From NCBI GenBank assembly GCA_963780475.1, contig CAWACB010000001.1:5897-69896 (forward strand): 64,000 bases of DNA, in the 5' to 3' direction. A model generated the notes under the pieces. The model was not told where the DNA came from. It did no database searches and was given only the letters and a program-made list of their open reading frames with translations. Position 1 is the stretch's first letter. Each line of letters opens with the position of its first letter. Positions 1 through 64,000 of the stretch are shown one piece after another. The position numbers were made by a program, and so were the translations under genes. The DNA comes from an uncultured Solirubrobacterales bacterium (GTDB lineage Bacteria > Actinomycetota > Thermoleophilia > Solirubrobacterales > JBBDJG01).

Positions 1-63
1 GAGACGCTGCGCTGGCCCGAGCCGGTCGACCCCGGCGACGTGCGGCTGCCGGCGCCGGATTGA
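1..63 (+). CDS. 3' end of a CDS entering from the left edge (partial, unknown product)
   Basis: Open frame ETLRWPEPVDPGDVRLPAPD ends in TGA at 61-63, converging on the next gene. Confidence 0.4.
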   Translation, partial: ETLRWPEPVDPGDVRLPAPD

Positions 64-73
64 TTCAGCCCTA

Positions 74-926
74 CTACGGGTCCATCGAGTCCATCGGCGC
101 CTTCCCGGCCGGTTTGTCGCTCATCCGCTCATCCATTCCCATCGCATCCTTCGCCCCCATGGCCTCGGGCGAGTCGGGGATCGTCAGGCCAGGCACACGA
201 TCGGACGCGAACGCGACCGAGGCGGCCAGCACCGCGAGCACAGCGACGATGCCGAGGCTCGCGAGCGAGATCCGGGGCACCAGCTTCTCGATCGCGATCA
301 CCGCCGCGATCAGGACCATCCAGCCGATGCTCATCACCCCGAGGGCGAACAGCGCCGCCATCAGGGCCCAGCAGCACCCCACGCAGAAACCTCCGTGCTC
401 GATCCCGGCCCAAAGGGCTCCGAGTCGCCCCGGCCGCCAGCGCTCGACCAGCAGCCGCGGATCGCGGCAGTGGCGCAGACACGCGGCTTTCACGGGCGTC
501 AGCTCGTAGAGGGCGGCGCCGGCGATCACGCCCCCGGCGACGTAGGGCCCCGCCTCCTCCCACGCGAGAAACCCGGCGTCCAGCGAGCGGACGCCCTCGA
601 TCAGTGCATATGCCGCCAGGCCGGCGGCGACCCATGGGAGCAGGTAGCCGGCGGCAAAGGCAACGGTCGCGACGAAGGGCCGCCCCTCCGCCGGACCCCC
701 TGGCGGCGCTCTCCGCTCGCGCATAGGTCGCCCCCATCGGCACCAGCGACGGGAGCATCATCGCCGCCATCATCGTCGCCCAGACGCCCACGAACCACCC
801 GAGCCCGCCGAGCTCGGTCCCGGGGCCCATGTCCATTCCATCCATCCGATTCGCCGTGACCACCCAGCAGCCGGCGCCGACCGCGATCAGGATGAGCGCT
901 GGCCCGGCCTCACGGATGCCGGGCAC
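74..926 (-). CDS. DUF2182-family metal-binding integral membrane protein (frameshift near 720)
   Basis: WATMMAAMMLPS in ORF 129..926 continues into YELTPVKAACLRHCR and GFCVGCCWALM...GVMSIGWM in ORF 74..724; start uncertain. Confidence 0.8.
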
Positions 927-974
927 GGGGACGGAGCGGCCCGTGGTCGTCGGTCGCCCTCAAGCGCGCCGGCA

Positions 975-1713
975 TCAGTCCGGATACTCGTCCTTGCGCC
1001 AGGCGCGCGGCTCCTCGGGCCCGGGCTTCGGCGTTCGGTCGAGCAGGAACGAGTGGTACGGCGCGACGAATGGATCGGGCGCCGACACGGTGTACGTGTG
1101 GTACACGCTCCCGTTGTCGCGGGCGAAGGCGATGAAGCTCGGGTTTTCGCGCAGGCCGTCCTCGAGCTTGGCTCCGACCTGCCGGCCCCAGTCCTGGAGC
1201 CACTCGGGGGGGTCGCCGATCATTTCCTGGAACTCCGGGATCTCCTTCGCCTGCTCAGGCGTGAAGGCGAGCCCGAAGTCGAAGGGAAACTCCGTCCCAT
1301 AGGTCGAGACATAGGGGAACTGCCAACCCATCCGCTCCTTGTAGGCGTTGAGCCGATCGATCGGCGCGCGCGAGAAGCAGATCGAACGTCACGTCGCGGT
1401 GGTTCAGATGCACGCGCGCGCCGTCGAACTCATCCCCAGGCTCGTGCACCCGGGACAGGCGCCGATCTCGTAATCCGGCCCGAACATGATGTTGTAGGCG
1501 AGTAGCTGCGAGCGCCCGTCGAAGAGGTCGGCGAGCGTCTTCTTCCCGTCCTCGGTGTCGAACTCGTACTCCTTCTCCACCGGAACCCAGGGAAGCTCGC
1601 GCCGCTGCTCGGTCGACCTTCTGGCCGAGCTCTGCGTGCTGGGCCTCGAGCTTCGCAAGCTCATCGCGAGCCGCCTGCCATTCCTCGCGGGTTCCGATCT
1701 TGTGGTCAGGCAT
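975..1713 (-). CDS. DUF899 thioredoxin-like protein (split over several frames by indels)
   Basis: Fragments MPDHKIGTREEWQAAR, RRELPWVPVEKEYEFDTEDGKKTLADLFDGRSQL...GACPGCT and MGWQFPYVS are typical of DUF899; usual neighbour of DUF2182. Confidence 0.85.
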
Positions 1714-1788
1714 CGTTCGCCTCCTTTGGCCGTTCGTCTACTACATAGGACCAATACCCGACTCGAAACTCATCGAGCGGCGCGGCTT

Positions 1789-3189
1789 TTAGGAAATCGG
1801 CGGGCGGCGATCCGCCCAGGGGCGCTCAGCCTCGATCTCGGCCGCCAGCGAGATCAGCGTCGTCTCGTCGTGCGGGCGGCCGATCAGCTGCACCGACAGC
1901 GGCAATCCCGAGGAGCTGAAGCCCGCCGGCACCGCGGCGGCCGGTTGGCCGGTGAGGTTCCACGGCGTCGTGAAGGGGATGTAGCGCGCGACGCCGTTGA
2001 GCGTCCAGATCAATCCGCGGCCCTCCCACTTGCCCACCTTCTCGGCCGGCCGCGCGAGCGTGGGCGTCAGCAGCACGTCGTAGTTCTCGAACACCTGGCC
2101 GATGCGGTGGGCGTGCTTGGCCTCGGCGGCGAGCGCGTGCTTCAGCCGGCGGTCGCTGATCAACCGCCCGGCGCGGATCAGGCTGCGGGTGCGGGACTCG
2201 AGCCGCTCCGCGTGCGGCAGGCGCACGCCGTCGTCGCGCAGGCCGCGCAGGTAGCGGGGCAGGAAGGCCGGCAGCTGCAGCCCCCAGTGCGGGTCCTGCT
2301 CGCGCACGTCGTGCCCGAGCCCGCGCAGCAGGTCGGCGGTCTCGGACACCGCGCGCCGCACCTCCTTGTCGACCGGGCCCGGCTGGGTCGGCTTGGTCGA
2401 CCACGCGATGCGGAGCCGTGCCGGATGGTGCTCCGCGGCCTTCGCGAAAGGCATCACGGGCGCCACGGCCGCGTGGGCGTCGCCCTCCGCCGGTCCGCTC
2501 ACCGCGTCGAGGAACAGGCCCGTGTCGCGCACCGTGCGGGAGACGCAGCCGGCGACCGACAGGCCGTACCAGTGCTGCGGATCCGGCATCAGCGAGATAC
2601 GGCCGCGCTGAGGCTTGAGCCCGAAGAGGCCGCAGTTGGCCGCCGGGATCCTGATCGAGCCGCCGCCATCGCTCGCGTGCCCGATTCCGATCATCCCGCT
2701 CGCCACCGCGGCCGCCGACCCGCCGCTCGAGCCACCGGGGGAGCGGCTCGGATCCCATGGATTGCGCGTCGCGCCGAAGGTCAGCGACTCCGTGAAGGGC
2801 CACGCGGCGAGCTCCGGCAGGAGCGTCTTGCCGATCACGATCGCGCCCGCATCGCGCAGGCGGCGGACGATCTCGGAGTCCTCGGTCGCCGGGCCCCAGT
2901 GGGCCGCCGTGCCGTGCGTCGTGACCTCCCCGGCGACGTCCACGTTGTCCTTCACCGCGACCGGTACGCCGAGCAGCGGCCGGTCGTCGTTCGCCCCCAG
3001 CCGCCCGAACGCCTGGTCGGCTTCGGTGAGGGCCCGTTCGGCGAACACCACGCGGAAGGCGTTCAGCTCACCGTCGAGCCGCTCGATCCGCTCCAGATAC
3101 AGCTCCACCAGCTCGCGCGGAGACAGCTCGCGGGCGCGCAGCATCTCGGCCTGCCGCGCGACTCCGGCGAAGGCGACGTCGTCGCTCAT
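1789..3189 (-). CDS. Amidase signature family protein
   Basis: [23 protein letters not shown] and [11 protein letters not shown] motifs. Confidence 0.95.
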
Positions 3190-4382
3190 CCGGAGGGCTG
3201 GCGCAATCCGGCCGCGAGCTCCTCATAGACGGCGTGCGTCTGCTCCGCCACGTCCGCCCAGTCGAAGCTGCGCACGTGCTCGGTGGCCTCGGCCACCAGC
3301 CGCTGCCCCAGCTCGTCGTCGGAGAGCACCCGCACGGCCAGCTCGGCGAGCGACTCGGGGTCGCGCGCGCGGAAGCGCAGCCCGGCCTCCTCGTGGGGAA
3401 CGACCTCACGCAAGCCGCCGGTGTCGGCGACCAGGCACGGGCAGCCGGAGGCCATCGCCTCCAGCGCCACGAGCCCGAACGGCTCATAGATGGACGGGAC
3501 CACGGTCAGGTCGGCGATCCGGTAGAGCGTGTGCAGGACGTCGTCGCCGATCCAGCCCATGAAGGCGCCGTGGCCGTCGAGGCCCAGCTCCGTCGCCTGG
3601 GCGCGCAGCTCCTCCTCGTGCGTGCCCGAGCCGGCGACCAGGAACCGCACGTTCCCGATCTCCTGGATCACCTTCGGCATCGCCGCGAGCGCGACCTGGA
3701 ATCCCTTCTCGTAGACCAGCCGGCCCACCAGCAGCACGAGCTTCTCGTGGGGTGCGGCGAAGTTGCGGCGCAGCTCGAGCATCTGCGCGTCGTCCCAGGG
3801 CTGCAGGTCCGCGGGGTCGATCCCGTTCGGGATCACCGTCACCGCCTCCTCCTCGATGCCGAACACGTCGCAGATGTGGTCGCGCATGTAGGCCGAGCAG
3901 GCGATCACGCGCTCGGCGCGGTTCGTGATCCAGCGCTCGATGCTGTGGATGTGGCTCTGGGGATGGGTCTCCACCCAGCCCTGGTGGCGCCCGAACTCGG
4001 TCGCGTGGATCGTCACGACCAGCGGCACGCCGAAGCGCTTCGCGAGGTGATCGCCGGCGACCGCGACGAGCCAGTCGTGGCAGTGGACCAGGTCGAAGTC
4101 GAAGCGGTCGCCGAGGTCGACGCCCGCGGCCAGCATGTCCGTGTTCATGTGCTCGACCCAGGCGATGAACTCGGTCAGCTCGGCCGGGCGCAACGGCTCC
4201 AGCACCCGGTGCAGGTGCACTCCGTCGGCGATCTCCTCCTGCGGCGACTCCTCGCGCCCGCGGGCCAGGACGTGTACCTCCACCCCCTGGTCGGCGAGGT
4301 TCTCCGCCAGCTTTTTCACGTGGCGCGCGAGGCCTCCCTCGATCAGGGGCGGGTATTCCCAGGAGAGGATCAGGACGCGCAT
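3186..4382 (-). CDS. Glycosyltransferase family 4, Rv3032-like alpha-1,4-glucosyltransferase
   Basis: [40 protein letters not shown] and [13 protein letters not shown] motifs; overlaps the GH57 gene. Confidence 0.9.
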
Positions 4383-5989
4383 CAGACCGCGACCGGCTCC
4401 GGCGACTCGGTCACCGGGACGGCAGCGCCCAGGCGCTCCGTGCTCCGGCCCCAGGAGCCGGGCGGACCAGCGAGCGCCGCCAGCCGAAGATGCGGGGCGA
4501 GGCCACGCACGCGGCGCTCGGCAGCAGCATCGCGATCGGGAGTCGCCGGCGGGCCAGGCATCGCGCGAGAGTCTTTCACGGTGCGCTCCAGAGCGGCGCT
4601 CGCCTGCTCGAAGGCCTCCCAGTGCCCGCGCACGCGCTGGTCCGGGTAGTCCGCGGCGAGCTGGCGGTGCCGGATGAACGCCCAGTCGCTCGACTGGAGG
4701 ACGAGCAGCTCGCGGGCGGCGCGCTCGGCGAACGGGAGCGCGGCGGGCGGCAGCGGCCCGGTGCCCACGGCCGAGACGAGCCGCAGCTCCGCGGTCCGCT
4801 GGAGGCCGGCATATTCCGCCACCTCAGGGGAGTCCCAGGTGCGCATGTCCTTGCCGGCGCCCCAGGTGGACGGAACCAGCGGCCGGGCGACCGGGTCGTG
4901 GTGCTCCAGAGCGGACGGCAGCGTCGCGAGCCCGATGCCCGCCGCGGCCGCCTGGTCGAGCACCGACTCGAGCCACCCCAGCCCCTCGTACCACCAGTGC
5001 CCGAGCAGCTCGGTGTCGATCGCGAACACCAGCAGGCCGCGGCGGCCGCGCTCGGCGCGGTAGCGCCGCAGCCTTTCCGCGATCGCCGCGACGAACTCGC
5101 CGGCGTGCGCAGCGACCCGCTCCGCTGCCCGATCGGCGTCGTAGGGGCGACCGTCGTTCGCCCACGCGCGCATTCCGTTCAGCGTGTGGTGGTGGTAGTC
5201 GCGGTAAGCACCGTCGGTGGGATACCCGTGGTCGCTCCAGACCAGCTCGATCGTGCCCCAGTCGATCGGCACGGCGACCGGGCCCGATGGGGTCAGCACC
5301 GGCTCCAGCCGGTCGAGCGCGTCGCCATCGGCCGGCTGGTGGACGCAGAACGCACCCGTGCCGTGGGCCGCGAGCGTGTCCTCGCAGCCGGGCCGGTAGG
5401 CGCACTCCGGCAGCCACAGGCCGCCGTCCCACCCGCCGAACCGGGCGCGGTGGGCGGCGATTCCGGTCCCGAGCTGGAGCGCCGCGCCCTGGCCGGTCGC
5501 GACCAATGGCAGCACCGCGTGCGTGGCGGCCGAGGTCCAGAGCGAGACCGCGCCCGCGGCCTGGAGGTCGCGTAGCGCGCCGAGCAGACCGCCCTCCATC
5601 GCCTCGAAGTCATCCGCGGCGCGCTCGTAGTCGAGCCCGCCCGCCCGCAGCGCGGCGGCGACCGCGTGCTGCTCGTCGGCCTCCAGCCCGGCGGCGTCCT
5701 GGCGGTGGCACTCGCGGCGCACGTCGCGCATGAAGGCGAGGAACCGCTCGCCCACCTCGGGGAGCGCCAGCTGGTCCGCGAGGACCGGCGTGACGCCGAT
5801 CGTGAGCGGCGTCTCCTCCCCGCGCTCGACGCGCCGCTGCAGCATCCGCGCGAGCGGCACGTAGGAGGCGGCCATCGCCTCCAGCAGCCACTCCTCGCCG
5901 AACGGCCAAGTGCCGAAGCCCTCGACGTAGGGCATGTGGCTGTGCAGGACGATGCAGAGGTCGCCGTCGCCGGCGCCGGCGGCGCTCAC
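4382..5989 (-). CDS. GH57 1,4-alpha-glucan branching enzyme (DUF1957, Rv3031-like)
   Basis: VLHSHMPYV, GEEWL, WLPECAY (nucleophile region), DTELLGHWWYEG (acid/base region), ARELLVLQSSDWAF. Confidence 0.92.
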   Translation of the reverse strand: MSAAGAGDGDLCIVLHSHMPYVEGFGTWPFGEEWLLEAMAASYVPLARMLQRRVERGEETPLTIGVTPVLADQLALPEVGERFLAFMRDVRRECHRQDAAGLEADEQHAVAAALRAGGLDYERAADDFEAMEGGLLGALRDLQAAGAVSLWTSAATHAVLPLVATGQGAALQLGTGIAAHRARFGGWDGGLWLPECAYRPGCEDTLAAHGTGAFCVHQPADGDALDRLEPVLTPSGPVAVPIDWGTIELVWSDHGYPTDGAYRDYHHHTLNGMRAWANDGRPYDADRAAERVAAHAGEFVAAIAERLRRYRAERGRRGLLVFAIDTELLGHWWYEGLGWLESVLDQAAAAGIGLATLPSALEHHDPVARPLVPSTWGAGKDMRTWDSPEVAEYAGLQRTAELRLVSAVGTGPLPPAALPFAERAARELLVLQSSDWAFIRHRQLAADYPDQRVRGHWEAFEQASAALERTVKDSRAMPGPPATPDRDAAAERRVRGLAPHLRLAALAGPPGSWGRSTERLGAAVPVTESPEPVAV

Positions 5990-6753
5990 GGGCGGCAGAC
6001 CGCGAGGAAGTCGAGCGCCCCGTCGAGGCCGTCTTCCCGCAGGGCGAAGTCGCGCTCGCTGATCGCGGGCACGAACCGGTCGTAGAAGGGCCTCGTGAGG
6101 CCGAGCGCGGGATGCACGCGGTCCCAGCCGAGCCGCAGCGCCAGCTCGTGGGCGCGCAGCCGGCGGGCGTGGAAGAGGCCCATCAGCGTGACCTCCGAGA
6201 AGTGGGGCGCGAGCAGCTCCTGGTACTCGGCGGCCGTGTACTCACGCACGTGCCAGGGGTTGCCCGAGCGCTCGGCTCCCGGCGGCGCGAGGGTCAGCCT
6301 GTTGGGCGTGCTGATGTAGGCGGTCCCGCCCGGGACGAGGAGGCTCGCGTAGCGCTCCAGGAGCGCTCCCGGCTCGGTCACGTGCTCGATCGTCTGCAGG
6401 AAGACGATCGCGTCCCACGGGGCGCCGTCTTCGAACTGCTCCACCAGGTCTCGCTCGAAGCGCAGGTTGGCCGCCGTGTAGCGCAGGCGCGCGTGCTCGT
6501 GTGCCTCGGGGTTCGCATCGACGCCCACGACGTCGGCCGCCCGCTCCGCCAGCAGCGCCGAGCCGTAGCCCTCGCCGCACGCCATGTCGACCACCCGGCG
6601 GCCCGCGCAGCGCTCGGCGATCCACCGGTAGACCGCCACGTGGCGGCGATACCAGTAGTTCTCCTCGGGGACGTCGGGCAGCGTGCGCTCGCCCGTCAGC
6701 TCGAGCGGCGGCACGCCCGGAGGCTGGTTCCGCTGTAGGTAAGCCCCGGACAT
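5986..6753 (-). CDS. Class I SAM methyltransferase, Rv3030-like glucan O-methyltransferase
   Basis: LTGERTLPDVPEENYWYRRH, DMACGEGYG, FLQTIEH, STPNR and NPWHVRE; ATG at 6753 preferred because it avoids overlap with the divergent gene. Confidence 0.88.
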   Translation of the reverse strand: MSGAYLQRNQPPGVPPLELTGERTLPDVPEENYWYRRHVAVYRWIAERCAGRRVVDMACGEGYGSALLAERAADVVGVDANPEAHEHARLRYTAANLRFERDLVEQFEDGAPWDAIVFLQTIEHVTEPGALLERYASLLVPGGTAYISTPNRLTLAPPGAERSGNPWHVREYTAAEYQELLAPHFSEVTLMGLFHARRLRAHELALRLGWDRVHPALGLTRPFYDRFVPAISERDFALREDGLDGALDFLAVCRP

Positions 6754-6781
6754 CCGGCTGGTGAATATATTGCGCCCCCGC

Positions 6782-7709
6782 ATGGCGCTGACCAATCCGA
6801 ACCTCACGACGGAGCAGATCCGCGACGTAAACGTGCGCTACCACGACGCCGCGGCCGAGTCGTACGACTGCAAGTGGGCGATCGACTACGGGCCCGTGGG
6901 AGCGCGCCAGGTGCTCATGAAGCTGGGCAAGGCGCTCGGGGAGGAGCCAGGGCGCTACCCCCGCGCGCTCGAGATCGGCGCCGGCACGGGCTACTTCACG
7001 ATCAACCTGTTGCGGCAGGGAGTCATCGAGCAGGGGACGGCGACGGACATCTCCCCCGGCATGCTGCGCCGGCTGGAGGCGACGGCTGACGAGCTCGGGC
7101 TCGAAATCGAGACGACGCGCGCCGACGCCGAGCACCTGCCGTTCGCCGACGGCTCGTTCGACCTCGTGTTCGGCCACGCCGTGCTGCACCACGTGCCCAA
7201 CCTCGGGGTCGCGATGGCCGAGTTTCGCCGCGTGCTGGCGCCCGGCGGCACGCTCGCGTTCATGGGAGAGCCCTCGCGCCACGGAGACCGGCTCGCGATC
7301 GCGCCCAAGCGGGTCGGAGCGATCACCGCGCCGGTCTGGCGGCGGCTCATCGGTGCCCGCCCGCGAGTGCATGCGCCGCCCCAGGACGACGCCGAGCGAG
7401 ACGGCAGCTGGGAGCTGGAGCGCCTGGTCGACGCCCACACCTTCTCCCCCGACGAGCTGGCCGGCCTGGCCCGCGCCGCCGGCTTCGAGGACGTCCGCGT
7501 GTCGGGCGAGGAGCTGGTCGCCAACGGCTACGGCTGGCTGCTGCGCGCGCTCGAGTCGCGCGTGGAGCCGGACAGCGTCCCCGTCGAGCTGGCACAAGTT
7601 CGCCTTCCGCAGCTACCTCGCGCTGCAGCGCCTCGACTCCGCGCTGCTGGAGCCGCGCCTCCCGGCGAGCCTGTTCTACAACCTGCTGCTGTCGGGGCGC
7701 AAGCCGTAG
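6782..7709 (+). CDS. Class I SAM methyltransferase, Rv3038c-like (frameshift near 7585)
   Basis: YHDAAAESYDCKWAIDY, LEIGAGTGYF, GHAVLHH and VDAHTF; the C-terminus WHKFAFRSYLAL...FYNLLLSGRKP is in frame 7353..7709. Confidence 0.85.
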
Positions 7710-7792
7710 GAGGTGTGCGCATTTCTAGCGTCCCGGGTGCGTCTCCTAAGCGTTTCGTTCCGCCGGCGTTGGTGGCTCGGGCCGTTCGGCAG

Positions 7793-7961
7793 CGAGTGGC
7801 GATTTGGGTACTCCACGGGGTACCTAAATCGTCAGTCGAGCACCGGGCTTCGCCGACTGCCGAGTTAGGTGGGCTATAGACCCCACAACTCGTCGGCCGA
7901 GGGTGGCGGCATCGTCGACTGATGAATTTTCCACGCTATGGCGTGGAAAATGCGCCAGTCG
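7793..7961. repeat. Array of three 46-bp imperfect palindromes, period 61-62 bp
   Basis: Units 7793-7838, 7854-7899 and 7916-7961; ends approximate CGACTG...CAGTCG; centres CCACGG, CTATAG and CTATGG; arms self-complementary but different between units. Confidence 0.8.
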
Positions 7962-8108
7962 AGCGGCGGGGAAGGACAGAGACGTAGCGAAGGTCACGGC
8001 GGCGTCACAAGCACCGCCGACGCCGCACTCCTACTGCTGGTTTTCGAGCTTCCGCGCGCGGAGCCTCTGTGCCGGAGTCGCGGCAACGCTCGCGCGGCTT
8101 AAGTCTGC

Positions 8109-8153
8109 CGAGACTGACGTTAGCCGTGTATATCCCGGTTAACGTCGCTTTCG
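8109..8153. repeat. 45-bp palindrome, homologous to 33795-33839
   Basis: GACGTTAGCCG...CGGTTAACGTC; the reverse complement shares GACGTTAACCGGGATAT with the 33.8 kb copy. Confidence 0.8.
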
Positions 8154-8160
8154 ATAGGTC

Positions 8161-8799
8161 TTAGTCCGGCTCGCGGGCGGCGGCTACTTCGCGCACCAGC
8201 TCGACGATGTGCTCCGGCGCCTTCTCGGGGGAGCCCGCGTCGAACGGCGGCTGCGGGTCGTATTCGATTCCCAGCTGGATCGCCTGCGCGACCTCGTCGC
8301 CTGCTTCGAGCGCCGCCAGTCGCAGCGCCATGTCGATCCCGGAGGAGACGCCCGCGGCGGTGATGATCTTGCCCTGCCGTACCACCCGTTCGCCGGTGGG
8401 CACGGCGCCCAGCCCACCGAGCCGGTCCATCTGGAGCCAGTGGCCGGTCGCCGGCAGCCCGTCGAGCAGGCCGGCGGCGGCCAGCACCAGCGAGCCGGTG
8501 CAGACGGAGGTCGTCCAGCGCGTGCGCTCGTGCACCGACCGGACCCAATCCAGGACCTCCTCGTCCTTCAGCAGCGCCCGCGTCCCCGTGCCGCCCGGGA
8601 CGAGCAGGATCTCCGGATCGGTCACCTCGTCGAGGGCGTGGTCGGCGAAGAGCCGCAGCGGGCCGGTCTCGGTCTGCACGGGCCCGCGCTCCTTCCCGGT
8701 GTAGTGCAGCTCGGCGCCCGGCAGGCGGTGGAGCACCTCGGAAGGCCCGACGGCATCCAGCGCCGTGAGCCCGTCGAATACAAGGACGGCGATCTTCAT
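8161..8799 (-). CDS. DJ-1/PfpI family protein (isonitrile hydratase-like)
   Basis: LDAVGP, VPGG, SVCTGS nucleophile elbow, TAAGVSSGID and EYDPQPPF. Confidence 0.92.
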   Translation of the reverse strand: MKIAVLVFDGLTALDAVGPSEVLHRLPGAELHYTGKERGPVQTETGPLRLFADHALDEVTDPEILLVPGGTGTRALLKDEEVLDWVRSVHERTRWTTSVCTGSLVLAAAGLLDGLPATGHWLQMDRLGGLGAVPTGERVVRQGKIITAAGVSSGIDMALRLAALEAGDEVAQAIQLGIEYDPQPPFDAGSPEKAPEHIVELVREVAAAREPD

Positions 8800-8818
8800 G
8801 GACCTACACTAAATCCCT

Positions 8819-9445
8819 ATGGGGAGTCCGGAGCTGACAGATTTCCCACTTTTCCCGCTTCCGGTGGTGCTGCTACCGAGCGAGGTCGTGCCGCTCCACA
8901 TCTTCGAGGAGCGGTACAAGTCGATGATCGAAGAGTGCCTGGACGACGGGGGCGAGTTCGGCATCGTCTGGCTCGCCGACGACGGCCTGAAGGACATCGG
9001 GTGCACGGCGAAGGTCGCCGAGGTGCTGGAGCGCATGGAGGACGGCCGCATGAACATCCTCGTCCGCGGCTCGAGCCCGTTCCGGCTGCTGCGCCGCCAG
9101 GAGGACCACGTCTACCCGGCGGGGACGATCGAGCTGCTCGACGACGGCCCCGGAGAGGACGAGCGCGCTGGTGGCGAGGCGCGCGAGGGCTATGCGGACC
9201 TGCTCGAGCAGATCACCGACGAGCGGCCGGAGGAAGCCGCGCTCGCCGAGCTGAGCGCCTACGAGATGGCGGCCAGCGTCGACATCGACCTGCCAATCAA
9301 GCAGGGCCTGCTGGAACTGCGCACCGAGGGTGAACGGCTGAAGCTGCTGGCAAAGCTCTTCCGCGAAGGGATCAAGCGGCTCGAGGCGGCCCAGAAGATA
9401 TCCGAGCGCGCGCAGAAGAACGGGCGCGTGTCGATCGACGAGTAG
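8819..9445 (+). CDS. Stand-alone LON peptidase substrate-binding (N-terminal) domain protein
   Basis: PLFPLPVVLLP, PLHIFEERY and FGIV; no AAA or protease domain. Confidence 0.88.
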   Translation: MGSPELTDFPLFPLPVVLLPSEVVPLHIFEERYKSMIEECLDDGGEFGIVWLADDGLKDIGCTAKVAEVLERMEDGRMNILVRGSSPFRLLRRQEDHVYPAGTIELLDDGPGEDERAGGEAREGYADLLEQITDERPEEAALAELSAYEMAASVDIDLPIKQGLLELRTEGERLKLLAKLFREGIKRLEAAQKISERAQKNGRVSIDE

Positions 9446-11026
9446 CTACTCGACCGAGACGACGGCACCGTCCCGGCGTGGATCCCCGGCCCCACTCAGC
9501 GCTCCGGTCTCCAGATCCCGCTTCACGGCCTGGGCCCCGCCGAAGTACACGTTCGGGCTCTTCCACCTGACCAGCCGGTAGCCGCGGCGCTCGAGCTCCC
9601 CGAGCACCTGCGGGTCAAAGCCGGGCTCGGCGTGCAGGACGCCCGCCTCGTAGTGCAGGCGGCCGCGCTCGACCGCGTCCGAGACGGTCGCGCCCCCGTC
9701 GATGACGTGGCGGATCACCTGCAGGATCGCCGAGCGCAGGCGGTTGGAGCCCGCGCTCCCCAGAGACAGCTCGATCTCGCCGTCGCGCAGCACGGTCGTG
9801 GGCGCCATCATGCTCGTCACCCTCGTGCCGGGGTCGTGGCGGTGGAAGCCGAGCGGGTTGAGGTCCTCCTCGCCCAGCATGTTGTTCAGGTGGACTCCTG
9901 TGCCCGGAACCACGACACCGGAGCTGGTGCCGTTCGAGCAGGTGATCGCCGCCGAGTTGCCCGCCTCGTCGATGACGGACAGGTGGGTGGTCGAGCCGAG
10001 GTTGGCCGCCGGCTCTCCCTGCTTCGCGGCGGCGCCTGCCGTCACCGCCCGCTCGATGCGCCCGGCGGCAGCGCTGACGAGCCCGTCCGAGAGGAACCAC
10101 TCCGCCAGCCGAGGCTCGTGCAGCCGCAGGTGGAAATCGCCCTCCCGTGCCCGGTTCGTCTCCCCCATGACCTCGGTCAACAGGGCGAGGGCGTCGGGCT
10201 CCGCAAGGTCGCCCGTGTGCGTCCGCTCGAGCAGCGCCAGCGCGAAAGCGATCAGGACCCCGCCCGACGACGGCGGCGCGTTGGTCAGCATCTCGCGGCC
10301 GCGGTACGCGGTGCGGACCGGTTCGCGCTCGATCACCCGGTAGGCCTCCAGGTCGGCCGTCGAGATCATCCCGCCGCGGCTGGTCACCCACTCGCAGATC
10401 GTGCGCGCGGTCTCCCCGCGGTAGATCGAGTCCGGACCCTCGGCCGCCAGGCGCTCGAGGGCCTCCGCCACTTCGGGGAACCGGATCTGCTCGCCCTCCT
10501 CGAGCATCCGGCCGGCCGGCGCATACAGCGCACGGGCCTCGGGCTCTGCGGTGATCACCGGCTCGAGCAGGTTGAACAGGTAGGCCTGCATCCGCTGGAC
10601 CGGCACGCCGTCGCGCGCGTACCGCACCCCCGGGCGGGCAAGCTCGGTCAGCGGCATCGTGCAGAACCGCTCCGCGATCTGGCTCACCCCCGCGGGGATC
10701 CCGGGCACCCCGCACGAGGCGGGGCCGACGTTGAAGATCTGCGGCACCTCGTCGAAGCGGACCTCCGCCGCGACCAGGCTCGCGCGGGCGTCCGGATCGA
10801 GGCCGCGGCCGCCGGACTCGACGAAGAAGTCCAGCAGGTGGTCCTCGCCGTCGGCGGTGCGAGCGAGCATGAACCCGCCCGCGCCGAGGCCGGTCAGCAG
10901 GCTCTCGGCGGTGAACGACGCCAGCATCGCGCTGACCGCGGCGTCGAACGCGTTGCCGCCCTCGCGCAGGGCCCAGGCCCCCGCCTCGGCGGTCAGCTCG
11001 GAACCGGCAGCGATCACGCCCTTCAT
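9446..11026 (-). CDS. ggt: Gamma-glutamyltransferase
   Basis: GGNAFDAAV, GLGAGGF, PPSSGG, STTHLSVID (Thr nucleophile) and LNNMLGE. Confidence 0.9.
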   Translation of the reverse strand: MKGVIAAGSELTAEAGAWALREGGNAFDAAVSAMLASFTAESLLTGLGAGGFMLARTADGEDHLLDFFVESGGRGLDPDARASLVAAEVRFDEVPQIFNVGPASCGVPGIPAGVSQIAERFCTMPLTELARPGVRYARDGVPVQRMQAYLFNLLEPVITAEPEARALYAPAGRMLEEGEQIRFPEVAEALERLAAEGPDSIYRGETARTICEWVTSRGGMISTADLEAYRVIEREPVRTAYRGREMLTNAPPSSGGVLIAFALALLERTHTGDLAEPDALALLTEVMGETNRAREGDFHLRLHEPRLAEWFLSDGLVSAAAGRIERAVTAGAAAKQGEPAANLGSTTHLSVIDEAGNSAAITCSNGTSSGVVVPGTGVHLNNMLGEEDLNPLGFHRHDPGTRVTSMMAPTTVLRDGEIELSLGSAGSNRLRSAILQVIRHVIDGGATVSDAVERGRLHYEAGVLHAEPGFDPQVLGELERRGYRLVRWKSPNVYFGGAQAVKRDLETGALSGAGDPRRDGAVVSVE

Positions 11027-11046
11027 GGGCGCAGCGTAGTTCCTAT

Positions 11047-11077
11047 CTGCCGACTGCCGACTGCCGTCTGCCGACTC
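11047..11077. repeat. Heptamer tandem repeat (CTGCCGA), about 4 copies, between ftsZ and ggt
   Basis: ctgccga ctgccga ctgccgt ctgccga ctc. Confidence 0.8.
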
Positions 11078-11086
11078 CCAACCGCG

Positions 11087-12499
11087 TCAGCGGTTGGGAA
11101 CGAACTCGGGAATCTCGAAGTCGTCCGAGAGCTCCCGGTCGTTGCGGCGCACGCGCGGCTGGTCGGCGGGCTCGCCCAGGCGCCCGCTCGTCGAGCGGCG
11201 CGTCGGGCGGTCCCCGTAGCCGGTCGCGACCACGGTCACCCAGCACTCGTCGCTGATCTTCTCGTCGATCATCGCGCCGAAGATGATGTTCGCGCTGGGG
11301 TGTGCCGCTTCCGCGACTGCCCGGGCGGCCTCGTTGACCTCCCACAGCGAGAGGTCTGCGCCGCCGGTGATCGACAGCAGGATCGACCGCGCACCCTCGA
11401 CCGAGGTCTCGAGCAGCGGCGAGGACACGGCCTCCTCCGCGGCGGAGATCGCCCGGCGCTCGCCGCGCGCCATGCCGATGCCGAGCAGCGCCTGACCGGC
11501 GTCGCTCATGATCGTGCGCACGTCCGCGAAGTCGAGGTTGATCAGGCCCGGCAGCGTGACCAGGTCCGAGATGCCCTGCACACCCTGGCGCAGGACGTCG
11601 TCGGCGACCCGGAAGGCGTCCACCATCGAGGTGCCCTTCTCGAGCACCGTCAGGAGCCGGTTGTTGGGGATCACGATCAGCGTGTCGACGTGCTTGGCCA
11701 GCTCGCCGACGCCCTCGTCGGCCTGGATCCCACGCCGGGTGCCCTCGAAGCCGAACGGCTTGGTCACGATGCCGACCGTCAGCGCGCCGATCTCCTGGGC
11801 GATCCGGGCGACCACCGGCGCGGCGCCGGTGCCCGTCCCGCCACCCTCGCCGGCGGCGACGAAGACCATGTCCGACCCCTTCAGCATCGACTTGATGCGG
11901 TCGTCGTCGGAGATCGCCGACGCGCGGCCGATCGACGGGTCCGAGCCGGAGCCCAGCCCGCGCGTGATCTCGGAGCCGATGTGGAGCGTGGTGTCGGCGG
12001 CGCTCTGCTGGAGCGACTGCAGGTCGGTGTTGACGGCGATGAACTCGACGCCCTCGACACCTGCCTCGATCATCCGGTTGACGGCATTGACGCCGGCCCC
12101 ACCGACTCCGGCCACCTTCAGGACCGGGCGCACCACGGTCGTGGAACGCCGGATCTCCGGCTCGTCGCGGGGCCGCCACTCGCGCTCGGTCGACTCGGGG
12201 CGGGCCAGGATGTCCTCGGGAATGTCCTGCGCGAAGGCCGCGCTGAGGCGGTCCTTCGGGCTGAGGTTGCGGCGGCGCTCGACGCGCTCCTCCTCCTCGC
12301 GCAGGGCGCGCGCGTCCTCGGCGCGGCGCTCCTCGCGCTCTCGCCGGGCGGCCTCTTCCTCGCGAGCGCGGGCGGCGCGCTCCTCGGCGTTCTCGATGTC
12401 GGGCGCCTTGGGCTGGCCCTCCTGCGGCTCGACGTCGGTCCGCTGGAACAGGGCGGCCAGCGGCCCTTCCCGCATGCTTGCTCGCTTACCGCCTGCCAT
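11087..12499 (-). CDS. ftsZ: Cell division protein FtsZ with a ~120-aa N-terminal extension
   Basis: KVAGVGGAGVNAVNRMI, NTDLQSL, GEGGGTGTG tubulin signature, INLDFADV T7 loop and C-terminal DDFEIPEF; ATG at 12499 overlaps the parA 3' end. Confidence 0.95.
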   Translation of the reverse strand: MAGGKRASMREGPLAALFQRTDVEPQEGQPKAPDIENAEERAARAREEEAARREREERRAEDARALREEEERVERRRNLSPKDRLSAAFAQDIPEDILARPESTEREWRPRDEPEIRRSTTVVRPVLKVAGVGGAGVNAVNRMIEAGVEGVEFIAVNTDLQSLQQSAADTTLHIGSEITRGLGSGSDPSIGRASAISDDDRIKSMLKGSDMVFVAAGEGGGTGTGAAPVVARIAQEIGALTVGIVTKPFGFEGTRRGIQADEGVGELAKHVDTLIVIPNNRLLTVLEKGTSMVDAFRVADDVLRQGVQGISDLVTLPGLINLDFADVRTIMSDAGQALLGIGMARGERRAISAAEEAVSSPLLETSVEGARSILLSITGGADLSLWEVNEAARAVAEAAHPSANIIFGAMIDEKISDECWVTVVATGYGDRPTRRSTSGRLGEPADQPRVRRNDRELSDDFEIPEFVPNR

Positions 12500-13493
12500 T
12501 GGCCAGGACCTCCTTCGCAAGTTCGCGGTAGGACTGCGCCGCAACGCCGTCGGGATCGTACTTGAGCACCGAGGTGCCCTTGACCGGCGCTTCGGCGAAT
12601 CGGATGGTCTTCTTGATGCGAGTGGCGAACACGCGGTCGCCGAAATTCTCCTCGAGGATCTCGATCGCCTCCTTGGCGTGGACGGTGCGGGTGTCGACCA
12701 GGGTCGGCAGGATGCCCTCGATCTGGACCTCCGGGTTCAGCTCCTCCCGGATCATCGCCAGAGTGTTCTGAAGCTGGATCAGCCCCCGCATCGACAGATA
12801 CTCACACTGAACGGGGACGATAACTTTGCTGGCGGCTGTCAGCGCGTTGATGGTCAGAAGGCCGAGCGACGGCGGCGTGTCGATGCACACGAAGTCGTAG
12901 TCGTCGGACACCGCCTTGAGCGCCTTCTCCAGGGACCGCTCGCGGCCGATCTTGGTGCTCATCGCGATCTCGGCGCCGGCCAGGTCGATCGAGGCGCAGG
13001 CGACGTCCACCTCGCGCTTGCGGACCGCTTCGCGGATCGGCATCCCGTGGACCAGCACGTCGTACATCGACTTGTCGACCTGGTCGGGGTCGATTCCCTG
13101 GCTCATCGTCAGGTTGCCCTGCGGGTCCATGTCGACCGCCAGCACCCGGTGGCCCTTCTCGGCCAGCGCCACGGCCAGGTTGAGCGTCGTGGTGGTCTTG
13201 GCCACCCCGCCCTTCTGGTTGGCGAAGGCGAACACCTCCATGGTGTCCTGCGGCGCGGGCTGTGGCGGCGCAGCGCTCTGGGGCGGCACCTGCGGCGGCA
13301 TCTGCGGGTGGCCGTTGGCCCCATTGGGTTGCGGAGCGGACTGCGGAGTGGCCTCCCTCGCCTCCTGGTCGTTGGCGGGCGGTGAAGCCTCGAAGCCGGA
13401 CACTGTGTCCCCTCCTTGTTGGTCCGCGTCCCGCTCGTCCGCCGGCTGGGCCGGCTGGTATTCGGGTCGCGCGAATCGCTGGAGTAAACCCAT
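12486..13493 (-). CDS. parA: ParA/Soj family ATPase (orphan) with a Pro/Gln-rich N-terminal region
   Basis: NQKGGVAKTTT deviant Walker A, VDMDPQGN, IDTPPSLGLLTINAL, PVQCEY and YRELAKEV. Confidence 0.93.
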   Translation of the reverse strand: MGLLQRFARPEYQPAQPADERDADQQGGDTVSGFEASPPANDQEAREATPQSAPQPNGANGHPQMPPQVPPQSAAPPQPAPQDTMEVFAFANQKGGVAKTTTTLNLAVALAEKGHRVLAVDMDPQGNLTMSQGIDPDQVDKSMYDVLVHGMPIREAVRKREVDVACASIDLAGAEIAMSTKIGRERSLEKALKAVSDDYDFVCIDTPPSLGLLTINALTAASKVIVPVQCEYLSMRGLIQLQNTLAMIREELNPEVQIEGILPTLVDTRTVHAKEAIEILEENFGDRVFATRIKKTIRFAEAPVKGTSVLKYDPDGVAAQSYRELAKEVLANGRR

Positions 13494-13563
13494 GGCGGAT
13501 GGTTATTCGCACAAGGTGCGGGTAATCCTTCCGGCGATACCCTCACCTTCGACCTTGGCCTCC

Positions 13564-14505
13564 ATGCTCGACAAGCGCTTGATCTTCGTCACCGGCAAGG
13601 GCGGCGTCGGCAAGTCGACCGTCGCCGCCGCGCTGGGCGTGGCCGCGGCGCGGCGCGGCAAGCGCACGATCGTCTGCGAGGTGGCCGCGCAGGAGCGGAT
13701 GTCCGGGGTGTTCCACAAGCAGAGAGTCGGCTACCACGAGACGCGGATCGCCGAGAACCTCTACGGCTTCTCGGTCGACCCGCAGCGCGCGCTGGAGGAG
13801 TACCTGCTGCAGCAGATTCGCGTGAAGCCGCTCTACGACATGCTGTTCAAGAACCGGGTCTTCACCTATTTCGCCGCTGCAACGCCGGGCATGCGCGAGC
13901 TGGTCACGATCGGGAAGGTCTGGGAGCTGGCGCAGCTCGACCGACGGGTGAAGAAGGCGCCCAAGTACGACGTCGTGATCGTCGACGCGCCTGCCACCGG
14001 ACACGGCCTCGGGATCCTGCGCACGCCCAAGACCTTCGGCGACATCGCGCGCGTCGGGCCGATCAAGCGCCAGGCGGATGCGATCCACGAGTTCATCACC
14101 GACCCGAAGCTGACCGCCATCTGCGCCGTTGCCTGGCCCGAGGAGATGCCCGTCAACGAGACGCTCGACCTCCAGCGCAGCCTGCGCAAGGACCTCGGGA
14201 TGAAGCTGTCCCAGGTCTACATGAACGGGCTCTACCCCGAGCTCTTCTCCGACCGCGAGGCGCAGGCGATGCGCGGCCACCTGCAAAGAAACGGCAGCGA
14301 GAGCGGCGACGTTGCCGCGCTGCGGCGCGCTGCGGTCCGCGCGGCCGTCTCCGAGCACCGCCGCGCCAAGGCGCACCGCGAGCAGCTCGAGCGCTTGCAA
14401 GACGGCACCCGACAGCCCGTCGTCGAGCTGCCGTTCCTGTTCACCGAGCAGATCGACATGGAGGCCGTCGGGGAGCTGGCCGACGACCTGGAGCCCTCGC
14501 TGTGA
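13564..14505 (+). CDS. ArsA/Get3-like ATPase, first of a pair (Rv3679-like)
   Basis: FVTGKGGVGKST, PGMRELVTIGK, VDAPATGH and PEEMPVNET; ATG at 13564. Confidence 0.9.
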   Translation: MLDKRLIFVTGKGGVGKSTVAAALGVAAARRGKRTIVCEVAAQERMSGVFHKQRVGYHETRIAENLYGFSVDPQRALEEYLLQQIRVKPLYDMLFKNRVFTYFAAATPGMRELVTIGKVWELAQLDRRVKKAPKYDVVIVDAPATGHGLGILRTPKTFGDIARVGPIKRQADAIHEFITDPKLTAICAVAWPEEMPVNETLDLQRSLRKDLGMKLSQVYMNGLYPELFSDREAQAMRGHLQRNGSESGDVAALRRAAVRAAVSEHRRAKAHREQLERLQDGTRQPVVELPFLFTEQIDMEAVGELADDLEPSL

Positions 14506-15687
14506 ACGTCGCCGACGCCCTGCGCGAGAAGGAGGTGTGCATCTGCGCCGGCTCGGGCGGCGTCGGCAAGACGACCACGTCGGCGGCGATCGCAATGGGG
14601 ATGGCCGCGCAGGGCAAGAAGGTCGCCGTGCTGACGATCGACCCCGCCAAGCGCCTCGCGAACTCCCTCGGCCTGCCGGAGCTCGGCAACGAGGAGACGC
14701 TCGTCGACCCGGCCCGGTTCGCCGAGCACGGCATCGAGATGAAGGGCGAGCTGTGGGCGATGATGCCCGACGCCAAGCGCACCTTCGACGACCTCGTCGA
14801 GCGCCACGCGCCGGACGAGGAGACCCGCGACCGGATCCTCTCGAACCGGATCTACCAGGAGCTCTCGAACGCGATGGCCGGGTCACAGGAGTACATGGCC
14901 ACGGAGAAGCTCTACGAGCTGTATCAGGAGGCGCGCTACGACCTGCTGGTCCTGGACACGCCGCCGACGCGCAACGCGCTCGACTTCATCGACGCCCCGG
15001 AGCGGATGACCCGCTTCATCGAAGGCCGCTCGCTGCAGTTCTTCCTCAAGCCCGGCAAGCTCGGGATGCGCATCGTCGGCCGCTCGGGCGGCATGCTGTT
15101 CTCGGTCCTGAAGCGGATCACGGGCATCGACCTGCTCCAGGACCTGTCCGAGTTCTTCCAGAGCTTCGGCGACATGGCCCAGGGCTTCAGCGAGCGCGCC
15201 CAGCGCGTCGCCGAGCTGCTGGCCGACGACGTGACCACCTTCCTGCTGGTGACCGCGCCCGAACGCGAGCCGATCGACGAGGCGGTCTACTTCTGGCGCC
15301 GGCTACAGGAGTCCCGGCTGCCGTTCGGAGGCGTCGTCGTCAACAAGGTGCATCACGACTATCTGCAGGTGACGGGAGGCGGGAGGCGGGAGGCGGGAGA
15401 CCGTAGTGAGTCGCTCCCAGCGGAGCTGGAGAAGACGTTCGAGGGTGTCGGACGTTCCGACCTTCCGGAGCGGATCGTCGAGAACTTCGAGCGCTACCGC
15501 GCGCTGGCGGCGCGCGACCGCGAGAACATGGTCGCGCCTCACCGAGCGCCTCGACCAGGAGAGCGTGATCGAGGTCCCCTACCTGGACGAGGACGTGCAC
15601 GACCTCGGTGGCCTGGCGCACGTCAACCGCTACCTGTTCGCCTCCTCGGCGGAGCGAAAAGAGCTGCTGGCGAGCGTCGCGGTTTAG
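14502..15687 (+). CDS. ArsA/Get3-like ATPase, second of a pair (Rv3680-like; frameshift near 15535)
   Basis: GSGGVGKTT, TIDPAKRLA, QEYMA.EKL and LDTPPTRNALDF; the C-terminus VPYLDEDVHDLGGL is in frame 15406..15687; GTGA overlap with the upstream gene. Confidence 0.9.
15374..15401. repeat. Heptamer tandem repeat (GGGAGGC)3 GGGAGAC inside the second ArsA-like CDS
   Basis: gggaggc gggaggc gggaggc gggagac, read as part of TGGGRREAGD. Confidence 0.8.
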
Positions 15688-15693
15688 GGCGAG

Positions 15694-17127
15694 CTAGACG
15701 GCGGCCGAGTAGTCCGCGGCGTCCTCGTCGAGGAGCGCGTCCATCTCGCCCGTGAGCGGCTCGACGGGCTGCTCGGCGGCTGGTCGTTCAGGCGTGGGTT
15801 GCTCGGCGGGTTCGCCGGGAGAGCGCCGCACGACGTAGTGCGGCTCCGGTGCCGCGACCTCGTGCCGCCCGGTCGGCTCGGCGAGGATCTCGTCCGCAAC
15901 CGAGCGCAGGTCGGCCGGCAGGTGGCCGGCGATGGCGTCGCGCAGCAGGGCCCGCAGGTCGGCTTCCAGGTCCCGCACCAGCGCCTCGGGCGAATCCACC
16001 CCGTTCGTGGCCAGGAACCCCGCCTCGAGGTCGCCCCGCATCACGAGCCGTTCCAGGTTGAACGCGGCCTCGGTGCGCATCTGAACGGCGCGCTGGTCGG
16101 CCGGCTCGGCGCACAGCGCCGCCAGCCGCAACGCGACGCCGACCGCCGGCGGCTCGCCGGCGTCGAGCAGCGCCCGCGCCGCGAGCAGATAGTCGGAGAG
16201 GCCGTCCAAGGCGACCGGCTGCTCGCAGCCGAGCTCGAATCGCGACAGCGCCCAGGACAGGGAGCCGCGCATCGCCCGGCCGAGCCGCAGCAGCTCGAAG
16301 ATCTCCATCAGCTCCGATCGCTCGTCGGGCTCCAGCAGGTAGGGGTTGCCGCGCGAGCGCCCGGAGAAGCCCAGCGGCACGGCCTGCCACGGCCCGGTGT
16401 CGGTGCGCCACCAGGCAGACGGGCCCAGCGACGCCGCGCCCGGCTTCAGCAGCCGGACCGCGCTGAGCAGCTTGCGGAAGCACATGCGCGCCTCGGTCAG
16501 CGGCGCCGACTCCTCGGGTCGCGCCTCGGCGGTCAGGACGAGGATGGTGTTCGGCTCGTCGTCCTCGCGGCCCGATGCCCAGACCGCCTCGGGCGGTGCA
16601 TCGAAGAGGTCTCCGCGCACGAGCGCCAGACCCGACCCGAGCTCCCAGCGCTCGGCGGCCAGCGACACGCCGATCAGCGGCGCGACGACCGTGTTGATGA
16701 TCGTGTCCTCGAACACGATCGACTCCAGCTCGAGATAGGCGCGGTCGAAGCGGGCTGATTCGAACTCGAGCGTCGTGGAGTCCTCCCACATGCGCGCCAG
16801 GAACTCGCGCAGCGCAGCCTCGGCACGATCACGCTGGGAGGCGGGCACATACGAGGCACCGAGCACCCGCAGGTATGCGGAGCAACCCTCGATCGCCGTC
16901 AGGCCCTCGACCGCGGGGGCGAACGTGGCCAGGTCGCGCAGGCCGGGCAGCCGCTCGCGCACGAACTGCGCCGACAGCGGGCTGTAGTGGTAGAGGACCG
17001 AGCGCGAGCCGGGCTTCTCGGCGACCTCGAAGGGGATCTCCGCGCCACCCTCGAGCTCCGTCGCGAGCCGGGCAGACGCCTGGACGGCCAGCGCCCGCAG
17101 TCTCTCGTTCAGCTCCTTGTTGCGCAC
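15694..17127 (-). CDS. Hypothetical protein with a C-terminal ApeA/HEPN-like helical region lacking the RxxxxH motif
   Basis: 477-aa ORF with natural composition; ALSRF...DYLLAARALL...LRLAAL...AFNLERLVMRG follows the ApeA-type HEPN pattern. Confidence 0.7.
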   Translation of the reverse strand: MRNKELNERLRALAVQASARLATELEGGAEIPFEVAEKPGSRSVLYHYSPLSAQFVRERLPGLRDLATFAPAVEGLTAIEGCSAYLRVLGASYVPASQRDRAEAALREFLARMWEDSTTLEFESARFDRAYLELESIVFEDTIINTVVAPLIGVSLAAERWELGSGLALVRGDLFDAPPEAVWASGREDDEPNTILVLTAEARPEESAPLTEARMCFRKLLSAVRLLKPGAASLGPSAWWRTDTGPWQAVPLGFSGRSRGNPYLLEPDERSELMEIFELLRLGRAMRGSLSWALSRFELGCEQPVALDGLSDYLLAARALLDAGEPPAVGVALRLAALCAEPADQRAVQMRTEAAFNLERLVMRGDLEAGFLATNGVDSPEALVRDLEADLRALLRDAIAGHLPADLRSVADEILAEPTGRHEVAAPEPHYVVRRSPGEPAEQPTPERPAAEQPVEPLTGEMDALLDEDAADYSAAV

Positions 17128-17170
17128 GGCGTGCGGTTTCGCCGCGCGCGCAGTCCTTTCCTTCCGGCGG

Positions 17171-17842
17171 CTAGCCGGATGCCAGGATCCAACCGCCGAA
17201 CACGCAGCGGCCGGCGTACCCGGGCGTGTCGGCGGCGCCGTACAGCGACATGCCTGCGATCTCTGTTCCGTCCGCCGTCAGCACATGGCCTTCCGTGGCG
17301 GAGAACCCAGTGCCGGTCAGGAGGGCCTGAGGTGCGCCGGGGCTCAACGTGAAGGGAGTGCCGCTCCGGTCGCCGGCGCCAGGCTGGGTGCTGGTCAAGC
17401 TGATGTGGGCGGAGTCCGAGCTGCCCGACGGATCGATGTCGCAGCTCGCGCTGAAGGTCAGCGAGCCCTGCTGGTGAAAGGCGCTCGACTCGCCGTCGCC
17501 GAGCGTGAAGCGCTGGATGCGAGTGGCCTGGAGGAACTTGGACGCGTCCTGGCCGTCGAGCTTGTCCGAGTCGGGCACCTTGGTGAGCGAGGACTCGAGG
17601 ATGTTGCGCCCGAGCAGCGAGTCGGTCGCGACCTGGGTCGCGGTGACGGCCTTCGCGCGGATCTTCGAGCGGCTCACCGCGCCCGCCTTGATGTTCTTGT
17701 TGCGGACCGCGTCGACGCGCAGCTGCGAAGGCCCGACGCTGCGCTTCGGAACCTTCGAGACCGCGTAGCCGGTCCCGCTCAACGCCACGAACAGGGCGAT
17801 GATCGATATGACGAGCGCCGGCGAGGGCTTACGAAAGCGCAA
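17171..17842 (-). CDS. Secreted hypothetical protein
   Basis: Signal peptide KPSPALVISIIALFVALSGTGYA, followed by short repeats (AVRNKNIKAGAVSRSKI) and DSDKLDG. Confidence 0.75.
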   Translation of the reverse strand: MRFRKPSPALVISIIALFVALSGTGYAVSKVPKRSVGPSQLRVDAVRNKNIKAGAVSRSKIRAKAVTATQVATDSLLGRNILESSLTKVPDSDKLDGQDASKFLQATRIQRFTLGDGESSAFHQQGSLTFSASCDIDPSGSSDSAHISLTSTQPGAGDRSGTPFTLSPGAPQALLTGTGFSATEGHVLTADGTEIAGMSLYGAADTPGYAGRCVFGGWILASG

Positions 17843-17850
17843 CGCAGGCG

Positions 17851-18237
17851 TCAGGCGGCACGGAAGGCGATCTCCGGTTCCTCGGTCCCGGCCGCGGCAA
17901 GCCCCGACAGGTCGTCGGGCGCTTCGACCGGATCGAGCCAGCTGCGGCCGTAGGCGCGCATCTGCTCCACGAGCGGCACCAGCGCGTCGCCCTTGGCCGT
18001 CAGGCGGTACTCCACCCGGGGCGGGACCTCGGGATAGGTGCGGCGCTCGATGATCCCCTCCGCCTCGAGGGCGCGCAGCCGGAGCGACAGCGTCCGGGGA
18101 CTGATGCCTTCCAGCGACCGCTCGAGCTCACAGAAGCGTGACTTGCCGGCGGCGAGATCGCGGATCAGGAGGAGCGTCCACTTGCCGCACACGATCTCGG
18201 CCGTGCGGCATACGGGACATGTCTCGTTGGATGACAC
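17851..18237 (-). CDS. HxlR family winged-helix transcriptional regulator
   Basis: CPV, GKWTLLLIRDL, RFCELERSLEGISPRTLS and PPRVEYRLT.KG. Confidence 0.93.
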   Translation of the reverse strand: MSSNETCPVCRTAEIVCGKWTLLLIRDLAAGKSRFCELERSLEGISPRTLSLRLRALEAEGIIERRTYPEVPPRVEYRLTAKGDALVPLVEQMRAYGRSWLDPVEAPDDLSGLAAAGTEEPEIAFRAA

Positions 18238-18368
18238 CTTGCTGTTTTGACGAGGGTCGATTCCTGAGGCTTGCTTGCCTCAGGGACTCTCCTCGCTCCC
18301 GATGGTAGCAAGGCTTTACGTAGTGAAGTGTGGTTTTTTCCGGCGCGCGCGGGGCGCCGTTGCACCGC

Positions 18369-19622
18369 TTACGGACCCGTGCGGACCGGCGGCGGGCCGC
18401 CGCCACCGGGCGGGGCAGGTGGCCTGCCGTTGGCCGGCCGCTGCGGGCTGCGCTCGTCGGCCTCGCGAGAGCGCTGCTCGCCGGGGGGCGATTCGGAGAC
18501 GCTCTTGTGCTCCGGCGAGAAGATCTGGTCCACCGAGCTGGAGCGCTGGCCGTCGGATGCGACCAGCAGCTTGAAGTCGTGCGGGTGGGTGGCCGCCTTG
18601 AGCGCGTCGTCCATGCTGATCATGCCCTCGCGATGGAGGTGCAGCAGCGCTTGGTCGAAGGTCTGCATGCCGTAGTAGGTGCCGTCGGAGATTGCCTCAC
18701 CGAGCTTCCCGGTCTCCTTGGAGTCGATGATCATGTCGCGCACGCGGCCGGTCATCGTGAGCACTTCGCAGGCGGCGACGCGGCCCTTGCCATCCACGGT
18801 CGGGATCAGCCGCTGCGAGATCACTCCTCGCAGCGCGCCGGCGAGCATCGCGCGGATCTGCTGATGGTGATGCGGCGGGAAGAAGTCGATGATGCGGTTG
18901 AGCGTTTCGACCGCGTCGATCGTGTGCAGCGTGCTGAGCACGAGGTGACCCGTCTCGGCGGCGCTCAGGGCGGTGCCGACGGTCTCCTCGTCACGCATCT
19001 CGCCGATCAGGATCACGTCCGGGTCCTGGCGCAGCGCCCGGCGCAGGGCCTGCGGGAAGTTCTTGGTGTCGAAGCCGATCTCGCGCTGATGGACGACGGA
19101 CGTCTTGTCCTTGTGCAGGTACTCGATCGGGTCCTCGATCGTCACGATGTTCTTCGCGTAGCTCGAGTTGATGTGGTCGACCATCGCCGCGAGCGTGGTC
19201 GACTTGCCCGATCCGGTGGTTCCCGTGACGAGGATCAGTCCGCGCTCCTCGTCGGCGAGCTTGCCGATCACAGCGGGAAGCTCGAGCTCGGGGATGGAGC
19301 GGATCGCGAACGGCACGACCCGGAAGACGATCGACGTCGAACCGCGCTGGCGGAAGGCGTTGACGCGGTAGCGGGCGAGGCCCGGGACCGTGTGCGAGAA
19401 GTCGATCTCGCCGTCGCTCTGGAACTCGGCGAGCTTGTCTCCCGTCCCCAGCATCTCGCGCACGAACCGCTCCGTGTCCTCGGGAGTGAGCACCGGGGCA
19501 TCCGGGATGGGCACCAGCCCACCGTGCAGGCGGACAAGCGGCGGCGCCGGGACCTTCATGTGCAAGTCCGACCCACCCATCTCGACCACGGCGCGAAGGG
19601 CTTCCTCTAGCTCGAAAGCCAT
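18369..19622 (-). CDS. pilT: Type IV pilus retraction ATPase PilT/PilU
   Basis: SDLH, TGTTGSGKSTT, TIEDPIE, ALRQDPDVILIGEMRD, ETGHLVLSTLHT and GMQTFDQ. Confidence 0.92.
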   Translation of the reverse strand: MAFELEEALRAVVEMGGSDLHMKVPAPPLVRLHGGLVPIPDAPVLTPEDTERFVREMLGTGDKLAEFQSDGEIDFSHTVPGLARYRVNAFRQRGSTSIVFRVVPFAIRSIPELELPAVIGKLADEERGLILVTGTTGSGKSTTLAAMVDHINSSYAKNIVTIEDPIEYLHKDKTSVVHQREIGFDTKNFPQALRRALRQDPDVILIGEMRDEETVGTALSAAETGHLVLSTLHTIDAVETLNRIIDFFPPHHHQQIRAMLAGALRGVISQRLIPTVDGKGRVAACEVLTMTGRVRDMIIDSKETGKLGEAISDGTYYGMQTFDQALLHLHREGMISMDDALKAATHPHDFKLLVASDGQRSSSVDQIFSPEHKSVSESPPGEQRSREADERSPQRPANGRPPAPPGGGGPPPVRTGP

Positions 19623-19781
19623 GCTGGGGTGATCGGCGCTTTCATCGCCGGCCTTGAATGCATGCATCGGATGCGAGCGCCCAGTGGCGGAGCGGAACGG
19701 GCTCGTGGTGAGGCGGCGGCGGTTAGACGCGTTCAGGCACGTCTCCCACGCGTTCTGTTGTGCTCACGTCGCGCGATTCCA

Positions 19782-19830
19782 GACGTGCGGCATCTGAGTC
19801 TCGATATGCGGCATTCAGATGCCGCACGTC
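19782..19830. repeat. Perfect 16-bp inverted repeat with a 17-nt loop
   Basis: GACGTGCGGCATCTGA (19782-19797) and TCAGATGCCGCACGTC (19815-19830). Confidence 0.85.
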
Positions 19831-19846
19831 CGGCCGGCGGCAAAGG

Positions 19847-19871
19847 AAAGGCCGCCCGGAGGCGGCCTTTT
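19847..19871 (-). terminator. Intrinsic terminator downstream of the sigma factor gene
   Basis: AAAGGCCGCC-CGGA-GGCGGCCTTTT GC-rich hairpin with A/T flanks about 20 nt after the stop codon. Confidence 0.8.
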
Positions 19872-19892
19872 CAAGTGCTTGGTCGGCTCCGG

Positions 19893-20990
19893 TTACGCCA
19901 CTTCGCGGAGCTTCTGTGCCTCCGCCAGCGACTGGAGCTTCTTCAGCGACTGGTTCTCGATCTGGCGGATGCGCTCGCGCGTCACGTTGAACGTGCGACC
20001 GACCTCGTCCAGCGTCCGCGGGTGCTCCCCGCCCAGCCCGTAGCGCAGCTCCAGCACACGCCGCTCACGGTAGGACAGGTTCTCGAGCGCCTCGCGCAGC
20101 GCCTCCTTGGTGAGGTTGTCGACCGCCCGGTCGTAAGGAGACTCGGCCCGCTCGTCGGCAATGAACTGCCCGAACTCGGACTCCTCCTCGTCACCGACCG
20201 GCTTCTCGAGCGAGATCGGCGCCTGCGCAGACCGCTTGATCGCCCCAACCTCCTCGGGGTCGATGCCGGTCACCGCAGCGATCTCGTCGGCGGTGGGCTC
20301 GCGGCCCAGCTCCGTCACCAGCTTCCGCTCGGCACGACCGATCTTGTTCAGCTTCTCGACCACGTGCACCGGGATGCGGATCGTGCGCGCCTTGTCTGCC
20401 AGGGCGCGGGCGATCGCCTGCCGGATCCACCAGGTGGCGTACGTGGAGAACTTGAACCCCTTGCGGTAGTCGAACTTCTCCGCCGCGCGCACCAGCCCGA
20501 GCGTTCCCTCCTGGATCAGGTCCAGGAAGGGCAGGCCCTGGTTGCGGTAGTTCTTGGCAATCGAGACGACCAGCCTGAGGTTCGACTCGACCATCTTCTG
20601 CTTGGCGTCGAGGTCGCCGCGCTCGATGCGCTTGGCGAGCTCGACCTCCTCCTGCGCCGTCAGCAGCCGCACCTTCCCGATGTCCTTCAGGAAGAGCTGC
20701 AGCGAGTCCGTCGTCATGTCCGGACGCAGGTCGATCTGGTTCTTGGCCCTGCGGCGGCCCTTCGGCGCGGGAGGTTCGACCTCCGGCTTCGGGGTGCCCG
20801 CCTCTGAGTCCTCGACGATCTCGATCTCGGAGCGCTCAAGGAAGCCGTATAGCTCTTCGACGTCTCCTTCTTCCAGGTCGATCTCCGACACTGCGTCGGC
20901 GACCTCTGCGAAGGTCAGTACGCCCTGCTGTTGGCCCTTGGTAACGAGGCCCTTGATCTCGTCGAGTTCGTGAAGTTCGCTTTGAAGCAT
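19893..20990 (-). CDS. rpoD: RNA polymerase sigma factor, RpoD/SigA family
   Basis: Region 1.1-like N-terminus, [38 protein letters not shown] and [20 protein letters not shown]. Confidence 0.93.
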
Positions 20991-21119
20991 GTGGGTTTTT
21001 TCGTGTCCTTTCAAAACTCCCGGGCGGCCGGCGAGGCCGAAGCCCCTTTTCCCGGCCCGATGGGGTCTCAGACCTTGATCGTAGCCTCGGGGGAGGAACG
21101 TGACCGAAAGTTCGGCCAG

Positions 21120-21135
21120 TCAAACATATGTTCCC
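21120..21135. promoter_or_regulatory. Putative LexA (SOS) box next to a -10-like hexamer upstream of the sigma gene
   Basis: TCAAACATATGTTCCC versus the actinobacterial consensus TCGAAC-N4-GTTCGA; minus-strand TACGAT at 21141-21136 directly precedes it. Confidence 0.55.
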
Positions 21136-21460
21136 ATCGTACTGCTATGCAAAGTAAAGCTACCTGCTGCAGCGCCAAATCGAGGCCGTCCTGCACCCCG
21201 ATGCTGCCCGGTCTACCTCTACCTATACGCCGCTGCGCTCGAATAGGGACAGTCGAGAACCAAAAAAGTTGTGCCCCAATCAGGGCTTTTCCCTTGTTCG
21301 AACGTAGCTCGACAACGGACGAGCCGTACTGGACACGTCCCCTCGATGACTGGAGGCGTCTAGTCCAGCGGCTACGTTACACGGCGGCGATTACACTGCG
21401 CAAGCTTTTTTAGCCGCCGGCACGCGAAGTTCCGCGAGTTCACTGAGGGGAAGGGAAGGC

Positions 21461-21919
21461 GTGGACCAGCTATACAGCCGCACCGAGACGCCTGACGCAG
21501 CCGACGCCGTGAGCGCGCTGCCGCAGGAGGCGTCCGGTGGCGGCGACGGGCCGATCGGGATCATGTCGGCCCTGCCTCACCGACGCCCGCACCGCAGAAG
21601 CGCCCTGCGCGACGCCGGCCCGCCGGCGGTTCCCGTCGCCGCGGCGACGAGCGGGGTGGCCCGGGCCGCCGCGGCAGTCGCGGAGACCGAGCCGGTCGAG
21701 GAGCGGCACCTGCGACCGGTCGGGAGCGCGCCTGTCGAGCGGGCTCCGCGCCGGCAGCGTCCGCGGCGCAAGACCCTTCCGCCGCCGCGGGAGCCGGCGC
21801 CCGGCATCGGCCGGCTGGCGCTCGACGGCGCGGTCGAGACGGCCAAGTTCCCCTGGCGGGTGGCCGCCGAGCTGGCCCGCCAAGCGGCCGGCTCGATCAC
21901 CGGCACGCTGCGACGCTGA
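21461..21919 (+). CDS. Hypothetical protein
   Basis: GTG preceded by purine-rich GAGGGGAAGGGAAGG; stop overlaps the probable moeA start. Confidence 0.55.
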   Translation: MDQLYSRTETPDAADAVSALPQEASGGGDGPIGIMSALPHRRPHRRSALRDAGPPAVPVAAATSGVARAAAAVAETEPVEERHLRPVGSAPVERAPRRQRPRRKTLPPPREPAPGIGRLALDGAVETAKFPWRVAAELARQAAGSITGTLRR

Positions 21920-23130
21920 GCCCGCTGCTTGCTCCACCCGAGGCGCTGCGCCTGGTGCTGGAGCGGGTGCGGCCGTTGGACGCGGAGGACGTCCCGCTTG
22001 CCGATGCGCTCGGCCGCGTGCTGGCGCAAGACGTGACGAGCTTCGATGACGTGCCGGGGTTCGACAACTCGGCCATGGACGGCTACGCCGTGCGCGCCGC
22101 CGACACGAGCGGCGCCGAGCTCGAGGATGCGGTCCGCCTGCGCCTGGCAGGCGAGTCCCGCGCGGGCAGGCCGGCCGAGCACGAGCTGCGCGAGGGCGAG
22201 GCCTACACGATCTCGACCGGCGCGATGGTGCCCGCCGGCGCTGACGCGGTCGTGCGGGTCGAGGACACGGCACCGGCCTCTGACGCGGTCGACGTGCTGC
22301 GCGCCGTCGAGCCGGGCACCGACATCCGGCGCGCTGGCGAGGACATCCGGGCCGGTGAGCGCGTGCTCGAGGCCGGCCGGCGACTCGGCCCGGCCGAGCT
22401 CGGGGTGGCGGCATCGACAGGCGCGCCAACGGTGAGCTGTTACCGGCGCCCGTCGGTGTCGTTGGTGTCGACCGGAGACGAGCTGACCGCCCCGGGCAAG
22501 CCGCTGCCCCCCGGCGGCGTGCGCAACACGAACTCCTTCGCCCTGCCTGCGCAGGCGCGGCGGGCGGGTGCCGACGCTTTGGAGCCACGTCTCGCTCCGG
22601 ACGACTTCGACGCCACGGTCGAGGCCCTGCGGGGCGCGCTCAACGCCGACGTGACGGTGATCACCGGCGGCGTGTCGGTGGGACCGCACGACCACGTCAA
22701 GCCGGCGCTGTCGGAGCTCGGTGTCGAGGAGGTCTTCTGGGGAGTCGCGCTGCGGCCCGGCAAGCCGACTTGGTTCGGAGTCGCGGGTGACGGAGCGCCG
22801 CTGGTGTTCGGCCTGCCGGGGAACCCGGTGTCGGCGATGGTCACCTTCCACCTGTTCGTGCGGCCGGCGATCGCGGCGCTGATGGGCTCCGCCCCGGTGG
22901 AGCGCCGCGCGGAGGCGGTGTTCGACGCCGGCTACGCCAAGCAGCCCGGCCGCGCCCATGTCGTGCGCTGCCGCTTGGAGGCTCAGTCCGACGGCTGGCA
23001 CGTCCACCCCACGAAGGCCCAGGGCTCCCACGTGCTGACATCGATGCTCGACGCCGACGCGCTGGCGTATCTGGACGTGGAGCGCGGAGACGTGGCCGCC
23101 GGCGAGCGGGTGGAGATCGAGATTCTCTAG
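21916..23130 (+). CDS. moeA: Molybdopterin molybdotransferase MoeA
   Basis: ALGRVLA, FDNSAMDGYA, STGDEL, TGGVSVG, LRPGKP and GLPGNPVS; frame is open to a CTG at 21916 (first GTG at 21955). Confidence 0.95.
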   Translation: MSPLLAPPEALRLVLERVRPLDAEDVPLADALGRVLAQDVTSFDDVPGFDNSAMDGYAVRAADTSGAELEDAVRLRLAGESRAGRPAEHELREGEAYTISTGAMVPAGADAVVRVEDTAPASDAVDVLRAVEPGTDIRRAGEDIRAGERVLEAGRRLGPAELGVAASTGAPTVSCYRRPSVSLVSTGDELTAPGKPLPPGGVRNTNSFALPAQARRAGADALEPRLAPDDFDATVEALRGALNADVTVITGGVSVGPHDHVKPALSELGVEEVFWGVALRPGKPTWFGVAGDGAPLVFGLPGNPVSAMVTFHLFVRPAIAALMGSAPVERRAEAVFDAGYAKQPGRAHVVRCRLEAQSDGWHVHPTKAQGSHVLTSMLDADALAYLDVERGDVAAGERVEIEIL

Positions 23131-24066
23131 CTAGCTTCGCTGGTTCAGGTTCCATTCGAGCCAGCCGAGCCCGGTGCGCCCATCGTCCGTGCGGACGCGG
23201 CACATCGCCCGCGGAAAGCTGGTGGTGCGGCCGTCCGGCGCCTCGAGCCGCAGGGCGCCGAACGCCAGCGGCTCGACGGCGACCGCAACCGCGCCGGGCT
23301 CGAGCGCCAGGGACGCCGCGGTCACCAGCCCGTTCGGTCCGACCTCCTCCGAGGCCTCGACCGCCGTCAGCTCCTGCGGCTCGCCGTCGCCCGGCTGCAC
23401 GTACCCGACTCCGAAGCCGCTGCCGTCCGGCAGCCTTATCTGCACCGCGTGCACACGGTCGCCGTCGAGCCGCACGGCGCTCCACATCCAGTCGAACGCC
23501 CACCAGTCGCGGACGCCCCAGGAGTGGTCGCGCTGGCCCGGGCCGCGCAGCTCCAGCGTCTCGCCGCCGAGGCGGATGGTCCCGGCGACCTGACAGGGAA
23601 TCTCATACCGGGTCGTCATGGGATAGGCGTACGGGAGACCGTCCGTCTCCCACGCCAGGTCGAGCGCAACCTCCACCGGTGCGCCGGCCTCCCCGCGGAG
23701 CGGGGCTGAGTGGTCGTCGTGCGCCTCGCCGGTCGCAGCGAGTGTCACCGCGAACCGCTCGAGCGGGCGCTCGCAGCGATGCTCCGCTCGGATCGCATCG
23801 GTTTGCACCGTGAGCCGCTCGTCTTCCGGGAGCGGTGCTCCGAGGTCGATGACGGCGACGGAGGGCCGCCCGGGGCCCGTTACGAAGGCGGTGTACCAGG
23901 CGACGCCCAAATTGGGGTAGAGCCCGATTCGGACGTAGGCGCCCAGGCTCCCGTCCTCCGCGACCGCGTCGAAGTACCAGCTCTCGTTCCAAAGCTGCTC
24001 GTCGCCCGCCGCATGGGAGCGCTCGTCCCCCGGTGCGGGGGCGGGAAAGTCGCCTGCCGCTGTCAC
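23131..24066 (-). CDS. Hypothetical beta-rich protein (tocopherol cyclase/lipocalin-like)
   Basis: WNESWYFD, TRYEIPC and GQRDHSWGVRDWW motifs; overlaps the phosphotransferase gene. Confidence 0.75.
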   Translation of the reverse strand: MTAAGDFPAPAPGDERSHAAGDEQLWNESWYFDAVAEDGSLGAYVRIGLYPNLGVAWYTAFVTGPGRPSVAVIDLGAPLPEDERLTVQTDAIRAEHRCERPLERFAVTLAATGEAHDDHSAPLRGEAGAPVEVALDLAWETDGLPYAYPMTTRYEIPCQVAGTIRLGGETLELRGPGQRDHSWGVRDWWAFDWMWSAVRLDGDRVHAVQIRLPDGSGFGVGYVQPGDGEPQELTAVEASEEVGPNGLVTAASLALEPGAVAVAVEPLAFGALRLEAPDGRTTSFPRAMCRVRTDDGRTGLGWLEWNLNQRS

Positions 24067-25151
24067 GCGGGCAGGAGCTCCTCCGCGCCGAGGTCGAGGA
24101 TCTGTCGCGCGGTGCGGTCCAGAGAGGTCATGAACATGTCGTCGCCGCGCTCGGTGCGCACGACCAGCATGGGCGCGATCACCGCCATCAGTAGGCCGTG
24201 AAACGTCCGGCGCCGGTACTCCTCCCAGCAGTCGTCCCAGCCGAGCCCCTCGACGCCGAGCTCGACGAGCTGTTGGTGGTAGAGGCGGACCAGCTCCTCC
24301 TCGTGCGCGCCCCGCTCGCTCGCGGCAGGACCGGCGCCCAGGAAGTAGGACACGTCGAGGAGCGGCGGCCCAAAGCTGACCGTCTGCCAGTCGACGACGG
24401 TCAGCGGCCGCGGGCTACCGGGCAGGCCGAACAGCATGTTGTCCAGACGGTAGTCGCCGTGCACGATCGAGAAAGGCGATCGGCGGTCGGCGATCCACGC
24501 GTCGAGGCGCGGGACGAAGCGCTCGATCAGCGCGCGGTGCTCTGGAGCGAGCCGCGCGTCGTAGCGCTCGAAAAAGCCGCCGAGCAGATGCTCCACCAGC
24601 ACCTGGTCGACCTTCGATGGCTGGTTCAGCCAGTCGGAGCTCGCGAGCTGCTCGTCGTCCCACAGGGGGCCGTGCAGGCGGGCGAGGTCGCGCATCGCCA
24701 AGCGCGCGTCCTCGATCGAGCAGCCCGCGATCTGGTCGCCCTGCGTCGCGGGGCGCGCATCTTCCAACAGCAGAGTGAACCAGCCTTCCTGCGGCTCGTG
24801 CAGGGCGAGGTGACAGGGAGCGAGCGGCCCGCCGATCCGCGGTGCGACGTCGCGGTAGAAGAGCACCTCGCGCTCGTAGATGCCCAGGTTGATACCGGTC
24901 GCGCGGCTCAGCTCGTCGGAGGACGCGATCTTGAGCACGACTGTCGCCGGCAGCCCATCGGCGCTCCCGTTCCAGTCGAGCGCGAGCCTGTGGCTCTCGC
25001 TCATCTGGCCGGTGCCAATCGCCTCCGACTGGACGTGCTCGACGACCGCCCGTTCGCCCGCCGCGCCCGAGGCGCGCAGCGCCTGCGTGAGCCATTCGGG
25101 GGTGACGTCCTGTGCGCGGCGGACGAGGCCGGGCCCCACCGCGCGCTCCAT
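24063..25151 (-). CDS. APH/ecdysteroid kinase-like phosphotransferase
   Basis: IGTGQMS, YEREVLFY, HGDYRLDN and VDWQ motifs. Confidence 0.9.
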   Translation of the reverse strand: MERAVGPGLVRRAQDVTPEWLTQALRASGAAGERAVVEHVQSEAIGTGQMSESHRLALDWNGSADGLPATVVLKIASSDELSRATGINLGIYEREVLFYRDVAPRIGGPLAPCHLALHEPQEGWFTLLLEDARPATQGDQIAGCSIEDARLAMRDLARLHGPLWDDEQLASSDWLNQPSKVDQVLVEHLLGGFFERYDARLAPEHRALIERFVPRLDAWIADRRSPFSIVHGDYRLDNMLFGLPGSPRPLTVVDWQTVSFGPPLLDVSYFLGAGPAASERGAHEEELVRLYHQQLVELGVEGLGWDDCWEEYRRRTFHGLLMAVIAPMLVVRTERGDDMFMTSLDRTARQILDLGAEELLPA

Positions 25152-25155
25152 GCGA

Positions 25156-26193
25156 CTAGCCGTACCGCTCGCCCGTCAGGGCGCGGAGCTTCACTCGGTT
25201 GTGCGTGGCGGCGACCTTGCGCACGGTTCCGGAGCGGGAGCGCATCACGAGTGACTCGGTCGTCGCCTCCGCGCCGTCGCGGTAGCGGACTCCCTGCAGC
25301 AGGTCGCCGTCGGTGACGCCGGTGGCGGCGAAGAAGACGTCCTCGCCGGACACCAGGCGGTCGACGTCGAGCATCTCCTTGAGGTCGTAGCCGGCCTCGA
25401 GGGCCGCGTTGCGCTCCTCGTCGTCGCGGGGCCACAGGCGACCGACCAGCTGGCCGCCCATCGACTTGATCGCCGCGGCCGAGAGGACGCCTTCGGGCGT
25501 CCCGCCGATTCCCCACAACAGGTCGACGCCCGTTCCCGGGGTGACCGCCAGCAGCGCCGCGGACACGTCCCCGTCGGTGATGAAGCGGATGCGCGCGCCG
25601 GCGGCGCGGATCTCCTGGACCGCCTCCTTGTGGCGCTCGCGGTCGAGCATGATCACCATCAGGTCGCTGACGCCGGAGCCGCGCCGCCCGGCCACCAGCC
25701 GGAGCGTTTCGCCGAGCGGCCGCTCGAGGTCGAGCAGGTCCGCGATGTCTGGGCCGCCGGCGATCTTCTCCATGTAGACGCACGGCCCGGGGTCGAACAT
25801 CGTGCCGCGCTCGGCCAGCGCGACCACCGACAGGGCGTTCGGCTGGCCGCGCGCCGTCAGCGTCGTTCCCTCCAGCGGGTCGACGGCCACGTCGACGTTG
25901 GGCGGGCTGCCGTCGCCGATCTGCTCGCCGTTGTAGAGCATCGGCGCCTCGTCCTTCTCGCCCTCGCCGATCACCACGACGCCGTCCATCGGCACCGCGT
26001 GCAGGGTGAATCGCATCGCGTCGACCGCGGCCTGGTCGGCGGACTCCTTCTCGCCGCGGCCGACCCAGCGGGCCGCCGCCAGCGCGGCCGACTCGGTCAC
26101 GCGCACGAGTTCGAGAGCGAGGTTTCTGTCGGGATGGCTCGTGTCGCGCAGGTCGTGCGCGATCACGCCTCTAGGGTCGTTCTCGGTGGCCAT
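25156..26193 (-). CDS. glpX: Class II fructose-1,6-bisphosphatase
   Basis: DRNLALELVRVTE, VIGEGEKDEAPML, DPLEGT, GGTPEGV and FAATGVTDG. Confidence 0.96.
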   Translation of the reverse strand: MATENDPRGVIAHDLRDTSHPDRNLALELVRVTESAALAAARWVGRGEKESADQAAVDAMRFTLHAVPMDGVVVIGEGEKDEAPMLYNGEQIGDGSPPNVDVAVDPLEGTTLTARGQPNALSVVALAERGTMFDPGPCVYMEKIAGGPDIADLLDLERPLGETLRLVAGRRGSGVSDLMVIMLDRERHKEAVQEIRAAGARIRFITDGDVSAALLAVTPGTGVDLLWGIGGTPEGVLSAAAIKSMGGQLVGRLWPRDDEERNAALEAGYDLKEMLDVDRLVSGEDVFFAATGVTDGDLLQGVRYRDGAEATTESLVMRSRSGTVRKVAATHNRVKLRALTGERYG

Positions 26194-26204
26194 GCCGAGG
26201 AGCG

Positions 26205-26663
26205 TTAGGTGAACTGGCCGGGCGGCCTGCGGCGGACCCCGCCGCGCGTGATCTGGCTGATCGCGCCGCCGACGATGATCCCCAGAGCGCCGAGGAGGCC
26301 CACGAACCACCCGATGTCGAGGTCGACGAACGCGCGGTTGTCCCCCACCTTGTCGACGATCCCGTTGTAGAGGATCAGGGTCGTGGCGACGGCGCCGACG
26401 ATCATCGTCACCTCGCCCGGCGGCCACGACAGCTCATGGCCGCGCACCACGATCCACACGAGGATCAGCGGCGCGAACGCGCCCAGCACGAGCAGGATGT
26501 CGAGGATCGTGAACGTCTCGAAGCCGGTGCAGCTGTCCTTCCCGGCACCGCAGAGATTCTCGTTGCCGCTGACGCCGAACCACGGCAGTAGCAGGCTGAT
26601 GAAGAGCAGGAGCCCGCCCGCCGCCGCAACGATGTCACCGTTTCCGAGCCGCCTGAAGTCCAT
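26205..26663 (-). CDS. Four-TM membrane hypothetical protein
   Basis: Four hydrophobic segments, LLPWF motif, ATG start. Confidence 0.75.
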   Translation of the reverse strand: MDFRRLGNGDIVAAAGGLLLFISLLLPWFGVSGNENLCGAGKDSCTGFETFTILDILLVLGAFAPLILVWIVVRGHELSWPPGEVTMIVGAVATTLILYNGIVDKVGDNRAFVDLDIGWFVGLLGALGIIVGGAISQITRGGVRRRPPGQFT

Positions 26664-26848
26664 TCGGGGCGTGACCTTATCCGCTGCCGCGCCGATCCGT
26701 CGCGGCCGTGTGACGCGGCGCCCACTCGGGCGACAAATCTGAGTCGTCTAGACTGCTCCACTTCCTCCCGGACTTCCGTACGCATGAGCGAACACTCCCT
26801 CGCCCGCGCCGGACACGGCGGCCCTCACCCGCTCAGGGAAGGCTGACC

Positions 26849-28200
26849 ATGGAACGAAGCGCTCCAACCGCCACCCCGGGAGTGGGCCGGACGCCTGCCC
26901 GCGCGGAGGCGATCGCCGATCGGCTGGGCGATGCGCGCACTCGCACGCTGTCCCTGCTCGAGGGGTTGCCGGAAGCGGCGCTCAACCGGGTGCACAGCCC
27001 GCTGATGAGCCCGCTGGTGTGGGATCTCGGCCACATCGCCACGTTCGAGGACCTGTGGCTGGTGCAGAACGCGCACGGCGCCGAGCCGCTGCGCGGCGAC
27101 CTGAGCAGCATCTACGACCCGTTCACAGCCGAGCGCAGCCAGCGCGGCGCGCTGCCCTACCTGCGCACCGGAGAGTGCTTCGCCTACATGGAGACGGTCC
27201 GTGCGCGCACGCTCGAGCACCTCGAGTCCGCCGACCTGAGCCCCGAGTCGAGCGACCTGCTGGCGAACGGCTTCGTCTACGAGATGGTGCTGCGCCACGA
27301 GATGCAGCACACCGAGACGATGCTCCAGACGCTGCAGCTGATGACCTCGGACGAGTACGGCACGCCGGGCCGCCGCGCGACTGCCGAGCCCACCCGCTCG
27401 GCGGCGGGCCGGGATGGTGCGGGTCCCGGGCGGCCGGTTCCAGATGGGTGCCTCCGAGGACGGCTTCGCATACGACAACGAGCGCCCGCGGCACGAGCGC
27501 GACGTGAGGGAGTTCCTGATCGACGCGACGCCCGTCAGCAACGGGCAGTTCGCGGACTTCGCGCTTGACGGCGGCTATGACCGGCCCGAGCTCTGGTCGG
27601 AGGAAGGCTGGCTCTGGCGCAGCCGCGCGGGCATCGTGCTGCCGCTCTACTGGTCGCGCGACGGCGAGGACTTCGCGGTGCGCTCGTTCGCGCAGCACTG
27701 AGCCGCTCGATCCGGACCTGCCGGTCTGCCACGTGTCCTGGTACGAGGCCGACGCCTACGCCCGCTGGGCCGGCAAGCGCCTGCCCACCGAGGCCGAGTG
27801 GGAGAAGGCGGCGTCGTGGGACGCCGGCACCGAGTTCAAGCGGACCAACCCCTGGGGCGAGGAACCGGCCGACGAGGCACTCGCCAACCTGGACCAGCTG
27901 TCGTTCGGCACCGCGCCCTGCGGCTCGTACGAGGACGGCGCGTCACCGTGTGGCGCGCTCCAGATGGCCGGCGACGTCTGGGAATGGACCGCTTCGGGCT
28001 TCGAGGGATATCCGGGCTTCCGCGCGTTCCCCTACGAGGAGTACTCACAGGAGTTCCTCGGCGGCCCCTACCGGGTGCTGCGGGGCGGGGCCTGGGCCAC
28101 GCAGCCGGACGCCGTCAGCACCACGTTCCGCAATTGGGACTACCCGCTGCGGCGCCAGCTGTTCGCCGGCTTCCGGTGCGCCATGGACGCGGAGGACTGA
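26849..28200 (+). CDS. egtB: Ergothioneine biosynthesis sulfoxide synthase EgtB (frameshifts near 27390 and 27700)
   Basis: SPLVWDLGHI and HEMQHTETMLQ metal motif, then FGE-sulfatase domain YDNERPRH, RLPTEAEWEKA, GDVWEWT and GFRCA. Confidence 0.9.
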
Positions 28201-28202
28201 GC

Positions 28203-29195
28203 TTGGCGACCACCGAACAGGTGACGATCGACGTCCATCTGAGCGACGGGGCGCTCGCGAGCCTGCCGGACGACGTGCGGCGCGGGCTCGGCTCGACTCC
28301 CAAGACGCTCCCGCCCAAGTACTTCTACGACGCCCGCGGCTCGGAGCTGTTCGAGCAGATCACCGAGCTGCCCGAGTACTACCCGACACGCGCCGAGCAG
28401 TCCGTGCTCGACGAGGTCGCGGCCGAGATCGTGGCGGACGTCGATCCGCAGGAGCTGGTCGAGCTGGGTCCCGGCTCGGCGCGCAAGACGCACGCGCTGC
28501 TCGACCCGATGATGGCGGCGGGCGGATTCCGCTACGTCCCGGTCGACGTCTCCGAGTCGGCGGTGATGGAGTCCGCGGCGCGGCTGGCCGAGACGTACGA
28601 CGGCCTCGAGATCCACGGCGTTGTGGGCGACTTCGAGCGTCATCTGGACCGCATCCCGCGCACCGGTCACCGCCGTCTGATCGCCTTCCTCGGCGGGACG
28701 ATCGGCAACCTCGACCGGGAGCAGCGGCAGCGGATGCTGCGCACCCTCGCGGCCAGCCTCGGCCCGGAGGACCGGCTGCTGATCGGCACCGACCTGGTCA
28801 AGGACCGGGAGCAGCTCGAGGCCGCCTACAACGACTCGGCGGGCGTGACCGCGGAGTTCAACCGCAACGTGCTGCACGTCCTGAACGCCAACCTCGGCGC
28901 CGACCTGAGCCCCGACCGGTTCGAGCACGTCGCGTTCTATGACGAGAACGGGCGCTGGATCGAGATGCGGCTGCGCTCATTGGAGGATCACAGCGTTCGC
29001 ATCGAGGCGCTCGACATGAACGTGCGGTTCGAGCGCGGCGAGGAGATCCGCACCGAGATCTCGTGCAAGTTCACCCGCCACACGCTTGCGCGCGAATACT
29101 CCGACGCCGGCCTGCGGATGGTGAGCTGGCACACCGACGCGGACGGCCTGTTCGCGCTCTCCGTCGCCGCGCTTGACGGCGCCGGCGCGGAGTGA
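28203..29195 (+). CDS. egtD: L-histidine N-alpha-methyltransferase EgtD
   Basis: KTLPPKYFYDARGSELFEQITELPEYYPTRAE, FLGGTIGN, AYNDSAGVTAEFN and TEISCKF; TTG at 28203. Confidence 0.95.
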   Translation: MATTEQVTIDVHLSDGALASLPDDVRRGLGSTPKTLPPKYFYDARGSELFEQITELPEYYPTRAEQSVLDEVAAEIVADVDPQELVELGPGSARKTHALLDPMMAAGGFRYVPVDVSESAVMESAARLAETYDGLEIHGVVGDFERHLDRIPRTGHRRLIAFLGGTIGNLDREQRQRMLRTLAASLGPEDRLLIGTDLVKDREQLEAAYNDSAGVTAEFNRNVLHVLNANLGADLSPDRFEHVAFYDENGRWIEMRLRSLEDHSVRIEALDMNVRFERGEEIRTEISCKFTRHTLAREYSDAGLRMVSWHTDADGLFALSVAALDGAGAE

Positions 29196-29942
29196 ACGCC
29201 GACCGGGCGATCCTCCAGCTGCTCCCCGAGCACCGCGAGGTGCCGCTGGCGGGCGCTTACGCCGCGCTGGACCTGCAGAGCAAGGCGCTCCCTGGACGAC
29301 CGTACGTCGTCGCCAACATGGTCACGACCCCGGACGGCCGGGCAGCGCTGGAAGGCCGCACGAAGGCGCTCTCGAGCGATGCCGACCGCGAGCTCTTCCA
29401 CCGCCTGCGCGAACAGGTGGACGCGGTGATGGTCGGCGTCGCGACGATCGCGATCGAGAACTACGGGCCGCTCGTCCGGGACCCCGAGCGGCGCGAGCGG
29501 CGGCGCGCCGCCGGACTGGCGCCGGTGCCGCTTGCGGTCACCGCCAGCCGCTCGCTCGAACTGCCGGTTCAGGCGCCCCTGTTCGCAGACCCCGAGAGCC
29601 GGGTGGTGGTGCTGACGAACTCGGACCGCGAGGCGCCGGCCGCGCCGGCCGTGGTGCTGGAGCGACAGACGGGCGAGACGCTCGACCTGTCGCTCGGCCT
29701 GGCGGCACTGCGTGAGCGTTACGGCGTCCGGGCCCTGCTGATGGAGGGCGGGCCGACGCTGCTGGCGGCGATGATCGAGGCCCGGCTGGTGGACGAGCTG
29801 TTCCTGTCGCTGGCGCCGGTGCTCGCGGGAGCCACGAGCGGGCCGTCGATCCTCGAAGGGCCGGTCGGCGAGCCGGTCGAGATGCGCCTCCTGTCGGTGC
29901 TGCACGACGATGGGCACCTCTTCCTGCGCGTACTCGGCCTGA
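29192..29942 (+). CDS. RibD C-terminal/pyrimidine reductase-like protein (probable indel near 29930)
   Basis: RPYVVANMV..DGRA, DAVMVG, MEGGPTL and LVDELFLSLAP; a typical LFLRY end and TGA at 29940-29942 are restored by removing one base. Confidence 0.85.
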
Positions 29943-29966
29943 CACGCGCAGGTAGGGTTCCGCGCC

Positions 29967-30731
29967 GTGCAGATCGAGGGACACGCAGCGATCGTCTTCG
30001 GCGGAGCTTCGGGGCTTGGCGAGGCGACGTCACGCGCGCTGGTCGAGCGGGGCGCGAACGTCACGATCGCGGACCTGAACGACGAGAAAGGCGCCGCGCT
30101 CGCCGGCGACCTGGGCCCGAACGCAACGTTCGTGCGCTGCGACGTCACCGACGAGGCGCAGGTAGGAGCGGCCGTGGAGATCGCGCGCGCCTCGGGCGAG
30201 CTGCGGATCGGCGTCTGCTGCGCCGGCATCGGGTGGGCGGAGCGCACCGTCTCCAAGCGCGGGCCACACCAGCTGATGCCGTTCGAGACCGTCATCCGCG
30301 TGAACCTGATCGGCACCTTCAACGCGCTGCGCTTCGCGGCCGCCGCGATCAACGACAACGAGCCACTCGAAGCGGGCGAGCGCGGCGTGTGCATCAACAC
30401 CGCATCGATCGCCGCGTTCGACGGCCAGATCGGCCAGATCGCCTACTCGGCGTCCAAGGGCGGCATCGTCGGAATGACTCTCGCCGCCGCGCGCGACCTG
30501 TCCGGGCGCGGGATCCGTGTCGTGACGATCGCTCCCGGCACGTTCGACACTCCGCTCCTGGCCGCGCTGCCGCAGGAGTCGCGCGACGAGCTCGGCCGGC
30601 AGGTGCCGTTCCCGCAACGCCTCGGCCGCCCGGACGAGTTCGCCGCCCTGGCGGTCCACATCGTCGAGAACCAGATGCTGAACGGCGAGACGATCAGGCT
30701 CGACGGCGCGTTACGCATGCCGCCACGCTGA
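29967..30731 (+). CDS. SDR 3-hydroxyacyl-CoA dehydrogenase (HSD10-like)
   Basis: [30 protein letters not shown] and [14 protein letters not shown]. Confidence 0.93.
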
Positions 30732-30928
30732 ATCGATTCCAGACTTGCTTCGCGATGCCCCTCTGCCGGTAGGTTCGTACTGGAGGGGATTCACTGCCGG
30801 AAAGGATTCGCGGCATGCAGGAGAAGCGCATCGAGGCCTGGACACTGGTTGTGTGCCTCGGCCTAGCTTTGATGGGCGCGTTGGGCGCAGCCGCCCACCG
30901 AGTGAAGCTGAGCTAACCGGACCCGGAG

Positions 30929-32221
30929 CTAGCGGTGCTTCACCCGCTCGCAGCTGCGGGTGTTGTCGCCCTTGTCGGTGAAGGCGGTGTCGTAGCCGGG
31001 GCCGCAGTCGATGTAGTCGTCCTTGCCGCCGCCGAACGCGTGGATGGTGTCGTTGCCCGAGCCGCCCAGGACGCGGTCGCTGCCGACGTCGGGACGCAGC
31101 TCGTCGTCGCCCGGGCCGCCGTCGACGAAGTCGTTGCCGTCGCCACCCGAGATCCGGTCGTTGCCCTCCTCGCCGAGGAGGTTGTCGCCGCCGGAGTTGC
31201 CGAAGATCGTGTCGTTGCCCCAGCCGGCGAACACCTTGTCGTTGCCGGTGCTGCCGGGAATGTGGTCGCCCCAGATGACGTCGTCGCCGGCGAACCCGCG
31301 GAACAGGTCGTCGCCCGCGCCGCCGAGCAGCGTGTCGTTCTTCTCTGAGCCGGTCAGCGTGTCGTTGCCGCCGCCCTCGATCCGCTGCACGCCGCGGTTG
31401 GGGTCTCCGTCCTCGGGACGCTCGCCCGGAGCGATGTGCTCGCAGTCGACGAACTTGGTGGCGCGCTGGTCGCGGCGGTCGACGTACACGGTGTCGTCGC
31501 CCGGTCCGCAGTCGACGACTCCCTCCGAGAGGACGCCGGTCGGCTCGACCGCGTTGACGGTGTCGTTGCCGGGGCCGGCCCAGATGTAGTCGCGCGCGGT
31601 GCCGCCGATGATGAAGTCGTCGCCGTTGCCGCCGTAGAGCTTGTCCTCGGCACTGCCGCCGTCGAGGCGGTCGTTGCCGTCGCCGCCGTAGAGGTTGTCG
31701 CCGGCGTTGTCGCCCCGCAGGATGTCGTCCCCGGCGTCGCCGTAGAGGTCGTCGCGCCCGAAGCCGGCGTCGGCCTCGTCGTTGCCGGGTCCGCCCGACA
31801 CCTTGTCGTCGCCGGACTCGCCGTGCATGACGTCGTCGCCGTTGCCGCCGTAGAGCTTGTCGTGCGCGGTCGCGCCCCAGAGCTGGTCGTTGTCGTCGTT
31901 GCCGAACATCAGGTCGGCGGCCTCGTCGCCGTAGGCCTGGTCGTTGCCGGGACCGCCTGCCAGCGCGTCACGGCCGGTGCCGCCGCGGATCAGGTCGTTG
32001 CCCGGGCCGCCGAAGACGCGGTCCGCCGAGCGGCCGCCGTAGAGCTTGTTGTCCGCGGCGTTGCCCTTGATCTTGTCCTTGCCGTTGGTGCCGGTGAAGA
32101 CGGTGCGGAAGGACTTGGCGAACGACGCGGGCGCTGCGACCTGCAGCGCGAGCAGGGTCGCGGCAAGCAGGACCAGAGAGCAGCATGAGACAGCGGCGCG
32201 AGCAGACGTACTCCGTGACAC
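30929..32221 (-). CDS. Secreted calcium-binding protein with hemolysin-type (RTX) nonapeptide repeats
   Basis: Signal peptide ending ASFA, many GGxGND repeats and two DCGPG.D caps. Confidence 0.88.
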   Translation of the reverse strand: MSRSTSARAAVSCCSLVLLAATLLALQVAAPASFAKSFRTVFTGTNGKDKIKGNAADNKLYGGRSADRVFGGPGNDLIRGGTGRDALAGGPGNDQAYGDEAADLMFGNDDNDQLWGATAHDKLYGGNGDDVMHGESGDDKVSGGPGNDEADAGFGRDDLYGDAGDDILRGDNAGDNLYGGDGNDRLDGGSAEDKLYGGNGDDFIIGGTARDYIWAGPGNDTVNAVEPTGVLSEGVVDCGPGDDTVYVDRRDQRATKFVDCEHIAPGERPEDGDPNRGVQRIEGGGNDTLTGSEKNDTLLGGAGDDLFRGFAGDDVIWGDHIPGSTGNDKVFAGWGNDTIFGNSGGDNLLGEEGNDRISGGDGNDFVDGGPGDDELRPDVGSDRVLGGSGNDTIHAFGGGKDDYIDCGPGYDTAFTDKGDNTRSCERVKHR

Positions 32222-32316
32222 GCCTCTTTCATCGGCAGACCCGAGCGCATCCCCAAGGACGCGTAGACGACTTCCCTAGACGCCGGCGAGGCCGGCGGCG
32301 TATGCGTCCAGGCGGG

Positions 32317-33891
<1,575 letters not shown>

Positions 33892-34311
33892 CGCGGCCGC
33901 GGGCGCGCCCGCGGAAAACCAGCAGGAAGGCATACGAAGCGCGCAGAAGGTGCGTCGGAGGGGCAATCCGGCGAATCGCAACGAGAGACACGCAGGGTCC
34001 GCACCACTTCCACTCCCCTTCCTACGAGCTCGTCCTGCCGCCCGCTCGCGCCCCGGTCAGGTCGCCAGGACTCGGCCGAGGAGGGTTCGTGCGACAACCT
34101 CATAGTGCCGGTAAACGTCGCGCTCGGCGATCCGGCTCTCGCGGCGCCCGCGCAACAGATAGTGGCGCCCGCGCAACGAAACGCATGGGACACGCGCCGC
34201 GGGCGCGCGAAACGCCACCGCCTCCCTACTAGCCTGGATCTCCTGAGGAGGCTGCTCGGCCTGACCGGCGAAGGAACTGACCACACCATGGACCGGGCGA
34301 CTGATTAGCCT

Positions 34312-35700
34312 TTGAGCGTGGATTTCCTCAGGAGGTGGGCCTCGTCCCTGCCCGGACGGCACGGAGGTCCGATCGTCATTGCGCTGGTCGCGCTGGTCGT
34401 GGCGCTCGGATTCGGGCTGCGGCTGGACGCTGCGCTGAACCCGGGCGACGCCAAGCACTCCTCGATCGTGGCCTACCAGGGCAACGACTCGCTCTCCTAT
34501 TCGCGCATCGCCGCTGAGCTCTACCGGTCGGGCAAGTACGGGACGCCGGAGATGCGCCACCCGACCGACTGGTCGCCCGGTGCGCCGCTCTTCTACGCCG
34601 CCGTCTACAAGGTGACCGGGGGCGTAGACCCGGAGGTCGCCCGCGCAGCGGTCGCGATCCTGGGCGCGCTGATGGTCCTGATGGTCTATCTGATCGGACG
34701 CCGGCTGGCGGGTCCGGTGGCGGGGTTGATCGGCGCTGCCCTGGCCGCCGTCTATCCGGCGTTCATAGACAACAACGAGCAGTTCCTGAGCGAGCCGATC
34801 GCCGCGTTCACCCTCTCGGCAGCCGTGCTGGGGATGCTGTGGGCAGCCGACGACGGGCGCCGCTGGTGGGCCTGGGCCGTGCCCGGCCTGTTCCTGGGGG
34901 CGACCACGCTCACGCGACCGGAGTACCTCCTCTTCGGCGCGATCTTCGCGTTCGTCATCCTGGCCCGCGGCTGGCACCGCGCCGGGGTGCGGCTGGGCGT
35001 CCTGGCGGCGGTGGCGTTCGTCGCCGCCTACGCGCTCGTGCTGGCGCCCTGGACGGTGCGCAACGTGATCGTGCTCGACCGCTTCGTGCCGGTCACGACC
35101 GGCGGCGGCAAGGCGCTGTTCGTCGCAACGTACCTCCCCGGCGACGGACGCCAGCTGCGGGTGAAGCGCAAGCTGATCGAGCGCTTCGAGGGCAAGTCCG
35201 AGGTGACGGACAAGGAGGTCGCGAGCACGCAGATGAAGGACCTGCTCGACCGGGTGGCGCGCAAGTACCCCAACCTCGAGCGCGACGCCGCGCTGGCGAA
35301 GATCGGGCGCGAGAACTTCCGTAAGTACGCCAGCGAGCAGCCGGTCGCGTACGCGCGCATGGTGGCGACCAAGATGTGGAACGTCTGGCGCCGCGGCTCC
35401 GGGCCGACGATGCGCGCCGGCGGGTGGATCGCCTTCCACTACGCGCTGCTGGCGCTGGCGGTGACCGGCCTGGCCGTCCTCGCCTGGAGGCGCCGGTGGG
35501 AGGCGCTCGTGCTCGGCATCTTCATCCTCGGCATCACCGTGCTGGGCGGGCTGCTGCTCGCCGTGCCGCGGCGCAACGTGCCGCTGATGCCGCTCGTCCT
35601 GGCCCTGGCCGGCACCGGAGCGACCTGGCTGTTCATGACGGTCGGCGGCTGGCTGGCCGAGCGGCGCGGCGTGCGCGGGCGTGTCGGCGAAGCCGCCTGA
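34312..35700 (+). CDS. GT-C fold membrane glycosyltransferase (GT39/ArnT-like)
   Basis: Multi-TM protein; D..SY..IA first loop, PGAPLFYA, LSEP, LTRPE and PWTVRN motifs. Confidence 0.85.
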   Translation: MSVDFLRRWASSLPGRHGGPIVIALVALVVALGFGLRLDAALNPGDAKHSSIVAYQGNDSLSYSRIAAELYRSGKYGTPEMRHPTDWSPGAPLFYAAVYKVTGGVDPEVARAAVAILGALMVLMVYLIGRRLAGPVAGLIGAALAAVYPAFIDNNEQFLSEPIAAFTLSAAVLGMLWAADDGRRWWAWAVPGLFLGATTLTRPEYLLFGAIFAFVILARGWHRAGVRLGVLAAVAFVAAYALVLAPWTVRNVIVLDRFVPVTTGGGKALFVATYLPGDGRQLRVKRKLIERFEGKSEVTDKEVASTQMKDLLDRVARKYPNLERDAALAKIGRENFRKYASEQPVAYARMVATKMWNVWRRGSGPTMRAGGWIAFHYALLALAVTGLAVLAWRRRWEALVLGIFILGITVLGGLLLAVPRRNVPLMPLVLALAGTGATWLFMTVGGWLAERRGVRGRVGEAA

Positions 35701-36190
35701 CACCCGCCGCAGCAAGCCCGAGCCCAAGGACCTCGACGTCTTCTCCCGGCTGTTCGGCGACGCGCGCGTCGCGGAGACGCTGTGGCCGGGAGCGCGCGGC
35801 GGCCCGCGCACCGTCCAGCAGGCCCACGCGATGCTCGGGGCCGACATCACCCACTGGGAGGCGCACGGCTTCGGCCCGTGGGTCCACCGCCTCGCCGACG
35901 GAGCGCCCGCGGCGCGCGGCGGCCTGTGGCGGACGGTCGTCGACGGCACCGCCGAGGTCGAGGTGCAGTACGCCGTCGCGAGCGCGCTCTGGGGCCAGGG
36001 GCTCGGGACCGAGATCGCCCGTACCGCCGTGCAGGAGGCCTTCGATTCGCTCGGCCTCCAGAGCATCGTCAGCTTCACCCTGCCCCATAACGTCGCATCC
36101 CGCCGGGTGATGGAGAAGGCGGGGTTCGAGTACGAGCGCGACACCGAGCGCCTCGGACTGCCGCACGTGCTGTACCGGCACAGCTGCTAG
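35681..36190 (+). CDS. GNAT N-acetyltransferase (RimJ/RimL-like)
   Basis: HGFGPW, WGQGLGTE and NVASRRVMEKAGF. Confidence 0.88.
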   Translation: MSAKPPDTRRSKPEPKDLDVFSRLFGDARVAETLWPGARGGPRTVQQAHAMLGADITHWEAHGFGPWVHRLADGAPAARGGLWRTVVDGTAEVEVQYAVASALWGQGLGTEIARTAVQEAFDSLGLQSIVSFTLPHNVASRRVMEKAGFEYERDTERLGLPHVLYRHSC

Positions 36191-36226
36191 AAAGGCCCGC
36201 ACCGCCCGGTATTCTGCGCCCGCCTC

Positions 36227-37267
36227 ATGGATCTCTCCGCCATACGCGCGGCCGGCCTCCTGGCCGCGGCGCTGATCATCGGCTTCGCCGTCTGGCGGCG
36301 CCGCACGTTGCGCAACGTCGACGTGCTGCTGCTGCTCGGGCTCGGGATCGGCCTCGCGATCGTCTCGGCGACCGAGCTGACCGACTCGATCCTGTCGTTC
36401 TTCTCGTTCGAGGAGGGCGGCGGCGGGCGGATCCTGGGTCTGGCCGTGTTCGCGATCGTGATCCTCTTCACTCTGCTGCTGCGCAACATGGCGCTCACGA
36501 GCCGCGTCGACCGGGAGCTGTCCCGGGTGCTCGAGGGGATGGCGTGGGAGGAGTTCCGCACCTCCGGCCTCCCGGACCGGTTCCGCGACCGGATCGCCGT
36601 CGTGATCCCCGCCTACAACGAGGAGGACAACATCGGCTCGGTGCTGCCGCGGATCCCCGCCAGCGTGTGCGGCATCGACACCGCGATCCTGGTCGTCGAC
36701 GACGGATCGCGCGACGGCACGGGCGACATCGCGCGTGATGCCGGCGTGGCCGTCGCGCGGCACGTGATCAACCGCGGCGGCGGCGCGGCGCTGCGCACCG
36801 GCTACCGGCTGATGTCCGACTCGGGCGCGCGGATCGTGGTGACCCTGGACGCGGACGGCCAGCACCTGCCCGAGGAGATGTCGCGCCTGGTCGGGCCGGT
36901 GATCGACGGCGAGGTGGCCATGGCGCACGGCTCGCGGGTGCTCGGCCACGCCGAGCCGAACAGCTACGCGCGCGAGATGGGCATCGTGTTCTTCAACCGG
37001 GTGGTGTCGTTCATCACCCGCACCAAGGTGACCGACTGCTCCAACGGCTACCGCGCCGTGCGCACCGACGTGCTGCCGCAGCTGGTGCTGCGCCAGGAGC
37101 AGTTCCACACCTCGGAGTTCATGATCGAGGCGATCAAGCGCGGAGTGCCGGCCAAGGAGGTGCCGGTCACCGTCGAGCGGCGGCTGCACGGCCACTCGAA
37201 GAAGCCGGCGGTCGTGCGCTACGGGCTGGGGTTCGCGAACGCGATCGTCCGGACCTGGCTGCGGTAG
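36227..37267 (+). CDS. GT2 polyprenol-phosphate glycosyltransferase with an N-terminal DUF2304-like membrane domain
   Basis: Three TM helices, then VIPAYNEE, VDDGSRDGT, NRGGGAALRTG, TLDADGQH and TDCSNGYRA. Confidence 0.88.
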   Translation: MDLSAIRAAGLLAAALIIGFAVWRRRTLRNVDVLLLLGLGIGLAIVSATELTDSILSFFSFEEGGGGRILGLAVFAIVILFTLLLRNMALTSRVDRELSRVLEGMAWEEFRTSGLPDRFRDRIAVVIPAYNEEDNIGSVLPRIPASVCGIDTAILVVDDGSRDGTGDIARDAGVAVARHVINRGGGAALRTGYRLMSDSGARIVVTLDADGQHLPEEMSRLVGPVIDGEVAMAHGSRVLGHAEPNSYAREMGIVFFNRVVSFITRTKVTDCSNGYRAVRTDVLPQLVLRQEQFHTSEFMIEAIKRGVPAKEVPVTVERRLHGHSKKPAVVRYGLGFANAIVRTWLR

Positions 37268-38392
37268 CTGCGCCGCTGGTCCGCGGCAGCCGCCCGGCCC
37301 ACCGCATCGCGGGGCGCTCCACCACGTACCAGCTGGCGGCGCCCAGCGCGATTGCCACCGGCAGCACGACCAGCCCGCTGAGGACACCGCCCGGGAGCAG
37401 CCCGTTCCCGCGGGCGAACACCAGCAGCGGGATGTGCCACAGGTAGAGCCCGTACGTGATCGTGCCGAGCCACGCGATCGGGCGGGCGGCGATCCACGCA
37501 GACCGGCTCCGGAGCCCATCACCGCGGCCGCGATCAGCAGCGAGAAGCCGATCGCCGCGCCGAGGTCGGCGAACAGCTCCATCGCGAGCCCGTCGGGCGT
37601 CCGGTCGAGTCCGTGCCAGAGTCCGTTCGCGACGACGGCCGCCGCACCGAGCGCCACGAGCGCGGCCCCGGCTCGCTTGCCGAGGCCAGGAGCGCCCTGA
37701 CCACGCCGCACCTCGACCGCCAGGGCGACCAGCATCCCGCAGGCGAAGTAGGCGAGGAACGCGGGTGGCGCGTGACCGGCGACCGGTCCCCAGCCGAGAG
37801 CGAAGTCGAGCAGGTTCCAGCCAAGGCCGAGCAGCACCAGGCCGCCCAAGAACGCGATTTGGCGACCGACGCTTCCCCGCGCCAGACGGAGCGCCAGCAG
37901 GCCGATCACCGGCAGCATCAGGTAGAAGCCCACCTCGACCGCGAGGGTCCAGGTGGCGGCGTTCAGCTTCAGCAGCGTGTCGGCCTGGTAGTTCTGGCCG
38001 AAGACGAAGAAGAGCGGCACATCGGCGCCGTCGACCGGCCGCCGGCCGGACACATCTCCGGCGGCCGCCAGCAGTGCCAGCGTTCCGACCAGCGCGACGT
38101 AGTAGCCGGGCAGGATCCGCGCCGCGCGGCGAATCAGGTAGCTGCCGGCGGCGACCGGCCCGCTGTTGCCGAGCGCCGCGCGCGCGAACGCGCGGTAGAG
38201 CAGGTAGCCCGACAGCACGAAGAACATCACGAACGCCACGCGCAGCTCGAACAGCAGCACCTTCTCCCACGAGTCGCGCCGCAGCTCCACCGTGTTCGGC
38301 AGCTGGTAGATCCAGACGTGCACGGCGAACACGGCCAGCGCGGACAGGCCGCGCATGCCGTCCAGGATCGAGTCGCGGCTCTGGCTGCTCAT
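37167..38392 (-). CDS. Acyltransferase-3 (OafA-like) O-acyltransferase (frameshift near 37500)
   Basis: LDGMRGLS, FFVLSGYL, RRAARILP and WTLAVEVGFY; WLGTITYGLYLWH and VERP are in the shifted frame. Confidence 0.88.
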
Positions 38393-38452
38393 AGGAAGGC
38401 CCCGGGGGAGGACGTGCCGAGGCTAGCATCCGAGGGCCGGTCGGCCCTGCGG

Positions 38453-41360
38453 TCACGGACAGCTGGTAATCGAGTCTCCCTGGTCGAACTGGCAGATATC
38501 GCTGCCGTTGCCGCCCTCGGCGCTGTCGTTGCCGGCGACGCCGTCGCGGGTGTCGATCGTGTCTATGCCGTTCGCGCCGAAGTGGGCGTCCGAGCCGACT
38601 CCGCCGAACAGCAGCGCGTCGCCGCCCTCGCCGCCAAGGATGGTGTCGTTGCCTCCCTGGCCGCGCAACGTGTCGTAGCCGCCCTGGCCAAGCAAGAGGT
38701 CAGAGCCATCGCCGCCCACCAGAGTGTCCTTGCCGTCGCCGCCGCGCAGGACGTCCCGGCCCCCAAGCCCGTAGACGGTGTCGTCGCCGGCGAGGGCGCA
38801 GATCACGTCGTCGCCTTCGGTGCCGGTCAGTGTGTCTCGGGCAGGCGTACCGGTGATCGTGCAGGGCGCAGTCGGTGACAGGTCGTCGTTCTGGATCGTG
38901 CCCTTGCCCTGGCCGTCGGCGATCGCCGCGTTCACCGCGCCCGAGAGGTTCACGAAGAGGTCCTCGTCTGGCTCGACCACGATGTCGCCCCTGACCAGGA
39001 CGGTGACCGTCTTGCTGGTCTCGCCGGGCGCGAAGGTAACGGTGCCCGAAGTGGTCGTGTAATCGGAGCCGGCCGCGGTGGCGGAGCCATCGGCGGTGGC
39101 GTAGTCAACGGTCACTGTCTGGGAGCTCGGGCTCGACAGCGCGACCTCGAAGGCGAAGGTCGTCGTGCCGGCGTTGCCCTCTTCGCGTGCGACGTCCCCG
39201 ACCGAGACTCGCGGCGCGAAGGAGAGCTTCGTCACGAACGCATCCTGATTGTCGTTGTAGCTCGTGTCGAAGGCGGTGCTGGTGACAGGGAAGCTGCCGG
39301 ACTGGGCTGCGCCGGTCACGAAGGCGCTGCCGGCGGGGTCAAGGGCGATCCCGAGGCCCCAGTCGCCCCCACTACCGCCGAGGAAGGTCGAATAGGTGAG
39401 AGTCTCGAGGGACGGTGCGAATTGCGCCACGAAGGCATCGCCCGAGAAGCCGCCGTTGAAGGTCGTGTCGAAGGCGCCCTCCGTGGTAGGGAAGTTCCCC
39501 GAGATCGTCCTGCCGGTCAGGTGGACGCGGCCCGAATCATCGAGCGGCGATCCCGTAGCTGATGTCTTCGCCGCTGCCCCCCAGGTACGTCGAATAAGTG
39601 AGCCCCGCACCGGATGCCGACAGCTTTGCGACGAACCCATCGAAGCTGCCGTTCGAGCTCCGGTCGAAAGCACCTGGGCTGGTGGGGAAGTCCGCGGACA
39701 AGGTGTCACCGGTCACGTAGGCGCTGCCCGAACCGTCGACGGCGATGCCCAAGCCGAAGTCGCCGCTGCTCCCGCCCAGATAGGTCGAGTAGGCGAGCGC
39801 CGTACCGTCCGGGGCGACCTTCGTCACGAAGGCGTCGTAATTGTTGCTGGTCGTGTCGAAAGCGCCGGGTGTGGTCGGGAAGTCCGCGGAGTCGCCCTGG
39901 CCTGTGACATGGGCATTGCCGCCATCGTCGACGGCGATACCGAGCCCGAGTTCGTTGCCCGTTCCGCCCAGATAGGTCGAGTAGTCGAGCACGCCGCCGG
40001 ACGGGCTGAGCTTCGCCACGAACGCGTCCGTGGTGCCGCTGTTGAAGGTAGTGTCGAAGGCACCCTGGGTGGTGGGGAAATTCGCAGACAGTGTGTAGCC
40101 CGTGACGTAAACGCTGCCACCCTCGTCGATGGCGATCCCGCCGTAGTCGCTCTCGTTGCTGGATCCGCCGAGGTAGGTGGCGTACTCGAGCGCGCCGCCG
40201 GACGGGCTGAGCTTCGCGACGAACGCGTCGGAGTCGCCCCCGTTGAAGGTCGTGTCGAAGGCGCCTTGCGTGACTGGAAAGCCGCCGGTTTTGCCCATGA
40301 CGTACGCGTTCCCTGTTGCGTCAACGGCAATGGCATTGCCCTGGTCGCCATTGAATCCGCCCAGGTACGTCGCGTACGCAAGTGCTGAGCCGTCCGGGGT
40401 CAGCTTCGCCACGAACGCGTCGGAGAATCCGTCTCTGTCATCGTCGTAGGCGCCCGGTGTCGTTGGCATGCCGAGAGAGGATGTGTAGCCGGTCACATAG
40501 GCGCTGCCGGCGGCGTCGACCGCAATCGCGTGACCGCTGTCGGTGCTGGAGCCGCCCAGGTAGGTCGAATAGTCGAGGGCCGGGTCGATCACAAGCGGGC
40601 GGGCGGAGTCGTAGGCGCCGAGCCGGAAGCCGAAGGAGTTGCCCTCGCGCAGCGCGTAGCCGCTCCGGACCGGCCGACGGTCGCCGCGGATGCGCTGGTA
40701 GGTGCGCGGGCGGCTGTCGGTGAGCGCTCCGAGCTCGGTGTCGAGCACCAGGTGGCCGCCGCTTGCCAGTGAGACGCCCTCGGCGCCGCGGTAGGCGAGC
40801 CGGATGTCGCCGGGGTCCGCGCCGGGAGCAAGGCGGAACTCGTAGTTGAGCTTGCCCTTGGCGCCGAAGAACACCATGTCGATGCCGGGCCACAGGTCGC
40901 GGTAGGTGATCCGGGCATGGCTCGACAGGCCTGCCTGGCGTGGTCCGGCGCCGAGCTCGTTCACGGTGGCGCCGGTCGGGCGGCCTGACGTGATCTGGGG
41001 ATCGCGGTTGGCGCCGACGAATGCGAGGTCGAGCACCTGCGTGCGCTCGCCCTTGGCGAGCGCCAGCACGACCTTAGACTCAGTGAAGTAGAAGCCGTAT
41101 CCCGAGCCCCTGGCGTAGTAGTTGGCGCGGGCGTCGACCTGGCCCCGGTTGGGGACGAACGCAACCGGCAGCTTCGAGAAGCCGCGCTCGATGGACCGCT
41201 GCTCAGCGGCGGTGACGTCGCCGGGTGCGGGCGCGAGCACGCCCTCGCGCTGTGACGCAAGCGTGAATGCCAGCACGAGCAGGGCGCTGACGCCGACGAG
41301 AGCGCAGGCAAATGCGAGAGTGCGCTGTGGTCGCGGCCCCGCGGCAATCCAGGTCCCCAT
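38453..41360 (-). CDS. Secreted SBBP beta-propeller repeat protein with Calx-beta and RTX Ca-binding domains (frameshift near 39545)
   Basis: FVPNRGQ and PLVIDP N-terminal domain, repeated YSTYLGGS..D....IAVD..G.AYVTG units, then TVDYATADGSATA...DY...SGTVTFAPGET and GGxGND repeats. Confidence 0.88.
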
Positions 41361-41478
41361 CGGCTCCCCTGCTAAACACTCGTTTGACCGGCTGACGTCG
41401 TGTCGCTCGTCGAGCCCGGTGTCTGTATAGCGCGATCCGGTCTGCGCAGTCAAGGCGGGCATAATCGGATGTAGCCCG

Positions 41479-42309
41479 ATGGATCTGACCGCTCTCTATC
41501 TGGTCCTGCTGCCCGCGGCCCTCTATCTGCGCGCGGTGCGCGTGCTCGCCCGCCGGGGATTCCACGTACCCAATTGGCAGCGGGCGGTCTGGTTCGCGGG
41601 GCTCGCGATCCTCGCGGTCGCGCTGCTCTCTCCCCTCGACGACCTGGGCGAGACCGACCTGCTGTCGGCGCACATGGCGCAGCACCTGCTGCTGGCCGAC
41701 ATAGCCGCGCCGTTCCTCGTGATCGGCGCCCGGTGGCCGGTGTACGCATTCCTGCTGCCGACGCCGATCATGCGGCCGCTGTCGCGCTCGCGCACGGTGC
41801 GCAGCGTGCTTCGCACCGTCACGAAGCCATGGGTGGCCGCGCCGATCTGGGTCTTCACTCTCTACACCTGGCACGCGGCGCCGCTGTACGAGGGCGCGCT
41901 CGAGAACCCGTTTCTCCACGCCCTCCAGCACCAGGCCTTCGTGATCGCGTCGCTGCTGCTCTGGATCGCGGTGCTCGAGCCGACCAAGCGCCGCGTCCCC
42001 GGTGGGCTGTGGAAGATCGCCCACATCGGCGGAGTGCGGCTGGCGGGCATGTTCCTCGCGATGTTCTTCATCTGGTCGACCAAGCCGTTGTACGAGGGGT
42101 TCTACGGCGACCGCGCCCTCCAGCACGGCATCTCGCCGCTCACCGACCAGCAGATCGCGGGCGGGATGATGCTCGCCCTCGACTTCATCACGGTCTTCGC
42201 GGCGTTCTTCTTCTTCTTCTGGCGCAGCGCCACGGACGCGGAGCGCGAGGAGCTCGCCCAGGCGACGCCGCCGCGCCTTCCCACCGCCTCGGAGGCCAAG
42301 TTAGGATGA
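41479..42309 (+). CDS. Cytochrome c oxidase assembly protein (Caa3 CtaG family)
   Basis: SPLD, SAHMAQHLLL, WHAAPLY, HALQH and DQQIAGGMM. Confidence 0.88.
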   Translation: MDLTALYLVLLPAALYLRAVRVLARRGFHVPNWQRAVWFAGLAILAVALLSPLDDLGETDLLSAHMAQHLLLADIAAPFLVIGARWPVYAFLLPTPIMRPLSRSRTVRSVLRTVTKPWVAAPIWVFTLYTWHAAPLYEGALENPFLHALQHQAFVIASLLLWIAVLEPTKRRVPGGLWKIAHIGGVRLAGMFLAMFFIWSTKPLYEGFYGDRALQHGISPLTDQQIAGGMMLALDFITVFAAFFFFFWRSATDAEREELAQATPPRLPTASEAKLG

Positions 42310-45300
42310 GCCGCAGGCTGATGGCAGACACCCTCCAGATCACCATGCCCCAGATGGGCGAGTCGGTTTCCGAGGGCACGGTGCTCACCTGGCACAAGCA
42401 GGAGGGCGACTGGGTCGACAAGGACGAGACGATCGTCGAGGTGTCGACCGACAAGGTCGACGCCGAGGTGCCCGCCCCGGCGGCGGGCAAGATCTTGAAG
42501 ATCCTCGCCCAGGAGGACGAGACCGTTTCCGTCGGGCAGCCGCTCGCGGAGCTGGAGGTGGACGAGGCCGGCGCCGCCGCCGCGCGTGAGCAGAAGGCCG
42601 CCGCCGAGCCAGCGGCAGCCGCCGCGCCGGCCGGGGACGGAGCCGCGGCCCCGGTAGCCGCAGCGGCGTCTTCGGCGGCGGTGCCCGAGGGCGCCCGCGT
42701 CTCCCCGGTCGCCCGCCGGGCAGCCGCCGCGCACGGGATCGACCTCGCTGGCGTGAGCGGCACCGGCACGGGCGGCCGGATCGTCAAGGAGGACGTGCTC
42801 TCGCACGTGAACGGCCAGAGCGCCGACGGGCGCGACGGCGCAGCCGCGACGGTCGCGCCACCGACGGAGCCGCCGGCCGTGCAGCCGATGCGCGGCGTCG
42901 ACGCGACGCTCGCGCGCTACATGTCCGAGAGCCTTCGATCCCGACGGCGACCAGCTTCCGCACCATCTCCGTCGCGACGCTCGACGCGCGCCGGCGTCAG
43001 CTCAACCAGGCGATCAAGGACGCGGGCAAGGAGTTCAAGGTGTCCTTCACGCACCTGATCGGCTACGCGCTGGCGGTCGCCTGGAAGCAGCATCCCTCGA
43101 TGGGCCACTCGTTCCGCGAGGCCGACGGCAAGCCGGTCCGCGTGGCGCCCGCGCACATCAACCTCGGACTGGCGGTCGACGTGCAGCGCAAGGACGGCTC
43201 GCGCACGCTGATCGTGCCGGTGATCAAGGGCGCCGACGTGGCCGACTTCGCCGCTTTCCGCGAGGTCTACGAGGACCTGATCGCCAAGACGCGGGACGGA
43301 TCGCTCTCCCCGGACGACATGCAGGGCGCCAACATGACGCTCACCAACCCGGGTGGCATCGGCACCGTCGCCTCGGTGCCGCGGCTGATGCCGGGGCAGG
43401 GCTCGATCATCGCCACGGGCGCGATCTCGTATCCGCCCGGGCTGACCAGCGTCGACTCGGCGCGCCTGACCGAGCTGGGCGTGTCGAAGGTGATGACGAT
43501 GACGTCCACCTACGACCACCGCGTGATCCAGGGCGCGGAGTCGGGCGCCTTCCTGCGCACGGTCGAGGGACTGCTCCAGGGCGGCGACCGCTTCTTCGAG
43601 TCGGTCTTCGAGAGCCTCGGCCTCGGCACTCCGGGCGAGCCGCCTGTCGCGGTGGCCGCGCCGGCCGCCCCCGGCGCCGCGCCCTCTACGGAGATGCTGG
43701 CCCATGTCCAGGCGGCCACCTCGCTGATCAAGGCGCATCGCATGCACGGCCACCTCGCCGCCCATCTGGATCCGCTCGGCTCCGAGCCGATCGGAGACCC
43801 GGCGCTCGAGCCGAGCACGGTCGGGCTGACCGAGGAGATCATGCGCCAGATCCCGGCGCACATCCTGCGGATCGAGGTGCCCGGCGCCAACCTCGCCGAG
43901 GCGCTCCCCCACCTGCGCGCCACCTATTGCGGCACGATCGCCTACGAGATCGAGCACATCTCCGACCACCGCAAGCGCGTCTGGCTGCGGCAGCGGATCG
44001 AGTCGGGGCGCTACCGGACGGCGCTGTCACCCGAGGAGAAGAAGCGCATCCTCAACCGGCTGACCGTCGCGGAGGCGCTCGAGACATACATCCACCGCTC
44101 GTTCCTGGGCGCCAAGAGCTTCTCCATCGAGGGAGTCGACTCGCTGATCCCGATGCTCGACGAGACCTTCTCGGTGGCGGCCGACGTCGGCGCGCGCGAG
44201 GCGTTCCTAGGAATGGCGCACCGCGGTCGGCTGAACGTGCTCGCCCATGCCGTGCAGCGTCCCTACACCTCGATCCTGGCCGAGTTCGAGGGCGAGAAGG
44301 ACATCGACATCCTTACCGCACGCCCGCGCGGTGGCACCGGCGACGTCAAGTACCACCAGGGCGCGCATGGAGTCCACGAGACCGCGGAAGGGAAGAAGAT
44401 CGACGTCACGCTCGCGTCCAACCCGAGCCACCTCGAGTTCGTCGACCCGGTGGTACTGGGCCGCGCGCGCGCCCGGCAGACCGAGCGCAACGGTCCCGAG
44501 ATGACCTGGGGCGGGCGCGTCGCACTGCCGGTCCTGATCCACGGCGACGCCGCCTTCCCCGCCGAGGGAGTCGTATCGGAGACGCTCAACCTCGAGGGGA
44601 TCAACGGCTACATGACCGGTGGCGTGATCCACATCATCGCCAACAACCAGATCGGCTTCACGACCGAGCCCCAAGAGGCGCGCTCGACGCGCTACGCGTC
44701 CGACCTCGCCAAGGGATTCGACATGCCGATCATCCACGTGAACGCCGACGACCCCGAGGCGTGCATCTCGGCGGTCCGGCTGGCGATGGCCTACCGCGAG
44801 GAGTTCAGGCGCGGGGTTGTGATCGACCTGATCGGCTACCGCCGCTTCGGCCACAACGAGACCGACGAGCCCGCGTACACGCAGCCGCTGATGTACGACA
44901 AGATCAAGAACCACCCGCCGGTGCGCAAGATCTACGCGGACCACCTGATCTCGCAGGGGATCATCAGCACCGACGAGGCGGAGCGGATGCTGACCACCGC
45001 TCGCGAGCGGCTCTCCGGGGCGCACGAGGAGGTCAAGCACCGCGAGGGCGAGCCCTCGACCGCGGAGATGCAGCTCGACCGCTCCCAGAGCGAGGAGCCA
45101 GTGTCGGCCGTGCCACTCGAGCGGCTGCTCGAGCTGAACCGGCAGCTGTTCTCCGATCCCGAGGCCATCACGGTGCATCGCAAGCTGGCACCGCAGCGGG
45201 CCAAGCGGCTGGAGGTCGGGCCCGACGACCCGGTCGACTGGGGCCAGGCGGAGGCGCTCGCATTCGCGTCGCTGCTGACCGAGGACGGACGGGCGCTACG

Positions 45301-46273
45301 GCTGACGGGTCAGGACAGCGCACGCGGAACGTTCAGCCAGCGGCACCTCGTCCTTGTGTGCAGCAAGAGCGGCACGCGCTACGCCCCGATCCAGCACCTC
45401 GATGGGGCGAAGGCGCCGATCGAGATCATCAACAGCCCGCTCTCGGAGTCGGGCGCGATGGGCTTCGAGTACGGGTTCTCGATCCAGAACCCGGACGACC
45501 TGGTGATGTGGGAGGGCCAGTTCGGGGACTTCGTCAACGCCGCGCAGGTGATCGTGGACCAGTTCATCGTGTCCGGGCTGGCCAAGTGGGGCGACACGTC
45601 CCGGCTGACGCTGCTGCTGCCGCACGGCTACGAGGGCGCCGGCCCCGAGCACTCGAGCGGCCGCGAGGAGCGCTTCCTGACGCTGGCGGCCGAGGGCAAC
45701 ATCCGGGTCGCGAACGTGTCGACGCCGGGCCAGTACTTCCACCTGCTGCGCCGCCAGGCGCTGATCGCCAAGCGCCGGCCGCTGGTGGTCTTCACGCCCA
45801 AGAGCCTGCTCCGCAACCCGCGCTCCTTCTCGCCGCTGCGCGACCTCTCGACGGGAACGCTGCAGCGCGTGATCGACGACCCGAACCGCGTCGATGGCCG
45901 CGAGAAGGTGAAGCGGCTGATCCTATGTACCGGGCGGGTCTATTACGACATCACCGGCCACGAGCTGCACGAGGGGAACGACAAGGTCGCGGTCGTGCGG
46001 GTCGAGCTGCTCTACCCGTTCCCGCTCGAGCAGCTGGTCGAGCTGTTCGCCAGCTATCCGAACCTGGAGGAGATCGTCTGGGTCCAGGAGGAGCCCAAGA
46101 ACATGGGCGCCCGCCGGTTCGTAGTCACCCGCTCCCGCGAGCGCGACATGTTGCCCGAGGGCGTCCGCCTGGGCTACATCGGCCGCCCGTACCGAGCCAG
46201 CCCCGGCGAGGGCTACCCCTCAGCGCACCACGTCGAACAGGACCGGATCGTGCGCGAGGCGCTGACCGTCTAA
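42306..46273 (+). CDS. sucA: Multifunctional 2-oxoglutarate dehydrogenase: lipoyl domain, E3-binding domain, E2 succinyltransferase and E1 (frameshift near 42935)
   Basis: MPQMGESVSEG...STDKVDAE lipoyl motif, SPVARR...GTGTGGRI.KEDV binding domain, TYDHRVIQGAESG E2 site, then GMAHRGRLN, HGDAAF, WEGQFGDF and LLPHGYEGAGPEHSS. Confidence 0.93.
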
Positions 46274-46278
46274 GAGCG

Positions 46279-46815
46279 TTACCGCCACTTGATGCTGCAA
46301 CCCACCGGGTCGGTCTCGGCCGGGTCGGGATCGCGGCCGGATAGGACGGCGTCGACCGCTTCGCGGAGCCAGGACGCGTTCTGGGACTCGTCGCGGTAGT
46401 CCGCGTCCGGGGCGCCGCGGTAGCGCAGCACGCCATCCGCGTCGAGGATGAACACGTCCGGTGTCGTGCGGGCGCCGTAGGAAGCGGCGACCTCCTGGGA
46501 CTCGTCGCGCAGGTAGGGCATTGGCCAGCCGCCGTCCTCGCGGACCCGCTCCTGCATCGCCTCGTAGGAGTCGGCGGGATAGCGATTCCCGTCGTTGGGG
46601 TTGATCGCGAAGAACCGGGCGCGGCCGTCGTAGTCGCGCGCGGCCGTGGCGATGCGGTCGTGCCAGGCCAGCGCATAAGGACAGTGATTGCAGGTGAAAA
46701 CCAACACCGCCGGCTCGCCGGAGGGGAGGCTGTGGTGCTCGGCGTCGGTGTCGGGCAGGTCGAAGTCCGGCGCCTGGGCGCCGATCGCCACGGTGGTCGG
46801 TGCTTCGGGGCTCAT
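46279..46815 (-). CDS. Thioredoxin/AhpC-TSA family protein
   Basis: APDFDL, FTCNHCPY, YLRDESQEVA, TPD and GCSIKW. Confidence 0.92.
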   Translation of the reverse strand: MSPEAPTTVAIGAQAPDFDLPDTDAEHHSLPSGEPAVLVFTCNHCPYALAWHDRIATAARDYDGRARFFAINPNDGNRYPADSYEAMQERVREDGGWPMPYLRDESQEVAASYGARTTPDVFILDADGVLRYRGAPDADYRDESQNASWLREAVDAVLSGRDPDPAETDPVGCSIKWR

Positions 46816-47126
46816 GAGCTTCCTTTCCGCGCGAGCGCCTCGCGCAGGTCGGCGGGGTCTGGCAGCGGGGAGACGCGGCCGTCCCGCAGACGGTAGATGC
46901 GGCAGGTCAGTCCCGTGGGTTCATCCCCGGGGGGCGCGATGTCCTCACCGTCGATGCGGATCGTCGGGGAGCCGACGAAGCCGAGCCGCCCGGCCTCCCC
47001 GTCGGTGTCGACGTGGCGCACCTCGATCGAGTCGGGCGACAGCCCCGCCTCGGACATCGCATCGCGCAGCTGCGCGAGCGCCTCGGGCCACGACGGGCAG
47101 CCTTCCCACCACAGCAGCTCGATGCG
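46812..47126 (-). CDS. Small thioredoxin-like protein (DUF2703-like); start unresolved
   Basis: RIELLWWEGCPSW lies in frame upstream of the ATG at 47057, followed by FVGSPTIRIDGEDI and CRIY. Confidence 0.75.
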   Translation of the reverse strand, partial: RIELLWWEGCPSWPEALAQLRDAMSEAGLSPDSIEVRHVDTDGEAGRLGFVGSPTIRIDGEDIAPPGDEPTGLTCRIYRLRDGRVSPLPDPADLREALARKGSS

Positions 47127-47147
47127 CGGCCCGGAGTCCGCCGTCGC

Positions 47148-47861
47148 TCAGCCCCCGAGGATGTTGCCGAGCCCGCCGCCAGACGACCGCGCGGCCGAGT
47201 AGGCGGTGCCCTCGGAGGGCTGCACCAGCAGCCAGCCCTGTCCCTCGAAGGCCATCTGGAGGCTCTCGCCGGAGGTGCGGCCGATGAACGTCTTGAGGCC
47301 GATGTCGGTCTTGATCGAGGTCTTGATGCCGTCCGACCAGGTGATCGCCGCCTGCGGATCGGCGTAGGTCGGCGTCGTCCCGTCCAGCTCGAACAGCATC
47401 GGCGGGCCGTGCGAGACCAGGGCCACCGTCCCCGTCCCATTCAGCTCGAGATTGAAGAGACCGCCCGCCATCACGCCGGAGCCGCCCTCGACCTTGCGGA
47501 TGTTCCAGTCGATGCCGTCCTCGAACGCGAGCAGGTTCTCGCTCGCGACCGTGATGCGCTCGTCGGCGAGCCGGATCAGGTGGACCTCCTGCGCGTTGTC
47601 GGCCAGGAACGCCTCGCCGGTCCCGCTCAGCTTCATCAGCTTCACGCCCTCGCCGGTGGCCATCCGCTTCATCATCCGCGAGATACCGCCGGAGCCGGCG
47701 TGCTCGAACTTGACCTCGCCCTGGTAGGCGACCATCGACCCGGCCCGGGCCTGGACCGTGGTCTGTGAGAGCTCCACCTTCAGCAGGCGCTCGTTCTGGA
47801 GCGAGAAGCTCTCGCCGGTCTCGGTCTCCTTGAAGGTCTGTAGGGCTTGGGGGATCGCCAC
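47148..47861 (-). CDS. AIM24 family protein
   Basis: GSMVAYQGEVKF, TGEGVKLM, GEAFLAD, GGLFN and GEgwLLVQPSE-type motifs. Confidence 0.9.
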   Translation of the reverse strand: MAIPQALQTFKETETGESFSLQNERLLKVELSQTTVQARAGSMVAYQGEVKFEHAGSGGISRMMKRMATGEGVKLMKLSGTGEAFLADNAQEVHLIRLADERITVASENLLAFEDGIDWNIRKVEGGSGVMAGGLFNLELNGTGTVALVSHGPPMLFELDGTTPTYADPQAAITWSDGIKTSIKTDIGLKTFIGRTSGESLQMAFEGQGWLLVQPSEGTAYSAARSSGGGLGNILGG

Positions 47862-47870
47862 GCTTTTAGC

Positions 47871-48314
47871 CTAGCGCTCCAACTCGGCGAGGGCCCTCCG
47901 CAGCGCGTCGCCGGCCTCGTCCTCGGCGGCCGCGTCCGGGTATTTCGAGCGGGGCCAGAAGAAGCCGCGCAGCCCGTCCTTGCGGCGGCGGGGGACGACG
48001 TGCACGTGCAGGTGTGGAACGCTCTGGCTGACGACGTTGTTGAGCGCCACGAAGGAGCCCTCCGCTCCGAAGGCAGGGAGCATCGCGCGGGCCAGCAGCC
48101 GCGCGTTCGAGAACAACGGAACGAGCAGCTCGTCCGGCAAATCAGGCAGCGTCTCGACGTGGGTGCGCGTGACCAGCAGGCTGTGACCGGGGAACAGCGG
48201 GCGATTGTCGAGGAACGCCATCGTGTGCTCGTCCTCGAGCACGATCTGCGCCGGGGTCTCCCCGTGCACGATCGCGCAGAAGACGCAGCCCGGCTCGCGC
48301 CGCAGCTCGCTCAG
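47871..48314 (-). CDS. HIT family hydrolase
   Basis: CVFCAIV, FLDNRPLFPGH and PHLHVHVVPR histidine triad; probable CTG start overlapping the upstream stop. Confidence 0.9.
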   Translation of the reverse strand: MSELRREPGCVFCAIVHGETPAQIVLEDEHTMAFLDNRPLFPGHSLLVTRTHVETLPDLPDELLVPLFSNARLLARAMLPAFGAEGSFVALNNVVSQSVPHLHVHVVPRRRKDGLRGFFWPRSKYPDAAAEDEAGDALRRALAELER

Positions 48315-48934
48315 GGCGAGGATGCCTGGCCGCGGATCAGCGGCCGCACGATCGGCGGAGCCTTCGGCAGGGCGCCGGGGATCAGCTCGCGGATCTCGAA
48401 GCCCGCACGCCCGATCGCGTCCCCCGTCGCCCGGTTGCAGTTGCACCCGTGCCCGAACGCGCGCCACGGGCGGTGCACGCGATCCTGCCAGCGGGCGACC
48501 TTGGGGTCGTCGGAGCGCACATGCTCGATGAACAGGAGCTGTCCCCCGGGCCGCAGGACGCGCCGCAGCTCGCCCAGCGCGCGGTCCTGGTCTCCGACCG
48601 TGCACAGGGCCAGCGTCGCAACGGCGGTGTCGAACGAGTCGTCGGCGAAGGGCAGCGCCTCGGCGGGCGCCTGCACGACCTCTGCCTCTATCCCGCTGAG
48701 CGCCGCGTGGCGCCGCAGCCGGCGGGCCATCGGCTCTTCCGGCTCGCTCAGGACGAGCCGCTTGGCTCCATTCCCGTAGTGCTTCAGGTTGACCCCCGTC
48801 CCGGCGCCGATCTCGAGCACGTCTCCGCGCGCGCTGGACAGCACCTCCCGGCGCATGTCCGCGAGGCCGGCCTCCTCCGTTCCGGCCATCAGCCGGTCGT
48901 ACGCCGCCGCAAAAAAACGCCCGTACAGGCTCAT
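48311..48934 (-). CDS. Class I SAM-dependent methyltransferase
   Basis: VLEIGAGTG, AEALPFADDSFD, RVLRPGG and EHVRS. Confidence 0.9.
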   Translation of the reverse strand: MSLYGRFFAAAYDRLMAGTEEAGLADMRREVLSSARGDVLEIGAGTGVNLKHYGNGAKRLVLSEPEEPMARRLRRHAALSGIEAEVVQAPAEALPFADDSFDTAVATLALCTVGDQDRALGELRRVLRPGGQLLFIEHVRSDDPKVARWQDRVHRPWRAFGHGCNCNRATGDAIGRAGFEIRELIPGALPKAPPIVRPLIRGQASSP

Positions 48935-48993
48935 GGGCTGCAGCCTAGAGGAGACGGCGCGTCCGCCCGCCGCCCGCTCTATGGTGCGGCGCC

Positions 48994-49914
48994 ATGCGAA
49001 TTTCGATGTGCACGGCGCTGGCGTTGCTGGTCCTATTCGCCGCCGGCGGCGCGCGGATCTCGGCCGCGGCGGAGGAAGCGCCCTGCGCGAACCGCGTCCT
49101 CGGGACGATCGAGTCCGAGACGCTCGGCGGCACCCCCGGCGGCGACCGGATCTCGGGCTTCGGGGGGGACGATGCCGTGCGCGGCTTTGAAGGCGACGAC
49201 TGCCTGTTCGGCGGATCCGGCAACGACGCGCTCTGGGGCGGCGGCGGAGCCGACCGTGTCAGCGGCGGCCCGGGAGACGACCGAATCGTGGGCGAGGCGG
49301 GGGTCGACGAGCTGAGCGGCGGCGCCGGCGCGGACCAGCTCGAGGAGGTGCAGTACGGGTACCCGGAGGGCTGGCGTCCCGGATCGGGGCGCAACGTCCT
49401 GCAGGGCGGCGCCGGCGCCGACGTGATCGACGCCGCCAACGGCCGTCCCGACCGCATCTCGTGCGGCGGCGGGCGCGACACGGTCAGCGCGGACCGCTCC
49501 GACAAGCTGAGCGGCTGCGAGAAACGGCGGCGCCTGGTCTCTCCCCTGCCCTCGGCCAGTCCCCACTCCGGCGGGCGGACGCGCGCGTTCATGATCTCCT
49601 TCCGCTCGCTCGACAGCCTGCTCGCACCGCAGGAATTCGTATCGATCGTCGTCAATGGGCCGCCCAGCTGCGGCCGCTCCGTCGGCAACTCCGTCGGGAC
49701 GTCCTATGCGCGCAACAAGGTGGTGCGCTACCGGCTGAACCCATTCCGCGGATTCGGGCGCCGGGCGCACAACTGGTGCCGAGGTCGCTACTCCGGATCG
49801 GTGAGCGTCATGCGGAAGGTTCGCGACTCGTGCACGATCCGGCCCAGCCGTCTGCCGGCCCAGTCGTGCGTGGCCGAGACGAAGCTCGGCAGCTTCAGCT
49901 TCCGCGTGCGCTGA
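48994..49914 (+). CDS. Secreted protein with RTX Ca-binding repeats and a basic C-terminal domain
   Basis: Signal peptide, GGxGxD repeats and ISCGGGRD cap. Confidence 0.8.
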   Translation: MRISMCTALALLVLFAAGGARISAAAEEAPCANRVLGTIESETLGGTPGGDRISGFGGDDAVRGFEGDDCLFGGSGNDALWGGGGADRVSGGPGDDRIVGEAGVDELSGGAGADQLEEVQYGYPEGWRPGSGRNVLQGGAGADVIDAANGRPDRISCGGGRDTVSADRSDKLSGCEKRRRLVSPLPSASPHSGGRTRAFMISFRSLDSLLAPQEFVSIVVNGPPSCGRSVGNSVGTSYARNKVVRYRLNPFRGFGRRAHNWCRGRYSGSVSVMRKVRDSCTIRPSRLPAQSCVAETKLGSFSFRVR

Positions 49915-50810
49915 CCGGCGATCCGAGCAGGTGCCGCAGCGCGGGCTCCAGGTCCGGATAGCGGAACGCGAACCCCGACTCCTGCAGCCGCCGCGGCAGC
50001 ACCTTCACCCCGGCGAGCACCTCTTGTGAGAACTCGCCCAGCGCCAGCCGCACCGCGAAAGCCGGCGCCGGGACGACGGCCGGCCGGTGCAGCACACGAG
50101 CCAGCGTCTTCGTGAATTCCTCGTTCGTGACCGGGTGCGGGGCGGTCACGTTCACGGGGCCGGACAGCTCGCGCGACTCGAGCCCGAACAGGATCGCCGC
50201 CACGACATCGTCGATCGCCACCCAGCTGAACGGCTGGCGCCCGCTGCCCAGCCGCCCGCCGAGGCCGAAGCGGAAGGCCGGGAGCATCGCCTTCAGCGCC
50301 CCGCCATCCCGGCTGAGGACGATGCCGAAGCGCGTGTTCACGACCCGGATCCCCGCCTCGCGGGCGGGCGCGCAGGCCGCCTCCCACTGCTTCACCACGT
50401 CCGCCAGGAAGTCGTCGGCGCCGGGGTGGGACTCGTCGACCGGCTGCTCGCCGCGCTTGCCGTAGAAGCCGATCGCCGAGGCGCAGACCATCACCTGCGG
50501 TGGCCGCTCGAGGCCCGCGAGCGCCTCCGACAGCAGCCGCGTCCCCTTCACCCGGCTGTCGAGGATCCGCCGCTTCTTCGCGTCGGTCCAGCGGCCCGCG
50601 ACCGACTCGCCCGCGAGGTGGACGACCGCATCCGCTCGCCTGGAGGGCCTGCGTGTCGAGCTCGCCGGCCTCGGGGTCCCAGCGGTGACGCCCCTGCGCC
50701 GGGTCGGCGCCCGACCGCACGAGCCGGACGACCTCGTGCCCGCCCTCCTCCAGGGCCCCGGCCAGCGCGGAGCCGATCAGCCCGCTCGACCCTGTCAGCA
50801 CAACTCTCAT
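49895..50810 (-). CDS. TIGR01777 family NAD-dependent epimerase-like protein (frameshift near 50635)
   Basis: MRVVLTGSSGLIG, then SAIGFYG, RFGIVLS, LGSGRQ..SWV and GPVNVTAP. Confidence 0.9.
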
Positions 50811-50856
50811 CGCCTGCTGCATCTTCGCCGCCTCATCTTCCGTTAGCTTGCCGCAC

Positions 50857-51789
50857 ATGCCGGTCCAGTGGCCCGACGAGATCGATGACGTGATCGGTGG
50901 AGACCTGACCGCCGCGCTCTCATTCGTTACGCCCGCGGGCGGCGCGGTGATCACCGGGGTCTCTCCCGTGGGACTGCGCGACCGCGAGGCCGGGACCGTC
51001 ACCTTCACGACCTCGCTGGGCTTCGGCAAGAAGCTCGACCGCATCCAGCGCGACCCGCGCGTCTCCCTGGCCTACCACGCGCGGGAGCACGGGTTCTCGA
51101 AGCGGCCGGAGTTCGTGCTCGTGCAGGGGCGGGCCGAGGTGGTGACGGAGCCCGACCAGGCATACAACGAAGACGTTTTGGGGCCCGCGGCCGAGCGCTT
51201 CATGGGCAAGGCGAAGCGGGGCCGATTCTGGGACCGGTGGCTGAAGGAGTACTACCAGACCCGCGTGCCCGTGAACGTGCATGTGGAGCGCATCGCTGCG
51301 TGGCCGGACCTGGACTGCAAGGGAGGGCCGCAGATCATCGGCGCGGCCGCGCCGGGTGCTCCGCCGGTCCAGGCTGATCCAGCGAAGGGGACCGGGCCGC
51401 GGATCCCCTCGGAGAAGGCGGCGCAGAAGCTCTCGGCGCTCCCCCACCAGCTGCTCGCGTGGGTCGGAGGCGACGGCTTCCCCGACGTCGCGCCGGTACG
51501 GATCGAAGGGGCGGGCCCGGAGGGCATCGCTCTCGCGACCGACCGGCGGCTGCCGCCGGGCGGGCGGCGCGCCGGCCTACTGGGCCACAGCTACCGCGCA
51601 CAGCTGATCGGCCTGGTGTCGCTCACCCACACCGGCTGGCTGACCGTCGACGAAGGCGGCCGGGCGCTCTACGCGCCCCACACGACGGCCGGCTTCCGCG
51701 CGCCGCCGAACAAGACGGTCATGCTGCTGGCCAACGGCTTCATGGCCAAGCGCGGCCTGCGCAAGGCGCGCGCGGCGACGGCGAGCTAG
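50857..51789 (+). CDS. Pyridoxamine 5'-phosphate oxidase-like (split barrel) protein
   Basis: VTPAGG, FTTSLGFGKKLDRIQRDPRVSL and VLVQGRAEV. Confidence 0.75.
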   Translation: MPVQWPDEIDDVIGGDLTAALSFVTPAGGAVITGVSPVGLRDREAGTVTFTTSLGFGKKLDRIQRDPRVSLAYHAREHGFSKRPEFVLVQGRAEVVTEPDQAYNEDVLGPAAERFMGKAKRGRFWDRWLKEYYQTRVPVNVHVERIAAWPDLDCKGGPQIIGAAAPGAPPVQADPAKGTGPRIPSEKAAQKLSALPHQLLAWVGGDGFPDVAPVRIEGAGPEGIALATDRRLPPGGRRAGLLGHSYRAQLIGLVSLTHTGWLTVDEGGRALYAPHTTAGFRAPPNKTVMLLANGFMAKRGLRKARAATAS

Positions 51790-51827
51790 ACCAGCGAACT
51801 AGAGGCGAGCCCGAAGGCGGCTGCCGG

Positions 51828-54800
51828 TCAGCAGCCGCCTCCGTTGTTGTACTTGTCCAGCGCGTCCTTGAGCGCGATGGCCAGATTGCGCTGGTTGGCG
51901 CTCAGGTTGTATGTCGCGGCCGGCCCGGTGTAGTTGACGCCGGTTGCCGTGATGCCCGCGTACGTGACGCTCTGTGCCTTCAGGAACGCATCGGTCTTGT
52001 CGACGACCCCCTGGATGCAGGCGTCGCTGCCGTTCTTGACGTTGAACTTCGTCGCCAGCAGGTGTCCGCCCAGACAGCCGATTGCGTCGAGCGCAGAGCT
52101 GCTCGAGCAGTTCATGCCGTTGAACACCGACGTCGCCTTCGCGAACGTGTTCACGTTGTAGTTGCCGAGCGGATCGGCAGCAGCGTCGTGGCCTGCTGCT
52201 GGTGGTTCTTCCAGTAGCCCGGGGTGAGCGGAGCGGTTCCCGGCCTGCACGGTCACGGTCTCGTCGCCGCACTTGCTGGTGAGCGGCGCGACGTTCCCGT
52301 TGCCCTTGTAGTTCGCGATCCAGTAGTACGTGCCGGGGGTCGTGAACTTGATCCGAATCGGATGCCGCAGCGACGTTCCCGGCCCCGACGGTCTTCATCC
52401 CCGCGGTCGCGAACAGCGTCGTGCACTTGTTGTCCGTGTAGACCTTGTAGGAGACCTGGCCGCCGGCGTTGGCCGGAGCGCCGACCAGCGTCGCGACGTC
52501 ACGCACCCACGTGTTCGGCCCGACGGTGATCTTGGCGCCCGTCGGCTGCCGCCCATGCTCGTCAGGTTCGTCGTGATCGTGAAGTCGTCATTCGTGACGG
52601 TGCAGTACTTGGTCTGCCCGACAGCGATGCTGCCGGTGCAGTCCGCCGAGAAGCTGCCCGCGTAGCCGTTCACGGTGCTCTCGGTGACGCCGTAGTTGCC
52701 GGCGTTCAGACCCACGTTGGTGCCCGCGGAGCTGCCCGCGAAGCTGCTCGGGCTCGGGCTACTGCCGGTCACGGTCATCGTGAAGTCGGAAGGCTGCTTG
52801 GTGCCGCCGTTGTTGTTGACGACCAGCTTCTTCACGACCAGCTTCGGCTGGATGTCGTTGTTCGTGACCGTGCAGGTCTTGGTCTGCGCCGAGCGCGAGC
52901 GTGCCCGAGCAGTCGGCCGAGTAGGCTCGGCGTAGCCGGACACCGCCGCCCTCGGAGACCGAGTAGCTGCCCGCGTCGACCGTCACCTCGGTGCCGGGCG
53001 ACTCCGCGCCGGGGAACGACGGCGGGTCGGTGCCCGGGTCGTTCACGGTCATCGTGAAGTCGCCGGCGCTGCGTCGGCCGCCGTTGTCGTTGATCACGTG
53101 CTTGATCACGGTCAGCTTCGGCGCGATGTCGTTGTTGGTGATCGTGCAGGTCTTGGTCTCGCCGGCGAGCGCGAGGGTACGTTGCCGCGCGTCGCAGTCG
53201 CCCGAGTAGCGTCTGCGGAGTAGCCGGCGACGGCCGCCTCGCTGACCGTTGTAGGTGCCGGGGTCGAGCGTGTAGGTCGGTGCCGGCGACTCCGGCCCGC
53301 CTGCGGGCTGCCGGCTGACATCGGTGCCGCCGCTCTTGACGTGCATCGAGAAGTCGCTGGCGGCTTCGTCCCGCCGTTGTCGTTGATCGACGTGCTTGAT
53401 CACCTTCAGCTTCGGCGCGATGTCGTCGTTGGTGATCGTGCAGGTCTTGGTCTGCCCGATCGCGATCGTGCCGTCGCAGTCAGCCGAGGGGGTGGCCGCG
53501 TAGCCGTCCGGGCCGTCCTCCGTCACCCCGTAGGCCCCGGCGTCGAGCGTGACTGCGTGCCGGGCGACTCCGCGCCGGGGAACGAGTCGTCGCTCGGGTT
53601 GACGGCGTCGATGATCATCGTGAATTGCGCTGCCGTCGCCGTGCCGCCGTTGTCGTTGATCACGTGCTTGATCACGTTCAGCTTCGGCGCGATGTCGTCG
53701 TTGGTGATCGTGCAGGTCTTGGTCTCCGGCGACGCCAGGGTGATCGTTGCCGCTCGCGTCGCAGTCGCCCGAGTAGGTCGCGGCGTAGCCGGCGACGGCC
53801 GCCTCGCTGACGTTGTAGGCGCCGGGGTCTGAGCGTGTACGGTGGTGCCGGTCTCCGCGCCCGCCTGCGGGCTGCCGCTCGACGTCGGTGCCGCCGCTCT
53901 CGACGTGCAGCGAGAAGTCGCTCGGCTCGAGCGTGCCGCCGTTGTCGTTGACGACGTGCTTGATCACGTTCAGCTTCGGCGCGATGTCGTTGTTGGTGAT
54001 CGTGCAGGTCTTGGTCTGGCCGACGGCGATCGAGCCGGAGCAGTCGGCCGAGTAGCGTCTGGCGTAGCCGGCAGGCCGCCTCGGCCGACCGTGTAGGCGC
54101 CGGCGTCGAGCGTGACCTGGTGCCGGCCTCCTCGCCCGGGAACGAGTCGTCGCTGGCGTTGGTGCCGGTCGACGTTCATCGTGAAGTCGCCGGCGTCGGC
54201 GTCGCCGCCGTTGTCGTTGATCACGTGCTTGATCACGGTCAGCTTCGGCGCGATGTCGTCGTTGGTGATCGTGCAGGTCTTCGTCCTGGCCGACGCGCGA
54301 TCGAGCCGGCGCAGTCAGCCGAGTAGGTCGCGGCGTAGCCGGCGACAGGCCGTCCTCGGTGACCTGTAGGCGCCGGCGTCGAGCGTGACGTCGGTGCCGG
54401 CCTCGGCACCCGGGAACGAGCGTCGCTGACGTTGGTGCCGCGTCGACGTTCATCGTGAAGTCGCCGCGCTCGGCGTGCCGCCGTTGTCGTTGATGACGTC
54501 TTGATCACGGTCAGCTTGGCCGCGATCGTCGTCGTTGGTGACGGTGCAGGTCTTGGTCTGGCCGAGCGCGATCGTGCCGGCGCAGTCAGCCGAGTAGGTC
54601 GGCGGTGTAGCCGGCGACCGGGTCCTCGGTGACGCTGTAGGCGCCCGCGTCGAGGGTCACGTCGGTGCCGGGGCTGTCGGCGCCCGGGAAGTTGTCGGGG
54701 CTGTCGTCGGTGCCGCCCGAGTCGAGCGTGAAGTCATCGGACTCGAGCGTGCCGCCGTTGTCGTTGACGACGTTCTTGATCACGGTCAGCTTGGCCGCGA

Positions 54801-57800
54801 TCGTCGTTGTTGGTGACGGTGCAGGTCTTGGTCTGGCCGATCGCGATGTTGCCGGCGCAGTCAGCCGAGTAGCTCGGCGGTGTAGCCGGCGACCGGGTCC
54901 TCGGTGACGCTGTAGGCGCCCGCGTCGAGGGTCACGTCGGTGCCGGGGCTGTCGGCGCCCGTGAAGTTGTCGGGGCTGTCGTCGGTGCCGCCCGAGTCGA
55001 GCGTGAAGTCATCGCGACTCGGCGTGCCGCCGTTGTCGTTGACGACCTTCTTGATCACGGTCAGCTTGGCCGCGATCGTCGTTGTTGGTGACGGTGCAGG
55101 TCTTGGTCTGGCCGAGCGCGATGTGCCGGCGCAGTCAGCCGAGTAGGTCGGCGGTGTAGCCGGCGACCGGGTCCTCGGTGACGCTGTAGGCGCCCGGGTC
55201 GAGGGTCACGTCGGTGCCGGGGCTGTCGGCGCCCGTGAAGTTGTCGGGGCTGTCGTCGGTGCCGCCCGAGTCGAGCGTGAAGTCATCCGACTCGAGCGTG
55301 CCGCCGTTGTCGTTGACGACCTTCTTGATCACGGTCAGCTTGGCCGGATCGTCGTTGTTGGTGACGGTGCAGGTCTTGGTCTGGCCGAGCGCGATGTTGC
55401 CGGCGCAGTCAGCCGAGTAGGTCGGCGGTGTAGCCGGCGACCGGTCCTCGGTGACGCTGTAGGCGCCCGCGTCGAGGGTCACGTCGGTGCCGGGGCTGTC
55501 GGCGCCCGTGAAGTTGTCGGGGCTGTCGTCGGTGCCGCCCGAGTCGAGCGTGAAGTCATCCGACTCGAGCGTGCCGCCGTTGTCGTTGACGACCTTCTTG
55601 ATCACGGTCAGCTTGGCCGGATCGTCGTTGTTGGTGACGGTGCAGGTCTTGGTCTGGCCGAGCGCGATGTTGCCGGCGCAGTCAGCCGAGTAGCTCGGCG
55701 GTGTAGCCGGCGACCGGGTCCTCGGTGACGCTGTAGGCGCCCGCGTCGAGGGTCACGTCGGTGCCGGGGCTGTCGGCGCCCGTGAAGTTGTCGGGGCTGT
55801 CGTCGGTGCCGCCCGAGTCGAGCGTGAAGTCATCGGACTCGAGCGTGCCGCCGTTGTCGTTGACGACCTTCTTGATCACGGTCAGCTTGGCCGGATCGTC
55901 GGTGTTGGTGACGGTGCAGGTCTTGGTCTGGCCGAGCGCGATGTTGCCGGCGCAGTCAGCCGAGTAGCTCGGGGTGTAGCCGGCGACCGGGTCCTCGGTG
56001 ACGCTGTAGGCGCCCGCGTCGAGGGTCACGTCGGTGCCGGGGCTGTCGGCGCCCGTGAAGTTGTCGGGGCTGTCGTCGGTGCCGCCCGAGTCGAGCGTGA
56101 AGTCATCGGACTCGAGCGTGCCGCCGTTGTCGTTGACGACCTTCTTGATCACGATCAGCTTGGCCGGATCGTCGGTGTTGGTGACGGTGCAGGTCTTGGT
56201 CTGGCCGAGCGCGATGTTGCCGGCGCAGTCAGCCGAGTAGCTCGGGGTGTAGCCGGCGACCGGGTCCTCGGTGACGCTGTAGGCGCCCGCGTCGAGGGTC
56301 ACGTCGGTGCCGGGGCTGTCGGCGCCCGTGAAGTTGTCGGGGCTGTCGTCGGTGCCGCCCGAGTCGAGCGTGAAGTCATCGGACTCGAGCGTGCCGCCGT
56401 TGTCGTTGACGACCTTCTTGATCACGATCAGCTTGGCCGGATCGTCGGTGTTGGTGACGGTGCAGGTCTTGGTCTGGCCGAGCGCGATGTTGCCGGCGCA
56501 GTCAGCCGAGTAGCTCGGCGGTGTAGCCGGCGACCGGGTCCTCGGTGACGCTGTAGGCGCCCGCGTCGAGGGTCACGTCGGTGCCGGGGCTGTCGGCGCC
56601 CGTGAAGTTGTCGGGGCTGTCGTCGGTGCCGCCCGAGTCGAGCGTGAAGTCATCGGACTCGAGCGTGCCGCCGTTGTCGTTGACGACCTTCTTGATCACG
56701 ATCAGCTTGGCCGGATCGTCGGTGTTGGTGACGGTGCAGGTCTTGGTCTGGCCGAGCGCGATGTTGCCGGCGCAGTCAGCCGAGTAGCTCGGGGTGTAGC
56801 CGGCGACCGGGTCCTCGGTGACGCTGTAGGCGCCCGCGTCGAGGGTCACGTCGGTGCCGGGGCTGTCGGCGCCCGTGAAGTTGTCGGGGCTGTCGTCGGT
56901 GCCGCCCGAGTCGAGCGTGAAGTCATCGGACTCGAGCGTGCCGCCGTTGTCGTTGACGACCTTCTTGATCACGATCAGCTTGGCCGGATCGTCGGTGTTG
57001 GTGACGGTGCAGGTCTTGGTCTGGCCGAGCGCGATGTTGCCGGCGCAGTCAGCCGAGTAGCTCGGGGTGTAGCCGGCGACCGGGTCCTCGGTGACCTGTA
57101 GGCGCCCGCGTCGAGGGTCACGTCGGTGCCGGGGCTGTCGGCGCCCGTGAAGTTGTCGGGGCTGTCGTCGGTGCCGCCCGAGTCGAGCGTGAAGTCATCG
57201 GACTCGAGCGTGCCGCCGTTGTCGTTGACGACCTTCTTGATCACGATCAGCTTGGCCGGATCGTCGGTGTTGGTGACGGTGCAGGTCTTGGTGACGCCCG
57301 CCTCAATCGTGCTGTCACAGTCCCCCGAGTAGCTCGCCGTGTAGCCGGCGGGTCCGGTCTCGGTGACGTCGTACGCGTAACCGTCGACGAAGGTATTGGT
57401 GGTGCCGGGACTCTCCGCGCCGGCGAACGTCGTGTCGTCGGTGTCCTGGAGGTCCATCGTGAACTGACCGGCAGTCGCAGTGCCGCCGTTGTCGTTGACC
57501 ACGTGTTTGATCACCGTGATCGAGCCGGTCTGCAGGTCATTGGTGATCGTGCACTCGGTGATCGTGCTCGCCTGGACGGTGAAGTTCGCGAGTCCAGGGA
57601 ACACGTTGTAGTCCGTCCCGTCAGTGGTGCACGAAATGCTCTGCAGCGCATATGTCGGACTCGGGTCCGCCTCAGAGAGCGTGTAGTTGGTGCCGGTCTT
57701 CAGGTCGGAAACCAGATCGGAGTCCCCGTCGAAGGTCAGCGTGCCGGTCGCCGTCGTCGCTCCGCTGTACTTGATCGCGGACATGTCGGACCGCTTCAGC

Positions 57801-58741
57801 GTGTAAGCGAACGTGCCCGTCCCGTCCTCCGGATCGGTGTCCTTCGTCACCCGGACAAAACCGCAGTTGGAGATCGCGGTGCCCGAGAAGTCGCCCAGGA
57901 CGACGTCCTTGAAGTCGGCCTGGTCGGAGTTGCCGGTGATGGTCGCGGGGATGACGTTCGCGACGGTGAAGCAGGACGTCGGGTTTTCACCGAAGATTGT
58001 CGCGGTCAGATCGACCGCGCCCTCACCGAACAGCCCGTCGTCCGCCGCGGCGGCCTCCGAGACGGTGTTGTCGAGCTCGGTGCCCGCGCCGAATCCCGAG
58101 CCGCTGAATGTTCGATGCACGATCTCAAGCGACTGGCCCTGCGTGTCGAAGACCAGCGCGAAGTCACCGTCAGCACGGTTCTGCCAAGGGTTGCATGTGT
58201 CGATCAGGTTCTGAGCGGCGGCATTGGCCGGGGGCGTCAGAGAGGCGCCCGTGTAGTCGCACGCGGCAGGGCGGGCGTTCTGCTGGAACTCGAACAAGAC
58301 CTGCCCGGTGCTGTCGGCCTCGCGCTCGAAAGCGAAGTAGAGCCACACGTGTCCGGTGTTCGGATCGACCCTCGTGTCGAGGTAGACGCCGCCGAGGTCC
58401 TGCCCAGGAGTGATCGACGTGTAGCCGAGCGTAGGCAGCACGTCGTCGTGGATGTTCCCGAGCTTGGTGGTGGAGCCCTGCTCCGCTCCCAGCTCACTGC
58501 TGTTGCCGGACGGGTCCGTATAGAAGGCGGCGCCAGCGTCCGGGTCGTCACCATCAATCGTGTAGCCGCCGCTCGCGGCACGGGCGGAGCCGGGCGCGAA
58601 CAGCAGTAGCGTCGCCGCTACAGCCAGCGCAAGCAGGACCAGGTGTGAGGCGACTCGTCGGGCGAACGCTCCGGCGTCGTCGCGCAGCACGATGGTGCTG
58701 CGGACATTCCTGCCGAAGAGGAACGCTCGACCGTTACCCAT
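51828..58741 (-). CDS. Very large secreted repeat protein with about 18 prealbumin/SpaA-like Ig domains (multiple frameshifts)
   Basis: Signal peptide ending SARA, unique N-terminal domain, repeats KL.VIK.V.NDNGG...YS.DC.G....G.TKTCT.TN, C-terminal TPGYWKNH-type domain; no LPXTG seen. Confidence 0.85.
54527..57290. repeat. Ten near-identical 273-bp (91-aa) tandem repeats within the large surface protein gene
   Basis: The unit encoding DDFTLDSGGTDDSPDNF recurs ten times at 272-275 bp spacing. Confidence 0.95.
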
Positions 58742-58962
58742 GAATGACCCACTCCCTGTGTCAATGGTGCCTCGGCATCATTGCCTTGGCCCCCCCTATG
58801 AACGGCCCCTGCCAGGGCCCGAGGAAACAGTTCATCAGCGCGTCCCTGCGCAACGACGACCCTGCCTGCCCGATAACTAGTTACAACCCTATGCTGCGAG
58901 TTGCAGGACGCCTATCTGCGCTATTTGCACGAAGTCAAGCCGGTCATTCGCCCGGCAAGGCC

Positions 58963-59413
58963 CTACCGGCAGTCGGGGCACGAGCCCCTCAGCACCACAT
59001 CGTGCTCGCCGACAGCGTAACGCAGGCGGCGTCGCCAGACGCGCAATTGCGTCCTCGAGCGCGGGGTCCTCGAACGAGGAAACCTTGCCGCAGCGGTCGC
59101 ACACGACGTGGTGGTGATGCTCGCCGCCGGGGTGCGCGGGCTCGTAACACGCGGCGGGGCCGAGCTCGACGCGGCGCACGAGGCCCGTGCGGGTGAGCAG
59201 GTCGAGCGTGCGGTAGATGCTCGCGATGCCGGCGCCGCGGCCATCTTCCCGGAGCTGGTCGAAGATCTCCTGAGCGGTCAGGCAGCAGTGCTGGCGGGCG
59301 AGCAGCTCGACCACCGCCATGCGCGCGCCGCCGCTGCGGTGGCCCTCGCTGCGGAGCTTGTCGCGAGCGTGCTGGGCCCAGGCCGACTGGTCGCGGCTGC
59401 GAGGAGCAGGCAT
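58963..59413 (-). CDS. Fur/Zur family transcriptional regulator (frameshift near 59020)
   Basis: TAQEIFD, ASIYRTLDLL and HHHHVVCDRCG; HDVVLRGSCPDCR is in the shifted frame. Confidence 0.9.
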
Positions 59414-59420
59414 CGGCTGA

Positions 59421-59435
59421 TGATAATGATTCCCG
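59421..59435. promoter_or_regulatory. Putative Fur/Zur box just upstream of the regulator
   Basis: TGATAAT-G-ATTCCCG: one good and one degenerate half-site of a 7-1-7 box, AT-rich in a GC-rich background. Confidence 0.45.
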
Positions 59436-59468
59436 CCTCGCGTTTTTTGCAGAAGCGACGCGGCCGCG

Positions 59469-60098
59469 TCAGGAGTTCTTGATCACGATGCTCTCGAGGG
59501 TGTTGGCGACCTTCTCGGTCGAGTCGATCGCCGCCTCGAGGCGGTCGAAGATGTCCTTCCAGCGGATCACGACCATCGGATCGACGCCCTCCTCGAAGAG
59601 GGCCGCGAGCGCTTGCCGCGACAGCCGGTCTCCCTCGTTTTCGAGACGGTGCAGCTCGACGGTGAAGTGGTGGATGTCGTCGAAGTTCCGCAGCCGCGGC
59701 ATCGCCTGCTCCAGCTGGCGGGCCGCGTCCAGGAGCACGCGCGCCAGCGCCTGCGACTGCTCCATCGGCGCCTCGACGTTGTAGAGGCCGAGGAAGTCGG
59801 CGACCTCGTCGATGTAGTCGACGATGTCGTCGAGGCCGCCGGCGAGCTCGTAGATGTCCTGGCGGTCGATCGGCGCTGTGGTGCGGCCGTTCAGGCGCCG
59901 GATGATGTCGTGCGTGATGCGGTCCCCGTCCTGCTCGCAGATCAAGATGTCCCGCACGAGGTCGGCTTGCTCCGGGTAGGACGCGAGCATCCGCTCGAGC
60001 AGCTCGGCCGCGCGCAGGATGTTCCCGGCCGCCTCCTCGAAAAGATCGAAGAACGCCTGGTCCCCCGGCCCACCGAATATCCGCAGGAGGCGTGCCAC
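59469..60098 (-). CDS. DUF47 family (phosphate transport accessory) protein
   Basis: FFDLFE, EQDGDRITH, PIDRQDI..L...LDDIVD, LENEGD and WKDIF; GTG at 60098. Confidence 0.9.
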   Translation of the reverse strand: MARLLRIFGGPGDQAFFDLFEEAAGNILRAAELLERMLASYPEQADLVRDILICEQDGDRITHDIIRRLNGRTTAPIDRQDIYELAGGLDDIVDYIDEVADFLGLYNVEAPMEQSQALARVLLDAARQLEQAMPRLRNFDDIHHFTVELHRLENEGDRLSRQALAALFEEGVDPMVVIRWKDIFDRLEAAIDSTEKVANTLESIVIKNS

Positions 60099-60179
60099 GG
60101 TCCCGACGGTACACAACCGAGGGCCGTGCCACGCGCGGTGGCTACGATCATTCATCCCGCAACGAACAGGAGCGAGCAG

Positions 60180-60608
60180 ATGGCTGAAGAGATCCAGGAC
60201 GTAATTGCCGGCGACGGCTACGCGGTCGGCACGATCGAAGCGCTCGGAGAGGGCTACGGCTTCCGCAAGGTCCGCCAGGGCCTCGGCGTGACGGCCTTCG
60301 GCGTGAACGCGATCGTCATGCCCGCCGGCCACGAAACCGGCCGCCACTACCACGACGAGCAGGAGGAGCTGTACTTCGTGCACCAGGGCACGGTCGAGTT
60401 CGAGTTCGGCGACGGGAGCAGCTACGTGCTCGGGTCGGGCGGCTTGGCGCGTGTGGACGCCGCGACGGTGCGCAAGATCAAGAACCTCGGCGACGAGGAC
60501 GCCGTTTATCTTGTCGCCGGCGGCAAGGATGGCTACGTCGGGCGCGACGGGCGGATGCCGGAGGGTGAGCAGCGCTCGCAGGCGAGCGGGCCTCCCGGGG
60601 CGGCCTAG
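60180..60608 (+). CDS. Cupin domain protein
   Basis: LGVTAFGVN and HYHDEQEELYFVHQG cupin motif; AGGAG upstream of the ATG at 60180. Confidence 0.85.
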   Translation: MAEEIQDVIAGDGYAVGTIEALGEGYGFRKVRQGLGVTAFGVNAIVMPAGHETGRHYHDEQEELYFVHQGTVEFEFGDGSSYVLGSGGLARVDAATVRKIKNLGDEDAVYLVAGGKDGYVGRDGRMPEGEQRSQASGPPGAA

Positions 60609-60617
60609 GCCAGGCCG

Positions 60618-60896
60618 ATGAGCTTCCTCGCCTACATGGTCTTCATCGCGGTCGGCGGCATCATCGTCGGCGCGATCGCCCGGCTGGCGCTGCCCGGCAA
60701 GGACCCGATGACCATCTGGCAGACGATGCTGGTCGGGATCGGCGGATCGCTCGCCGCCGGCCTGCTGACCTGGCTGGTGCTGGACCGGGCGCCGGGAATC
60801 GTGCTCTCGGTCCTGTTCGCGACGCTGATCGTGTACTTCGTCCGGCGCTCGCGCGGCGGGTCGCTGTCCGACCCGGGGCAACCGCCGCCCGCTTAG
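60618..60896 (+). CDS. GlsB/YeaQ/YmgE (transglycosylase-associated) membrane protein
   Basis: GAIARLALPGKDPM...TMLVGIGGS and three TM helices. Confidence 0.88.
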   Translation: MSFLAYMVFIAVGGIIVGAIARLALPGKDPMTIWQTMLVGIGGSLAAGLLTWLVLDRAPGIVLSVLFATLIVYFVRRSRGGSLSDPGQPPPA

Positions 60897-61778
60897 CGGC
60901 GCTCGGCCACCACTTCATATAGAGCGGCGAAGTCCTGCTCGCCCAGGCCGCGTCGCTCTGCCTCGGCCAGGATTCTTTCCGCCTCGGTGAAGTAAGAGAC
61001 GGCGTCGCCGAGCCCGAGCTCCTCCGCCTCCGCCAGGCACAGGCGCACGTCCTTCAGCATGTGCTCGAGCTTGAAGAGCGTCGGGTAGTCGCGGTCGATC
61101 ATCGGCTGTGCCTTGAGCTGGAGCCATCACCGAGCCACCCGCTCCGGCACCGACCACCTGGATCAGCTTCGCGAGGTCCAGCTCCGCGCGGCGGCCCAGC
61201 AGGAGGCCCTGTGCGAGCACGGCGGCGTTGGAGGCCGCGATCGCGTTGTTGATCAGCTTCGCCATCTGTCCGTCGCCGAGCGGGCCGACGCGCACGACCA
61301 GCTCGCCCATCACCTCGAACAGCGGTCGCGCGCGCTCGAAGCCGGCGGGCTCACCGCCCGCCATGATCGTGAGCGTTCCGTCCTCAGCCTTCGGGGCCGA
61401 GCCGGTCACCGGCGCGTCGACGAACCGCAGGTCGCGCTCCGCCAGCGAGGCGCCGATCCGCCGCGCCCAGGAGCGCCCGATCGTGGACATGTCAACGCAC
61501 AGGGACCCCGGCCCCGCTCCGCGCGCGTATCCGTCCTCGCCAAGCAGCACGGATTCCACCTGTGGTCCGTCCACCACCATGGTGATGACCACCTCGCAGC
61601 GCTCGCCCAGCGCCTGCGGCGAGGCGGCAACATCGGCTCCGTGCTCGGCCGCCCACCGCTCGGCGGTCTCCACGGTTCGGTTCCAGACCACCAGCTCGTG
61701 CCCGGCGCGGCGCAGATTGGCCGCCATCCGGGACCCCATGATGCCGAGCCCGATAAAGCCGACGGGGGAGTCGCTCAC
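60893..61778 (-). CDS. Beta-hydroxyacid dehydrogenase family oxidoreductase (frameshift near 61120)
   Basis: GFIGLGIMG, DAPVTGS and AKLINN; FKLEHMLKDVRL is in frame 60893..61102. Confidence 0.9.
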
Positions 61779-62435
61779 GCGGGCAGCTGGTCGGCGAACC
61801 GCGCCAGCTTGTCAGGGTCGCGGAACGGCGGCCCGTGCCCGAAGCAGACCAGCGCCGGCCGCAGCGCCGCGATCCGGCGGATCGACTCGCGGTTGCGCGC
61901 AGGATCCGGCGTGAACGCCTGCGGCGGCTCGCGCAAGCCGGGAATGCTGGTCAGCAGGTTCATGCCGTTCATCACGTCGCCGACGATCGCCACCCGGTCC
62001 GACTCGCGCCAGTAGGCGACGTGGCCGGGCGAGTGGCCCGGTACGTCGAGCACCTCGAAGCCCGCCACCTCGTCGCCCTCGCGCAGCCGCCGCGCGACAG
62101 GATGACCGGGCCCGCCCCAGGCACGCGCGATCACGCGGTTGAGCGGGTGCTTGGACTGCTCGAAGTTGCCGCTCTCCGCGGAGGCCACGTCCAGCTCGCC
62201 CACCCAGTAGGGGATGCCGAGCCGCTCGCAGATAGTCGTGGCTCGCGCCCTGATGGTCCGGGTGGGAGTGGGTCAGCGCGTGCGCGGTGATCTTCCGGCC
62301 CTTGATCTCGCCCCTGATCCGGCGCCCCGCCAGACGGGTGGCCGCGTCGACCAGGACGTCGCCGATCACGTACACGTTGATCGCGTTGGGCGGGAAGCCG
62401 CGCAGCCTGTGGACGCCTGGTGCGAGCTCGCGCAT
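61775..62435 (-). CDS. MBL-fold metallo-hydrolase (frameshift near 62235)
   Basis: THSHPDHQG, PGHSPGH, GDV and FGHG motifs. Confidence 0.9.
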
Positions 62436-62495
62436 TGGCGCGCATCCTAGATGAGTGACTCGTGGACCCTCGCGCCAGCGCTATCGTTGGCGCGC

Positions 62496-63429
62496 ATGTC
62501 GCCCAGGCACGGATTCCTGGCTGCTATCGGCGTCGTTGTCTTGGCCTCCGTGGTGGCCATCGCGTTCGGCGATTCTGGCTCCCGAGTCAGTTCCGGCTCC
62601 CCGGTCGGGAGCTGCCCCGTGTTCCCGGCGAACAACCATTGGAATGTGCGGGTCGACCGCCTGCCGGCGGCCCGGGACTCGGACCGCCTGGTGCGCAGGA
62701 TGGGCCCCAATGAGCGCCTGTTCGCGGACTTCACGATCCCCTACACCGTGGTCTCGAAGAGCCAGCCGCGCAAGCAGGTGCGCTTCCGCTACCACGACCA
62801 CTCCGACAGTGGCCCGTACCCGATTCCGAACGACGTGCCGATCGAGCCGGGAATCGACCAGCACGCGCTGATCGTGGAGCGGGACAGCTGCCGGCTCTAT
62901 GAGCTCTACGACCTGCGGCGCCGCGGGGGTGTGTGGCGAGCCGGATCCGGCGCGATCTTCAACCTGCGCTCCAACCGCCTGCGCCCGAGCGGGTGGACCT
63001 CGGCCGACGCGGCCGGCCTGGCGATCCTGCCCGGGCTGGCGCGCTACGGCGAGGTCAAGAAGGGAGCGATCAAGCACGCGATCCGCTTCACCGCCGACCA
63101 GACCGCCGCCCGCTTCGTCTACCCGGCACGGCATTTCCAGGACCGCGATCCCGATCGAGGCCTGCCACCCATGGGCCTGCGGATGCGGCTCAAGTCGAGC
63201 GTGGACATCTCGGGCTTCCAGCCTCAGTCGCGCGTGATCCTGCAGGCGCTGAAGCGGTACGGGATGCTGCTCGCCGACGAGGGCGAGGAGTGGTTCATCA
63301 GCGGCGCGCCGTCGCCGGGCTGGAACTTCAAGGACCTCCGCACCCTGGACGCGATCAAGGGGTCGGACTTCGAGGTCGTCGATACGAGCTCGCTGCCGAA
63401 GCCGGGCCTGGGCAGCAGCGGGCCGCTAG
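62496..63429 (+). CDS. Secreted conserved hypothetical protein; 3' end uncertain
   Basis: N-terminal hydrophobic segment and well-formed domain (FPANNHWN, TSADAAGL, HAIRFT, PPMG.R.RLK, ALKRYG); the ORF runs on to 63893 antisense to the MOSC gene, probably through an indel. Confidence 0.7.
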
Positions 63430-63908
63430 GCCGCGCCCAGCTCCTCGACGGAATCCCCGATGGCGATCCGGCCGCCAACGACCACGTCGGTGCGCAGGCC
63501 GCCGCGGTGCACCAGGCCCTTCAGCACGCCGGGACTGGTGATTCGGTCCAAGTGGTCGCACGGCTCGCACAGGCGGCTGCCCACGCACTCGACCTCCCCG
63601 ACGCGAAAGCGGCGCCCGATCAGGTCGTTGAGCGACAGGCCGCGGGTCAGGACGTTGCGACGCGCCGCCGCTGGGCTCAGCTCGATCCCCTCCTCGGCCG
63701 CGAGCGCCTCCAGCGCCTCCACCTCGATCAGCGTCAGGTCCTGCCCGGACTTGCCCTCCTCGTAGAAGGTGCCGTCGCCGGCGAAGTAGCGGTCGCCCTC
63801 GATTCCCTTCCCGGGCACGACGTTGGCCTCCTCCACGGCATGCGGGAGAACCGTCGCGCGGGGCGCGATGTAGATGCCTTCGACCGTCCCTGATTGCCCA
63901 TCTTCCAT
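63426..63908 (-). CDS. MOSC domain protein
   Basis: GIEGDRY, RRNVLTRG, LIGRRFRVG, CEPC and GGLR motifs. Confidence 0.9.
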   Translation of the reverse strand: MEDGQSGTVEGIYIAPRATVLPHAVEEANVVPGKGIEGDRYFAGDGTFYEEGKSGQDLTLIEVEALEALAAEEGIELSPAAARRNVLTRGLSLNDLIGRRFRVGEVECVGSRLCEPCDHLDRITSPGVLKGLVHRGGLRTDVVVGGRIAIGDSVEELGAA

Positions 63909-63930
63909 GCTGAGCTAGGCTACCGACCTC

Positions 63931-64000
63931 ATGTCCCGGGCCATCTTCCACACGAACGCCGGCAAGATCACCGTCGAGCTGTTCGACGAGGACGCGCCGA
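63931..64000 (+). CDS. Cyclophilin-type peptidyl-prolyl isomerase (5' partial)
   Basis: MSRAIFHTNAGKITVELFDEDAP is a typical cyclophilin N-terminus. Confidence 0.75.
   Translation, partial: MSRAIFHTNAGKITVELFDEDAP

What the first reader, a model, noticed from the sequence alone, without database searches (positions are those of the whole stretch)
11087..13493. Orphan ParA coupled to an FtsZ with a ParA-partner-like N-terminal extension: candidate division-site positioning system
Seen: parA overlaps the start of ftsZ, and there is no parB, ftsA, ftsQ, sepF or mur gene nearby. The FtsZ has an intact GTPase core, T7 loop and C-terminal EIPEF tail. In front of the core sit about 120 extra residues: a basic amphipathic peptide (KRASMREGPLAALFQRT), an E/R/A-rich predicted coiled coil and a linker. 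Known: FtsZ normally starts close to the GTPase domain and lies in the dcw cluster. ParA ATPases are stimulated by short basic N-terminal peptides of a partner encoded just downstream (ParB LGRGLxAL type). Orphan ParAs such as Corynebacterium PldP and Myxococcus PomZ affect septum placement. Inference: the partner peptide is fused directly to FtsZ, so a ParA gradient on the nucleoid could position Z polymers without adaptors. This may be a second, specialised FtsZ.
Basis: partly seen in the sequence, partly recalled or inferred. Interest (0 to 1): 0.85.

Follow-up and report, generated by a model that had tools for sequence, protein, structure and literature searches.

The report
ParA paired with peptide-tagged second FtsZ
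A soil actinobacterium (class Thermoleophilia) carries, besides its normal division gene ftsZ, a second ftsZ that has an almost invariant 20-residue N-terminal tag and is always encoded overlapping an orphan ParA ATPase, which suggests an undescribed way of placing the division ring.

Summary
Window 12486-13493(-) encodes a Soj-like ParA ("ParA-Z"). Window 11087-12499(-) encodes a complete FtsZ ("FtsZ2", 470 aa) whose ATG overlaps the parA stop by 14 nt and which has about 126 residues in front of the GTPase core. The genome has a second, ordinary FtsZ next to an FtsQ-type gene on another contig, and a separate soj-parB pair.

The pair is conserved across the class. ParA-Z lies directly upstream of 74 of 75 distinct FtsZ2 starts. 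The peptide profile matched 164 of 201 Thermoleophilia genomes and 0 of 278 other Actinomycetota. FtsZ2 forms one clade (SH-aLRT 96).

Only the first ~21 residues (KRASMREGPLAxLFRxT) are conserved, with synonymous codon turnover. The linker varies from about 20 to over 150 residues, and the E/R/A helix is specific to this genome.

Best reading (0.55): the peptide is an N-terminal ParA-activating/binding peptide grafted onto an FtsZ paralog, so nucleoid-bound ParA-Z positions FtsZ2 polymers. Binding is inferred, not shown. The peptide has no profile-level similarity to this genome's ParB N-terminus. I found no description in print. I rate it a new variant of the ParA/MinD positioning systems.

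The parts
12486..13493 (-). parA-Z: orphan Soj-like ParA ATPase, 335 aa. The N-terminal ~84 aa are P/Q-rich and low in complexity. The core is residues ~85-335, with the deviant Walker A KGGVAKT.
   Evidence: ORF. Pfam AAA_31 at 201.8 bits. No NCBIfam equivalog over its cut-off. Own clade, SH-aLRT 99. 65-91% identical in relatives.
12509..12516 (-). Shine-Dalgarno-like GAAGGAGG inside the end of parA, 9 nt before the ftsZ2 ATG.
   Evidence: Read directly from the sequence.
11087..12499 (-). ftsZ2: second FtsZ paralog, 470 aa plus stop. Its ATG overlaps the parA stop by 14 nt.
   Evidence: TIGR00065 at 415.4 bits. One clade of 68 rows, SH-aLRT 96.
12437..12499 (-). Conserved N-terminal peptide, residues 1-21 (MAGGKRASMREGPLAALFQRT). 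Proposed ParA-Z contact and activating peptide.
   Evidence: R6 M9 R10 E11 G12 P13 L14 L17 F18 T21 are invariant in 50 of 50 sequences. Synonymous turnover across 58 DNA versions. Unique in the genome's six-frame translation: 42.8 bits, next hit 8.6.
12269..12388 (-). E/R/A-rich single long helix, residues 38-77. Specific to this genome; part of the variable linker.
   Evidence: AF2 helix H38-77, pLDDT 86-91. Relatives have P/E/Q/A-rich stretches of different length here.
12218..12265 (-). Second motif LSPKDRLSAAFAQDIP, residues 79-94. Conserved within the order only.
   Evidence: A3 consensus PxPxERLxxAFSxDIP. Seen in the order's loci. Absent from the short-linker forms of other families. AF2 helix 81-90.
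11219..12118 (-). FtsZ GTPase domain and C-terminal domain, residues 128-427.
   Evidence: Pfam Tubulin and FtsZ_C. G-box and T7-loop residues are invariant in 49 FtsZ2 sequences. AF2 pLDDT is mostly above 85.
11090..11125 (-). C-terminal peptide DDFEIPEFVPNR, the FtsZ tail that binds membrane anchors in other bacteria.
   Evidence: P464 is invariant and F466 is at least 90% conserved in FtsZ2. FtsZ1 ends in a similar DIPEFLKD.

Best explanation
This is a two-gene module specific to the class Thermoleophilia. It consists of an orphan Soj-like ParA ATPase (ParA-Z) and, translationally coupled to it, a second polymerisation-competent FtsZ (FtsZ2). FtsZ2 carries a short, basic, nearly invariant N-terminal peptide on a variable disordered linker.

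Proposed mechanism:
1. ATP-bound ParA-Z dimers sit on the nucleoid.
2. The FtsZ2 N-terminal peptide binds them and stimulates ATP hydrolysis, as the N-terminal peptides of ParB, MinE, ParG and PomX do for their ATPases.
3. FtsZ2 polymers are multivalent, so they behave as ParA cargo and are moved or held relative to the nucleoid.
4. FtsZ2 shares about 63% core identity and the same C-terminal tail with the dcw-encoded FtsZ1, so it seeds or steers the division ring.

Shown here: the gene pair, its overlap, its class-wide conservation, the single origin of FtsZ2, selection on the peptide, the intact GTPase, and ParA-Z as a distinct paralog.

Inferred: peptide-ParA-Z binding, ATPase stimulation, nucleoid binding, co-assembly with FtsZ1, and the role in division-site placement.
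For: Gene structure
- The ATG overlaps the parA stop by 14 nt and a GGAGG lies 9 nt upstream.
- The genome has 2 FtsZ genes. The other follows an FtsQ-POTRA ORF.

Conservation of the pair
- 41 of 41 genomes of the order match FtsZ2, and at least 39 show both the long and the short form.
- ParA-Z is immediately upstream in 28 of 30 loci; the other 2 are cut by contig ends.
- It is upstream of 74 of 75 distinct FtsZ2 starts (70 found, 4 recovered); the last has only 15 nt of flank.
- 67 of the 70 junctions measured overlap by 4-29 nt.

Distribution of the peptide
- The peptide profile matches 164 of 201 class genomes.
- 4 of 5 non-matching genomes inspected still have the pair, with a diverged peptide.
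- In the phylum sample all 21 of 301 matches were class members, and 0 of 278 genomes outside the class matched.

Selection on the peptide
- 10 residues are invariant in 50 of 50 sequences, while the linker is unconserved and can shrink to about 20 aa.
- Codon-position entropy is 0.27/0.19/1.22 over 58 DNA versions.
- The peptide starts at residue 1 in 142 of the 150 best of 1106 representative proteins.

Phylogeny and paralogs
- FtsZ2 is one clade (96) and ParA-Z is one clade (99), separate from the ParB-adjacent Soj clade (99).
- 9 of 10 relatives and the window's own genome have three ParA paralogs.

Other support
- ParA-Z keeps KGGVAKT, DTPPS and DxRT.
- MinC was found in 0 of 21 relatives.
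- AF2 shows the peptide and linker as low-confidence and flexible in front of a confident core.
Against: - No binding evidence of any kind was obtained.
- A profile of 56 peptide variants did not detect this genome's ParB N-terminus (GMGRGLAAIL) among 1533 hits at E<=1000. The 'ParB-type' likeness is therefore visual only.
- The peptide has few basic residues (K5, R6, R10, R19/K20). Its LxxLF helix could equally be a membrane-binding or other protein-binding motif.
- ParA-Z DNA binding is assumed from conserved arginines whose role I recall from Soj work; it was not tested.
- Co-assembly of FtsZ2 with FtsZ1 is untested.
- No cultured-organism data or phenotype exists.
- The single genome lacking FtsZ2 (G090, 92% complete) also lacks ParA-Z. 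The genes are adjacent, so this could be one missing contig.
Confidence: 0.55

Rival explanations
1. The N-terminal peptide is not the ParA contact. It is a membrane-targeting amphipathic helix or the docking site for a different partner, such as a protease adaptor, a kinase (KRxS) or a divisome protein. ParA-Z would then act on FtsZ2 through the GTPase core, as MipZ does on FtsZ, or only share an operon with it.
For: - The PLAALFR(K/R)T segment has an i, i+3, i+4 hydrophobic face flanked by basic residues, and AF2 predicts a short helix at 15-19.
- There is no profile similarity to ParB's N-terminus.
- N-terminal or C-terminal amphipathic helices that tether FtsZ to membranes appear in titles and abstracts listed (Odinarchaeota, Mycoplasma).
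- Pfam MipZ scores 50.9 bits on ParA-Z.
Against: - Membrane helices usually conserve character, not sequence. Here SMREGP, outside the helix, is invariant in 50 of 50 sequences.
- The strict gene overlap and co-occurrence with ParA-Z make ParA-Z the simplest partner.
- The MipZ match covers only positions 3-137 of the 262-position profile and is far weaker than AAA_31 at 201.8 bits.
Confidence: 0.25
2. The ParA-Z/FtsZ2 pair is a positioning or segregation machine for something other than the division ring. Examples are nucleoid organisation, a storage or compartment structure, or a developmental septum. FtsZ2 filaments would act as cargo or track independently of FtsZ1.
For: - FtsZ2 lies outside the dcw cluster.
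- Its conserved neighbours are a gamma-glutamyltranspeptidase and BagAB-like ATPases rather than division genes.
- ParA-type ATPases position many cargos (PMC7993993 passages). The PldP preprint abstract links an actinobacterial orphan ParA to Tat dynamics.
Against: - FtsZ2 keeps the full FtsZ signature, including the C-terminal anchor-binding tail shared with FtsZ1.
- It is only moderately diverged, at about 63% core identity to FtsZ1.
- It sits inside the actinobacterial FtsZ radiation, unlike dedicated segregation tubulins.
Confidence: 0.17
3. Artefact. Either the extension is untranslated, with a true start near the GTPase domain, or it is a separate gene fused by an assembly error in this indel-prone MAG.
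For: This assembly does contain frameshifts: ftsZ1, soj in two frames, the ParB C-terminus and gcvT/gcvP.
Against: - The same in-frame architecture is found in 75 distinct loci from many assemblies, including single-contig genomes.
- Third-codon-position turnover with invariant residues shows translation in this frame.
- Independent gene calls start at the peptide in 142 of 150 representatives.
Confidence: 0.02

Closest known systems
ParA/MinD ATPase plus activating protein (AAP) systems that place the division ring: PomXYZ of Myxococcus (PomX N-terminal peptide), MinCDE, MipZ-ParB
   Same: A ParA-family ATPase is paired with a partner that carries a short, conserved, charged N-terminal peptide on a flexible stretch, and the output is on FtsZ. 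PomX residues 1-22 suffice to activate PomZ, with K13 and R15 essential (PMC7993993, passages).
   Different: Here the peptide sits on an FtsZ paralog itself, so no adaptor (PomX/PomY, MinC, ParB) lies between the ATPase and the polymer. There is no sequence homology to PomX, MinE or ParB peptides (ParB was tested). MinC was found in 0 of 21 relatives. No activity has been shown.
Chromosomal Soj/ParA-ParB-parS
   Same: ParA-Z is Soj-like: 169-173 bits to the chains 1wcv/2bek ('segregation protein') and 152-156 bits to the Soj chains 6iub/8jmj. It has a deviant Walker A and a conserved DxRT. Its partner is encoded immediately downstream.
   Different: The downstream gene is ftsZ2, not parB. The genome has its own soj-parB elsewhere. 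ParA-Z and ParB-adjacent Soj are separate clades, each with support 99. Identity between them is only 41-46%.
Actinobacterial orphan ParA of the PldP type (Corynebacterium glutamicum PldP; PDB 4pfs/5if9/5ihp chains, labelled 'cobyrinic acid a,c-diamide synthase')
   Same: The best PDB match is 206 bits, and that chain shares KGGVAKTT with ParA-Z. The DxRTxH signature is shared with 3 of 3 non-Soj actinobacterial ParAs sampled, one of them next to scpA, and with none of 14 Soj. RFAEA/RFAES was detected in 2 of those 3, and no Soj row showed it where the motif was detected. Deleting pldP gives a moderate division phenotype (abstract).
   Different: ParA-Z is not next to scpA: scpA is on C4 with no ParA beside it. 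The tree does not join ParA-Z to the scpA-adjacent pair. No FtsZ partner is known for PldP. That 4pfs is a PldP-type protein is my recollection, not a call.
Other FtsZ paralogs and FtsZ N-terminal peptides (Hyphomicrobiales truncated FtsZs, Anabaena FtsZ N-terminal peptide, archaeal and plastid FtsZ1/FtsZ2)
   Same: A lineage-specific ftsZ duplication and a conserved lineage-specific N-terminal peptide (PMC6175996 abstract; 10.1101/2025.09.29.679267 passages).
   Different: None of those is described as encoded overlapping a ParA ATPase. The Hyphomicrobiales paralogs are truncated, whereas FtsZ2 is full length with its C-terminal peptide.

Membership tests
FtsZ (TIGR00065 / Pfam Tubulin + FtsZ_C) | Whole-protein score above the curated cut-off | tested here: met
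   TIGR00065 at 415.4 bits against 295.2. PF00091 at 150.8 bits and PF12327 at 111.1 bits.
FtsZ (TIGR00065 / Pfam Tubulin + FtsZ_C) | GTP-binding G-box GGGTGxG and T7 synergy loop NxDxxD | tested here: met
   GGGTGTG and NLDFAD are present and invariant in 49 of 49 FtsZ2 sequences.
FtsZ (TIGR00065 / Pfam Tubulin + FtsZ_C) | Conserved C-terminal peptide after a disordered linker | tested here: met
   The protein ends in DDFEIPEFVPNR. The A3 consensus is DxDVPEFxP. pLDDT is below 50 for residues 432-470.
Canonical division FtsZ (dcw cluster copy) | Location next to ftsQ/ftsA/mur genes | tested here: not met
   The neighbours are parA, ggt and bagAB-like genes. The dcw-type copy is on contig C4.
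Chromosomal ParA/Soj of ParABS | Deviant Walker A with signature lysine (KGGxxK[ST]) | tested here: met
   NQKGGVAKTTT is invariant in 50 of 50 sequences.
Chromosomal ParA/Soj of ParABS | Cognate parB encoded downstream | tested here: not met
   The downstream gene is ftsZ2. The only ParB_N match is on C5, beside another ParA.
Chromosomal ParA/Soj of ParABS | Groups with ParB-adjacent Soj in a tree | tested here: not met
   The two are separate clades, each with SH-aLRT 99. This was a quick tree of 37 rows.
MinD | Score over the TIGR01968 cut-off, and presence of MinC | tested here: not met
   53.8 bits against 212.9. MinC_C was found in 0 of 21 relatives, 19 of which are at least 90% complete.
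MipZ | Full-length match to PF09140 as the best family | tested here: not met
   50.9 bits over profile positions 3-137 of 262, against AAA_31 at 201.8 bits.
ParA/MinD ATPase-activating protein (functional class, not a homology family) | Short conserved N-terminal peptide with basic residues, on a flexible linker, on a self-assembling or cargo domain | tested here: met
   K5 is at least 90% conserved and R6 and R10 are invariant. The linker is variable and of low pLDDT. The FtsZ core is intact.
ParA/MinD ATPase-activating protein (functional class, not a homology family) | Encoded adjacent to its ATPase | tested here: met
   74 of 75 distinct loci.
ParA/MinD ATPase-activating protein (functional class, not a homology family) | Binds the ATPase and stimulates ATP hydrolysis | not testable with these tools
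   This needs biochemistry. The structure-prediction attempts are listed under Tried and rejected.
ParB-type N-terminal peptide (LGRGLxALL, motif recalled) | Detectable sequence similarity to ParB N-termini | tested here: not met
   The peptide HMM does not hit the genome's ParB N-terminus among 1533 hits at E<=1000.
PldP-type actinobacterial orphan ParA | Shared sequence signatures, scpA neighbourhood, common clade | tested here: inconclusive
   DxRTxH is shared with 3 of 3 sampled orphans and RFAEA/RFAES with 2 of 3. The best PDB hit is 4pfs/5if9. However, there is no scpA adjacency and no joint clade.

The most novel reading that the evidence does not exclude
FtsZ2 is a cytoskeletal polymer that carries its own ParA-activating peptide, so it is a self-positioning cargo. 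A nucleoid-bound ParA-Z ratchet places FtsZ2 filaments directly, without PomXY-, MinC- or ParB-like adaptors, and these filaments seed the FtsZ1 ring. This would be the minimal ParA-based division-site system. ParA-Z shares signatures with PldP-type orphan ParAs, whose partners are still unclear, so it could also indicate what that widespread actinobacterial ParA acts on. The invariant Ser8 and Thr21 in a KRxS context might additionally allow the contact to be switched by phosphorylation.
Probability: 0.4. Interest if true: 0.88.

Novelty: new variant of a known kind. Interest (0 to 1): 0.78.

Why it matters
How bacteria without Min or nucleoid-occlusion systems find midcell is an open question, and it is sharpest in Actinomycetota. 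This locus offers a compact, testable candidate: two genes and a peptide of about 20 residues, conserved across a whole, abundant but barely studied soil class.

If the peptide activates ParA-Z, the modular 'N-terminal peptide grafted on any domain' rule for ParA/MinD activators would extend to the cytoskeletal polymer itself. That would give the simplest known link between the nucleoid and the Z ring. It would also supply a natural reagent (peptide plus ATPase) for in-vitro reconstitution. If the peptide does something else, it is still an unexplained, strongly selected tag on a conserved second FtsZ.

Tried and rejected
1. Complex prediction. I submitted the ParA-Z core as two copies with ATP and Mg, plus FtsZ2 residues 1-40, each with my own 50-row alignment. 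The verdict was 'no answer': score 0.00 in both runs and the controls were not folded. It is not evidence either way.

2. AlphaFold2 of a database protein in which ParA and the peptide are fused by a read-through or frameshift (P0025, aligned with P0046 and 30 ParA rows). Peptide-region pLDDT was about 50-55, so there was no confident docking. The result is uninformative: the model is a monomer, the tool returns no contact read-out, and the sequence is an artefact. A first alignment that also held the peptide fragments (A4) was misaligned by MAFFT onto ParA columns, and I abandoned it.

3. ParB-likeness of the peptide. The profile search of the six-frame genome gave no match to ParB, so I rejected it as a statistical claim.

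4. Alternative architectures carrying the peptide. P0025, P0046, P0033 and P0057 are frameshifted or chimeric sequences, with arginine-rich out-of-frame tails or an ABC-transporter fragment. Among the top 150 of 1106 representatives, most are short fragments or frameshifted, and only 8 of the 22 that are 170 aa or longer show the G-box. I found no convincing non-FtsZ cargo, but fragments cannot exclude one.

5. Metatranscriptome contigs. All 8 listed runs held only small shares (0.05-0.09). I laid 4 of the 8. Most pieces are 88-95% alike, meaning relatives or other organisms. One contig of an RNA library (run X3, record 14, 211 nt, 2 differences over 167 nt) spans 12433-12599, which is the parA/ftsZ2 junction. 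Contigs cannot show a single transcript and DNA carry-over is possible, so this is a weak hint only.

6. Promoter and terminator scan of 10800-13900. It found 0 promoter-like sites and 1 terminator-like site on the + strand inside parA, about what is expected by chance.

7. FtsA. PF14450 matches exist in 21 of 21 relatives but lie away from both ftsZ genes and may be other actin-like proteins. I draw no conclusion.

8. Co-loss. G090 lacks both genes. The genes are adjacent and the genome is 92% complete, so this is not independent evidence.

9. The careful ParA tree did not finish in time, so the quick tree is reported.

10. Literature. Searches found no paper on a Thermoleophilia FtsZ paralog or a parA-ftsZ pair. 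'FtsZ' plus 'Thermoleophilia' gave 2 papers, both unrelated by title and abstract. PMC9871819 holds none of my five search terms. A survey's supplementary tables could list this paralog without my seeing it.


Full report
OBSERVATION

On the minus strand, the ORF listing gives a 335-aa ORF at 12486..13493 and an FtsZ ORF at 11087..12544. Pfam assigns the first to AAA_31 (1.1e-59) and CbiA, the ParA/Soj type. It assigns the second to Tubulin (7e-44) and FtsZ_C (3.3e-32). NCBIfam ftsZ TIGR00065 scores 415 bits against a cut-off of 295.

The DNA shows GAAGGAGG at 12516-12509, then 9 nt, then ATG at 12499. The parA stop, TAA, is at 12488-12486. The two genes therefore overlap by 14 nt in the arrangement typical of translational coupling. 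From this ATG the protein has 470 aa (P0001) and begins MAGGKRASMREGPLAALFQRT.

The G-box GGGTGTG, the T7 loop NLDFAD and the tail DDFEIPEFVPNR are all present. The GTPase core begins near residue 127. AlphaFold2 with a 49-row alignment gave mean pLDDT 76.5. It shows residues 1-9 disordered, a short low-confidence helix at 15-19, a long helix at 38-77 (pLDDT 86-91), a helix at 81-90, a disordered stretch at 91-126, a confident core at 127-427 and a disordered C-terminal linker.

Neighbouring genes are a DJ-1/PfpI protein, a Lon substrate-binding-domain protein, gamma-glutamyltranspeptidase (directly downstream), two divergently transcribed ArsA/BagA-BagB-like ATPases and a 477-aa ORF with no family.

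THE REST OF THE GENOME

The window is C1:5897-69896 of a 3.2-Mb, 9-contig assembly rated 74% complete. It has exactly two Tubulin-family matches: the window gene and one on C4. The C4 copy lies directly downstream of an ORF with an FtsQ-type POTRA domain. It starts close to the GTPase domain and ends DIPEFLKD. It is the ordinary division FtsZ, which I call FtsZ1.

In this assembly FtsZ1 carries a one-base frameshift inside the NAV(Q)RM motif. Other genes are also broken: gcvT and gcvP, soj (two frames) and the ParB C-terminus. I read these as assembly indels, because FtsZ1 is intact in the relatives (open frames of 355-440 aa without stops).

The only ParB_N match is on C5, beside that soj. 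SepF is on C4. ScpA is on C4 with no ParA beside it. A third ParA-like gene is on C8.

CONSERVATION

Order level. Among 41 genomes of the same order (6 families, 19 genera, own genome included), all match FtsZ2. At least 39 show both a long form aligned from residue 1-5 and a short form aligned from about residue 105-133. The two exceptions are assemblies that are 52% and 76% complete. tblastn on the 30 returned loci finds ParA immediately upstream in 28, and the other two are cut by contig ends.

Taxon. Named public records place the group in Thermoleophilia: MAGs labelled Solirubrobacterales, Solirubrobacteraceae, Thermoleophilaceae, Gaiellaceae and Gaiellales.

Peptide alignment. Fifty N-termini (A1) have R6, M9, R10, E11, G12, P13, L14, L17, F18 and T21 invariant. 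K5, A7, S8 and R19 are at least 90% conserved. Nothing is conserved in the next 25 residues.

Class and phylum level. A profile of A1 matches 164 of 201 genomes sampled from the class at E<=0.01, and 149 of 179 high-quality ones. Of five non-matching genomes that I inspected, four have the parA-ftsZ2 pair with a diverged peptide (RPSMKDGLSELFRRTD, RSSMKDSGLSFLFRA, KSSLKNSGLADLFRG). One, G090 (92% complete), has a single FtsZ and also lacks ParA-Z. In a phylum-wide sample, all 21 of 301 matches were class members and 0 of 278 genomes outside the class matched.

Linker. In other families of the class the linker shrinks to about 20 residues (for example MAERPSMRDGLSELFRRTDVAGQASDGEPEQIIKGRPYVTTIKVAGVGGAG). 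In the order it varies in length and is mostly P/E/Q/A-rich. The E/R/A helix of this genome is therefore not part of the conserved design. A second motif, (I/V)P(S/T)P(K/E)ERLxxAFSxDIP, is conserved in the order only.

Junctions. Over all stored loci, excluding those of the two unpublished genomes, there are 75 distinct FtsZ2 starts. ParA-Z is directly upstream of 74 (70 found, 4 recovered). The last has only 15 nt of flank. Of the 70 junctions measured, 67 overlap by 4-29 nt (39 of them by 14 nt), and three have gaps of 24, 52 and 242 nt.

IS THE EXTENSION TRANSLATED?

There are 58 distinct DNA versions of the 17-codon core. Mean column entropy is 0.27, 0.19 and 1.22 bits at codon positions 1, 2 and 3. 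Gly12 and Pro13 each use all four codons, and Arg10 and Leu14 use five each. This is purifying selection on the protein in this frame.

In the library of 1.84 billion representatives, 1106 proteins match the peptide profile at E<=0.001. In 142 of the best 150 the match begins at residue 1, so independent gene calls choose the same start. The 'fusion by sequencing error' and 'untranslated' refutations fail.

PHYLOGENY

FtsZ tree. The quick tree has 126 FtsZ core rows and 301 columns. Four short HSPs were dropped, and the loci of the unpublished genomes were left out. All 68 FtsZ2 rows fall in one clade (SH-aLRT 96). Thermoleophilia FtsZ1 groups loosely with Rubrobacter FtsZ (support 82). Other Actinomycetota form their own clade (100). 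The order of these three groups is unresolved. I read this as one old duplication, at or before the base of the class.

ParA tree. The quick tree has 37 rows; the careful run did not finish. ParA-Z forms a clade (99), ParB-adjacent Soj forms a clade (99), and a third Thermoleophilia paralog forms a clade (100). A pair of non-Soj ParAs from other Actinomycetota, one of them next to scpA, forms a clade (97). Relations among these are unresolved. Nine of ten relatives and the own genome have three ParA paralogs.

PDB matches. The best matches are 4pfs/5if9 (206 bits, labelled by the depositors 'cobyrinic acid a,c-diamide synthase'). They score ahead of the 'segregation protein' chains 1wcv/2bek (169-173 bits) and the Soj chains 6iub/8jmj (152-156 bits). 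The 4pfs chain shares the unusual KGGVAKTT with ParA-Z.

Signatures. DxRTxH occurs in ParA-Z and in 3 of 3 non-Soj actinobacterial ParAs sampled, but in none of 14 Soj. RFAEA/RFAES was detected in 10 of 11 ParA-Z rows and in 2 of those 3 non-Soj ParAs. The Soj rows in which the motif was detected read RVSEA, RVAEA or RLSEA. This suggests, without proving, kinship with the PldP type of orphan ParA.

MECHANISM

Established background (PMC7993993, passages read): ParA/MinD ATPases are activated by partners that are unrelated in fold but share a short N-terminal stretch rich in positive charge. The peptide alone can suffice (PomX 1-22, Spo0J 1-20, MinE 1-22). The authors describe such activators as modular, with the peptide grafted onto an interaction domain.

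FtsZ2 has exactly this anatomy: a conserved basic N-terminal peptide, a flexible spacer, a self-assembling domain, and a gene immediately downstream of and overlapping its ATPase. ParA-Z keeps the nucleotide motifs. It also keeps the DxRT and R-F-A-E-A arginines that, by my recollection of Soj work, contact DNA. MinC was found in 0 of 21 relatives.

I therefore propose that nucleoid-bound ParA-Z-ATP captures the FtsZ2 N-terminal peptide and is turned over by it. FtsZ2 filaments would then be positioned relative to the nucleoid and, through co-assembly with FtsZ1 or shared anchors, guide the ring. I put this at 0.55. Everything after 'conserved pair with a selected peptide' is inference.

EVIDENCE AGAINST AND LIMITS

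The peptide is not detectably ParB-like. An HMM of 56 variants finds only FtsZ2 in the six-frame genome (42.8 bits, next hit 8.6). It does not list the ParB N-terminus (VAERGMGRGLAAIL) among 1533 hits.

The LxxLF helix with flanking basic residues could instead bind membrane or another protein, which is the first rival (0.25). The neighbourhood (ggt downstream in most loci of the order and some Gaiellales; bagAB-like genes upstream in the order) is not a division neighbourhood. That leaves room for a non-division cargo role (0.17).

The structure-prediction attempts gave nothing usable and are listed under Tried and rejected. There are no experimental data for any member.

COMPARISON AND NOVELTY

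Functionally, the closest systems are PomXYZ, MinCDE and MipZ-ParB, in which a ParA-family ATPase controls FtsZ placement. The difference is that here the putative activating peptide is part of an FtsZ paralog, with no adaptor.

By homology, FtsZ2 is a true FtsZ (all family features met except dcw location). ParA-Z is a Soj-like ParA that fails the ParABS, MinD and MipZ membership tests.

Literature searches found no description of this pair. [quoted passage not shown] I rate it a new variant of a known kind, interest 0.78.

Unpublished genomes G002 and G225 appear in the tool tallies.

Noticed in passing
G000 contig C4, locus L004 about 10560-10700 (- strand); also L005 (C5) and L004 4500-9300: The assembly is prone to indels. 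The canonical ftsZ1 has a one-base frameshift (an extra T in GTTTCAG inside NAV-QRM). soj is split over two frames, the ParB C-terminus is out of frame, and gcvT and gcvP are in pieces. This probably contributes to the 74% completeness estimate.
   Followed up: partly
window 13552-14505 (+) and 14502-15755 (+): A pair of ArsA/Get3-fold ATPases lies divergent from parA-Z. Their best NCBIfam hits are the mycobacterial BagA (164 bits) and BagB (315 bits), both below the equivalog cut-offs. The pair is found upstream of parA-Z in many loci of the order.
   Followed up: partly
window 9446-11026 (-): Gamma-glutamyltranspeptidase lies 60 nt downstream of ftsZ2. It occupies this position in most Solirubrobacterales-type loci and in some Gaiellales loci. 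It may be a third operon member; its function in this context is unknown.
   Followed up: partly
window about 11040-11085 (- strand intergenic, ftsZ2 to ggt): Short tandem copies of GGCAGTC/GGCAGAC (…GTCGGCAGACGGCAGTCGGCAGTCGGCAG…) sit between the ftsZ2 stop and the ggt start.
   Followed up: no
window 12489-13253 (ParA-Z core): Two ParA-Z segments, YLSMRGLIQL and EGILPTLVDTRT, resemble the FtsZ2 peptide (SMREGPLAALFRRT) closely enough that MAFFT aligned the peptides onto them. This may be coincidence or mimicry of a ParA surface. It is unexplained.
   Followed up: no
window 12489-13493; PDB chains 4pfs/5if9: ParA-Z has Ala in the Walker A motif (KGGVAKT) where Soj has Gly. This is invariant in 50 of 50 sequences and shared with the PDB chain 4pfs/5if9.
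   Followed up: partly
G000 C8:645149-645862 (L117/L178): A third ParA paralog (KGGTGKT, DPQGNLSDYFDV) forms its own clade in the order (support 100). In the own genome a short-chain dehydrogenase-like ORF follows it. Its partner is unknown.
   Followed up: no
window 15694-17127 (-): A 477-aa ORF with no Pfam or NCBIfam family at the thresholds used.
   Followed up: no
window 52001-58000: Strongly negative AT skew (-0.26 to -0.33) with positive GC skew (up to 0.15), unlike the rest of the window.
   Followed up: no
window 12433-12599: A 211-nt contig from a soil metatranscriptome library (run X3) matches with 2 differences over 167 nt, across the parA-Z/ftsZ2 junction.
   Followed up: partly
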